NCBI RefSeq assembly: GCF_964355755.1
Contig: NC_092679.1
Coordinates: 13,313,432 to 13,377,431 of the forward strand
Length of the DNA: 64,000 nt
Reading direction: 5' to 3'
Source: Antedon mediterranea
Lineage: Eukaryota > Animalia > Echinodermata
Below are positions 1 through 64,000 of this stretch, piece by piece (position 1 is the stretch's first letter; each line of letters opens with the position of its first letter). Position numbers and translations under genes: made by a program. The notes below the pieces were generated by a model. The model did not search any database, was not told the origin of the DNA, and saw only the letters and a list, made by a program, of their open reading frames with translations.

Positions 1-36
1 TTCTTCTTCATCATGATGAAACATATCCATCAAAAC
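1..36 (-). CDS. SOS: Son of sevenless coding exon 5 (continues beyond window)
   Basis: tttag acceptor at 37-38, then VLMDMFHHDEEE; matches SOS1 VLMDMFHQD. Confidence 0.88.
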
Positions 37-690
37 CTAAAATATTTAAAAAAAAAAACTTGTTTACTATCTTTGATGCCAAAATAATAAAACAATAAAT
101 GCCTGGAATATGCTTGCTTATTTATGTCCTAAGGATCGTCATTGACTTTACCCTTGGATGGGACATTTAGCTGTCCGTGTACTGTAAAGAATGCATACAT
201 TACTAGCAGTTTCTTCAGCTGATGTGATGATCATGTAATCATAGCCTATTAAGACATTTTTCATATATTTTTAGAGGCAAAGCACAACTGTTAAAAATTT
301 CCAACTGAAAATGTGTTTTTATTGTAATTTTATTTTATTATTTATTATTTGGATGTTTACTTGTTCAATGTCTCTATGGAGTAATACCTGTTTTTTTAGG
401 GCAGGGTAAACTTAACGGGATGTGATGGCTGAAATAGGACGATGTGAACAAAAATAAAACATCAAATATAACCAAATAACGACAGCTTGCATCTTTGGCG
501 ATTTCGTTATTGGAATTGTCATTTTTAGATGTTTTTTCCGGTGGGTTTATTTTGCAGTTGCGGTGTTATGTCTCACTTCCTGTACTTCAATAATCAGCGT
601 TTAACACGAAACATTTAGAAATACAGCATTGATACGTACAGTACACATGATTATTGTTGTATGTATACCAAATACTCATTCATTTATTAA

Positions 691-1316
691 AGCGCCATTC
701 CCTACGTTTTTTAGATCTAATTTAAGATCACAAACTATATTTAATGTAAAAATAATACTATATGGTCCTATTGTGATAACTTTTTTTGTCTTTAAACGGT
801 TAAAAATGTGAAAAATAAATCGATTTTAATAATTATAGCGGCCCGCTATAAATCCCAAAATGCATTGCGCGCGGATTGATATTTTTGTTTTTCACCTGTA
901 ATTCGCCCACTTTTCGATCGATCGTGAAGCCAAAACAAATGGAAGACTCCTAACTTTTCAGCGAAAATACCGGGTTTTCCCCAATTTGTATCAACGGAGT
1001 CTGGCAAAAATAGAAAGACAATTAATGCAGCAACTATACAACGTCAGGCTAGGTATATAGCTAGCGTACGATGTTCGTACGTTACCGATGTTTACCAGCT
1101 AGGCCTACAAAACTAAGCCTAGCTAGGCTAGGCCTGAGACCGTCCACGAGAGGTCGATCGCCGCGAGCTACTTAGGTAGTGCATTGTTTCTCACTTTTTA
1201 TCATAATTTACCATAAAACGTACATTTAAGACAAGGAATGACATGGTTTAATGTTTTTAAAGTGATATATATGTATTATTTTCCAAAAAACGTCCAAAAT
1301 TGCAGGGAAGGGGTCT
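691..1316. mobile_element. Kolobok-like non-autonomous DNA transposon
   Basis: TTAA at 687-690 and 1317-1320 flank imperfect TIRs AGCGCCATTCCCTAC / AGACCCCTTCCCTGC. Confidence 0.6.
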
Positions 1317-1499
1317 TTAACTGAACATACTGTAGCATTTTACACCACCATTTAACTTGTCCAGTTTCTTCTATCATTGTATTGTTTAAAATATGTCAGT
1401 TTGTGCAACTACTATTTTCCAATAAAAATGTTTTACTAAAATAATTAATTGTAGAAAAAGGTTGTTGTTATCCTAATCCATGTCAGTTGAAATACATTA

Positions 1500-2710
1500 A
1501 AATGTGGCATCAATACAATGATACTACGTGATAATCCATGTGACATCAATCCTGTAAAAGGCATGATATTCCACAATACATGTGACTTTAATACTCTTCT
1601 TCTTTCCCTTTTCAGGGAATTTATTGGTTCAAAGTATATTGGCCTTTGGCCCTAATACAAACAAATAAAAATAAACTATAACTTAAGATAATGGTTAATA
1701 ATACAGAAAGAGGCATGACATATATCGCAACCTACGGCATCAATTTCAATACTGTAAGCAACAGAGTATTCCACAATCCACATGGTATCAATGCCAATAC
1801 CGCTAGACATGGTATTTCACAATCCATGTAAAATCAATGCCAATACTACTGGAGTCATGGTATCTAACAATCCATTATAGCATCAATGCCAATACCGCTA
1901 GAGTCATGGCATCTAACAATCCATTATAGCATCAATGCCAATACCGTAGTCATGGCATCTAACAATCCATGTGACATCAATGCCAATACCGCTAGAGACA
2001 TGGCATCCCAAAATACATAGCATCAATGCCATACTGTATACTGCAAGAGGCATGGTATTCCACAATCCACATGGCATCAATGTCGATACTGGTAGAGACA
2101 TGACATCCCACAATCTATAGCATCAATGCCATACTGTATACTGCAAGAGGCATGGTATTCCACAATCCACTTGGCATCAATGTTAATATTGGTAGAGTCA
2201 TGGCATCCCTCAGTCTACTGTATAGCATCAATGCCATACTGTATACTGCAACAGGCATGGTATTACACAATCCACTTGGCATCAATGTTAATATTGGTAG
2301 AGTCATGGCATCCCTCAGTCTACTGTATAGCATCAATGCCATACTGTATACTGCAAGAGGCATGGTGTTCCACAATCCACATGGCATCAATGTCAATATC
2401 GGTAGAGTCATGGCATCCCACAATCGATAGCATCAATGCCATACTGTATACTGCAAGAGGCATGGTATTACACAATCCACTTGGCATCAATGTTAATATT
2501 GGTAGAGTCATGGCATCCCTCAATCTACTGTATAGCATCAATGCCATACTGTATACTGCAAGAGGCATGGTATTCCACAATCCACATGGCATCAATGTCA
2601 ATACTGGTAGTGGTACTGTACTCCACAAAACATATAAATGAGGCATAGTGTTAAACAATCCAATGGCAGCACTGTCCACACCATTTAGACATGGTATCCC
2701 ACAATCCATG
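1500..2710. repeat. Minisatellite with 100/105-bp higher-order units
   Basis: TAGCATCAATGCCATACTG recurs at 2018, 2118, 2223, 2328, 2428 and 2533; degenerate shorter units flank it; this explains the repetitive ORFs. Confidence 0.92.
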
Positions 2711-2798
2711 TCAGTATGGAAACCTTCACTCACATTGTTCACAAGGTATTTAAAGTTAAAAAACAATAGGCAATTATCTTAAAATGTTTCTCAAATAC

Positions 2799-4541
2799 CA
2801 GGCCTCAAATTTTACCGCGGCCACCGCGGCCAGTGCCGTCGGTGCCCTCCCAGTTGGCCTCAATGCCCTCGAAAATGAATAACACCCACGGCCACTACTG
2901 GCCTGCCCTTTTTTTTGCGTTGGCCGCGAGCGCCCTTCCCGAGTTTTACCACAATAAAAACCACTGAATTAGATAGAAAATAATGTCAAGAAGATTTGTT
3001 TACACGACTCGGACGAGACGCAAAACTATCGCCTCTCTTCGTTGCAAGGGGATTTCCCTAAACGCATTTATTAATACACAAACAGTCCCGCAAACAGTAA
3101 ACAAAACATCGAACATTGTAATAGGGTAACTAAAACAATATCATCCCGGCCGCCGTGCGTGGTAAATCATGGTATAGATAGTACATTAAAATACAGGGGT
3201 GTAAACTGTTAATAATCAAGCTAAAAACGTTCCTCGATCGGAGGTTACTGAAAGTATTAAAGTCGCACAATAATCGAGCTAGCCGCCTTCGATGAAAAAA
3301 ATATTACACGCACTCGACTCCTAGCTAGCCTAGCCTATCCTCCCGCCGCCGATCCGGTCGAACACACGCAATTCAATGCATTGGGAAAACAATTCTATTT
3401 GACGCACACGCACCCTCTGATAAGAAATTTCACACACAATAACGTCGTGTGAGAGCGAGTACGCGCGGAGGATCAGCGGATCGTTGGAAAAACAATTCCT
3501 TTTGACGTACACGCACCCTCTGAGAAGAAAATACCATGTGCGTTCCTGCATGGTGTAGTCCATTATACGTGTAAAATTAGGGGTGTTTGTTTACCTTTAG
3601 CACCAAAGTTAAACCTGCACCTCAACCCGAAGATCGTTGGAAGTATATCATATTTATATTTTATCGCACCCATCTCAATAATCCAGCAGACAGATCATCG
3701 AAAAATCTTGTTTAACAACGTCGTACACTAAATTACCAAACGCGTTTTTACCGAATTCAAGGAAATGGTATAGTCCAGAATACACGTGCCGAAGGCTAAA
3801 CAGAGAGAGAAAGGGGTCGGTGTCCGTCCGTGTTTTGAATTCTTATAAATATGGGTTATACTGTACTAACAAAAAAGCTTCAGAAATCGAAACTCGGAAA
3901 ATAACTATAATTTATATTCTACTACATAATGTAATTGACTTGATTTTTACCGTGGTTAACACTCTGTATGAATAGTTGTAGGTAAGGCCTACAAACAAAT
4001 TGTTTTTGTATCATGTTTTCTCCGTCGGCTGCTAGCTAAGTAAGGCTGAGTAGCTTGCTGTTGTAAGGGTTTTTATACCTGTTCCGGGCCTTAATTGGTT
4101 GGCTTCACATGCCTTTTTATCGCATTATTTGAAACTAAACGAAACATTCAACACAGGACGGTAAACTATAAACGCTGAACATCGTACCTATTTATTATTT
4201 ATATGGATCGTAAATACACGTAATATTTATATGAAATACAAACAGATGTATTGTAGAAGACAGTCCTACTACTACTCCGCGATCTGATGAATAGGGGGAA
4301 ATCCCAAAACATTTTGCGGGTAGAATTTTTTTTTTTGAAAAAAATTCCACCCTCAACCGGAAACAAGCTATTTTTAAATTTTGGCCTAGTTATTAAAATA
4401 TTTTTTAATTTTGGCCTTGGTGCCCCTTTGATTTAAAACAAATGGCCTTGGTGCCCTCCCATTTGGCCTTGGTGCCCCTAAAATCAATGAAAACCGGAGG
4501 CCAAATGGCCTTGCCCCTAAAATCCCCAAATTCGAGGCCTG
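2799..4541. mobile_element. Non-autonomous hAT-like element with 6-bp TSD
   Basis: TIR CAGGCCTC(A/G)AATTT; AAATAC duplicated at 2793-2798 and 4542-4547; subterminal GGCCTTGGTGCCC repeats. Confidence 0.8.
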
Positions 4542-4622
4542 AAATACTGTATTTAAGTACGGTATGTTAAAGATAATAATACAGTCATAGTAGAAAATCA
4601 ACAGTTTTTATTTAAAATCAAT

Positions 4623-5108
4623 AGGTAGTTTTCCCAATCCTACGAAAACGGATACGTCACGCACACGTTTTCGTTTTTGGTAAGCCAGTAAAAATCTGTT
4701 TTGTGAAATATTAAGGGCGCCGTCCAAAATATGATTGCGGTAAATTTGAGCGAAGCGCAGGTACGTGTTGCTTGGCTGCCTAAGCCTAGCGTAACATCAA
4801 AGCGAGTGAGGACTTTAAAAACTGCTATTTATCAAAATTGACCTGACATTTTAGTAAATTACTTTAATAGTAAATTACTTTCAATAAAAGTATAATTACA
4901 TTATAATCATGAATCATTTTTTATTCAAATGCAAAACATGCAAAATAGATATAAAACTATACTCGTTTTGTGGTCACAAATATGACTGGTGATATTCGTC
5001 AACACGAATACGCTTTACAAATATGAAATGGGGATCAGCTCAAAACATTCACAAATGTGTGACATATCCGTTTTCATTATCATATTCATAAGGTTGCGAA
5101 AACTCCCT
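4623..5108. mobile_element. MITE, PIF-Harbinger/ISL2EU-like
   Basis: Imperfect TIRs AGGTAGTTTTCCCAATCCT / AGGGAGTTTTCGCAACCTT plus inner GAAAACGGATA.GTCAC inverted repeat; AT on both flanks. Confidence 0.65.
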
Positions 5109-6945
5109 ATTGTTTAAAACTATAACTAGAAAGAAGTTAAATACATATTTATGGAATTTTAAAAGTTAGTCAACACTTTTCTTCTAACTACTAATAATAT
5201 ATTCTATTGCTATTTCGTTTGTAAAGTCACACTGTCAACAACAAACTGCAAACTGATTCATTGCATTGTTGTATCCACATACTGTATATTAAAAACTTCA
5301 CTTGATTTATTAAAAAAAAAAAAATTAAATTAAATTTTAGAATTTATAATATTTACTGAAAATTCAGATTAATAGAGAATACATCATTTAAAAAACTATC
5401 GTAATCGTGTGATCTACGATTCCATTTAATAAGAAAATAAGATCACAGAAAAATATTTTCAACATGCAACCCAAGATTGCACATTATGCAAACCAACCTG
5501 CGTGTCTGAGAAAGCAACCCATCCTCCATTGACCCATCTTAAGGTAACCTCCACATCAAACGTAATAACTGGCTGGTAGTAGCCATTTGGCCCAATGTCC
5601 TCGCTATAAGTATATGGACAATTTAGGCTAACACAGGTTTCTTGCACACTTTCCATTCCTATTCAGTCTGTCCCGATGCTAAGCTTAGCCCCGACTAACT
5701 TGGCAATAACGGAGAAAACTTGACGCTGCAATATTGTATGTAACTCCTGAAGTCATTTCCTGCCACAGTTAATTGTCAAGTTCCTTTTCGCTTTCTAAAT
5801 TTGTATCAAAGTCCCTAGTCTGTCATCATGTTTATTTGGATCAATTTTCAAAAACCAACCAAGCTGTTAGTTCCCATCACTCGCGCGCAAACACAAACAA
5901 CATGTAACAAGTTGTTTTACTTGTTTAATACTGCACTTTTTAAGTACCGTACGCTTGTTTGTATTTGTTGTACTGTAGAAAGATGACCGAGGTTTTTTAA
6001 ATTTAGTCAGCGTAATAGTTGAAAGCCTGGACAAAACAATAACTTGTATTTAAAACAAAATTGTAGTCGATAAGGAGTCTCGCCTCAATTTATACATTTA
6101 ACATAATTGATGATACTAAATTTAGGGCCGTGGAAATGATTTATTTGGTGGAAGAGGGCAAAGTGATCAGATGCAAGCAATGAGCAATAATCAGTCTTGA
6201 TCTGGGCCTCCATGGTTAAATAAAGTTGAATCAAAATTTGTATGATTGTATTATTTTGTTATGAAACCTAGGTATAGAAACACTATTTACCTCGAATATA
6301 AAATTAACAAATTAATTAGGTTCCCTAGCTAAATGTTGTCTTATTATTGAATTACCGAAAAAAATCTAATAAAACGATAATCTTAAAAGTTCATAGAACT
6401 ACAATAGTAAATGACTAATATTAAATTGGCTATCTGAATATAGAAAAAAGGGATTATAACATAAGAAAAATCCATTTAGAAAATAGGATAAAAAGTTAGT
6501 AACAGTTTTATTGCTGTGGCTAAATTCTTTAACAGGTCAAGCATAATACAGTAGTAATATATCTCCACATAAAATTGAAGGGTATTTTTTCCTCCTAGTA
6601 AAATAAAGTATTTAGTCTCATCGTATGAATTACTGTATATTGAAGGTTTTTAAAAATAATTTTTGTATTAATCTCTAAATAAAGATAGACGGAGATTACA
6701 TTTTTACTTCTTATACGTACCTTTGAAATCTACTTTTAGTTCACACATTTTAAATTAGAAAACATATTATTTTGGGAAAATTTACATTTAGACAGTACTG
6801 TAGGGCTATCTTTTTGTCTGATTTGATTGAATTTTCCATTCCATTCTTACTCCCAAAAAGGATCCTGTAGGCCAGGCTGTAAGATGTGTCAATGTACACT
6901 GTTTTAGGCCCAAAAAACACGCTAGGCACAATGACTATAACTTAC

Positions 6946-7026
6946 CTTATCTGCGTACATGGCCACTTTAACATCTTGGTCTGTGATATCCAGACGCCTA
7001 ATGTTTTTTACATAATTCCCAGTAAG
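6946..7026 (-). CDS. SOS: Son of sevenless coding exon 4
   Basis: cag/gtaag junctions; [27 protein letters not shown] (histone-fold domain). Confidence 0.93.
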
Positions 7027-8331
7027 CTGTAAGCAAATAATATGAAATAGTCAATTAACAATCATTTTTTTTTACACTTTGTTGATCAGTATAGTAGGCT
7101 ACGCTACCTCCCGATGCGTATTTTTCTTAATGCAATTTTATGTCTAACTATAAAATTTTGTCAAATTTTGTAAAAAAAGCGTATATAAATATCATAAACA
7201 TTAGGTTGATTTAAACAAATATTCATATAGTTCCAAAAAAAAAAAATTTTTTTGTAATAGTTGGGGACATCTTTAATCTGTAAATAATTTATCTTGCATG
7301 GTAATATTTCAATAGATCCAGGGGCATTATTTTTTTTTCTACAAAGAACTATTTTAACATTGTTCATTCAACAAACCTAGAATGAGGCACAGACACATTG
7401 AACAAAGCATTTCACTATTTGACAGTTTATTGGAAAGAAGAATGGGAACAAAAAGGAATAGTGAATGGCCTATGCCTGCATGACATAATTGAATCTTATG
7501 CAACAAAAGGTCAAATAAAAGTTGTCAAAGCCACATGGCAGCAACCCAATGCTCTCTTTGTTAGACACCAATTCAGGCATAAAAGATAAACAAAGAAAAT
7601 CCCATACACTTGATTTAAAGTTAAATGTACTGTAGAATAAAAAAGTCTGATTTCAAATTAAATAATACTAATTTAATAATTCTTTTTTATTCATAATTTC
7701 CCATAATATGAAATAAATTGCTGGAATTAATTAATGAAACAATCAATTTCCGCAGCAATTTTAATTAGAATAGGAGGAGCTATTATTTTCAATGATACAT
7801 ATTGTTAAGTTCCTATAACTGATATTGATAACTGGGTATTGGTACTTTGTTTTAATTTTTAATTTCATCTTGGACAATTAAGAAAGGATGGGTTCCAAAA
7901 CATACTGAAGATCTTGTTTTTTTTTTTTCATTTTTTTTTTTAATGATAAATAATAATTGATGATGGTACTGCTCCGATGCTAAATTGTTTGTTCCTTTCC
8001 ATCTTGAAAAAAAAACACATATGACCTTTTCAATTTTTATTTAATCTTGAAATAAAATTAGAAAGATCTCCCTTCAAATTTGTTTGAAAAAAAAATTAAC
8101 TTGACTTGAATAATACTAATAGGCTTCTTTGGTCTAATTTAGTATTTTTTCTTGTACAGTAAATGCACAGAAGGGAACCAAAATTGAATTCTGCTTACCA
8201 TACTGTACCGTAAGTTATTAAAAAGCCTGTTCTTTCTTTAATGGTGAAATGAAGAATACTGAAAGTGTATTAATATCAATTGATATATTATTGATAAGTA
8301 TTGATTATTAATTGATTATTAATTACATTAC

Positions 8332-8415
8332 CTTCAAGATATCAGCTGCTATGTATTCTAAAATTGCAATTATGTACAAAGTCACTTGCTGGTCTATTTT
8401 ATATCCAAGCGTTTC
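8332..8415 (-). CDS. SOS: Son of sevenless coding exon 3
   Basis: tag/gtaatg junctions; [28 protein letters not shown] (histone fold, LEYIxADILK). Confidence 0.95.
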
Positions 8416-9772
8416 CTAAAATAAAATAAAATTTCATTTTATGTCTGAAAGCTTAAAATGTCTGATTTTTTTTTTTCAAAATAAAATCGATCTGGTTTAT
8501 GCTTAAATGACATTCTCAAAATAATGGTTACAAATTCCCCCTTGAGAATTCTATTTACCCAGTTATCGCTGAGCAACATTTAACTGCAATGCAAAATAAC
8601 GGTTAATTGACTGACCACCGTTGACCTTGAGTTATCTAATTATTTGTCTGAGCATATAGGCCTATATTAGTTATTTATATATTTTGGGTATTATGAACAT
8701 TTTTCCATGAACATTTTTCCATCAACAACTACGAACAAAAAAAATAACATAATTTTAGCAAAATATTGACTTTTGAAATGTTTACTGTACATTGGTCAGC
8801 AACTACAGTAAATGAAATAGGAATTTGTATTAAATCCTAATGTAGTAAAAATGTTTTTTGAATTATCCCCCTTCTTTGGTACAATACACTGTTTTTTTTT
8901 TCTTTTGTTTTTTTAAATTCTACTGTATTGGCAAAAAAATTTCTAAATTTTGTAAGAAGTCAAAAACCTTTTTAATGGGCTAAAAATTGTACAGTTCTAA
9001 GAACAGCCACCTACATCATGTTCTGCCAATGTCCTGTAGGCGTCTTCACTGATTATTATGTACCATACTATATGGAAAATATCCTACATAAAACCACATT
9101 ATGACCAACTAAATCGCTTCTTTGATTTGATTTTACTTATGAGCATTATCGTGTTCATCTGCCACAAAATCAATATCTGACATAATCTGTTAACAGATTT
9201 TGTTTATGAAGAAGTAAATGAATTGGAAAGCAATGTTGATCGAACCAAGCAATATTGAATACTCATTGTTTAAAAATCGCATTTTTACTTGGGAAATCAT
9301 AGTTGTGTCATTCAGTGGCATAACACAGGGAGCTGGTTTAGCATAGTATAGTTGCATCTGGGCTGCTCATACTCTGGGGAGCCCTTAAGCTCTGTGGCTC
9401 CTGGGTTTAGCCACTGAGTACTCTACTCAAGTTTCATAATTTTGAAATGCATTTTATAATTTTATTTAATTATTTAATTTGAAAAATATAAGTGAAATAT
9501 TATTATTATATAGTATAATAAAGTTTACAATTTTATAAATATCGTCCATTTTTTTTATGATGTCACAAAAGCTTGTTCAAATTTGAATCATTATTTTCAA
9601 TATTCATATTATACAATTTGATTTAATATGTCCTTGCTCTCTGCATTTTGCAAAGTACAGTATTTGTTCAGTTTGTGATGGATTACATTGTTTTTGCTTA
9701 AACCAGGGCCTCAGGCCTTTGTGTTGTACACCACTGGTTCTACAGAAATAACATTAAAGAAAACCACACTAC

Positions 9773-10030
9773 CTTAAGTTGTGTATGTGTCCTGTCAAGT
9801 GGTGCTAAAACTGTAGATTTTTTCTTTCCCTTTTCAATTGCTATATTTGCCTCTTCTATTGCCCATTTATCAATTGGGTTTGGAAAAGTCTTCTGAATGT
9901 GTTCATTTACTTCCAGTACATTGTGTGGTTCATTAGCCAGAAGTATAGTCAATAACTTGATGACTAAGGACTCAACATAAACCAATGCATCATTTGTTAT
10001 ATCCAAAGATATATGCACTTGTTTTTGGAC
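9773..10030 (-). CDS. SOS: Son of sevenless coding exon 2
   Basis: Phase-0 exon VQKQVHISLDITNDALVYVE...QKTFPNPIDKWAI...QLK; matches the SOS1 N-terminal histone domain. Confidence 0.95.
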
Positions 10031-10107
10031 CTACAATTAAAATAGAAAAATATATTAAAAAAGGGAAACCAAAGAGGCTAGTTATAACTAAACATCTTAA
10101 TATGTTG

Positions 10108-10650
10108 TAATGGTGCTTGGTACAATCTATTGAGTACACCAGAACACTGTACATGCGTGATGGTGCTCACTGTAGGTACTGTATGCGTAACTGGTGCTTG
10201 GTACAATCTATTGAGTACACCAGAACACTGTACATGCGTGATGGTGCTTACTGTACTGTAGGTACTGTATGCGTAACTGGTGTTTGGTACAATCTATTGA
10301 GTATACTGAACACTGTACAGTATGCGTTCTAGTATTTAGGTATGCGAAATGGTGTTCGCTACTTAAGCGATCGAGTATACCACTGTATGCGCAATGGTGT
10401 TTAGGTATGCGTAATGGTGTTTGGTACAATCTATTGCGTACACCAGAACACTGGATGCGTGATGGTGTTTGGTACAACCTATCCCAGAAGACTATGCACA
10501 GTGGTGCTTCATACAAATTTGAGCGCAGAAACACCTGTATGCACAATGGTGTTTTGTATGTTATTGAGTATATACCAGAACACTGTAGTGTATGCGTGAT
10601 GGTGCTTGGTAAAACTTATCCCAGAAGACTACGCACCACTGATGACTGAT
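10108..10650. repeat. Minisatellite (about 50-bp core, mixed longer units)
   Basis: Repeated TGGTGCTTGGTACAATCTATTGAGTACACCAGAACACTGTA. Confidence 0.88.
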
Positions 10651-13190
10651 GATACAAACAAACAAAAATCAGGCACTACAGTACACTATTATATTAAAAT
10701 TTAAATAAAAGTTTGGAAGTGCTTATTTAGACAGTTTAATAAATGCAAATGTGGTGAAAATACCAATGTACAGTACCAGAGCTTCTAAGAGTAAAGTATG
10801 TACAGTAATAAAGACTGTAAAGACAAGGTTTAGACGAATTACACCACAATTAAAATACTGAATTTCACCATTTTCATATCGTGTGTGGCTATAATTAGCA
10901 TCATGCTTATTTCATTCATTCTAACTGCAACATTGAATGTAGGACGTACAATCAAGATCAAAGTTTGATCAAATGCACATATTATAATAAATTATGCAAG
11001 GAATCACCACAAGTAATTGTATGTCCTGCAATGTACATATATTACTCTAGAGGCTATCAAATTGTAATGCACAGAATAGCCACTATATACATACAGTAGA
11101 GTTACAAATGATTAAAAAAAATCCACATAATTCTTGAGAAAAACAGTTTATTCTATAATAGTATATAATGATTGGAGAACAAAAAATAACCCTTTTTTTA
11201 TTAAGATTTTTAAGTATAAATAATTTTGAAATCTTGTTAGTATATTATTGTATATGCAGCGCTGGTATATGTTAGTATTATTATTACACATTTAACACAA
11301 TAATACAATACAATAAAACAACCATAATTGTATGCAATGTCAAACTATTAAATTTCTGCAAGTATAATTTTCGTACAATACTTTTATAATTTTTTATAAA
11401 ACAACCAACTGTAGATTATATTTGCATCATTATGATTCAGATGATTTGGTTAGCAATGCAAAGATTTAAGGATGGCATTGTATTTATATTTATTTATCAT
11501 CGTTAATGAATACCAAAATTACGAATGCAGAATAATGTATGACCTATAGTGTCAAACAAAATAGTTTATGCGATCACTTGCTACTATAGCATTATCATAA
11601 AAATGTAAACGTAATTAACATTTAATTGTGGTCTGACAAAAGACCTCTAAATCAGGACTCGACATTTTGAATAGGAGAAACGTTAATTTAGAGGTCAGAT
11701 GAGATGATGAGAACAAAAGATCAAAAACCAACAATAATCAATAGGCAAGTTGAGATAAACAAAGAAATGAAAGTACAGCATGGGATTCAGTAACAAAAAA
11801 GCCATTTTCTTTAATAACAATATTTTACATTGCAAAGAAAAATATTCAACATGGCTGCCAAGCAATAAACATAATTTTCTTTAGATTTTATTTTAAATGC
11901 GTCGGGAATTTCCATCTTGATTTCACCAACTCGCCGTATTCATGTACAGTATATAATACTACTAGATAAGGAATGCTACTAACCTTGCAAAAATATTCAC
12001 ATTAGATTATGAATTAATTTCTTGCAATGCGATGCACGATTCGCTGTCGTCTAGTGTATAATGGCGACTATCGTACAAGGTCATAAACCTAACATTAAAA
12101 TGTATGCGAAGCAGCTCCAGCTGCAATCCGAAACATTATTTATCAACTACAAACAGGTCAACGGTTAATGTAATAATGAAAATAAATAACATCTCATTAG
12201 AAATTATTGTACTTTCTCTATAGTAGTTACGATATAAGTGGATGCTTACCGAGATGAATAATTAGCAATGGCGATACCCAGGCCAGCTGGAATGAATGCG
12301 ACTGTAGAGTACTTTGCTATGCTTACAGCTGAGTAATTGATCAAGTGTCTTTTGTGTTAGCCTATACCCACAAAACAATGCCTGAAAACATCATAAAGGG
12401 TCATAGGTCACAATGAACAAAGAATCTCCTCCTCCACTGCTAATTTTTGCCTAGCTCATCAGTAAGCTCCGAGAGAGCATTAACAACACTGCCCCGGGAA
12501 GACTGAAGAGATAGCTGGCTGGCTGGCTGTCCTGGAACAATCTCATGAATATCCAGCTGCTAATTTGCATAATTTCAAGGCTGCGTTTAAGATGGCTGAT
12601 TGCGCTATGGAATATGAAGCAGGTTTCATTGTGCACAATCAACTGTCTGACTATACATGTAATTATCATACTTAAGAATTAACCTTACTAGCAAATCTTT
12701 TTTTTACTCTATTTTCTCGAGCAAAAGGAGAAAATGAATATTATCTAAACTGTTTGCAATTTCTATCTAAAGGATAACATTTAAAGCAAAAAAGCAAAAG
12801 CAGAACAAAGGAATGGTGAATTAACATGTCTGAAGTTGTTGCGTGGCAGTTGAAATTGGAACATAAAAATGCATACAGTAATGCAATGGTTTTTGTACGG
12901 AAGACCACCGTTTTTATATTAAATTTAGAACTTATCCATAATAGGATTTTATTAATATTTTGCAGTCCATAGAGTACATACCAATGGTATTTATTTTGTA
13001 AATTAAACATTATATTAACAATTATTTTAATAATTAAAATTATTTAAATGAATATTTTTATGCCATTACGATAATCTGTATAGCTTTTGGCATGAAATTT
13101 ATGTGGCTGATAAAAAAATATATCTTTTTCTATTTACCGATTTCAAATTATCTGCGAGCTGGGTGGCAAAGCAGTTAAGTCGGGGGAACT

Positions 13191-13470
13191 GCGCAGGTAA
13201 AATGGTCAAACATTTAAGGCAGGGGCGCCGTTTACCGTACCTAAAGACTCAACAATATCAACATGGTTTGAGGCCGATTCCACTAGTGGTGGAACAACTC
13301 TTTTGGTATAAGGACTATAAACCGTAAGTCCAGTACGCAGTTTGCCTGTGTGCAATTTATAGAACCTAGTTCATCTTTCAAGAGGAGTAAGGGTACCCTG
13401 GTGAACTGGTTCACAAAAAGCCCCTGTGTCATAGGGATTATCACATATCTGATAGTGATTAATTTACTAA
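13191..13470 (+). mobile_element. Degenerate tRNA-derived Deu/Nin-type SINE
   Basis: Homologous to the 42668-43019 copy (GTTTACCGTACCTAAAGA, TAAGGACTATAAACCGTA.GTCCAGT, GAGTA.GGGT.ACCC). Confidence 0.75.
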
Positions 13471-16400
13471 CGACTTAAAATTAAAATATATAATTGAATA
13501 CAACATCCTGGTGTAGGTTTCTGGTTCTTTTTGGTGATAAAACAAGTGTTCCTGGACAAGGAGTCAACGGACATCCAAACCCATACATCTTTTGAGAGAG
13601 TAGACTAATTGCATCCACTGTCCCTGGTGAAGAATGAGCAATGTTTTTTCAATGGCACAACACGAATAGACTCTACAGAGAGATGGAAGTTGTATGGGTT
13701 CATACACATGTGCGCAATCCAGCATAGTATACACTGAAAGTTATCCTTTTAAGTTTAAATTGGCATAAAAAAATGAAAAATATTTAAAACTTTGGATTTG
13801 GTTTTTAATATGCTGCATGGATGTTGTTAGTTTAAGGGACGATTGTCAAAAAGCTACGGGTAGGTGGGCAAAAATAGTTGTCTTGGGGTGGGTGCTGTGT
13901 TTATTAGCCTAAGCTTTAGACTTGGGGTGGAAGACATTTTAGGTTGGTGTTCTCTTCCAACTGCATGAAGATTTTGATTTTAGGTGGGTGTCCCAGTTCA
14001 GCACAATTACTTCCATTAATTAGTGGTGCTATGCATGCCTTCCCAACAATTGTGGACAAGTTAAGTGCCTCAGAGATTAGTACAGTAGTTTATATTGTGC
14101 CTTTTATGTTGTGTTTATGTTTATGTGCTTTATATAACACATACAGATTCCTTTTATTATCCAATATAATGGAAATTACAGTGATCATTTGGCTTGCCTT
14201 AAATAAATGGATTGTGGCTCAAATACTTAGTCTGTGGGCTCCTCTACATCAAAATCCTGGATCCTCTCCTGGTAGAGTTTACAAATGCAGATTCCAAATT
14301 GGAAAAATTAAGTATCTGGAGACTTTATAAAATGTGGTTAAATCATATAGGGCGCTTTCATTTTTTATGATACACAAACATAGAGGGCGCTATTTAAAGA
14401 TCTCTGGCATCAGCATCTAATACAGTAATTACAATGATGCACTTCAAGTGACTTCTACCTTTAAAGTCTGTTTTCCACTGGACAAATCCAACATCAAAAA
14501 GAGAAAAAAAGCGTGCTATACTTTTAACAATTTTTCCCCAGCTTAGCTGAGTGCTCATGAAAATATCATACCTCATTTCCTGAGCTCTGATTGGTCGCAC
14601 AATTTCTACAAACAACTACTAATTCCGCTGAACAAAAAACTCAAGGAATTCTTCCCAGATTTGGAAGATAGAAATATGAATACCAATATGCGTATATAAG
14701 CCGACACATACAAATGCGAGAATAGATTTTGCAGAATGTACTGTAGTAGTATTAGTAGTAACAAGAATTTGTTAGATCAAAGTTTCTTCTGTGGTTGCGA
14801 CACGATTAGTTCCATGCCTCCTAAATGTTTTACTAATTTTCGGTTTGCCAATTGGCTTCCTCAATTTTTGTTAAACCGTGTATTGGTACTTACTTATTTA
14901 TTCAAAAAATGTAATTGTAAATTAATCAATGAGTTATAACTTTACAATTTCATGAAAAATAACGGCTGTGCGTAACAGCGAACTGTTGCCTGAATTTGTC
15001 ACAGCCAATCATAAGATCAAAGGACTGAAGTTCCTATCTTAGCAAGGCAAGCTCAATCATTTTGTTTGATTGACTTGGCTACTTGAATAGTTAAAAGATG
15101 TATTGTCCCCCAAAAACATGAACAATTATTAGATTAATAAAATCAGTATTATTATCATTTTGTAATTTTAGTATTAAAAGTTAATCACTTCCATGTACAA
15201 AGACAAAATAAATGGTTAAATTATTAACCAAAACCTTATTGACTGACACTGCACTGCCAGCCAATTTGACTCATTTTACTTTATATTATAGTTTTTTCAG
15301 GTAAATATTCTTATTTTTTTCAGATCCAATTTTTGGTCAAAACATTGAAGAGGTCTCAATAGTAGAAATGCATTGAGCAAATCTTTATCTGAAGTTGAGA
15401 ATTTCCAAGAAAAGCAGACTAATCTGTGTATACAATCCATAAAATAAACGTTGAAAAGTAGTTATTGTCACCAATTGAGTATATATAATTTTGTAAAACC
15501 CAATACATTTTAGACCTTGATACAAAGTTCACCAGGTCAAATTGATTCCCAGGGGCCAGTAACAATATGAATATTCATTGTACCAGGGTTGCTGATACAT
15601 AAACCCTGGACTGAAGTTCATTTGATTAAATAATAACTTGCAGTGTATTTAATAACAATTTCCAATAAAATTCTATTATAATACTTTCTGTGGCTGACAG
15701 ATCATAAATAGTAATATGCGAAGGGGATGTCTTTCACTGTCACTCTATGATCTATTTATGAATACTCAAGCTCAAATTCATAAATAGGCATAGCAGGCAG
15801 GATCAGATTCTTTAACTTGAAAACTAACATTTGGTCATGTTTGTACAGTACAGTAAAACATATATTTTACAAACATTCAGTTTATAAATCATCGATTTTG
15901 GGAATGGGTTATGACACGATGAAGTCATTGATGAACAAATGAAATGTTTACATGATTTCTGACTGAAACTTGAAGTTGAAATTGAAAGGAATCGGCAGAC
16001 AGCCTAGAAAAAAATAATCAGAGGCTATGTAAACTACAGTAAACGGTATGCTATTGCTAAACTTCAGTCAAGCCACACATACTGTATAATACTGTAGGTA
16101 ACCGCAGAGTTCCATTATTTACATACGTTGGATTGGAGCGCTATACATTTTATGCATGCATGACTGCGGTGTCACTTTGAATCGTTTAACATTCATGGAC
16201 CAGCTCACTGCGCTTTACGCATCCACATCTGGGCTGTATATTATATCCAGGGACTCGTTTTCATGTTTCTATCATTCTCCTTTTTAAATGTTGAGGGCCT
16301 CATCAATATTAGCCGCAGATGTTTTGTAAATATTTGTAAATAATGCTAAACCATTTGTGGCTTAAGTGTAAACATAGCCCACAACTTCTGTCCTGAAATT

Positions 16401-17200
16401 CAAGTAAAGATCTTGCAGTTTTAGTATTGAGGTATACCTCAATTCTCAATACCTTGAATTAAGCCATGCTTTATATTCAACAAGTCTTCGTTGCATTTTT
16501 TGCTGTACTACTAAATGTAGGTCTGGTTCCACTGGCACAACATTCCCTTTATTTAAAAAAAATCAATGTCAAAAGTTGTCTGGCAAGGACAATGTTGGCG
16601 CAGGACATTAGGAACAAGACAGACTGAAAGTCTATATATTAAAAAAAGTATATTTAACTAATATCTGGAGATGAACACTTGTTGAATCATAAAGGATTGA
16701 CAGTTACTTACTAAAAACAATTGTAAACATTATAGAGGGTGCACTTCTAAAACACAGTATAAGATAATGTAGACTGGTTTATAAAATGTTTGGTTATTTA
16801 AAATTGAACTGTCGGTGATTAATATTCAGCTGAAAAGAACTTTATCTTGTTTAATTATCTTTGCATACTAATTAATATGTTTGCTATCTGATTTCCTAAA
16901 ACAATTCATTAACTTTTAATTATCAGTCGTCTAATAGTATAGGATCAACACTTTTCAAGTAACCTTTTCACCATACCATATAATACTATAGAAGGAAGGG
17001 TCAATTACAAATTATTTTGTTTTCTATAAAATAAAAAAAAGTTACAGAATTAATTAATTAATAATTAGGCTACAGTATAACCCTTTTTTAAAAATCTTTG
17101 TTCAGAAATTAAATAACACATAAAGTTACATATAATATTCACCTTTTTAGATAGATACTTACAGTATTATTTTGAAAAACATTTTCTTTTCTTCAGGTTT

Positions 17201-17484
17201 ACAATGGCATAATAGTTTTTCTGTGCGTAATATTCTAACGTATGACGTGCACGTGGCATCTGTCGTGCGGATAACCTAACTCGTCCATAGCGACGAGTTC
17301 AAATCTAGTTTTTCAATTTATATATCAATTATCATCACACACAATGGTCACAATGGCATAATAGTTTTTCTGTGTGAAATATTCTAACGTATGACGTGCA
17401 CGTGGCATCTGTCGTGCGGATAACCTAACTCGTCCATAGTGACGAGTTCAAATCTAGTTTTACAATTTATATCAATTATCATCC
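17201..17484 (+). repeat. Tandem 149-bp duplication carrying a Helitron-like 3' end
   Basis: Two near-identical copies, each with hairpin AACTCGTC..GACGAGTT followed by CTAGT (17305, 17454). Confidence 0.7.
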
Positions 17485-19445
17485 CAATGAATAATAATAA
17501 TAATACAGTCTTGGTATTTTCTGTTACTCCATTTAACACTAAACAGACAAATGCCTCGATTGCACTGGACTTTAATTTGGTAAAATTAACCAAGTCGCCG
17601 GTTAAATTGACCAGAAAAAATCCAATCCAACACTGACTACAGTACAATTCCCTAGTATAGTAAATTAACAAAGTCCAATGGTTATTTTTACTGACCACTG
17701 CCTGCCCAGTAGAAATGACCATGATCTCGGAAAAAGTAACCACGCCAGGTAAAAGTAAAATCTATGTCTCAACTCAGGTTATCACATAGCATTCACCATG
17801 CAAGTTCATATTCTTTAACATCACAGATATTTTGGTAAAACCATATTAAAACTTGCTGCGTGAAATGGTCAAATTTACCTTGGGTAAGGTTTACGTTGGT
17901 TAAATTTACCATTCTCCTAGTGCGAATGAGGCTTTAAGTCTATTACTATTACAGAGCACAATTTATCTTCTAACAAAATAATATATTCAGGTTATTTGTA
18001 AAATTATAAATAGCAATAATTTGTAGAGATAATAGTATGTGACTCTAAATTGTTGTTAAATGTTTTTATTCCACTCGTAGTACTACGAACTACAGTAGTA
18101 CATCTAATCCATTCAAAAAGGTGAATATTAATGAGGGTTGCTTAGCAACCTGGGCCCTTGATTCTGTGATTAGTACTACAGTATAGCGAAACAATTGTAT
18201 TTTGTTGCTCATCTATTGACATACAACAAAAACTTAATTTTCTCTTCATTACATCTACTGTACAACAAAACATATTCAATATATCTTTCAAATTTGATCT
18301 CATTACATTTTGACATTTCTCTATCTTAAAATTTAGGAGTGATTCATTGTATAATATTTCAGATTAAATCTTGGCTTAGTCTTACTCATTGTACATCACA
18401 GTAAAATTTTGGAAATTTTTTGGCACAATTCCAAATGATTGGATCCTTGTTGGAAAGGTTTTGACTCAGCAGTGAGTCATTAGCCCATGATATGTTCAAA
18501 TGACACCACCAACAAATTTACGTAATTCTTAATTTGTGTATTGTTGTACATTTTGGAAAGTTAAAACACAATGAACCAAAAATGATAGAAATTGATTGAC
18601 AAACATCTACTTTATACCATGAATATATATAACTTGCATTGGGTGTTAATGTTATACATACTGTAGAGAGACAGAGATACAGTATAGACCAAGGTCCTTT
18701 TAGTTTAAATTTAATTCGAAGGGATTTAGTCTACACACTGTTTGGTACTGTACTTTCTGTACCTACTGTATCCGTAATCGCATCTGTACTTTTTGACCAA
18801 GTAGTACTGTTCGTTTTACCATAACTTCTGATTAGAGGACTTTCTGAACCACATCGTTAATTCTTCTTGCCCACCACTGAAACTTACTAGACAGTTTAAC
18901 CTCAAACCAGTGCAAATGCTATCACTCGGTATAAACTTACTGAGCCACATGAATGAGAATGCTTTCTGCATTTCTCTTTCGACTATGGCAACTCACCAAG
19001 TAAAGGAAGTCCATGTGATTACTAACAGTACAGTAAGATTTGGTGACTTGTACTGTACTGTAACTATACTGTCAGTGATCATGTATTAAAAGGGTGTACC
19101 TTAAACAGAAACCAATTCAAAGTTACTGTACACCTGGTGCCAAACATGGGGATCTATGCAATTTATGCAACAATCAATCATTTTATAATTTATTTATCAA
19201 TTACTGAACATTTTGTACAAAAAAAAATTGGTTCACAATTAAATCAAAAGTGGTCATTGTCAATGTCAGTGGAAAGTTTTCCTTTTATAGTAGTCTATTC
19301 TTACTGAATGATGTCATTTCTATTCTTACAAGTTGATTCATAATGTAATTGGTTATATGAGAGGTGGACCACAATTGATCTGTTATGTTTACCCAGTAAA
19401 AAGTATGTACTGTAACAATTTAACATATCAAAAATGTATGGCTTC

Positions 19446-21227
19446 CTACGCTCGCGCTAAGGTCAAATTTTCGTTCGCCAAAATGGCAAAAAGTTTTGAA
19501 AAACATTAGCCAAATTGAAAATCCTTTAGCCAACTTTAAAAAACCATAAAAATTCGCAAAAATGTTTATTAAATAAATAATGCATGTATTTGTTTGTTAT
19601 TTTACTTCTTTTACATTTATATTATTATTAGGTATCCCAATGAAGCTGATTTTCGTTACCGCGATTTTATCACGTTCGTGAAATTTCAAAAAGTGACGTG
19701 TCTTTGAAGTTAAAAATATACTATGTCTTATGTACCCATGAGAATAAAAATTATATGCCTGGAAAGATCTTGTTTAAGGGATTATTTTTATATATTTTTA
19801 ATCTATGTTTATTAAATATTTTAATAGAAAACGCGAGTTAAAAATGAGGTACAAAAGCCGGCGAGCCGAAATCTGCGCGCTAAAAATAACTTTGGAAAAC
19901 ACCTACCCATTTTCGCACCCGATCGCACGAGGTCCTTAATAGGTGGTGGAGTAATTTTTGTTGCATGTTATCAGGCTTTAAATACTCTTTATTTTGATAT
20001 GTAAATCGGTTATTATTATTATGTACATCCGCCTCATATGTCAATTTTAACGATAAAAATTCAATTTTTGAGTCTTTCTCATTATCAAAATCTGGCTAAT
20101 TTAGTATTGAATTAAAGCTAATTTATATTTCTGTTTGATAAACCACATCGTTTTATTTGACTTTGCGTGGACCTGGTGCGAAGAAACCAACAAGACCAAC
20201 CACTGAAAAAAATAATCCCTACCATAAATATCAGTGTTTACCATTTTCCTTACGGGGGATTCAGTTCTCCGCTTATTACTAAATTACCGTCGCCCAGGCA
20301 ATGTGCATGGTATGCATGTATTAGCGCGTTAATTAATGATTGGATAACCCCCGCAGTGGACTGTTCCATTTTCTGAACTAGTCTTCGCCGCACACGAGGC
20401 ATGTCGAAAAATGTCGCCTCTCATCATGGAATATTTGCTTCGAAATGTCAACTTTACCGATTTATTAAATTATTTAATAAGTGGAATATTTATCAATCTA
20501 TTATATAAAACAAGTACGTTAGAAAGAAATGTACCGCAGAAATTTAAGAAGCTTTGAATTTGCTATGCAGCGGCCATAACCCATTCTATGGGCCGAAACG
20601 CAAACGCGCTTTGGCCAGGGTTGCCGTTGTGTAGTATAGTACGTTGTTTCTTAGCTATTCAATTTAAAGCGCAACTTTCGGTTAGAATAATCGAAAGGGA
20701 AATAAAATTAAACATGTTAACATTATACTATTGAGGTAAATACTTTGTTAAATTTAAAATTCCCCTTTTTAAATAACAGAACAGCCTCGTTTACGGAAGT
20801 ATTCGTCCACATGTTTCTGTTTACATTTTCTTCTTGAAGTTCATTTTCTACGTCGAAGAATAGGGACTTCCCCTTTTATTCGCCCATCATCACGTCGACG
20901 ACGACCGGCCACGAACCAATCACATTAACTGTGTGTCATTAAAACGTCATCGAGGCACGCTCTGCGCATGTTTAAACAGAACTAAAAAAATGAACACGGC
21001 GATCGTGACGTCGTCATATAAAATGCTGTGGTGGTAAAAAGTGTACCCGAGTCAGAAAGTACTGAAGTGTGGCGAATTCTCGCTCCCATAGAAGTCACGC
21101 CGACCAGGCTAGGCCTAGGCTTGGAAATGTATTTTCGCCAATTTGGCGAACGAGGCAATAATTATTTTCGCCAAATGGAGACTCCAGTCGCCATTGGCGA
21201 ATTGGCGAGCGGTTAGCGCGAGCATAG
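19446..21227. mobile_element. Non-autonomous DNA transposon with 5-bp TSD (hAT5-like)
   Basis: TIR CTA(C/T)GCTCGCGCTAA; GCTTC at 19441-19445 and 21228-21232; subterminal TCGCCA/TGGCGA repeats. Confidence 0.75.
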
Positions 21228-21270
21228 GCTTCAACTCATGGTATATTGTAACAGTACACCCTTTACTGTA

Positions 21271-21411
21271 AGCTTGGTTCCCACTTGGACGCAATGCAAG
21301 CCCACTGTTAATAAATGAAATGGATCATTTAAACTGTCGCTTGTGATTGGTCAACCCAATTGTGTTGCGTTACTGTACATTGCTGCATTGTGTCTGTGTG
21401 TGAACCAAGCT
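21271..21411. mobile_element. Harbinger-like MITE (family also near 31360, 50196, 55760 and 62935)
   Basis: TIR AGCTTGGTTC(C/A)CAC...GTGTGAACCAAGCT with internal ACGCAA repeats. Confidence 0.65.
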
Positions 21412-21592
21412 TTAAATAGGTTTTCTTCCACATCTACTTCCTTGCATTTGATTATAGTCTGTATGTAAATTACGTTCGTACCATCAATTTTAAATAAATG
21501 TGTATGAATAAGCCGAATCTAGACAGGGCGGTTCTATGTAGCTAACAATTAAAAATTAAAATGAATTCAAAAAGCTTTTAAAAATAAAACTA

Positions 21593-23685
21593 CAGTCGAC
21601 TCCGCCTAAGTCGGGACCGGTATAAAAATACGAGTTATGCAAACTTCGACTTACAGATTTGTAAAAAAAATGCTAGGCCTAGGCCTACACTACACTACGC
21701 GCGATCGCGGCCCACACAATGAGCCTTCTTGAATTGAGTTTGCTTAGCTAGCTAGGCATAATAAATGCTAAGCCTCTTTTATCGGCAATGATAAACTGTA
21801 TTTTCTTTATGGTTTAAAGTGGAGCTCCACCCAGAAAATTACTATTTTTCATACATTTCAACTATTATTTAAAAATATCATCCCCCATACTTCATATTTT
21901 TTTGAATTTTTTTTCAATGAGTACGAGTTTCTTGAAAATCACGCCTTTTTGCGTTTTGGGGGGATACCTTGTAATTTCCTATTCTTTTACATGCAAAAAG
22001 GGGGTATATTTGAATAATCCTAAAAAATTAATTTCTTCACAAAAAAAAAAATTTTAAATGTAGTTTTATGTAATTTTTCCAGATCTTTCCATTTCTGGTA
22101 TAGTTATCGCGTATACATTGCGCAATTTTGCGTAAATAGACACTTTCCCCCGTTCGGGTCCAATTGGGTTTTTTATTTTGCTAGGGAGTATGATCACGTG
22201 ACATTTTTCACAATCACACTACTGCAGCTGGCGATCTGTTATTTTGTCGCGATGTTATTTTTGACGGGCAAAAAGTATATTAAAACATTCTGAATGTGAC
22301 CCTATCATGTTTCACAGTGTAATAATGTGATTATGAGACTTATTACTAAAATGTCAAATCTAACGAGATTTGAGAAAGATGTGGCTATATATTCAATAAA
22401 GCTAGGCCTAGGCCTACTAGAGTGTAGGTATGTACCGATGCTGCTTGGGCTCCAGCTGCTAGGCTGACACTCAGCAGTGAAGTTTGTTCTGCTGTCACCC
22501 AACCTCGGCCTACCCATCATATGGGCCATGATAGGGTGCCTGAATAGTTGCTTTTCAGTCAGGCCTAAGCTTCCACATCGCTTTACTACTCTTGTTCTGT
22601 ATAGGATTTTGTGTTTCACAATTCTAATGTGCGAGAAAACCCAGGAATGATAAATGGGGCGAAACGACCAAGAATTTTCAAACCCATGAATGCATATAGG
22701 CCTAGACAAAAAATTCAAGGCTAGCTAGGCTGAGCAGATGGCTTAGCTAGGCCTAGCTTAATTATTATGCTGTTGTTGTACAGTGCAAATCATGAGGTTA
22801 CAATACATGTAAATTATACCAGGGAGTTGCTCCCTGATTATACTGACATTTTTATCGGAAATATTACTTAGGCCTAAACAAATCGTATAAAATGTATTCC
22901 CCATTTTTCGACACATAATTTACCAAAGGGGAGACATTTCACCCATGCGTTCACCGGCGACTAAAACGCGTCAGTTGCTAAGTGTAACGCGTTTCGCGAC
23001 GTATTGTAAACTAATAACCCCTAAGTTACTGAAAAAGTGTAATGTATTAAAAAACACTATTTTCTGACCGATTTTTTAGAAATGAGTTTTTGGAAACTAC
23101 TTCTGTATTTTCCTTGTTTTTTTTATGTAATCACTTTCAATTAAACATACTTAAACATAATATAAGCTGAGAAAGTCTGAGTGTAGCTCCACTTTAAGCC
23201 GTATGAAAACGTATAATAAATACATTTCGGTTCTTATTCGAAATCGGTATCCATTGTTTATTGCCATCTGTCTAGCACAAAATTGGTACCCACAAAACGC
23301 CGCTCAAGTTCTCAACTCTAAAAACACTCATACAGTATAATTATACTAGCGCGAGTTGTAGGACGCCACCTATACTATACAACCTGCTTGAGAGAACCGA
23401 TATGGTCCCACATTATCACCTCTGTCGTTTGTTTATCAAATTACGTACTGTACGTTTCATCGCTTTTTTAGCGCGTTGTTGCCGCGTGATTTGTAACTTC
23501 GACTTATACGATATAAATCACTAAAGAATGTGTGTATTCGGACCGCAAAAAGACGTCGACTTAGATGAATTTAGACTTAGAAAAATTTGACTTACAAATC
23601 AAAATTACACAGTAATGTATAGGAAAGAATTGGGACTTCCGCAATTTTTTGACTTACACAAATTCGACTTAGGCGGAGTCGACTG
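21593..23685. mobile_element. Tc1/mariner-pogo MITE
   Basis: TA|CAGTCGACTCCGCCTAAGTCG...CGACTTAGGCGGAGTCGACTG|TA; internal CGACTTA repeats. Confidence 0.9.
21818..23193. mobile_element. Kolobok-like non-autonomous element nested in the pogo MITE
   Basis: TTAA|AGTGGAGCTCCAC...GTGTAGCTCCACT|TTAA. Confidence 0.82.
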
Positions 23686-24132
23686 TACAATACAATACTA
23701 CTGATCTACTGCATTTTTTGCTTGTGAAGACCGTTCAGTTCAGAATCGACAAGATTGGGAACTTGTGTTATGCATACATGTTGGTCAGTTGTTTGTCCTA
23801 CAGTACAGTACTCTAACATAATTTTCTACTTTATATTATTTAAGTATAAACACAATTTCTCAACTCCCTGACACACAAAAGCTACTCCATAGTTAGCTAA
23901 ATACATTATTATTATTATTATTACTGTAGTGTAACTTGTTGGTATACCCGCTTACTTAAGCTATAATCCAACCCCAGCCATCAGCACAAGCTCAGTGTTC
24001 TAGAGGTACACGAAAGCCAGGCTACAGTAGTATTAAGTAGTGAGTGGTTATTTTTGTTTTCTAATGCCAATGGTCTTCATGCACACACTAAAGTTTGGGC
24101 ATTTCCTTCTGTACAAGGTACCTTCTCAGTAA

Positions 24133-24460
24133 ATGTTAAATGTTAATGTATGGTCCTCAAGCTTAACTGGAAACTGAGGAAATTCAGATTAGGCCCTCCA
24201 CGGACCCACGGCAGCCAGCGCCTACCAGATCAGTACAACGGGAGACGATTTCCTACTCTTTTCAAATAGTGTACCAAGTTCTTTAACGTGCAGTTAAGTA
24301 CACGGGACCAACGGCTTTACATCCCATCCGAAGGATGAGGCAATAAGAGTAAAGCATCTTGCCTTTAGGATGCAATTAGTACAGGTATGGTACAGATAAC
24401 CTCGAGCCCACGCCTATCAAAGTCCAATATTATCATTACACCATCACTCTCTGGTGTACT
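24133..24460 (-). mobile_element. Deu/Nin-domain SINE with (ACATT)-like tail
   Basis: Minus strand: tRNA-like A/B box remnants, CCTTCGGATGGGATGTAAAGCCGTTGGTCCC, GTTAAAGAAC, AAAGAGTAGG, tail ACATTAACATTTAACATTT. Confidence 0.7.
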
Positions 24461-24469
24461 GTATCAGTA

Positions 24470-24570
24470 GCCGCTATTTCTAGACGGTCTCCCATCCAGA
24501 ACGTAACCAGGCCCAACATTGCTTAACTTCAGTGATCTGATGAGAACCGGTGTTTCAACGCAGTATGGAC
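24470..24570 (-). pseudogene. Degenerate 5S rRNA-derived sequence
   Basis: CCATACTGCGTTGAAACACCGGTTCTCATCAGATCACTGAAGTTAAGCAATGTTGGGCCTGGTTA..TGGATGGGAGACCG matches 5S with many substitutions and truncated ends. Confidence 0.85.
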
Positions 24571-24571
24571 A

Positions 24572-25530
24572 TATAATACTATACAGATATTGACTGCTTA
24601 GAGGTTAAATATAAGATTTGACATCCCCGAGGGAATGATATTAAGTTCGAGGGAATATATATTTCCCGAAGCGCCAGCTGAGGGAAATATATATTCCCCT
24701 CGAACTTAATATCATTCCCGAGGGGATGTCAAATCTTATATTTAACCGATATAAAAGGCAATATCTGTTATATTATATAGCCAAGAACAAGTCTGCTGGG
24801 TTGGGTGAAGCTAGGCTAGGCCTCCTATAGTATTTGTATTGTATTTAAACAAGCCTGCCTAGACACCTTACTGTACCTTGCGAAGAATAATATACAGATA
24901 ATTACTAATTAATGATTCCTTGGCAACAAAATATTCACTTAGGCCTAGGTCGTTTAAACTAACAGAAGAATTTCCATCAATAAGCCTATTAAAAATAATA
25001 ATATTATAATCAGGTAGGCCGAATAAACAATTCGTCTTCTTCTCGATCTTCGAGGAGCTGAATCACCGGATGTTCAGCGCGTACTAGTTACTAGGTTACT
25101 ACCGTGAGTATTGACCAATCACAAACGGTGTTTCATCACATTTAGGGTGAACTTATAACAAATGAGGGCGCTATGTATGCATAGTTTAAATAGTTTAGAA
25201 GATTAATTTCTTCAAGCAACTTCCGTGGCGCAACGGTTGAAGCGTTGTCTTGCGATGGAGTGACAATTCCACCCGAGTTCAAGATCGAGTTGATGACTTT
25301 TGTTTATTTATCGGCAACGCGAGTGTTGGCACACGAAAATTACACAGTCAATATCATCGTACTCGAGAATCTATATGTTTAATGACAGGAGACACGATAA
25401 TTACGCGAAAATTACACAGTCAATATCATCGTTCTCGAGAATATATATGATTTACGATCCTCGCAGCGGTAGTCATGTGATGCAGTTTCAACCAATCACG
25501 TTAGCGTATTTACATAGGCTATGTAATATT
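24572..25530. mobile_element. Non-autonomous element with terminal ~200-bp palindrome (Crypton-like)
   Basis: Near-perfect ~64-bp arms (24603-24667 / 24682-24747) around a GAAGCGCCAGCTGA loop; TATTATATAGCC (24771) is inverted to GGCTATGTAATA (25517); no TSD seen. Confidence 0.55.
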
Positions 25531-25596
25531 GTATAATATGGCAGTATTTATAATATATCTTTGATGACAGAACTTAAAATATGGTAATGCTATTTT

Positions 25597-28500
25597 CAGG
25601 GTTCGTACACCTGTGAGCTAGTAAAATTCCAGGACATTTCAAGGACATTCAATGTCAACATTTTAAAATTTCAAGGACATTATTATACCTAAATATTAAG
25701 TTCAACAGATTAATAAAAAAAAAATGAATTCGTAGTTACGATGTTTTTCAGAAATTCAAGTACTAACTGTAGCCACTAAAAAAACATACAGTACTGAAAA
25801 CATAGGCGTGGGAAATCGAGTAAAATGACACGTAACGGTAGTAAAGCGTAAAGAGTTGTAACAACTCCCTGGTAAAGCCTTTGTGGAACCGCGCCAGACT
25901 TCCGCGCCTATCGAGGGTAGTCACGGCGTGTATTGAACAAAGGCTGATGTTTCCATAGTCACTGCACTGTCGACGATATTTGGTAATTTGATACTACTAT
26001 AGGATGACGTTCTACAATTCGTTCGGAATTCGGAGTTTAAATGCCGTTTCTGTATATCGTATGTTTTTTTTAGAAGGTATAAATAAAAGAAATCAAACCA
26101 TATTCTAATTCACTCTGAACTTTATTCAAAACGATCTTTACGATTTTTACATTGTTTATTTTTTACAACTTAGCAATTTCTGCTAATTTAATCTACACAA
26201 TAGCCTAGCTATTTTTGATTTCCTCTAATTTATGTCTAATGTCTTCCTCTAGTTGAGCTAATTGCTCTTTTTTTTCAGAAGCGGTTCTACGCAAGCTATT
26301 AGCTTTGGCAATGAGGGTAAGACTACCTTTACTTTCAGCTTGATCGGAAAACTTTGCAGACGATTTTTCTAAACCCATAATATCAGCAATACATCTTTTT
26401 TTGGCTTTCTTTAAGTTATCTAACTCATCGATCGTCGATTTTCTCTTAATAGCCTTTGAAGATTCTGCCGCTTTACGTTTTTCATTATCAAGATGGAGAT
26501 TATAGCATTGCCTAGCCCCACTCACAGAAGTAATTAATTGGGGCGTTATCTTTACAGACAAAACACCACCAACTGAAGCTATGTGACCGCATACAACGCG
26601 CTTCGAAACATATGTACTCTCTGACATATTGACAGCCGCTACCTCCTTGTTTACACTAAAACCTCTCTCAACAGTCGCCTGGCCATGGGAAAGCATTAGA
26701 ATCAATTTTACTACCCCCCAGAATGCGTGATACTTAGTGGTTTTGCTAAGGCGGTCATAGTAAAATTCGTCAATTCTACATTTAGGATCGTATTCAGTGA
26801 AATCTGATAAATTATTTAACACAACAAAATCATAGAATTCGTTTGCCTGATTAACAATTTCATCACACATGTCATGGTTGATTTTTTGGTTGTCTGCTAA
26901 TATTTTTAATACAGCCTTTAGTCTACCAACATTAAGAGATCGCGCATTACCACTTAAACAAAAATTTCTTGGATCGAGAAATTTCGCTTTTTGAACGATT
27001 CTGAAACCAAGTGGGCATTTAGATAGCACTTTCTTAACACTTGCACTCATTTTTAAACCTGAGTTCTTGTAACTCGGACACCTTCTTTTTCTTGATCAAC
27101 TCCTTTATATGCTCTGAAGCTAATATTCCACAGTCTACTTTGTTAGCAAGTAAATGGTTTTTCGTTTCATCTATATTAAAGTTAGTGAAACTTTGGCCAT
27201 TCACGAGCCCGGAAAGGACGTCTGGTTTAATGACCAATCTCAATAGCCCTCTCAAACATGCCACTAGATCTTTCTCAAGAAACGGTATCATTGGTTGATC
27301 TGTTTGATATTTTTTAAGAAACGTTTCCATTTGTGTGGCCACCATCACAAAAAAGTGCATTCTGGGCACCGTAAATAAGTCTACTGAAGCAGCCTTCAGA
27401 GTGTCATACGACTTTGTTTTTGGGTCATTTATTTTCTTTTCGGTCACCTGCTTGATGTACGTTTTAAGGTGCGGAAAAACACTGAGAAACCGCTTCGCAA
27501 CTGCAGCATTCTCCACCCATCTGTGTTTACAAAACTTAAGGCCAAACACATGTGTGCCAGTAGCGTTCTCAAAATCTTCCCGACGAGCAGGGGTGTCTTT
27601 GAACAGTATTTGTAAACTAGACAGTATGTCGTAGACCTTCCAATCAATTGACTGCACACCACTTTGAAACCCATTGTGCATTACATGAAGGCCACACGAC
27701 CCAATGTTGAGAACTGATGTATTGTAATTCGTCTTTATATCGGCAGAGAGAAGTTTATAAAACTTCCAATTGACGTTTGGACCATCCATACCGATTTGAA
27801 GTAATTTTGCGAGATTTAGTTTGTCTGCACATATCTTAAAATCGGTGACGACTTTCTCAGCAGTAGCATGACCCATGAATGTACTATCAAAGAATCTAGT
27901 TTCCACGTGGTTGTTAGCCCAAAATCGGACATGGATATCCATTTGCTTTAGTTGTGTACCTTTGTTTAGACTTTCATCAAATAGTAGAACGTAATCTGAC
28001 TCATCCGTAACACGTTTCAGAAGTAATGACCTAAAATGAACAAAACTTAGACTAAAAACATTTGTTTTTCATACTCACCAGGCTATTACTCAATACAGAA
28101 ATGCCTATTACAATTATTTATTTAATCTAAATTGTAGGCCTATATCAATCGATATCAAACAAAACTTACCTAAAATATGGCGCTAAATAATTAACAACAT
28201 AAGCAGACTTTTTTTCACCACAACTAAATTTTGCAGCTATTCCACTATCTGGAAACATCGCCTGGAATACTTCATTTATTTCATCCATCGACTTGTTCGA
28301 ATAGTGCCGGTTAGTCATGAATAAGGCCCACAATATTTCTGCTTTACGAATCTCCTCACTACTACTGAAATACTGCATCGTCGCCGGGCCACTTGGGTTC
28401 GTACGTTTCGGTATACTATTATCAACACTAGTTCCTGGTATGTCTTGTTGTTCAATAATACTGGTGATGGTACTATTAGATTTACTGGTGGATGTTGTTG

Positions 28501-29425
28501 GGTTGGACTTACTAAAAAATTGATTAACTTCTTGCGTCGTATTGTTAAACCTCAACTCCATTTGTTGTTTATGCTTTTTTCCGTTTTGATGAGATATTAA
28601 CGCCGACCGTCCCATGTTGGAGATATCTAATGTTTTTCTACATAGTTTACACTTTGCCTCCGTTTTTATTGACGCACGGTTAATCCACGGGGAAAATTTG
28701 CTATCAAAAAGCCAGGACTCTTGAAAAAAGCATGTACGCGGCATGTTGGATAGATTTCCACTGACGAGAAACGCACGATAAAAAACTCATCGGCAGCCAT
28801 ATAGAGACCGCTAATATACGCGCTTGCGGTGTGAGAGAGCCTCGCTGAGAGAGGTCACTATACTCGCATTCTATTTATAGCTTATCAGAGGCTATAAATA
28901 GAATGCGAGTATAGTCACTAATTAAAGTGTAATGCTAAAATGCTATGCATGTTTACAATATTACATTCGTTAAATTAATTTTTAAACAAAATCGGAACAC
29001 AAAAAGGGCCAAGTATTTATTTCAATAGTAATAGCTATTATGCAATAATGTACTGTGGGGGAACAAAAGAATAGTTGGGCAAAGTTTTTTCAAGGTGATT
29101 GTCATCTGAACATCACTGGCCAGTGGCGTTCTGCAGTCAACAACCAACCTGATAAGAAAGCCTATTTCATGTACGAGCATTTATCGGCGGCGGAAAAGTC
29201 GGCACGTACAAACGTTGTTATCTTCCATGTACTTTCATACTTAATACTTTTATTGTTCAGTGTTTTCAAAACTTTATTAAAAAGAATTCATATAACTTTA
29301 TTGTATTTTAACAATTTTCAGGACATTCAAGGACAAATGCCAATTTCAAGGACTTTCCAGTACTTGAAAAAAGAGATTTATTTTTCCATGACTTTCAAGG
29401 AATTTAAGGACGCGTACGAACCCTG
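25597..29425 (-). mobile_element. hAT-superfamily transposon, near full length, 6-bp TSD
   Basis: TIR CAGGGTTCGTAC; TATTTT on both flanks; subterminal TTCAAGGAC repeats; encodes a transposase. Confidence 0.92.
26205..28744 (-). pseudogene. hAT transposase (exons 28744-28170 and 28030-26205) with one frameshift near 27045
   Basis: BED-like finger CKLC...HQNGKKH; catalytic FDES, MDGPNVN, SCGLH and ERGFS; in-phase gtaagt/ttag intron; frame change at ECK|..VKK. Confidence 0.88.
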
Positions 29426-32288
29426 TATTTTATTAATAATGTAAATTTCAAATTTGTTTTTATTGGGAATGTGACAATGACATACTCATACATTGAAGTA
29501 GAAATTAAAGGAAAAAGAAGATTCAATCCAAATAGCTATTCAAATATTTACCATCGACCTTCCAACAACTTTGGATGTCTTCAATTATCAGAAGACTGTT
29601 AATGTTATGGGAATCTGTAATTTAGCGCCTTTCACACCTGCTCCGTTCCAGCAAATAAATTTGCATATATTTTGCTTTCTCTATTATTCCATGTGACTAT
29701 TGTAGTGTATGCGCCAATATTTTTACTCCATATTCGCGTACCCGTGTCGTAAAAACATAAGTCACTAATGCTGAATGCACAATCTGACACATGTAACGTC
29801 TTCTTATTGGTCACTAGTTGTTATTGAATTTTTACGACTCATAAGAATTTACATAATGAAACTGAAACATTATGAATAAAATTATGCGCATGCATATGTG
29901 TTATTAATGATTTTATTTGGTTCCAAAAAACTAAACTGTAATTGTCTTGCAGATCTAAACACCACTATAAACCAAAAGAACCAACATCTTGCAGTTCTGG
30001 CAAATACAATGCAAAAGTTACAGTAGAGCATTACATTCAATTCAGCTCACTTAAAATTACAATTTCTCTGGGCTGCCCCTTTAAAAAATCTGCAACTGCG
30101 TCACTAAACTTCAAGAAACCTCAACAAATTGTTAATTTCATAAATTCATTCAATACCATTATGGAAGAAAATGTAATGTTTTGTGTAAAACACAGCTATT
30201 CAGTTTATGTCTGCTATGGGACTACTGGTTGAAGTAATAACAAATTGACTAACAAATTAGGCCAGAAATATCATATCACAATACCAAATTATGTAAAATT
30301 AAATCATTTTGATTATTAAATAGCTCTTTTTGATATGTTTAAATTAGGTCTAGAAACTACAATAGGCTTTTGAAAATGGTTAATAAATCAAGGTCAGCTT
30401 AAATTGACAATGCATTCATAGTGTTCAATACAATTGAATTATCATTTGCAGAATTTCCTTCTCAAGAATCCAGGGACTATTAGTTACACGGTATCGATAG
30501 TAGTACCTAGATTGAGATTGTACCGATTATTAAACAAAGTAGTATTAACTATTATATAATAACAATTTATGCACAACAAATATAATTTAAACCTACATTT
30601 TTACCTAATTCTGTGATCATAATACCAATATTTATTACACATACAGTAGTGTTGGTAAGCTACAGTACAGTATGTACAGTAAGCAAGCATGCTATTTTGA
30701 AGTAAAATGTACTGTATACAGTACTACAATAATACAAATTCAAAGCGTCTATTCTTATACACTAATATGTTTACCTCAATGCACAAAGAGCTAATATTTT
30801 TTCTTCAGCTATAAAACAATTGCACAATTACCAATAATAATGATTACATTCAAACTTCCCACACATTCTATTAGTAATGTATTATTCCTACAAGTACCCT
30901 TTCCTACAGTGCACTGCAAACATACTGTAGTTTTAATACTGTAGAGAAACAGTACAATTTTAAACCTTCTGAATACCAATTTGGAACAAAACTATGTTGC
31001 CTATTTCAGATGATCTAGGTACGTGCAGTAATAAGACTCAAAACTCCACATCATATTTTACCTTCCTGTATGCAACAGACACTATGTTTTATACCATTAG
31101 AATACTAGAGTACTTGAGTTATAGTTTGATTTAATGCAACATGTCATGACGATTTTATTTTATTTTATTATTCAATTTCGGCATGAAAACAAAGACCATA
31201 CATACAGTAGAAAGGGTAGAATGATTTTAACATACGGTACTGTAGCAGCGTTTACTGAAACACAACTTGTGTGTGTGTACTCATGGAAGTACCTCCATGG
31301 TGTACTGTACAGGTACAATAGGCTATCTGCAATACATGCCTCCATTTAATAAGTTGTTAAGCTTGGTGCCCAACTATTGTATGAGGGACGTACTGTAGCA
31401 CAAACATGTATGATCTACATGTGATTAGTCATCAAATTATTTGCATACACCTACTGTAGAGCCAAGCTCCCTTCTCAATTTAGTTTTAAAAGTATAGATT
31501 TTTATTCATGTGAGTAGGTACAGTAGCTATACAGCATCCACATACTGTTGTCAGTAGCCAACCAGACTTAAAGTCTGTATTCCATTACAGTAGGTTGCGC
31601 AAATCGAAAGCATTAGCTTATACACATGCATAAATATCTTTCCATCTTCCTAATCCTTTTCTGCAATAAATTCTCTAGTTATTTAAGTTTTTCGCTTCCA
31701 CGAAATTGGTAGTTTCTACATTTTGCGAAAAATTACGCAAGCAATCAGAGCCCAGGAAATAAGTAATGACGTTCATGAGCACTAATGTAAATAAAAAAAC
31801 TTGCCACATGCGCGTTATAAATTAAATTCGCAGCTATCGCACTTGTACAGTAAAGTAGTGTTGTTGTACAGTACAGTTTTTAGTAGTGCAAATTTTGTTC
31901 TCTGCGAAACATTGGGATTTGTGCGAATAAATTTGCTTAGTTAAAAAAGGCCTTCAAAGGAAGGTACAGTATAGCCCCGATTAAATAGAAATGGGAAAAA
32001 TATGCTGATCAAAATATCAAATAATGTTACATTCATTCGCAATGCATGATAGTGATTATTACAATAGGGTGCAACAATCTTTATTATTCCTAATCAACCT
32101 GGAATCAGATCATCAATCACGTTATACATGTTTCATGTGATTGGCTGTGATCTGTGAAAAATTAAGATGTGCTCCTGTACGGTATGTATCTGAAAATAAA
32201 CTGTGGTTAAGGTACAGCAGTATTAATACATTTATTTGTCATTAATTTTAATGTTTATAATTCTTATCTTAAATACAAAATTACATAC

Positions 32289-32375
32289 CTTCTTTAGGCC
32301 ATCTACAAATTGTCCTTTCCATTTACTTGGAGCCTGTACAAGATTTTCACTCTCTGGCTCGATTGCGGTTGCCAT
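32289..32375 (-). CDS. SOS: Son of sevenless first coding exon
   Basis: ATG...MATAIEPESENLVQAPSKWKGQFVDGLKK|gtatgt; resembles SOS1 KWRGLLVPALKK and is in phase 0 with exon 2. Confidence 0.85.
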
Positions 32376-35280
32376 TATGACATTTCGTTATAATATCCAC
32401 GAACAAGGCAATGCTCAAAATAGCAAAATATTCTTTTACACAATCATTATCGTAATCTCCAGACTTTAGCTCTTAAGTTCCTCAACCCTGGAATAATTGG
32501 ATTAGGTTCCATACAGTTTGTACAATTCAGCCAAAACAATGACGCTGCATTTAGTAGGCCTAGTAGAAATGGCAAAAATGACACCTCCTTGGAATCATTT
32601 ACATGATGGTGCAATGTTTGTATTCCTTTTTATTTTATGACAATCAAAAATATTGACAATGACTTAACATTAACAATACAACAATCAATGATTAAAAAGT
32701 GTCAAATAAATGCACTTTCAGTTAAATATGCAACTTTTCTTGACACATCAAGTACAACTTTAAATAAAGGTTATCTCCAGAATTACATTATAGTGCAGAC
32801 ATTAGTTAGGCCTAGGCTAGGCCCAAAAACTCGGACCTTCCTCTATGTACACCCACTATTACACCACCACCAGGATACGAGAGAGATGATGCCAGTGAGT
32901 GGCGTTTGCCAGGTTCTTCGCAGCAGCAGCGAGATAGATAAATGAGATCACCATTGAACTCTATTGAAACGATTTAATAGTTGGACAACGCCAGAATAAC
33001 TAATATTTAAGTGTCAAAATACATATCTGTGTTAGAATGTTGCAATAATCAATTTAAATTCCACAGGCCTACACTCTCATACACTGCGTAGAGGGAGAAA
33101 TTGAGGAAGCAGCAAGATGGAGTACAGTACTATCCCATGATGCAACGGAAAAGAGGGCGTATAAAAATTGTTTTTCCCTTGTTTTTTATACACATTCCAA
33201 TGATAACAGGTTACCTTTTGAAACATGAATAATATCATTATCTTTATAAATTAGCATTTTTTCCTTTTAAAACATTTAAATTTTTCAGGCCTGGATCTTC
33301 TAACTCATGTTGGCTAATTAGGCCTATAATTCAATAATTAACATGGAGTTACTCTTTTAAAATTGTAATTTAAATCCGTACTGTGCACATGATATTATTT
33401 CAAGAGAAGTGTTAACTTTATATATAACAATTTTAACATGTAATTATTAAAATATTTAAAATACAATAACAAAAACAAAGTAACTGTTTAGGCATATATG
33501 CCTACATCTCAGCAATTTCCAATCTTTTCTAAACGTGAGATAATTGTGTATGACGTTTGGCCATAGCGTAACGGGATTTGTCCGAGTCCCTTCTCTCTCT
33601 CCACTGTAGGCTTAAGTTTTGATTGTTGTCTCAGGTTTCACTTACCTTTATTTCATATTTTTCTTACATACTCATTTTGAATAAATAAATATTTGCAATC
33701 AATCAGTTCTTATTTCTTTTATTTTGCTTTTGCATACAGTAGTCTATATAATAGACCTTCATTATTTATTTTTTTTAACTGGTGGTCACGACTTAAAGTT
33801 GTCCGCAACTTATTTTGACCTCCATCCGCACATTTTTTATGTTTTTCTTGTTTATTGTAATTTTCTTTTTGCAATTTGTAATTTTTATCTTTTATTTTAA
33901 AATGTGTGGAGAAACTAATAAAACAAACAAACAAACAAATAAACACCAGCAAACAAGTTCTGAACTTCCCGGGTGATATTATTATGAAAATTATTATAAT
34001 AATAATTCTATAGGGGCCTATAGGCCTAAACACCACACGCACGTACAAAACAAATTCTAAACCACCCGGTGATAACAAATATATATTTCTTTTTAAAGGT
34101 TCCATTTGTCTTACAGATGTAGATCAATAGGCCTAAATATAAATTAAATACAATTATCATTAAAAAAAAATTTTTTATTGGAAACCAACAACTAGCTTTT
34201 TACACCATTAGTTGTACATTGTATTTATTAACTTTTTTTTATGTTTGCACTATTTTAGTTTATTTGCATATCATCTTCACATTTTAAAAAATAAATAAAA
34301 TTATTAAATTAAATTAATTAAATCAGCATTAATAAAATACATTCATAGAATGTATAAGAATACTCTTATTCGCGCCGCGGCTTTAGCAGCTATTTCCCAG
34401 AGGACATAAGCATTCAGAAACAGTTACCATATACGCGAAGCTTTTACTCTACAGCCGACAGAAATGAGAATGTTTATTAAACTCGACTCATCACACTTAC
34501 AATTGTTTTAACCTTTTCTTTTATCTTTCTTAAATAAATAACAATAAGAAGATAATACATTTGATCATTGTCGTAAAAAACTACTTAATATACTTTACTG
34601 TTACTTAGCTAATAATAAGTTTAGGCTACCGTAGGCCTTTTATTATGCTCGAACAATGTAGGCCCTACTTAGCTATCCGGAATGATATCATGATTTTCCA
34701 TTATAATCAGTTGTAATTAAAACACTATACATTTTATACATATGTTGTCTATTACGACAATCGTTTCATTTTAGAATCAAAATTACAGATGGTGGTACGT
34801 ATAAACGACTGGATCATGAATGACGCATCAATCGAGCCAATACGCTTTGCTCCATTTTCATACTTCATAATTGAGTATGATCATGGAGGCATGAAATTAT
34901 TCTAAATTTACAATTTATGGACTTTCCACGATAGACAGTTAGGCCTTAAAATAGAATGCGGATATTTTAGAGTCAACGCCTATGCTATCCGCATTAAATA
35001 ATATCTTGTGTCTATTTGCTTTTACTATACGGACCAGTTTTCAGGAACCAAATTAGTACGACTACATATCATTTGAGTTCTCTACACGGTAAGATTATTT
35101 ATGACATGAGTTTATAAGTCAACAAATATCAAGGTATTTCACTGAAGACTTTGAAGATATGTAATGTTTAAAATGTAATTATATTTAATCAACCAGTCGA
35201 TCAGGATTACGACGTTCCGATGTTAACGGGAATATATACAAATTCATTGGCACTCTCGTCACGAAGACAACATTCTCTTT

Positions 35281-35350
35281 CTTATCCAATCAGCATGCTG
35301 ACTGGATTCTTTCACAAACGAAACTTCCTTCCGCCAATCGTATAAAAGCC
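35281..35350 (+). promoter_or_regulatory. Candidate core promoter of the IFIT-like gene
   Basis: CCAAT (35286, 35334), AAACGAAACT IRF-like site overlapping ACTTCC ETS core (35316-35328), TATAAAA (35341). Confidence 0.45.
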
Positions 35351-35844
35351 TACTTGTTCCGAAAGCGACATTTGACAAACTCGCAATCCTGTTTATCTTG
35401 AAAAAAAATGAGTTAGGCCTAGGTCGTCAAGATAATAATCAAAGTCAAATCTCAAAATGTTCAAATTGGTCCGATCGAGCTGAAACTTGGAGAAAACAAT
35501 CTTGAGGACAGGGTGAGTATAAATCCGATATCAAGGAGAACACCATAAAAGGTCATGCGATGTACAGATAAAGGTAACATTTCAAAATTGCTCCGATTGA
35601 GCTGAAACTCTTGATCAATAGTATAATTCATGGAGTGTTGAAAGTGTAGGGTCTATTGAATATAAGTATCTCTAGTTCTTTTTCTTTATTTATATTTTCT
35701 ACATGGCATGGTAGGCTAGTTCATTAACATAGAATATATCATCCTTTGACTTTACATTTACATGAAAACAAATGTATGCGATTCCACTGTTACTTATTAT
35801 TTGTGTTTCTCTCTGCAGTGTGGCCGCCTTATCATCGAAAAACC

Positions 35845-37953
35845 ATGGCACAGTTAGAGATTGAGCTGCGTGAATTTCCATGCCATTTCATTTGGAAGCT
35901 TGAACAAAAATCTATAAAGCAATTTCGATCATTGATGGATTCGATTAATGACTATATCAACGAGTGTCCTGCTATGAAAATTGAGAGTTTACTGTTCAAA
36001 TGTTATATTTTCTATTCAGATTTTAAAGGAAATATAGACAAAAATAAAACTGATGCAATAACGTGCATTAATGAAGTGCGTAGAATTTTGCAAGATGATT
36101 TAAGTGAACAACCTTTTAAAGATGGATACTTGGCAATAGCCCTTGCTATCGAAGCTTGGCTCAACCGTCACAACAGAACAAAACTGGCCTCCAATATCAC
36201 AGAACTGCGAAGACTTGACTCAAAATATGAAATCGACTCGAGTGAGCGTAATAAGTTTACAGCAAGTATATGTTCAACAAAAGGATTTGCCCTGTCACGT
36301 GTAGGTATGATTCGATATCCTGATAGTATTAAAGAGCTTAAGAAAGCAGTAGACTTGTGCCCAGAGGTTGTCGATTGGCAGTTTTGCCTTGGTAAAATGA
36401 TATGGAGAATCGGTAAAGCATCTTCTAGGCGACATGTAACAAATAAGGACATTTTAGAAGCCGATCGCATTTTTCATAAGGTTGTAAGTGAGGATCGAAA
36501 TAATAGCTACGCACTTGCCATAATGGGAGAAATAAAGCGAAGGAGGGGTGCAATTGAGGATGCAGAAACCCTATTAAAGCGCGCTCTCGGAGATCCCATG
36601 CAAACCAACACAAAAGTTCTTGGTGAGGTGGCACAGTGTTACCGAAGAATGAAAAAGCATTCCAAATCATTGGAAGTTTTACACGTCGCTGTTAAACGAA
36701 AACCAACTTCTTTCATATTTCACCAACTCCATTGTGTGTACAGAGATATGCGCCAACAACAACCACCCGAAGATTATCTTCAAAAGGCAATTGATATGAA
36801 TCCATCTAATATGGGTGCTCAGTGTGATCGCGCTAAACAATTTTTTTCGAGAAATGAGTATGACAAAGGACGAGCATACTATGAATGGATACTAGATAAT
36901 AACCAAAATGACCCTGAAATAACAATTGAAACCACTTACATGTATGGAATGTCTCTAGGTAACATTCAACATTTTGAAGATTCAGTTGAGAAATTTGTAA
37001 TGGTTGTAGATAAAGCTCTTGAACTAAAATTGGACGATGATCCACCTCTTTTCCCTCATGAAATTAAATGGATGGTAGATGTAGCTGCCGAGCGAGTCAG
37101 AACATTTTATAAACGTAACCTAAATGAAAAGGAATCTCTTTTAAAGTTGGCAGAGTTAGAGATAAAACTTGGCAATTCAAAAGAAGCCTGTGAACACTAT
37201 AGACATCTTTTGATAATACTAACACAAGATAATGAAGATACGAGTGATCTTGAATGGAAATGTCTTGAATACTTAGCCGAAATAAGCACTAAACATAGGA
37301 AGATGGATGACGTCGATACCATCGTGAATAAAATGGAAGAGCTGAATCTTTCGAATTCAAAACCTGAAATACTGGATAAGTGCAAGGAAGCACTAGCGCT
37401 TGAGAGAGGCAGGGTTGCTTTAGCTGATGGTAGAAACAGTGATGCTCATAAACTGCTTATTGAATCGGTAGAATTTGGTAATATAACAGGAGCAAAAATT
37501 CTTCTTGGTGAAGTCAAAGAGATGGACAGAGGAAACAGAATCTTCTACATAAGTTGTGCCCACATTGATATTTGTACTGATCGAAGTCAAGATAACAACA
37601 ATGAATTAAGAGCTGATCTTGAGTCAGTGCTTTCAGATGATACTTCAACAGTAGGAATTGCTTTGAAAGACTTACGAGACACACAATATAGAATGGAGCG
37701 TAATATTCTGCAAAAAAGTTCACAAGTTGCAACATTAACGAAAGACGTAATTCACAAATGCCGAACTATTCTTAATGAGACAATGGTGACATTTAAAAAT
37801 CGCCACTATTCAAACAAAAAGACATCTTGTGACTACCAGAACCTATATGATTGTCCTTCAGAGGATGTAGAAGCCAACCTAAAATAAAAAATTGAGAATA
37901 ATTGGCCCAACTTCGACAACCAATTTCCAGATTTATTTAGTTTCCTAGTTTCT
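35845..37953 (+). CDS. IFIT-like TPR protein, main coding exon (in-frame TAA at 37885-37887)
   Basis: ctctgcag acceptor ending 35818, Kozak-like accATGg; LREFPCHFIWKL (IFIT CHFTW motif); TPR segments GFALSRVG..Y and AQCYRR..KSLEVL..A.K.KPTS.IFHQ; frame continues past TAA to a gtaagt donor at 37954. Confidence 0.85.
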
Positions 37954-38156
37954 GTAAGTAAAAATGTTAAACATTATTTTAGGCTATAGTACAATATAAC
38001 CGACAATACATCGGCAATACATAATTTTTCTTTTTTATTACGTACAAGACTCGACAGACGCACATTTGTAATCAATAACAATTACTGTATACGGATAAAA
38101 AGCCTGTACAATGTAATATCCAAATATTATTTTATGAAGTTATTATTTTTTTACAG

Positions 38157-38381
38157 ATACAACCAGCTTCAAATCCCAACGCCAATAATTGGATGTTCGC
38201 TTTGATTGTCATGGATAACAAACGTAAACATGGAACACAATTTGGCGATGAACTAAATGTAAAGGTTTATTCTGATACGTTAGGTAATATGTCAAAACAG
38301 GAGTTTACTACTCTATATGTGGCAAGAGAAGCGTGTGACAAGATTCTAGATATATTGGAGAACTTTTATAAATATTTGTAA
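38157..38381 (+). CDS. IFIT-like gene terminal exon, putative HEPN catalytic segment
   Basis: ttttacag acceptor, phase 0; IQPASNPNANNWMFALIVMDNKRKH...ENFYKYL*. Confidence 0.75.
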   Translation: MQPASNPNANNWMFALIVMDNKRKHGTQFGDELNVKVYSDTLGNMSKQEFTTLYVAREACDKILDILENFYKYL

Positions 38382-38559
38382 GAAGTAGGCCTACTCTGAT
38401 TTTTGTATGGAAGCTTATTTTTCAAAAACTAACTAAAATTATTTTCATAATTAGTGATATCAATCAAAGAGTTTCATTTTTCGCAATATATACATTCTTT
38501 GACATGATTTACTAAGTAATTTATCAGTATTTGTTATCCAGTTGCTTTTTTTTTATCTA

Positions 38560-38930
38560 TTATACATCTTTATATTTGTATTCTTCTAACCATATTTGTT
38601 CTCCGTTTATAACAACTGAACCAGAGGTACACATTTTTTCATAGTCAAAATAAGAACTTCTTCCGTGGTATACCCACATTAACAACTCTTTCATTTGACA
38701 TAGTATCGTTAATTTGACAAATTGTGGCCTGAACTTAAGGTAGCCATTTTGAAATATATTTGCATTAATGTTCATATTGTTTAACTTTTTAATGAGTAAT
38801 TCTGACACTACAGGGTTAAATGCACTTGAAAAATCAACATTAATGATCTAACATATGACATGTTGTTGTCTAAGTGATTATATATGCTATTTAAATGAAC
38901 AACCAGAACAGCATCTTCAACACTACGTCG
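38560..38930 (-). mobile_element. Degenerate LINE reverse-transcriptase fragment (Rex1/CR1-group-like)
   Basis: Frameshifted RSVEDAV..YNHLD..YVRSL..VDFSSAFN..LLIKKL..RPQFV motifs. Confidence 0.75.
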
Positions 38931-40131
38931 GCTTGCTTCTTGATTAGTTGAGGTGCTTTACAAATCAAGTTCATATAAAACTAGATTTTCTACTTCTAAA
39001 AAGTCAATGGGTTCTTTGGTCCTCATTAAGTGCGCGCACACTTGCCAAAGAATATCTTTTGAAACATGGAGCAAAACATTTTTCATCATGAACCTTAAAA
39101 AGATAATTTAATATTTAAATTAGCCTATATTATATATTATGATTTATTATAATTAATAATATTTAAAACAAAATAAATCTCGAAGAAACAAATGTATTCA
39201 CTTTAATTTTAATGAAAGAAATAAATGTTTATTTGATTTGATATGAACTTTATTGTTTTATGTGTGTTTTTATCCATTTCAATGTTTCCGAATTAAAAAT
39301 GAATGAAGTGTAAAATAATCTAATAAATTCAAATTATTGAAAAAGAATTGAAACACAAGTGCTCACCGCCCGATATAATAATATAAGGCATAGCTTGGTA
39401 CTCCAAATTTAAAAAATACGCTTTTTTTATTATCTACCACTGACCATGCGAACCGTCAATCCCTTTTGAGACTAGTCTACAACACTAGAGATTCATGTTT
39501 AATACATGCTCCCTGCACTACGTGTACGCGTGTAGTATTTATTTCTCCTTTTTACATGCCCACACACTATAGGTGTGTACAAATAATAATTTAGCTTTTA
39601 TTAATTTTCTGAAATTTTGCTTGATGACATCCCTACTTTTCCCGCCACGCCTTTAGGCATCAAAATAAGAGGCTGGACGGAAGCATAATTATGAAACTGA
39701 GGCTGAACAAAATGGGAAGTTTTAAACTCGTACTGAGCATACGCAAACCCCAAAGCACGTCTGGGAGAAGAGTCTATGAGACTATGCAGAATATCAATAC
39801 GTCAAAAAGTCGAGCGGCGTTTTTTGTAAGAAATATTTCTTTTTATTCTTTATTTAGGAACAAGCAGAATAAACCGGATAAAATCATATTCCACGCTGTT
39901 CGTTCCGTTGTGTATTTAAATCGCGTTGTCGTCCGTTACGTAAAAACAAGTGTGAAGTCTAGAGCTTGGTAAAGTCTCATAATAAAAATTATGCCCATTT
40001 TTATCTAAATAGGTGGCGCCATGACTTTTTAGCAAACTGTTTGTTTAGTTTATAGCTGGCGCATTTTAGTCGAGCGAAAGACGGAGGAAAAACGAATTTG
40101 AAGTTATTTTGTGAGATTATTATAAATTAAA

Positions 40132-40214
40132 ATGGATATTTTCAGCTCTGAATTTCAAGAACCTAAAAGAAATGCAGGCCCTGGCTTTGTTGGTATTAAG
40201 TTTTGTCAAGAATG
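40132..40214 (+). CDS. POLR2I: RNA polymerase II subunit RPB9, exon 1
   Basis: MDIFSSEFQEPKRNAGPGFVGIKFCQEC|gttagt. Confidence 0.93.
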
Positions 40215-41050
40215 GTTAGTTTACACTCTTTACATCTGCTGAAGTTAAGCTGGCTAGCCAACAACAGGCTGACTCCACTAACAATTAATGAGAGAGCGGC
40301 GAAACCACCAAGGTCGTCCCGTCCCAAGAAAGAGTTTCTCCCTACTAGGCTAGCTAGGCCTACTCCTCTAGCCTATCTAGGCCTATTGTTTCAATAAAGT
40401 TGGTATATTGAAGACCTGGTCAGATGTGCAAGCCAGGGCCTATGCCCATACTTGGAATTTTGGCTTGTTTACTAGCTAGCTACTAGGCCTAGCTAGCCTA
40501 CTAGGCTAGGCCTATATTATACTAGCTAAGGCCTAGCCTAGGAGGGCTATATAATAATATTAATATAAGCTTCTGCCATGAGTTACTCCATGCTTCTGCT
40601 TAATAATTAATAATAATTCCTGCAAGTTAAGTGGACTAGGCTAGCTAGACCTACAGTATTAACTTAACAAATTAACAATCATGATACCACATGGAGGATG
40701 ATACTGTATGTAGCATTTTCAGCTGATTTTCGGACACTGTGCGATGTGTCTTTAATTTTAAGTTCTTCTTAATTAATTCACTAGGCCTAGTAAATTTTAT
40801 GACCCACTATGCGACCCCCAGGAGAGGTGCATCATTGTCTGATGAATTCAGCCTTGCATCAAAAACTTACCTGTAGTGTGGGTCATACAATAAACAAGTG
40901 CATAAGTTCAAAAAGATTTGTTAAAAAGCATGCCTAGGATCCCCTGTACATTTTTTGTAATTTCTTAAAAATACAGGTCCCGTAGCACATTGGCCTATAA
41001 TCTACAGCTGTTATCATTGACAACTAAAATGTATTTTGATCCGTTTATAG

Positions 41051-41105
41051 TAACAATATGCTGTATCCAAAAGAAGATAAAGAACATAGAATTCTACTGT
41101 ATGCT
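41051..41105 (+). CDS. POLR2I: RPB9 exon 2
   Basis: NNMLYPKEDKEHRILLYA; tag/gtaag junctions. Confidence 0.95.
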
Positions 41106-42369
41106 GTAAGTATCCTACTGTATGAATTTGATATTTATTTCATTTCATCACATATAAAAATAGAGATGAGTACCATTGTCATGGTAAAAGTTGAGTAGAA
41201 ATGAAACCGGGACAACCATAACAAGAAAAAAAGCTTTACAAATAATGGTGCTTTAAAAAGAAATCAGTAATAATATGATTTTTTGTAATAATGTAAAATA
41301 GCAAACTGTATTATTTATGTTGTACAATATCTGTAGCATGTAACTAATAATAATTTATAAGGATAAAATTTAAATATTTTTAATTAATAAGAGTTAGAGT
41401 TCCAGAAGAGATAAATTAGAAATAATTAATTTGTTATCACCTTATTTGGTTGTACAATGGACATCATTGTCTGCGGATTATTATAAAGGCAGTAATTTTA
41501 CTCTTAAAAGAAGCGAGACCAGTTAGTTTGTTTGCGATTTTATTTGCAATTGGACTACAGTATTCTGATTGGTTCTTCATCAATTGTTTTTACCTGGTAT
41601 GAACCTAACCCTCTCGGGTCATTCCATCTCAGTTCACCCAAAAAAAATGGAATTTTAAACCCTACCTCTTCCAATTTTGATGAAATTTGGTATATGGGTG
41701 ATTCATAGCAATTAAAGCCAAAATTTCCAATTTTAACTTTATCGGACCAACGGTTTTTGAGATATCGCAATTTAAATTTTCGTTTTTTACGCAAAAAAAG
41801 GCGCGGCCGCCACGTTTCAAAGAGCTGTATCTCGGGAACTATAGGTTCGATTTTAAAAACAAAGGTATTTTTGTAAAGGGGAGACCATAAGGAACCTAAA
41901 TATACTAATTGTGTGTGTTTTATGTTAATTTTAAGTTGAATAAAACTTTGACATATATTTTGACCTTGAAATTGACCCCGTGGAACACGCCCGATTTGTT
42001 GGTGACTATCACGAAAAATGTAGCCCTACGTGTCAACTACAACATATAAAAAAATTGGAGGGGTTTTTTTGTTTGTTTCCATGAAATTACAATTTGAAGT
42101 TGACATACCTCTTCCTTTTAGTGTATTTTTGGTGTTGTTATACTTTATACACAGTGTGAACACTAACTGTTAAGGTGTCTTATTGTTACGCTTTCTCATC
42201 AGGCCCACTTAAACAGTAGATATATTTTGATATGAGAAATACTGGGTAACTCACATACTTTTCAAATCAATTTTGACACATAGTTTAGTGTCCTTACTAT
42301 GTTATTATGCACATTAACATATGCATAATAAGTGATTGCAGAGAACATACAACAGTTAACTGTATAGGC

Positions 42370-43578
42370 CTTTTTAAAGGTTGTCATCCCCTATTTAAAA
42401 ACAAAACTACCAACCATGAAAAAAGTTCATTATTTCACAGATGGATGTGGCAGCCAATGCAAAAACAAATATAACTTTATTAACCTTTGCCACCACCAGG
42501 AAGATTTTGGTTTAGACGCCGAGTGGAATTTTTTCGCTACATCACATGGCAAGAGTGCATGTGATGGCATAGGTGGAACAGTTAAGAGGCTTGTCACTAA
42601 GAGAAGCTTACAGCGTTTGACTGAATGTCATATTCTCACATCTCTCAGTATGTTCGACTACTGTGTAATTTTTAATTTTTATTTTATGTCTTTAGGCAAT
42701 GTGGCCAAGGATTACCAATAGTGAACTAATCAGTGTCCTATCAGATAGGTGGTAATCCCCCTGATACAGGGGCTATTGTGTGAACCAGTTCACTGGGGTA
42801 ACCCCTACTCTTTTTCGAATAATGAACTGGGTTCTTTAAAGTACACACAGGTTATAACTGTGTACACTGGACCTACGGTTTATAGTCCTTATCCGAGAAG
42901 ACTTGTTCCACCACCAGAACTAGGAGCGAGTCGGCCTCGAACCCTTGCCGATGTTGTTCTTGGCTCTTTAGGTACGGTAAACGGCACCCCTGCCTTAACC
43001 GCTCGGCCATATGACTCGCTCATATGGACATTCCAGGCATCAACTTTTTTCATGTGGGAATAGATGAGGTATCTACTGTGGAAAAAGAAATAAAGCCAAG
43101 ATTCAACCTCACCCAGACCATCAAGGGTACATTACAATATCATCGCTTTGCTCCTGTTTCTCTGGCACAGATGCAGGTCTACAAACTTAGTACCCAGATA
43201 AACCCTCCGGATGTGGTTGTGATTCAAGAATCTTTCAGTGATGAAAATTAAATTGTTGCTGATACACAACCCACCATTATTAGACTTCAGAATTTTGTGT
43301 GCTGTAGTTATGATGGTATCCCATGGATTGGTTTGGTTGTGGATGTCTCAGAAGAGTTTGGGGATTATCAAATTAAATTTATGCATCCTCATGGGCCAGC
43401 GAAAACCTTTTATTGGCTGTCCAAAGAAGACTGTTGTTGGATTCCTGAATCAAATGTACATTGTATTATAGCCTCTCCGTTTATAAAATCCTCTTCGACT
43501 AGGAATTACAGTATTTCCCAAAATGATCGCCACAACATTTCTAAATACTGTTTGAATTGGCCAGATGACAAGGAGTAA
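42370..43578 (+). pseudogene. Sola2-like transposase C-terminal remnant
   Basis: FTDGCGSQCKN, WNFFATSHGKSACDGIGGTVKR, FMHPHGP; broken by a SINE and an in-frame TAA at 43249. Confidence 0.8.
42668..43019 (-). mobile_element. tRNA-derived Deu/Nin-type SINE inserted in the transposase
   Basis: A box TGGCCGAGCGG, B box GGTTCGAGGCC, CTCGGATAAGGACTATAAACCGTAGGTCC, TTTAAAGAACCC, GAGTAGGGGTTACCCC, A-rich tail. Confidence 0.85.
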
Positions 43579-44519
43579 AGGCCAGACATAGACAATTGTA
43601 ACATTATAATGATATTTAGTTTGTAAATAAAATTATTTTTGGAATACATCAAATTGACATTGAAGTAATGCATGGACAGACACCAAAAATACACTAAAAG
43701 GAAGAGGTATGTCAACTTCAAATTGTAATTTCATGGAAACAAAGAAAAAAACCCCTCCAATTTTTTTATATGTTGTAGTTGACACGTAGGGCTACATTTT
43801 TCGTGATGGTCATCAACAAATCGGGCGTGTTCCACGGGGTCAATTTCAAGGTCAAAATATATGTCAAAGTTTTATTCAACTTAAAATTAACATAAAACAC
43901 ACACAATTAGTATATTTAGATTCCTTATTGTCTCCCCTTTACAAAAATGCCTTTGTTTTTAAAATCGAACCTATAGTTCCCGAGATACAGCTCTTTGAAA
44001 CGTGGCGGACGCGCCCTTTTTTGCGTAAAAACCGAAAATTTAAATTGCTATATCTCGAAAACCGTTGGTACGATAAAGTTAAAATTTGAAATTTTCGCTT
44101 TAATTGCTATGAATCACCCATATACCAAATTTCATCAAAATTGGAAGAGGTAGGGTTTAACTCATTGGGTGATCTGAGATGGAATGACCCTCTCATTTAT
44201 CTCAATACTAATAAAATAATATACCGGCGGTAATACTATTACTAAGAAAATGAACGCCATGGCTAGAGACACAGCAGCTTCTGACTGCTAAGTGTGTAGA
44301 TGGTATTTCTAGACATTAAAATAATAACTAACAAACAACAAAAAGTATTGTGCAATGAATAAAACACGCAATCCACAATTTACAGCACTAGACTGTGTAC
44401 TAATAAATAAAAAATGTTTATACTGTATAACTGTACACTCTAAATTGAATAAAAATGTTGTTGAAAAGATGTAAAAAGATGTATATGAAATGTTTTAATT
44501 ATCATTATACTGCATATAA

Positions 44520-44845
44520 GTTTGTTTGTTTGTTTGTTCATTTTTATACTGGGTGACCTCTTCAGTCAAAGACTGATCTCCCAGAGGGCCCAGTTGGTGA
44601 TCAGTGGCTGTGATGTACTAATACACCGGGGTAACCCCCTACTCGTCTCGAAAGATGTACTAGGTTCTTTAAAGTGCACACAAGCTAGTTGTGTACACTG
44701 GACTGGACTGGACGGTTTATAGTCCTTATCCGAGAAGACTCGTTCTACCACCAGAACCATGGAGTGAGTGAGCCTCGAACCCTTGCCGATGTTATGGCTA
44801 CGTAATTACGGTTCCACTGTCTTAACCGCTCGGCCACTCACTCTC
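44520..44845 (-). mobile_element. tRNA-derived Deu/Nin-type SINE, (AAAC)n tail
   Basis: Same A/B boxes and central domain as the 42668 copy, different 3' tail. Confidence 0.85.
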
Positions 44846-44918
44846 CGAGTCCATTAGTAATTTTTTTTCTTTATTGATTTTTTTAGTGTGAACTAATTAA
44901 TGTTTGTTTTATTTAAAG

Positions 44919-44992
44919 TGTAGGAATTGTGATTACCAGCAAGAATCTGACAACTCCTGTGTTTATGTGAACAAGATAACACACGAAATAGA
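44919..44992 (+). CDS. POLR2I: RPB9 exon 3
   Basis: [24 protein letters not shown]; aag/gtaagt junctions. Confidence 0.95.
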
Positions 44993-45400
44993 GTAAGTAA
45001 ATAATATTTAATAATATACTGTAAAATTCACTTCAAGATCTTTCACTGGTCAGTGTTTTGCGAGGTCAATGTACACCCACACACAGCATTTGTTAGTATA
45101 CATATATATTTCCTCTTTTGCAGTTTTTTATCTTAAAGGGTAGCTCCGGATAGAAAGTTTATTGTTTTTCTATACAATTTAAACCATGGCATTAATATTG
45201 ATAATAACCCCACTTATTTTGAAAAAAGGCTTATTTCATGATGCTTGTTCTGCTTTACAGCTAATGCAAAATAGCTAGGCTTATTATCAATATTGTTGCA
45301 AAGGTTTATAATTTATAATAAAACAACCCAGAGCACCCATTTACCTGCAGTATTAGACCAGACAAACATAAATTTGCACTGTACATTTACTATTTTACAG

Positions 45401-45527
45401 TGAACTTACACAAATAGTGGCCGAGGTAAAAGATGACCCAACGTTACCAAGAACAGAAGACCATCCATGTCCCAAATGTGACCACAGACAAGCAGTTTTC
45501 TTTCAGTCTCAGACAAAACGAGGAGAG
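45401..45527 (+). CDS. POLR2I: RPB9 exon 4
   Basis: [42 protein letters not shown]. Confidence 0.96.
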
Positions 45528-46098
45528 GTACTGTTGGTTCCACATTTGACCGCCCTTAATAACTACAGTATTTGTCCAACATTGAAATATAGATAGCTTT
45601 CGGTTTTTTTTTCCAGGTCAACCAGTATTTCGTAGGCCGTTGCCTGGACCTAACCATCAAACCTGTGAATAGCGAGGGCACACGTCCCTTATATCTCTGC
45701 ATGCACACAATGAACTAACGTGACATAGTTTGATCGTCGGTCGTCACAAATCGACAGCTCCCTACTGTCCTACTAGGTGTTAGTTATCCGTTCATAGGCA
45801 AACATACACAAAATGCTCTATATAAAATAATGTCTAGCCTTTAGGAGGGGACCAGTGGAACCCCATTGAGTGTCCCCTTAATATAATTGTCCCCCGAATA
45901 AGGGTTGGTCATACAGTAGCATTAAAACATATACCTCTGCTCATTTATTTCATGGGAAAGTGTCCACTGTATCACCTCTATTGTATAAGCACCAAAATAA
46001 TATCTCAAATTTCCCCAAATATAATTGACTGTGGTAATACTGTATTATAAATGTTAATAGTATATATTAATATTGAACACTTTAATTTTCATTTGTAG

Positions 46099-46161
46099 GA
46101 GGGAATGCGCCTTTATTATGTATGTACTGCACCTGACTGCAAACATCGCTGGACTGAATGA
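46099..46161 (+). CDS. POLR2I: RPB9 exon 5 (stop)
   Basis: EGMRLYYVCTAPDCKHRWTE*; assembled protein is 133 aa. Confidence 0.96.
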   Translation, partial: EGMRLYYVCTAPDCKHRWTE

Positions 46162-47697
46162 CAAACTATGAATATGTGTATACTGAATATCATTATGTTG
46201 AAGATCCAAAGAGACACTATACTACTGTTTTATTGTACAATATACAACATTCCCTTTTGGAAAATCCTATTTAGGTGATGCCTCTATTCAAAGGACACAC
46301 CTATTCAGAGGAAAACGTTATTAGTGGAAATTAGTTGGGAAACCCCTATTCAGGGATCATATTCCCATGGACAGTCACCTATTGAGGGGACATTTTGTTG
46401 GTCTTGAAGGTGTTCCCCATTAATAGGGGTTCAATTGTATATGCAAACATTTGTATGGTTACTCAATAACATTTGTTAAGGATTATAATGTATTAACACT
46501 GCAGCAATCTGTATGGTATAGTTCTCAAAAATGTTTGTATGTAGAATTTTTTATTAAAAACTAAAATGCACAAGTTTGATGTTAGATTTTATTTGTCTAC
46601 TGACAAAATTCCATTTTCACAAAGACAATGTTTTGTTTTTAACAAGACATCCAGTTTTAATAAAGCTATAAACACGCATTAGCTTTTACAATTGCTTGCT
46701 TTAAATACTGTAGTTTATTTTAAATTAAAAAAGCAATCTGAAAATGGGAAGGGTAAATTAAACAGACCAAGATAATTTTGATATTATAAAATTGAATATG
46801 TACAAAATGAATACTATATTTAATATCATTAACCTTAATAATAAACTGGCATGTTGTGCTAAGTTGTTTATGTAGAAAAATCAAAGATATTCGGCCAACA
46901 AATATAAATTCATTCATATTTTTACCGTAATCTTCAAACACAGTTTCACTATCTTATGCAGTGTAGAAAAAAAAACTGTATAAAATGGCTAGCACTTACA
47001 ATTAAAAATACAACTAAACAAATTTAAAGCCACGCATGTAATGAAAAACTATATAACCTAAATAAACATCAAGCGTATACTAATTTGGTAGATGGGTAAA
47101 ATACTGGCACACTCAATGGAAAAACTAAACACACTTTTCTACAACAGAAGAATATCAACACATATTTAAAGATACCCACCTCAGTACAATTCCGGTCATT
47201 TTAATACCCATGTTATGGCTGCATGCAATAGCAAAAATGTGTGTAACAAATAAATATAGCCTGACCTGTGGTGAAAAGTGGAGATTTGAGACATCATTTT
47301 GAATACCATATTGGATCCAAATCCCATGCATATGGATGCATTTAATAGCAACAATGTTAATATGGGCATTTCAGAGTACTGCCTAGATAAGCCCACAATC
47401 AATAACCTACCCGTTATTTTGGAAAAAATATTAAATTCACTCATCACCTGTGTCTACAGATAACCCTGTCACAAAGTAGGGGCAAAATTGGGTACAAAAC
47501 TGATCAGTTAGTACAACATACATAGAAACTATTTTCTGTAGTAATTTTTCCCATTAATAATATTCTTTTCATTGTTTATGATGATAGGAAGCAATTAAAA
47601 CAGAATATTATTTTTTATATACATAAATTGAGCAATAGGTTTAAGGATTCTCTATAGATTCTGAATCTATACTTAATATGATATTTTCAGGGTGTAA

Positions 47698-47906
47698 AGG
47701 ACCTTTCACACCTGCTTCTGTTCTGGTGACGGCGCAGCAAATACAATCGCGTCTTTCATTTTCACGACACTCCACACGACTCAAATCAATCATCTTACTC
47801 GATATGCGCATATCCATGTGTTTTGTTGTAAAAACGAAAATTCACTAATGCTGTCGTAAACCCGAACTGGAGTCGGAGCCAGACCGGAGCAGGTGTGAAA
47901 GACCCT
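47698..47906. mobile_element. Harbinger-like MITE
   Basis: Inverted termini GGACCTTTCACACCTGCT / AGCAGGTGTGAAAGACCC. Confidence 0.65.
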
Positions 47907-48751
47907 TTAGACATGGTTGTGAAAAAGTAAAAACTAACAGTGGATTTACATGCATTAAAACATTATTTTAATATCTACACAAAGACCATGCCTGTATACT
48001 ACAAATACAACGTTAACATCAAATTCACATATAACACAGCGAGACATAATTTTACAAATATTTAGTCCTTCTGTCCAATTTAACACTGTCAACATTGTTG
48101 ATATCCTTAATTCAAGTCGCCAACATTTTAGCATTATTTATATTCAAAATTGTAAACCGTTAAAAACAGTGGCACCTTATAAATCTATTGCAATAACATA
48201 TTGCATCACAAGACATTTTAAATTTCTTTTTAAAAAATGTTTCTTAAGCCTGTTTTCAACACGAATAAAATTGTGTGAAAGTGTTGATTTTTAATCATAT
48301 TTTAATCTGTAAAACCCATTTCTGTGCCTGGACAAATTTATAGCGAAATAAAATTAGTTCAGGAAATGAGTTTAGCTTGTGGAAAATAATAAAAAATGCA
48401 GGACAATTTGTTTGCCTCTGAAACTGCATAATTTGCTAGTGGAAAACAGACTTTACACACTGTACAATAGTCTATTATAAAAAATTTGTATCATGAGTTG
48501 AAACAATCACTTATAATTCACCAATATTAATTTCAGAAAGCATGATACTAAAAGGTCATGGAAATTATGGTGTACCTATGTGAAATGCAATGGTTTTCTG
48601 ATAATTGTGCGAACATAGCTTGGATAAATTTGCAACCTTAACCCAAGTGATAAGGAATAAGTGCGAGTGTATATGGAGTAACACTTTAAAAAACAATGCT
48701 AAGAGAATACACTGTTAGTAACAACCATGTACAACAACATATAATCTTAAT

Positions 48752-49050
48752 GATATTAATAATATCCTGGATTTATAAAGTGCCTAATGTCCTGAAACCT
48801 CTAAGCACTCTACATATTTGATTATTACACAGGTCATTTTTTGGATCAAACACGTATGGAAACATACTCCCAGAACGCAGCTAGTAATCGGCGTAAAGTT
48901 GTGTCTTGACCTTACCAGGTACCCATTTGTCCATTGGGGTGGAGAGAGGCAAAGTGTCTTGCAAAAGGATAAAAGCAATGTGACGAGCTTTGGATTTGAA
49001 CCCACGATCAGTAGTCCAACGTCCAACACTGTGGCATACGCCTCACTCCA
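48752..49050 (-). mobile_element. Degenerate tRNA-derived SINE (CORE-like, LINE-type tail)
   Basis: B box GGTTCAAATCC, CTCTCTCCACCC..AAATGGGTACCTGG, tail GTGCTTAGAG..CACTTTATAAAT..TATTATTA. Confidence 0.65.
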
Positions 49051-49540
49051 AGTTTGGCTGCCGCGAGAAGACACAATTTCAGAAGTGACTATGAAAGAAT
49101 CAGTTCAAGCATGCTAGAATAAAAACCTAGCAACACAATTGAAAGATTGTGATCTAAGACCCTTAAATATGGAATACTGTATGGTTCTGCTAGAATGTAT
49201 TGTATTCAAATCCATGTTTCATTGAATGTCTGCTAGGGACAATTATTTCTAACAGAATATTTGCATTGTGTCCATCAACCTCAGAATTTAGCATAATTTA
49301 ATTATAGTTGTACTGTTCATAATGTACTTTTGGCGAGTGTTAGATAGCTGGCAATTAATAAATAGTCAAATAATCATGGTGGGGGGAAAACAGTTTTTTT
49401 ACCTAACTGCAATGGTAGATTCCAAAGCTTAATATACAAAACACACAGACCACCAAGGCATGATGGGTATGCAAACCTTATTAGGTGTGAATTTCATTAC
49501 ACATTATTCTTTACAATTATTCCTTATACTAAATCACAAT

Positions 49541-49767
49541 CTAATGCACCTTTTTTTGCATTTTCTTATTCTTAATAAACCCTTTTGCTTCTTTTACTAA
49601 CGTTTTGACATCCTCACTGTCTTCCTCTGGGTTGTAATCTGACCCTTCTGATGCAGCTTCCTGAGGGGTTGCCTCTGAGTCCGCAAGGAAGCTATCATTT
49701 CTATCGTACGTGTTGGGAGCATCCTCATCTTCTTCTTCATCATCGTTGTCATCCACTATCTTTTTGG
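49541..49767 (-). CDS. APLF: APLF last exon (acidic histone-chaperone domain)
   Basis: PNTYDRNDSFL...EDVKTLVKEAKGFIKNKK*. Confidence 0.93.
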
Positions 49768-49973
49768 CTGAAAACAGAACCAAAGAAAAAATAAATTATA
49801 CAATCTATTAAAAAGAAATAATAAAATACACAAAAATAGGATGAGAGAACTTTTTAGGAACAAAGAAACAGTACCATTTAAAAAAAATATTCTAATTCAA
49901 TAATTATTTGTAAATACTTCTAGTAGTTAGTATCTGAAGCCTAACATATTATTTGACTAAAATGCTCTCTTAC

Positions 49974-50059
49974 CAGCTTGGTCCGCAGCTTGCCTTCTTG
50001 GCCTTTTGTTTTCTTCTTTCTTACTATGTTTGTACTCCTTAAAATGTTGCTTATTTTTT
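49974..50059 (-). CDS. APLF: APLF exon 9 (end of PBZ2)
   Basis: KNKQHFKEYKH...; tag/gtaag junctions, phases match. Confidence 0.9.
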
Positions 50060-50753
50060 CTAAAATTTAATAGATGATAAAAAAAGAGCTTTCAAAATAA
50101 CACTAACTACAGTATTATGATTTGGGTATAAAGGAAGAATTCTTCCATATCTTTATTTCTTAGTGTGTAGAAGTGCTGGGTGCAGGTGAATCCTAAAGCT
50201 TGGTTCCCACTAGGACGATATGAAATGATGTAAGGACACCATATTGTTATTTGACCAATTAGACATTTTGGATGATCTACAGTATTGCATCGTGATTGCA
50301 CAGTTCTGTTGTGTCCAAGTAGGAACCATATTTTATTATAGAAACAGCTAACCATTTTAACATCAGATTTGAACTCAGCACACCAGGGTAACCACCTGCT
50401 TATCAAGAAAGATACTCTTGGTTCTACTCTTGGGCAAACAAGCCATATGTTTACACTGGATGTTCAGTTCCAAGTTAACTAATACCTTTTTCACATCTGC
50501 ATAAATTGTTACCACTTGTGTAAACAGGTTTGATCTCCCGACTTATTATATGTTTTCACACACGCATACATAAACCTATTTGATTACTGGGTTATTTAAA
50601 GTGCACACAAGAAAATGTGTACACTGGACCTCCAGTTTTAAGTCCCTATCTGAGAAGACTTGTTATTCAGAATAATGGTGCCCACTCTTAAACACTTGAC
50701 TGTAGAGGTAAACAATGATTGTTTACAATGAGTCAACATAGAAAGTGTTTTAC

Positions 50754-50885
50754 CTGTAACAATCTGAACCATATGGACACCATGGCAGACCACCATCATC
50801 ATCTTTGTCATCCTCCTCCTCATCATCATCTAAATAATCATCATCTCCGGGGTGTCTATATTCTTCCAAATGTTTCTGGTTTTTT
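50754..50885 (-). CDS. APLF: APLF exon 8 (PBZ1 end, PBZ2 start)
   Basis: KNQKHLEEYRHPGDDDY...CPYGSDCYR. Confidence 0.93.
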
Positions 50886-51291
50886 CTAAAAATTATTAAA
50901 TTAGGGATAACCAAATGTTTGTATTAAATCACAACTAATTTCTACATAATTTTACCACATAGACGTTTAATTTTAGGTGAAAATAAATACAGTACATACA
51001 TTACTGTATTTTTTCTTTGAAATGTTTAGAGATAGTTACCTTGTATAAGAAATAGCTTATCAATGACTAAGGTATGTCATCACTTTTACTGTATGTACCG
51101 CATGTTTCGACTTTTACCAGGAAATAATGGACCCCTCACAGAAATTTGAAACACTTTTATTTTGAAAATCTTACTCGGAAACACTGTATGATTGACAGTG
51201 ATGTTATGCAGAGTTTAGATGGTTGGGGCCAACCAGTCTAGCTCAATTTCAACACAAATGTCTTCTATTTCTCATGGCTATCTAAACTTAC

Positions 51292-51608
51292 CGAAAGCAT
51301 TTACTGCCATAAGAGCATGGCGTTCTTTCCTTCTCTTCATCACTGACATCCTCTTTAGGTTTTCCTCTCTTCACAACTTTTTTCTTTTTAACAACTTCCT
51401 CCTCATAATCTTCATCTTCTTCAACACTTTGACTGTAGCTACTACGTGATGCATTTCTGCCACGTTTTGTTGGTCGAGGAATGTACACTTCCTCATCCAT
51501 TAAATCGTCAATTTCTTCGTCTGAACTTGTTCTTCGACTGCTTCGTTTTCGTGGTGATTTTTTTGTTGGGGATCTGGGAAATCTTGATTGACTTCCTCTC
51601 CGTTTAGC
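51292..51608 (-). CDS. APLF: APLF exon 7
   Basis: Low-complexity linker ending RTPCSYGSKCFR (PBZ1). Confidence 0.88.
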
Positions 51609-52106
51609 CTAATCAGAGAAAAGAAATATTTCCAACCTAAATATCCTTGAGAGTAACCGTATTCTCAGGCCGCATATTTGAGATGCAATTTTAATTTTTA
51701 TATTGCAGTCGTATATGAGTGTCATATACTCCTCTCATATCTGTGTATATTTCTTATAAGTTGTAGAATAGTTTGATTTATTACGCGTTTATATACAGGC
51801 ATACAAGAACATTGAGAAATCTCAGTAGAAAGTATAGCTGGTCACTATTTGATTACTATGGCTGGTCAGCAATTACACATGCTCAGTAATAACTCGGGAC
51901 ATCTCGGAACAAATAACAACAGTCCACTGTGAAATCTTGTGAGATTTTTTTTAGAAGATTTTTTTCAGACTATGCAAACAACTTACTTACTTTTTGCAGA
52001 TGATAACCATCTGATAATTACAAAAAAATCAGTGTTTATCCAAGAGGTTAAATAATTAACTAGAATCTGATGAAGAAATCATATGAAATTATGTTGGTTA
52101 GCCTAC

Positions 52107-52351
52107 CTGCTCTTTCTTATTTTCCTCTTCCCAATCACTGCCCTCGTCATCATCATCGTCGTCATCATCACTTCCCATCCAATCATCAAGGTATTCAATA
52201 TCACGTTTTGGAGCTTTTTTTGGAGTAGGTTTAGTACCACTGCTAGGTCTTCCTCTTCCACGACCTCTGCCCTTTGCTTTGGGTTTTGGCGTCGTAGATT
52301 CAGTTACTTCTTCTGAATTTGCAGTCTTTTTAGCTCTACCTCTTCCTCTGC
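52107..52351 (-). CDS. APLF: APLF exon 6
   Basis: RG-rich, GRGRP AT-hook-like and acidic segments; phase 1 to phase 0. Confidence 0.85.
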
Positions 52352-52973
52352 CTAAAGACAAATTATTTTGAATATTTATTTAATTAGGATTTTAGCTCGA
52401 GTATTTTATTTGTTTTATAGCACACCTACTTTTTATTTCTTTATTCCGATATAAAATCAATAGGATAAAAACACAAAAAAATACCGAGACGACAAACTTA
52501 TTTCCATTGTGGTCATAAAGCTTTAACACCTACTATAAAATAAACTAAATTTAAATAATTTGTCGCTTCTTGAATTCAATGTCGAAGGCTAGGCCTATTT
52601 AAAATAATATTGCTCTTGGAATTTGGCTGTACAGTTGACCCATTACAGAAAACACACTACTAGTCCACATGTTGGTTTATGATTGTGCATTATAACGTAT
52701 TTATTCGAATAAACACCCCCCACCATGGGTGCTTTTTTTTTTCCTGAATAAATGCCCCGCCACATAAATACACACAATATTGTATGATTATTATTATTCT
52801 ATTACAACACTACAGTATTTGTAGAACAATTTTTAATTTACGATCACTTCTTTTTACTGCATTTTAGCACTTAATTAATTGTGTTGCATTTTTCATATCT
52901 AGGGGAATTTATTTGATTATGTTACCATTATACACCCAAAATATAAACGCGTGTATAGTATAACAAACTGTAC

Positions 52974-53094
52974 CTTTTGGACTCTCTTTAGCAGTGTCAG
53001 ACCCAAGCATCCATGTTGGTAGATTTCTTTGCTTATTAACTGGTAGAGCAACTGATTTACCACTAGGCAAAACAACAACATTTTCATCTTCCTT
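52974..53094 (-). CDS. APLF: APLF exon 5 (Ku-binding motif)
   Basis: KQRNLPTWML, like the human KBM RKRILPTWML. Confidence 0.92.
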
Positions 53095-53536
53095 CTAAGA
53101 TAAGACAGATAATAAAGTTTAGAAAAAGAACTTTTTATAAGATAGGCTCTTGCACATGCATGTGTCTCACGCCCTAGGCCTAGCATTGCGTTATCTTTGC
53201 TGTGCCTTCCACTCTGTGAAGAATGACCATAGAAATGCAAGTTAAGTATACTAATTGATGATCCTTGGCCTTAATACAATGTTCACAAAACTTTTTTGTC
53301 AATAATTATTAGGGAGCTTTTACATGGGGACAGTAATAAAGGGGATGGTAATTCATTTAGTGCGACAATTATTTTGAGACACAAGCAATGATGGCCATCC
53401 CCCTTCTAAACATAGTTTGCAGACCCTGTACGTGCGGGCCTGGGCATGTTTGTATAAGTACTCTGTTAGCCGGGCTAGGCCTGTACTTTTATCGAAAGCA
53501 CACCACTCTCCATTTTCAACACACTTGTTGACCAAC

Positions 53537-53753
53537 CTGTTGAGCTTCTTCACTTTGGTCTTGTTCTTTTTCGTCTTCTTTTTCACTTTCAGTTTCTTTC
53601 TGTTCGATGTTACTTTTATCATCCTGCAGTTCAGATGACTCTCCATTCTTTTTAGTTTCTTCTTCTTCTTTTTCTTCTTCCTCATTTTTAATATCTTCCT
53701 CAGTTTCTACCTTTTCTTCTTTATTTTTAATTGGTGATGCAGTTGTATTCAAC
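53537..53753 (-). CDS. APLF: APLF exon 4
   Basis: Glu/Lys-rich open frame; phase 2 to phase 0 fits its neighbours. Confidence 0.82.
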
Positions 53754-54744
53754 CTAATTCAACATTTAATTAAATTAATTAACTATTAATGTTATTGAGT
53801 AAAATCAAATATGAAAAGCTTCAAGGTCTGAAATCTCACTTCAGTACTCATTCGTGTATGATGAACATCTTTTTCAATTGTACATCCGATTCATAGTATG
53901 AAATCGTTAGTATTACATCGATGTAAAATCACAGAGTTCTGTAAAAATGACATCAATGATGACATCAATGCAGCACAGCGGTGTCTGGGCATACGTGTGC
54001 ACCTTTCTAATGTTTTTTTACACAGCGATTACATTACAATACACTGAGTGATAAACGTTTGAATGTTTTATATACTATTACTAAAGGTACGATTATCTAG
54101 GAGATATTGATGTTTTGATGTATTGAAGTTTTCCCTGCCTTATTTAATGTCTTTTGCTGTTAACTTGTTTTTTTTGTCCGCACCAGAAGGAGAGTACTCA
54201 CATAGTGACTTCGTCACTTTTCTACAATCTGCCAGACTGGTGTCAGTTTTTTTGTTTTAGTGTTTGTATTTTGGAAAATAAATGAAGTGAATTGAATAAA
54301 TTGTACATTTGTTTAGTAAAGTATGTGTGAATTGTGTACTAATTTACTGTACACCATGCTTTATTTCATTTTGGAATCACATAGTGTACTGAAAACCTAA
54401 CTTTACTATGATGTTGATACAAACTTTACTTCCAGAATAATTATTTCGATGTCTAGGAGAGAAATTTACATTTGACGAGATATTTAATCACTATACTGTA
54501 CTTTATCACGATCCAATCTCTCTGTGGACATACAGTACCTTGGAAACGGTCACTCCGTACGTGAGTCTGCTAATGACTGATTTAGCTTTCATTTTCAGGT
54601 TTGAGTCTAGCTCATTTTCTTTGATAACTATTATAATATTTAAGCTTTTTAACCCATCCTTTGAGAAGCCCAAGCTTATTTAAGCCATTTTATAAAAAAG
54701 CCTAAGCTTGATTTTTTAGTTGAAAAAAAATAATACAAACTTAC

Positions 54745-54920
54745 GTCAAGCCTTGCGAGTCTTTGTTAATTGGTCGATCATCAATAACAACTTCGTAGAT
54801 ATGTTGATCAGGCAAGAGTGAAAAGCGATCACCATGACCTAAATTGTGCCAACTATTCTTTGGTAAAGGAGACAGATTTTCACCAGAGTCTTCTAAACAG
54901 AAGGTAGGATTTGTATGCGT
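54745..54920 (-). CDS. APLF: APLF exon 3 (FHA C-terminal part)
   Basis: THTNPTF...LGHGDRFSLLPD. Confidence 0.93.
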
Positions 54921-56151
54921 CTATTTAAAAGAAAGAAAACATGAAAAAGTGAGATTTTTATTTGTTCTAAGGCAAAAATATGTGTAACAATGACATGCTC
55001 GGAATGCTGACATATCCATTGTTTACTATAATTAGCTTCTATTCCGACGCTTGGCATGGAATGCTTAAATTCATGGTGCACCACCAAGGACAAACAGTAT
55101 CATGTATGTTCATTGGCTTAGGTGAAGGGGAGCTTATGCCTAAAAACATCCCTCAAAATCAAGACCAGCAAACTTTTTATTTCGCAGCCTAAAATCTGGT
55201 TTCAGGGACCAAGATGTGGCCTAACCACCCAGCTGAACCAACGTATATGGACCTAAGTTCCCTCAAAATTGCATTATAATTTTGCGTTGAATTGAGACCG
55301 GCCAAAGAAAAAATCAGTGTAGCCTGGGGTTCTCACTATAACGCACACGAAACATGGCGCTTCACATAGTTTTACATTACATCGCACTCACTATCTCATT
55401 TAATTATGAAACAATGGCGTTTGTTATGTTTACAAACATTTTTGTACCAACTGACTGATTTTTTCAAGCCATCCAGTGGATATTCAAAAATGTTTTGAAT
55501 CCCAAATTTGGACCACGGCCCATAGTATGCTGAACTTCATTGTAGGCAATGGTGGGTAAATGAAATGCTTAGTTAAACTGTTGGTGAATAGATTATTACA
55601 CTATGACAAGAGTGGTGCATCATGAATCTAAGAATTCTATAACTAACGATTAATTTGGGCTTTTATAGACAACAAAGTCTCGAGATATCTAATTGGTCAT
55701 TTGCACTCGATTATCAGCGATGAGATGAGGTGAAAGACAAGGTCCCAGTCAGGGTCCAAGTCAGTTTCCCACTAGCAACACAATGCAACCTACGCAACGT
55801 AAACGCTACGCAAACAGAATGTAAGCAATTTGACCATTCACCAGCTATTGATAGATTATTCGAACTGTTCCTTGACATTGTCAACTCGATTGCGTTGCTT
55901 CTCTAGTGGAAACGAAGTTAATTGTATTTGCCCCGCCTCTGCATACATGAAATCAAACTTGATTTTTTCAGCATCGTTAATAGTTGACATAGACTTTGAC
56001 CCTGTTTCAATTTTAAAGTTGATAAAATTGCGATTCGTTGCAAAGGGGACGATATTTAAATTGTTTTTTCCTGAAACAAGAAAGTTCTCAGAAATGGCAC
56101 ACAGTTTGGTTAACCCAAGTATACAGGGTATATATTGGTCTTGGTACTCAC

Positions 56152-56223
56152 AGACATAATCTTTAGTTTCCCATCATCCACTTCTAAAATAGCATGATTT
56201 CTTGAAACACGTTTGTCTGCAAC
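56152..56223 (-). CDS. APLF: APLF exon 2 (FHA)
   Basis: VADKRVSRNHAILEV. Confidence 0.94.
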
Positions 56224-56458
56224 CTAAATAATAAAATACTTTATTTGAAATTATTGAATAAAAAAGTTGAGCAGTCAATGTACAATAATATCTAGGCCTA
56301 ATAATAATAATATTCATTGCACAAATATGTTTTAAGTGAAAATAATATTCAAAATATCCATTTAAAAAAAAGAAAAACAAAACTACAGTAATCAATTATT
56401 TAGAAAAAAATAAATGTGAAGATCCACCGAAAATATTGAACAGAAAAAAAAGAATGTT

Positions 56459-56530
56459 TTCCCACACCGGGAATCGAACCCGGGCCACGGCGGTGAGAGC
56501 GCCGGATCCTAACCACTAGACCATATGGGA
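56459..56530 (-). tRNA. tRNA-Glu(CTC)
   Basis: TCCCATATGGTCTAGTGGTTAGGATCCGGCGCT-CTC-ACCGCCGTGGCCCGGGTTCGATTCCCGGTGTGGGAA; cloverleaf, A/B boxes, downstream T-run terminator. Confidence 0.95.
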
Positions 56531-56573
56531 TTAACATGAATCTATAATGAAAAATTTAGTATAGATTACTTAC

Positions 56574-56672
56574 ACTAAGAAATGGGCCACGACCAATTAC
56601 TGTTTTTCCAATTGGTAGAAGAATATTGCTTTTCGCTTCTCCATCACACACCTTTAATTCTACACCCGACAT
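56574..56672 (-). CDS. APLF: APLF exon 1 (FHA start)
   Basis: MSGVELKVCDG...GKTVIGRGPFLS|gtaagt; assembled protein is 563 aa. Confidence 0.93.
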
Positions 56673-57827
56673 AATGATGATTACCGTAAATAATGTTTAC
56701 GTTTAAAATTGAGTACAACCTCTGCAAGTTGCCTTCGCGAACTTGTGGCTAGGCTAGCTCTCTAAGGCTAGGCTTGAGAACAAACAACAACCGGATGCCG
56801 CGATCCACAACAGACGCTCACTGATTACCTAGCTTGCCTAGCATGCAATCAACAACCTTCGAGACTATGGCCAATTTCACTATCTAAAACAGAATTTCCA
56901 CTACCAAGCTTAAACACATAACCAAGATACAACGTCAAGTTATAGCTCAAATTCTGCAAAATATCATCCAATTTCCTATCATCTTGAAATTTCCACTGAA
57001 AGATTGCTTTTCTATCTTCCTTTTTATTATGATTCATCGAGGTCCGACCGAACGCCTTCGTAGCATCCTCGGGAAATCCGAACACAGCCGCAAAACTAAG
57101 TACAGTATACAGTAGTACAGTACAGTGAATGATGATTCTCTCTCCAAATATGATAATTGTAAACATCTTTATTTTTTATTCATAATGCCTATTATTTAAT
57201 TTTTAAATAATAAGTAGAATAGATATATTATGTTGCTTGATTTATAAAGGGAGTTTTCAGTGGTCGCATTTTGGGCAATCTTTGAATTTTAAAGATCCTA
57301 GCGTAGGCCTATTCCTTGAAAATGTAAAGATAGGCCTAATGTAATTATTGTCCCCATTCCAAAATATAGGCCTATTCAATTCTAGTTTGGATTGTTTTTG
57401 TTGAATATTCCATTTTGTCACTTAATAGTTATTCACTTTCACAAACATAATTTACCCTGAAAAAAACTTTAAAGCAAAACTAGCAATGGGTTGGTTAAAT
57501 ACAAAAAAAAATCATTATTTTTTCTTACTTTATGCACAAATTAATAACTCTAATTAAATTGCAAAAATGGACTATTCAAGTCAAATTTGTTTAATCTTTA
57601 TGTTTATTGGGGTGACAACATCTTTAAAATGTGTCTAAGTTGAATAGGCAAACATTTCTAGGTCACAGTTATCACAACATTGAATAAAAAAAAAATCCAA
57701 AATTCCCGATGGCTCGCCGACATCATAATTATGAGAAAAAAAAATTATTCCCTCTTGAGATTACACATTGTTTCTTTTTATATGAACTTTCATCATCAAG
57801 CTTCTGGGGTGTGCATGGACAGTCTAA

Positions 57828-58115
57828 GGCCCGTTTACACTAGGACGAACGATCGACGAATATAGCCTAAGTGAATTTTTCTTCCATAGGCTACAACAAT
57901 TAGACTGTTTCGTTCTAGAACTAGGCCTATAGGATAATTTTTTTTAAATTCAAATGACGTCATCAGTATCAATAAAAACAATAATCATTGTATCGTCATG
58001 ATATTATTGCTCTTACTAATCATGACGTCATTTGATTGAACGTCTGAAAATTAAGCAAAGATGGGTTCCTATATAGTTCTCGTCGATCGTTATCGTCCTA
58101 GTATAAAAATGGGCC
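57828..58115. mobile_element. Harbinger-like MITE
   Basis: Inverted termini GGCCCGTTTACACTAGGACGAACGATCGACGA; TAA/TTA flanks. Confidence 0.7.
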
Positions 58116-58489
58116 TTATCGGCGAATCAGGATTCGAAATAAAGGTGCTGGAATATTTATCAGATCAACTACCATCATGATCATAATCAGTCAAGTGGGA
58201 CATTACAATCTATTATTATAAGAATAATATATATCTTTACATTAGGAACATACTCCCAGATCGGTAAAATTATTCCATTGACTACCAAAATTTAAGTTTC
58301 AATATTAACCACCATTTAAGCTGTTTTTTAGTTTCATTCCAAAATTGTTTATATCTCTACCAAGCTACCTTCTTTGTTTTCTACTCTTATTTCACAGTCC
58401 ACCCTGTCACCCTTTTGTTGTGTCTCTTTTATTCCTGTTCACCCAGGCAGCACTTGCCAGTTTTTATACTATGACGTTATCCAAATTAC

Positions 58490-58540
58490 TTCACTTGAAC
58501 TGATGAAGGGCTAGTGTTGCCCGAAAGCTCTGCTAACTTT
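58490..58540 (+). ncRNA. Minimal hammerhead ribozyme core (Penelope-type terminal repeat relic)
   Basis: CTGATGA-A-GGGC-tagtgtt-GCCC-GAAA-GCTC. Confidence 0.6.
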
Positions 58541-59923
58541 TCTGGCTGTTTTAGTTTATCATTTTGATTTAGCTTTTCGCTTTTTTGTTGTATCTCCATT
58601 GAGATCCAGCCACTAATACCCACAGCATTGTCATTGTCATTTGTTCAGTAATTTTCCTTTGGATTTAATAATATATATCATATATGTATCTTAGATTATA
58701 GGCCTACTAAGTGATTTTGAGAGCCATATTATTTATACATAATGAGCCATGTGCATCACAAAGAGTTTTACATCTCTTTAAAAATACTTGTTTTTGTTTA
58801 ACGCTCTATACAAGTTGCGCCTTCATCAATGATCTCCAATTTAATAATTTTTTCATTTTCCTAATCCATCGCGATTGGTAATAATTTGACAAATCATGGC
58901 GTGGGGAATAATCAATCCCACCGATTGGTAAATCAGCGTGTTGCTTACGTTTTAGTTGCTCCCTGGAGTGGGAACCAAGTTCTAGTTCGGTAACTCCAGA
59001 AAAATCTCCCCGCGTCCACAATCTACCACTTTACTATACCGTCTAGATTCAAGATGAAACCAGCGAATTTACAATATATTATATAAGTTATTCTTACTAT
59101 TAAAAACACGTAACAAGTAACATTTTTTGTAAACTATACGTTTAATCAACAACGACATTTAATAGTTAAAATAACATATATTATTTAAAATACATATATA
59201 TTTATACAGTTTGGTGTCTTAAGTAAAATATATCCTAATAAAATGTATATACATATAAAACAAATGTAATCAAGTTTTATGACTATTTCTTCAATTTTTT
59301 TATTTCGTATCTTAAATAGATAAATAAGCATCAATACCAATTGCATTTCATTTCATAATAAAACTTCTTATCTTATTCTATGAAATCAAATCTTATAATA
59401 TCATAATTTAATTTAAGGTCTGTTAAAATTAATATTATAATCATAATATTTCAAGGTGAACTATTTATAAGGCAAGTTAATATATTGACTGCATTGAAAT
59501 TCGTATTGCATTTTTGTTTGTGATATTATAACACACCTCACTATACCAGTAACCAGCTATAATGTTACCCTCAATTATGTGATTATGAAATATTATTATA
59601 ATACATTAGTTTTTCCGCATAAACAAATTCTACACATACAAATTTTCATTTTCAATTAATTGTGACAATTATTTACATATAATTATTTCTTTATTATAAT
59701 TTGTATCATTTGTATACACATTCTGGATTTGCGAATAATTGATATACGTATAATGTGCTAATATTAGATAAAATCATTGATATGACACAGAACAATAATG
59801 AACTAAAAAGTCCATGGTTAAAAAGTTTGTTGATAAAATTAAATAAATGAGATGTATTGTCCCCCTGAAAACATTTTTTTTTTAAATATTTTTGTTGAAT
59901 AGGCCATTTTATTTGCACATAAA

Positions 59924-62390
59924 AGTTATTCACTTTGAACTCAAATTAGATCGAAAAAAAAAATTATTTACTCGAGAAAATCGTAATTTAAAGCCAAAAT
60001 TAACCAACCGGAAGCTATTTGTCTGGAAGACAAACGTGTTCCGGTTTAATTTAACCCTTGACCTGAGTTAGCTCATAAATATTCATATTGTATGGATACA
60101 CGTCGTACATGGTGTTGATGATGGTTCTCTCAACAAAACAGCCAACGCGACGCGATAGCAAAGATAGTGTAGTACTAGTAGGAAGATGTTACACTTCCTA
60201 CTACACTATCTTTGGCGATAGCAATGCATGCATAGAGAGAGAGAGTCGAGTAGTGACGCGAGACGATCATGAAGAAAACACGAAAACTATAGCTAGCAGA
60301 ATACTAAGTAGAACTGCAGTTGGTAACTTTGATGTTGAATCTTAATCACATTTAGGTGAGTTTTTGTTTTGCTAGCAGGAGAGCCCTAGGCCCGAATTTT
60401 TTGCTACTCCCTACTAGGCCTAGTACTACTACTAGGCCTAGTACCAACTAGCACAACTCCATGGCAGGCAGTCTCGAGTAGCCTTAATACTGCTGCCTCC
60501 TTCTGTTTCTAGAAGTAGAGGTAGTAGGCCTAGGCTAGGCAGTACACTGCTAGCTAGGGCTAGACCACCACCAGGAGGGATGTATTTTTGTTTTATAATT
60601 TTTTGTTTCCATCATGATGAATTGGTTTCATTTTAGGATTTCAACTATCTATTCTGCAGAGAAAATTACCAAATAAATCTAAATATTGTTTTGGATGTTT
60701 ACTGTACAGTATTTTAAAAATATTTTCTGCATCAAATGCAATAGGTTCAAATCAACATTTGCATAATTAACCATTTTATGCAGATATTTTGACACAAATT
60801 TCTTCTTTTTTTTTCAGGTACAATAAGAGCAAGTGAAGTAGAGAGGAACACAAAATGTATCGTACAGTGGCAACATTCACAATTTAATTTAACTACTATT
60901 AAAATGACACTTTGTAATGGATATGAGCGATCTTAGAAGACTATAGCTGCCGTAATTACTGCCACAATCAACACATTGATATTAGTTAGTAGACAAATTG
61001 ACACAAAAAACAATACCGGAATTTAATAAGATATTATATATTTTTTATTAACTGCTTTTGCACTGTAATATTTACAGTAACATTATGAAGTGTAAGTAAA
61101 TTTGAAGAATTTATTCTGTGTACTGTTGTAGTAGTATTTTTTATTTATTGAATGTTATGTTTACAAAATAATATACTGTACAAATATTATTGCTTTATAA
61201 AAAAAATTATACAACATTTTACAAGCTGAACAGGAACATATTGGCCGAATGCAGCATCACAAATATTTTTCTTGCAATATCCAATCATATTCCAATACAC
61301 AGAGTCTATCATCAGTTGTCTTTATGAAGTACGAATGTGACCTCTGTTCCACTCTTCATCAGCTCAACGTCTTTAAATAAAAATGTTTAAATAATGATGT
61401 ATAAATAAGTTGAATAATGTATTTCACAAAATCTAAAGTTTTTAATTTTGGCAAAGTACGAAAACCTGGAATTTGGTATTTAGAAATAGGCCTAGATCAT
61501 GCACATTTAGTGCAAAATGTGGGCTAGTGAAATTGCTTGCTTTGACAAAGTACACTAACTTTCTATGGTAAAAAACACATTACAACTTAATAAAGAGAAA
61601 ACAAATATTTTGACTTACTACAGTACAGAGTAACATGGTGAAGAACAGTAGTTTGTGTTGTAAAATGGCTAAGCTGGCTTTTCCCCCTCTGTCTACTTGT
61701 ACAGTGCTGCTGGAGGAAGGTTCTCAACTTCAGTCTTGTAATTTGTATTGTAACCATTTTCCCTGAAAAGATGTTTGTTTTATTTTTATCATAAAAACTG
61801 GTTAAACAAGATTCAACTGTAAATTATGTATATGGTACAGCAGGCTGGCTGTATTTTCGGATCGATAGCCTAGGTCAGTCTATGAAGAGTACAATAGGGC
61901 CTAGCTGGGCATTTTCTGTAGGCCCTATGCTATGCATGTATTATTCTAGGCCTAGGCTAGCCCTGAAAAAATCCAAGGCTAAGTTAATTAATTACCTTCC
62001 TGTTATTACAAACGTCTGTCTAGTTTGCGTTATATATATAATTATTATATTTAAAATAACCGTCTAGCCTAGGCCTACTTACCGACAAATTAACAGCTTA
62101 GCTTTACATACGATCAGGGGAAATCCCCAGTCAAGTCAAGTCGATCTCTCTCTGGGTGTACTCATGGAGTGGTGTACTACTGCATGTTGTGTACAACGTG
62201 CATCATCCATGTTTGTCATCACATCCCAGCTGTGTCGATGCTCATTAACATATCATGCATATTTATAAGTTAGCTCTATCGGCCTAATTTTTGAGCTGAC
62301 AAGTTGGGAAAATTGATTAACTTATTTTGCTTTTTTCTTACCGAAATTAATAATTTTTTTGGATTTTTTTTTTGGCGAAAGTGAACAACT
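59924..62390. mobile_element. Degenerate Kolobok-like element with convergent spliced remnants
   Basis: Termini AGTT(A/G)TTCACTTT; inner inverted repeat GAG(T/C)TA.CT.ATAAATAT (60065 / 62260); CpG-rich ends; degenerate TTAA flanks. Confidence 0.55.
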
Positions 62391-62495
62391 TCATTATAGC
62401 TACAATATGATCTATTCAAAATTTGATTTAATTGATCTTCATTTTTCATGTTTTGGGGGACAATACAACTTTAACTGAGTACATTCTTTATCTTA

Positions 62496-62855
62496 CTAAT
62501 TTTTTGATCTGCAACAGAAGAAAAGGCATTGAAAAGAGCCACAATTTCTTTCAGGACCTATGACAGAAATCAAAGCTGGAAACAACAACATTGCAAATAT
62601 ATAGGACAAACCAATCGTACAGAACACAAAAGTTCCAAACTGAAGAAAGAATAAGATGACAGAAAACAGCATAAAGAAACAAGCACCCAATGTCGTAATA
62701 CAGCCGGAGAGAATAGATATACCAACACTTTCCAACATTTCTTTGGTTTTGCCAATTCGATCTTCACTTTCGGCAAGGTAGTAGCCCTCGGCTAGATGCA
62801 CCACGTAGTCTACCGATAGTCCTACAACTAAGGACAAGTTCAAGGATTCTAATGT
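62496..62855 (-). CDS. Dispatched/Patched-family (RND, sterol-sensing) protein, last or near-last exon
   Basis: TLESLNLSLVVGLSVDYVVHLAEGY (GxxxD)...FLQFG...PALISVIGP; the TAG overlaps a possible gtaaga donor, so the C-terminus is uncertain. Confidence 0.9.
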   Translation of the reverse strand, partial: TLESLNLSLVVGLSVDYVVHLAEGYYLAESEDRIGKTKEMLESVGISILSGCITTLGACFFMLFSVILFFLQFGTFVFCTIGLSYIFAMLLFPALISVIGPERNCGSFQCLFFCCRSKN

Positions 62856-63161
62856 CTGTAAAAAAAAAAAAAAATGTCTTTAAACTGAACATGAGCCAAA
62901 ATACTACCCATCACATCAAAAAACTCTTGTTAAAGCTTGGGTTTTAATGCAAGGACGACGCAGACGTAGGCTATCGTAATGCTTGGTTCCCACTAGAGAC
63001 AATCACAAGTGACTTGACAAATCACAGGTGATGTCGGTTGTCAACTCGCCTGCATTGCGTTAGGTCTCAGTGTGAACCAAACATTGACGCAATGGATAAT
63101 CACTATGTCGTTGGCTTCTTGCGTCCAAGTAGGAGCCAAATAACTGAATACATCAACTTAC

Positions 63162-63332
63162 CCCGAGTGTCCAGCCAAGGATAGGGATTAGTCCAAGTAC
63201 ACAGGTCGTAATACAGCAGATAGTAATTGTTGCCAGCGCACCAATGATAATGTTTTGAGTTGTCAACACAAGTACAACAAAAGCAACACTTATGCCAATT
63301 GCAATGTTACGGATTGCTGAGTTGGTTAGTTC
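63162..63332 (-). CDS. Dispatched-family exon
   Basis: ELTNSAIRNIAIG...TTQNII...GWTLG; transmembrane helices, phase 0. Confidence 0.9.
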
Positions 63333-63779
63333 CTGTATAATATTATTGTAACAACATTATTATCTGATACCGTTACATTTTTTAATTTAAGTAGGCCTAA
63401 GTTAAATAACTTGTTTTTTTTTACCAAAGCCTAATTGTATTAGTGTTTTAATTAACTAACTAATTAATTGTATTAGACTTTATTGGATTATTTTTCATAA
63501 GTTAAGACATTTAACTTTTAATTATTTAGGTTAATTACATTTTACTCAAATAGAATTGAGAGTTAAATATGATCAAATGGTCAAACAAATTCTTTAAACC
63601 ATGAATATTTTAAGAAAAGGAAATAGAAAATATTATTTTGTATTGAAAAAAACAACCAAACATTAATTAACTCTACATGAAACTATACCAATTGGCCAAT
63701 ATCATTCTTTGAATTAACCAATTGGAACTTTAGGCCTACTGGTACGATATTGTACGATAACATATAACTGATTTCTTAC

Positions 63780-63872
63780 CTCCTGAATTTTCTGCCATAG
63801 CCAGAAATTAAAGTTAGCCCCAGCAGGCGTACAATGGTATCCCTTATTAATCCCGTCTGGTAGCTGCGACAT
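63780..63872 (-). CDS. Dispatched-family exon (gene continues beyond window)
   Basis: MSQLPDGINKGYHCTP...FWLWQKIQE; tag/gtaag junctions. Confidence 0.82.
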
Positions 63873-64000
63873 CTATCACAAAAGAGAATTGGGAAACGTT
63901 ATCAGTTCAGTATCTGTTGCATACGAGTGAAAACAACTTGCTATCCAATATCCAAGTTTGTTTGACTGTTAGTTAGGGCGTCTGTGTATCAGTCAATATT

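Follow-up and report, generated by a model that had tools for sequence, protein, structure and literature searches.

A crinoid IFIT-related protein with a predicted C-terminal HEPN ribonuclease domain

Gene structure, splicing and a stop allele

The window, a stretch of 64,000 nt, carries a gene that starts with an ATG at 35845 and runs for 777 codons across two exons, with a single in-frame TAA (Table 1). The original prediction had given a spliced frame of about this length, and the sequence motifs quoted in it were all present, with IHKCRTILN at residue 636, SIQP at 703, WMFAL at 715 and DNKRKH at 723. A search of the rest of the 64,000-nt window for a second copy of the gene found none. 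Database entries for the locus hold only truncated products of 680 and 703 aa.

Table 1. Features of the IFIT-related gene, in window coordinates
Feature	Position	Strand	Remarks
Coding exon A	35845..37953	+	2109 nt, codons 1-703; spanned by a single X5 contig that then jumps to exon B
IFIT-related TPR region	35863..37263	+	residues ~7-473; PDB match to IFIT5 and family profile
Linker, ~124 residues, likely helical	37264..37635	+	between the IFIT-like and HEPN-like parts; found in full-length homologs
HEPN-like domain, first part	37636..37953	+	residues 598-703: helices 1-2 and insert; conserved R640 at 37762-37764
Premature TAA, codon 681	37885..37887	+	66 nt upstream of the final exon junction; an allele of the window's sample
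Intron	37954..38156	+	203 nt, phase 0, GT-AG (GTAAGT...TTACAG), within the HEPN-like domain; joints in X5 and X9
Coding exon B	38157..38381	+	codons 704-777 and stop: helix 3, motif, beta-hairpin, helix 4
Predicted active-site motif D-N-K-R-K-H	38214..38231	+	residues 723-728; same columns as R-N-x-x-x-H of six homologs

Eight public runs (X1, X2, X4, X5, X6, X8, X9 and X10) were aligned to the locus as contigs, including X5 from a different sample of organism A and X9 from organism B. One contig in each of X5 and X9 skipped exactly 203 nt (37953 joined to 38157, GT..AG), and these two were taken as transcript-like solely from the missing intron, no run being recorded as RNA. The spliced product aligned end to end with a 780-aa homolog, and the proposed junction was thus borne out both by the same joint in contigs of two studies and by an alignment that continues across it. 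A candidate acceptor further upstream at 35819 found no support, as the X5 contig continued through the site. Similarity was lost right at the window's intron site in six of the seven truncated database homologs, which suggests that the intron is conserved and hides the domain from gene callers.

The TAA had been predicted to be read through, and was found instead to be an allele. Base 37886 was T (TTA, Leu) in X5, X6, X8 and X9 and A (TAA) in X1, X2 and X4, which derive from one sample that may be the source of the window; the site was beyond the reach of the X10 contigs. Readthrough or assembly error was ruled out, as the three runs of the sample agreed on TAA while the others read Leu. The contigs cannot tell a heterozygous from a homozygous stop in the window's sample. 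The TAA allele ends the protein at residue 680, ahead of the predicted active-site motif. As a general rule a premature stop well upstream of the last exon junction leads to message decay, and the distance of the TAA from that junction makes decay likely here. The window haplotype is likely null.

Immediately upstream of the gene, contigs of organism B leave out region 35373-35740, to which many repeat contigs align, and the region is a repeat insertion in organism A. At 37527-37785 and 35878-35917, other contigs of X2, X4, X5 and X9 give short matches, evidence that these genomes contain one or more paralogs. Three consecutive ORFs (206, 344 and 296 aa) on the minus strand at 26205-28786, the first with a weak BED zinc-finger match (E 0.026), resemble a broken hAT-type transposase, and no terminal repeats were evident around them. 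Elsewhere in the window, two inverted repeats of about 520 nt (41616-42135 and 43680-44190) match each other at 95% identity, tandem repeats occupy about 1700-2610, and a hairpin lies at 24571-24778. As for a possible induction by interferon or IRF through an ISRE promoter, none of the 16 exact GAAANNGAAA matches fell within 29868-43080.

The IFIT-related region and its homologs

Homology to IFIT proteins covered the whole IFIT length, as had been anticipated for the N-terminal part. In PDB the window protein matched IFIT5 best (residues 7-302, E 2.9e-11), a family profile placed IFIT1 and IFIT5 ahead of all other natural proteins (E ~1e-44 versus 1e-31 for OGT) and spanned IFIT5 141-474, corresponding to window residues 143-473, and a Glandiceps homolog matched IFIT5 16-472 at E 8.4e-20. 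The protein departs from the TPR-only IFIT architecture without a catalytic domain by an extension of about 300 aa with a predicted HEPN domain, and is therefore classed as IFIT-related rather than as an IFIT.

Positions of IFIT5 were mapped onto 21 homologs through one HMMER alignment (window versus IFIT5). By this mapping the equivalents of K150, Y156, R186, R260, F284, H287 and Q288 in the pocket were kept while those of E33, T37, Q41, Y250, R253, Y254 and K257 were changed. The N-terminal H-x-x-W, equivalent to IFIT5 H19 and W22, was found in 17/17 homologs; K150 was represented by R or K in 14/17 and R186 by R or K in 20/20, with Y156 kept in 15/17, Q288 in 17/20, H287 in 12/20 and R260 in 12/21. 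K150, R186, R253, Y250, Q288 and R260 are among the residues reported to matter for binding (PMC9677429). It is plausible from these patterns that the IFIT-like part has a basic RNA pocket.

The nearest relatives were crinoid, namely a 780-aa Anneissia japonica protein that is 47% identical from end to end and an incomplete Antedon protein annotated as IFIT5-like, and the C-terminal region was also present in two further Anneissia proteins. A search of 1.84 billion proteins with a profile of the last 182 residues retrieved 40 at E <= 0.001, of which P0044 (repetitive match) and P0040 (poorly aligned) were left out of later alignments. Eleven of the 20 matches looked up were named; they belong to crinoids, the brittle star Amphiura and the hemichordates Glandiceps and Ptychodera. 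Pfam TPR models were found in 20 of the 37 matches scanned. Anneissia alone has seven loci, and the IFIT-HEPN genes form a family with several copies per genome.

The HEPN-like domain and its bacterial relatives

HEPN domains are defined by an all-alpha core in which two hairpins are separated by an insert that follows helix 2 and precedes helix 3 (PMC3710099). The domain of homolog P0005, modelled from a 40-sequence alignment (pLDDT 95.6), was predicted to have this arrangement, with helices at 4-25, 28-57, 120-132 and 160-179, an insert at 58-118 and a hairpin before the last helix. Nine HEPN chains headed the structural comparison list and the nearest solved folds were HEPN domains, so that the C-terminus modelled, in line with the original prediction, as a four-helix bundle best matched by HEPN proteins and not as further TPRs. 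Based on these models, the domain very probably has a HEPN fold. Foldseek with the 40-sequence model gave no match at E <= 0.001, with an HEPN protein and Csm6 at E 1.7-1.9 only, and an earlier model from 5 sequences was weak (pLDDT 59.7) and its Foldseek search empty. PDB sequence searches with domain profiles gave nothing below E 0.05. An Atlas look-up placed HEPN-named clusters at 0.81-0.83, as a lead only. No curated HEPN model in Pfam, NCBIfam or PADLOC matched at threshold, which points to a new family and is not evidence against the fold.

Among the 33 homologs covering the motif, N was conserved in 29, K in 25 and H in 30, an outcome that agrees with the conservation expected of N-x-x-K-H. 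The canonical R-x4-6-H was absent from the window protein, which has D-N-K-R-K-H, and was present in 6 of the 30 histidine-bearing homologs, where R-N-x-x-x-H sits at the end of helix 3; the remaining 24 had K at the position before the histidine. A basic residue was found in 30/30 histidine-bearing rows. Two homologs were missing the motif and the animal proteins lacked the canonical HEPN arginine. Where canonical Rx4-6H HEPN RNases have an upstream E-x3-[KR] element, 31 of the 38 rows showed an arginine in helix 2, in many cases within E-x-R and in the window within H-K-C-R. It seems probable that the domain is an active nuclease. Five homologs (P0038, P0039, P0041, P0045 and P0046) had the canonical R-N-x-x-x-H form of the domain, some of them behind TPR-like regions.

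The likeness to prokaryotic proteins put forward in the original prediction is real, since stand-alone bacterial proteins carry the pattern. The domain profile found them in 2/401 and 1/401 genomes of two samples, and a profile of those three proteins brought two additional loci from the first sample but nothing further from the second. N-x-x-K-H was present in 5/5 of these proteins, and the bacterial family, with the pattern L-R-S-x-L-D-Y...Y-F-P...Q-P...W-L...N-x-x-K-H, differs from the animal proteins in standing alone (230-350 aa) and in a longer insert after the motif. Comparison of the bacterial and animal profiles gave a probability of 97.1% and E 7.3e-11, which is not independent, that very profile having been used to collect the bacterial rows. 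A tree of the C-terminal domain (32 rows) was unrooted with 10 of 29 branches open, and we therefore make no claim as to whether the domain passed from bacteria to animals or the reverse. Pfam matched 0/5 of the stand-alone proteins and PADLOC 0/2 tested. Searches with the bacterial homolog in plasmids and a pattern scan of prokaryote genomes with the bacterial domain found none, while tblastn of the domain found none in plasmids and only E 4 matches in phages.

Pfam neighbours at the five bacterial loci comprised an IS110 transposase, a TIR protein with a DUF4258-HTH pair nearby, HicA-HicB, DUF4258 with an RHS repeat, and PemK with IS1595, and these neighbourhoods, five in number and viewed without a background control, fit conflict islands. 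A 169-aa orphan with no Pfam match (L038:877-1386) lies directly upstream of one bacterial homolog and is followed by HicA-HicB. Four long bacterial proteins (P0036, P0043, P0033 and P0061) end in a HEPN-like domain and lie among many orphan genes. P0036 (1541 aa, L001:8001-12626) is located on a bacterial contig among purC and mutY, and a neighbour gave a sub-threshold match to a Dot/Icm effector model. These long proteins are possibly host-directed RNases of intracellular bacteria.

Proposed mechanism and comparison with known systems

We tentatively propose that an IFIT-related TPR region and a predicted HEPN ribonuclease act within one protein that senses RNA ends and cuts RNA. The intact 777-aa protein would likely bind non-self RNA 5' ends in the IFIT pocket, and binding would bring two HEPN domains together, dimerisation on RNA being the switch; that RNA ends are the activating signal is possible and is put forward with caution. 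A composite N/K/H site would then cut RNA, with His728 and Asn724 as the putative catalytic residues and the missing arginine perhaps replaced by Lys727 or by Arg640 of helix 2. An antiviral role may follow from destruction of the bound RNA or from a shutdown of translation.

Two other readings retain the fold and alter its use. The tail could be a HEPN-fold module for RNA binding or dimerisation without nuclease activity, with translation inhibited by RNA sequestration as in vertebrate IFITs. The lack of the canonical arginine in the animal members, the two homologs missing the motif and the non-catalytic HEPN domains described in PMC3710099 would suit this, but the conservation of the asparagine, histidine and basic residue in the alignment, and of the motif in all the stand-alone bacterial proteins, argues against it, and the accessible part of PMC3710099 keeps "inactive" for domains without conserved polar residues; we consider it quite unlikely. 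Alternatively an active HEPN RNase may be joined to a TPR region that senses a protein or some other feature of RNA, or that brings in RNA of the cell itself (tRNA, for example), perhaps in a stress response or RNA quality control. This is in keeping with the changed and variable equivalents of R253, Y250, Q41 and T37, with spliced contigs in runs without a known challenge and with bacterial homologs that join the same domain to unrelated long regions. The kept equivalents of K150, R186, Q288 and H287 and homology over the whole IFIT length speak against it, as do the lineage expansions and the null allele, which would suit an immune gene, and we judge it unlikely.

That the tail is an unrelated four-helix bundle resembling HEPN by chance is very unlikely given the HEPN chains heading the structural list and the canonical R-N-x-x-x-H of six homologs at the end of helix 3. 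Decay of the locus into a pseudogene in this lineage would agree with the fact that each of the three runs from the window's sample reads TAA and with 28 amino-acid-changing versus 17 silent codon differences among the 46 organism B variants listed (a filtered subset). Against this, the Leu codon and a spliced contig occurred both in another sample of organism A and in organism B, and the rows listed included no coding insertions or deletions, and we regard such decay as extremely improbable.

The combined sensor and predicted nuclease is a real and conserved architecture of echinoderms and hemichordates, and apparently an undescribed one. The literature search, in which subscription journals are largely outside coverage, found no IFIT-HEPN fusion in titles or abstracts and no article on IFIT together with Ambulacraria, in agreement with the initial view that the architecture was not known to be described. 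In their accessible parts, PMC3710099 describes animal HEPN fusions to TPR, NACHT and ankyrin regions and none to IFIT, and PMC9334734 and PMC13012124 describe NLR-HEPN_DZIP3 only. What is new is the HEPN domain and the architecture, as NCBI already names several homologs IFIT-like. A fusion in two invertebrate phyla would shift IFIT origins to at least the deuterostome base. If the proposed model is true, invertebrates would possess a nuclease that senses RNA directly, with no second messenger, and animal immunity would be tied to an undescribed bacterial HEPN family in whose site lysine takes the place of arginine. A more speculative and somewhat unlikely extension is that IFIT in the deuterostome ancestor was a single protein that both sensed and cut RNA and was based on a bacterial conflict-type HEPN domain. 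Echinoderms and hemichordates would have retained this protein and expanded it, vertebrate IFITs being the sensor half after nuclease loss.

The echinoderm protein resembles vertebrate IFIT1 and IFIT5 in whole-length homology, in the N-terminal H-x-x-W, in the K150, R186 and Q288 pocket equivalents and in having the TPR region on one large exon (PMC3688568), whereas R253, Y250 and Q41 are changed and about 300 extra residues end in the predicted enzyme. IFITs are described as lacking catalytic activity in the accessible part of PMC13197388, and that of PMC3688568 restricts them to jawed vertebrates, with acorn-worm candidates rejected, in contrast to the occurrence of IFIT-HEPN in echinoderms and hemichordates. 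The zebrafish IFIT5A (XP_701096.3), at 773 aa with a non-conserved extension at 509-773, is close in length to the IFIT-HEPN proteins (PMC3688568).

The best structural matches of the domain were HEPN toxins of HEPN-MNT pairs, Csm6 and Las1 (PDB 8xdj, 7ae2, 5yep, 6tug and 9dun), alike in helix order and motif position but with 4-10% identity and R-x4-6-H in place of N-x-x-K-H; unlike in these systems, the echinoderm protein is not paired with an antitoxin, CARF or kinase. Animal DZIP3/TTC3-type and NACHT-HEPN_DZIP3 proteins likewise fuse HEPN to TPR or NLR sensors but use a different HEPN family, to which the echinoderm domain has no Pfam match. The KEN domain was not among the 50 structural matches listed. 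RNase L and Ire1, which carry this domain (PMC3710099), resemble the proposed model in their logic, a repeat sensor controlling an HEPN-type RNase that acts as a dimer, whereas the echinoderm protein has no ankyrin or kinase domain and the proposed model needs no second messenger.
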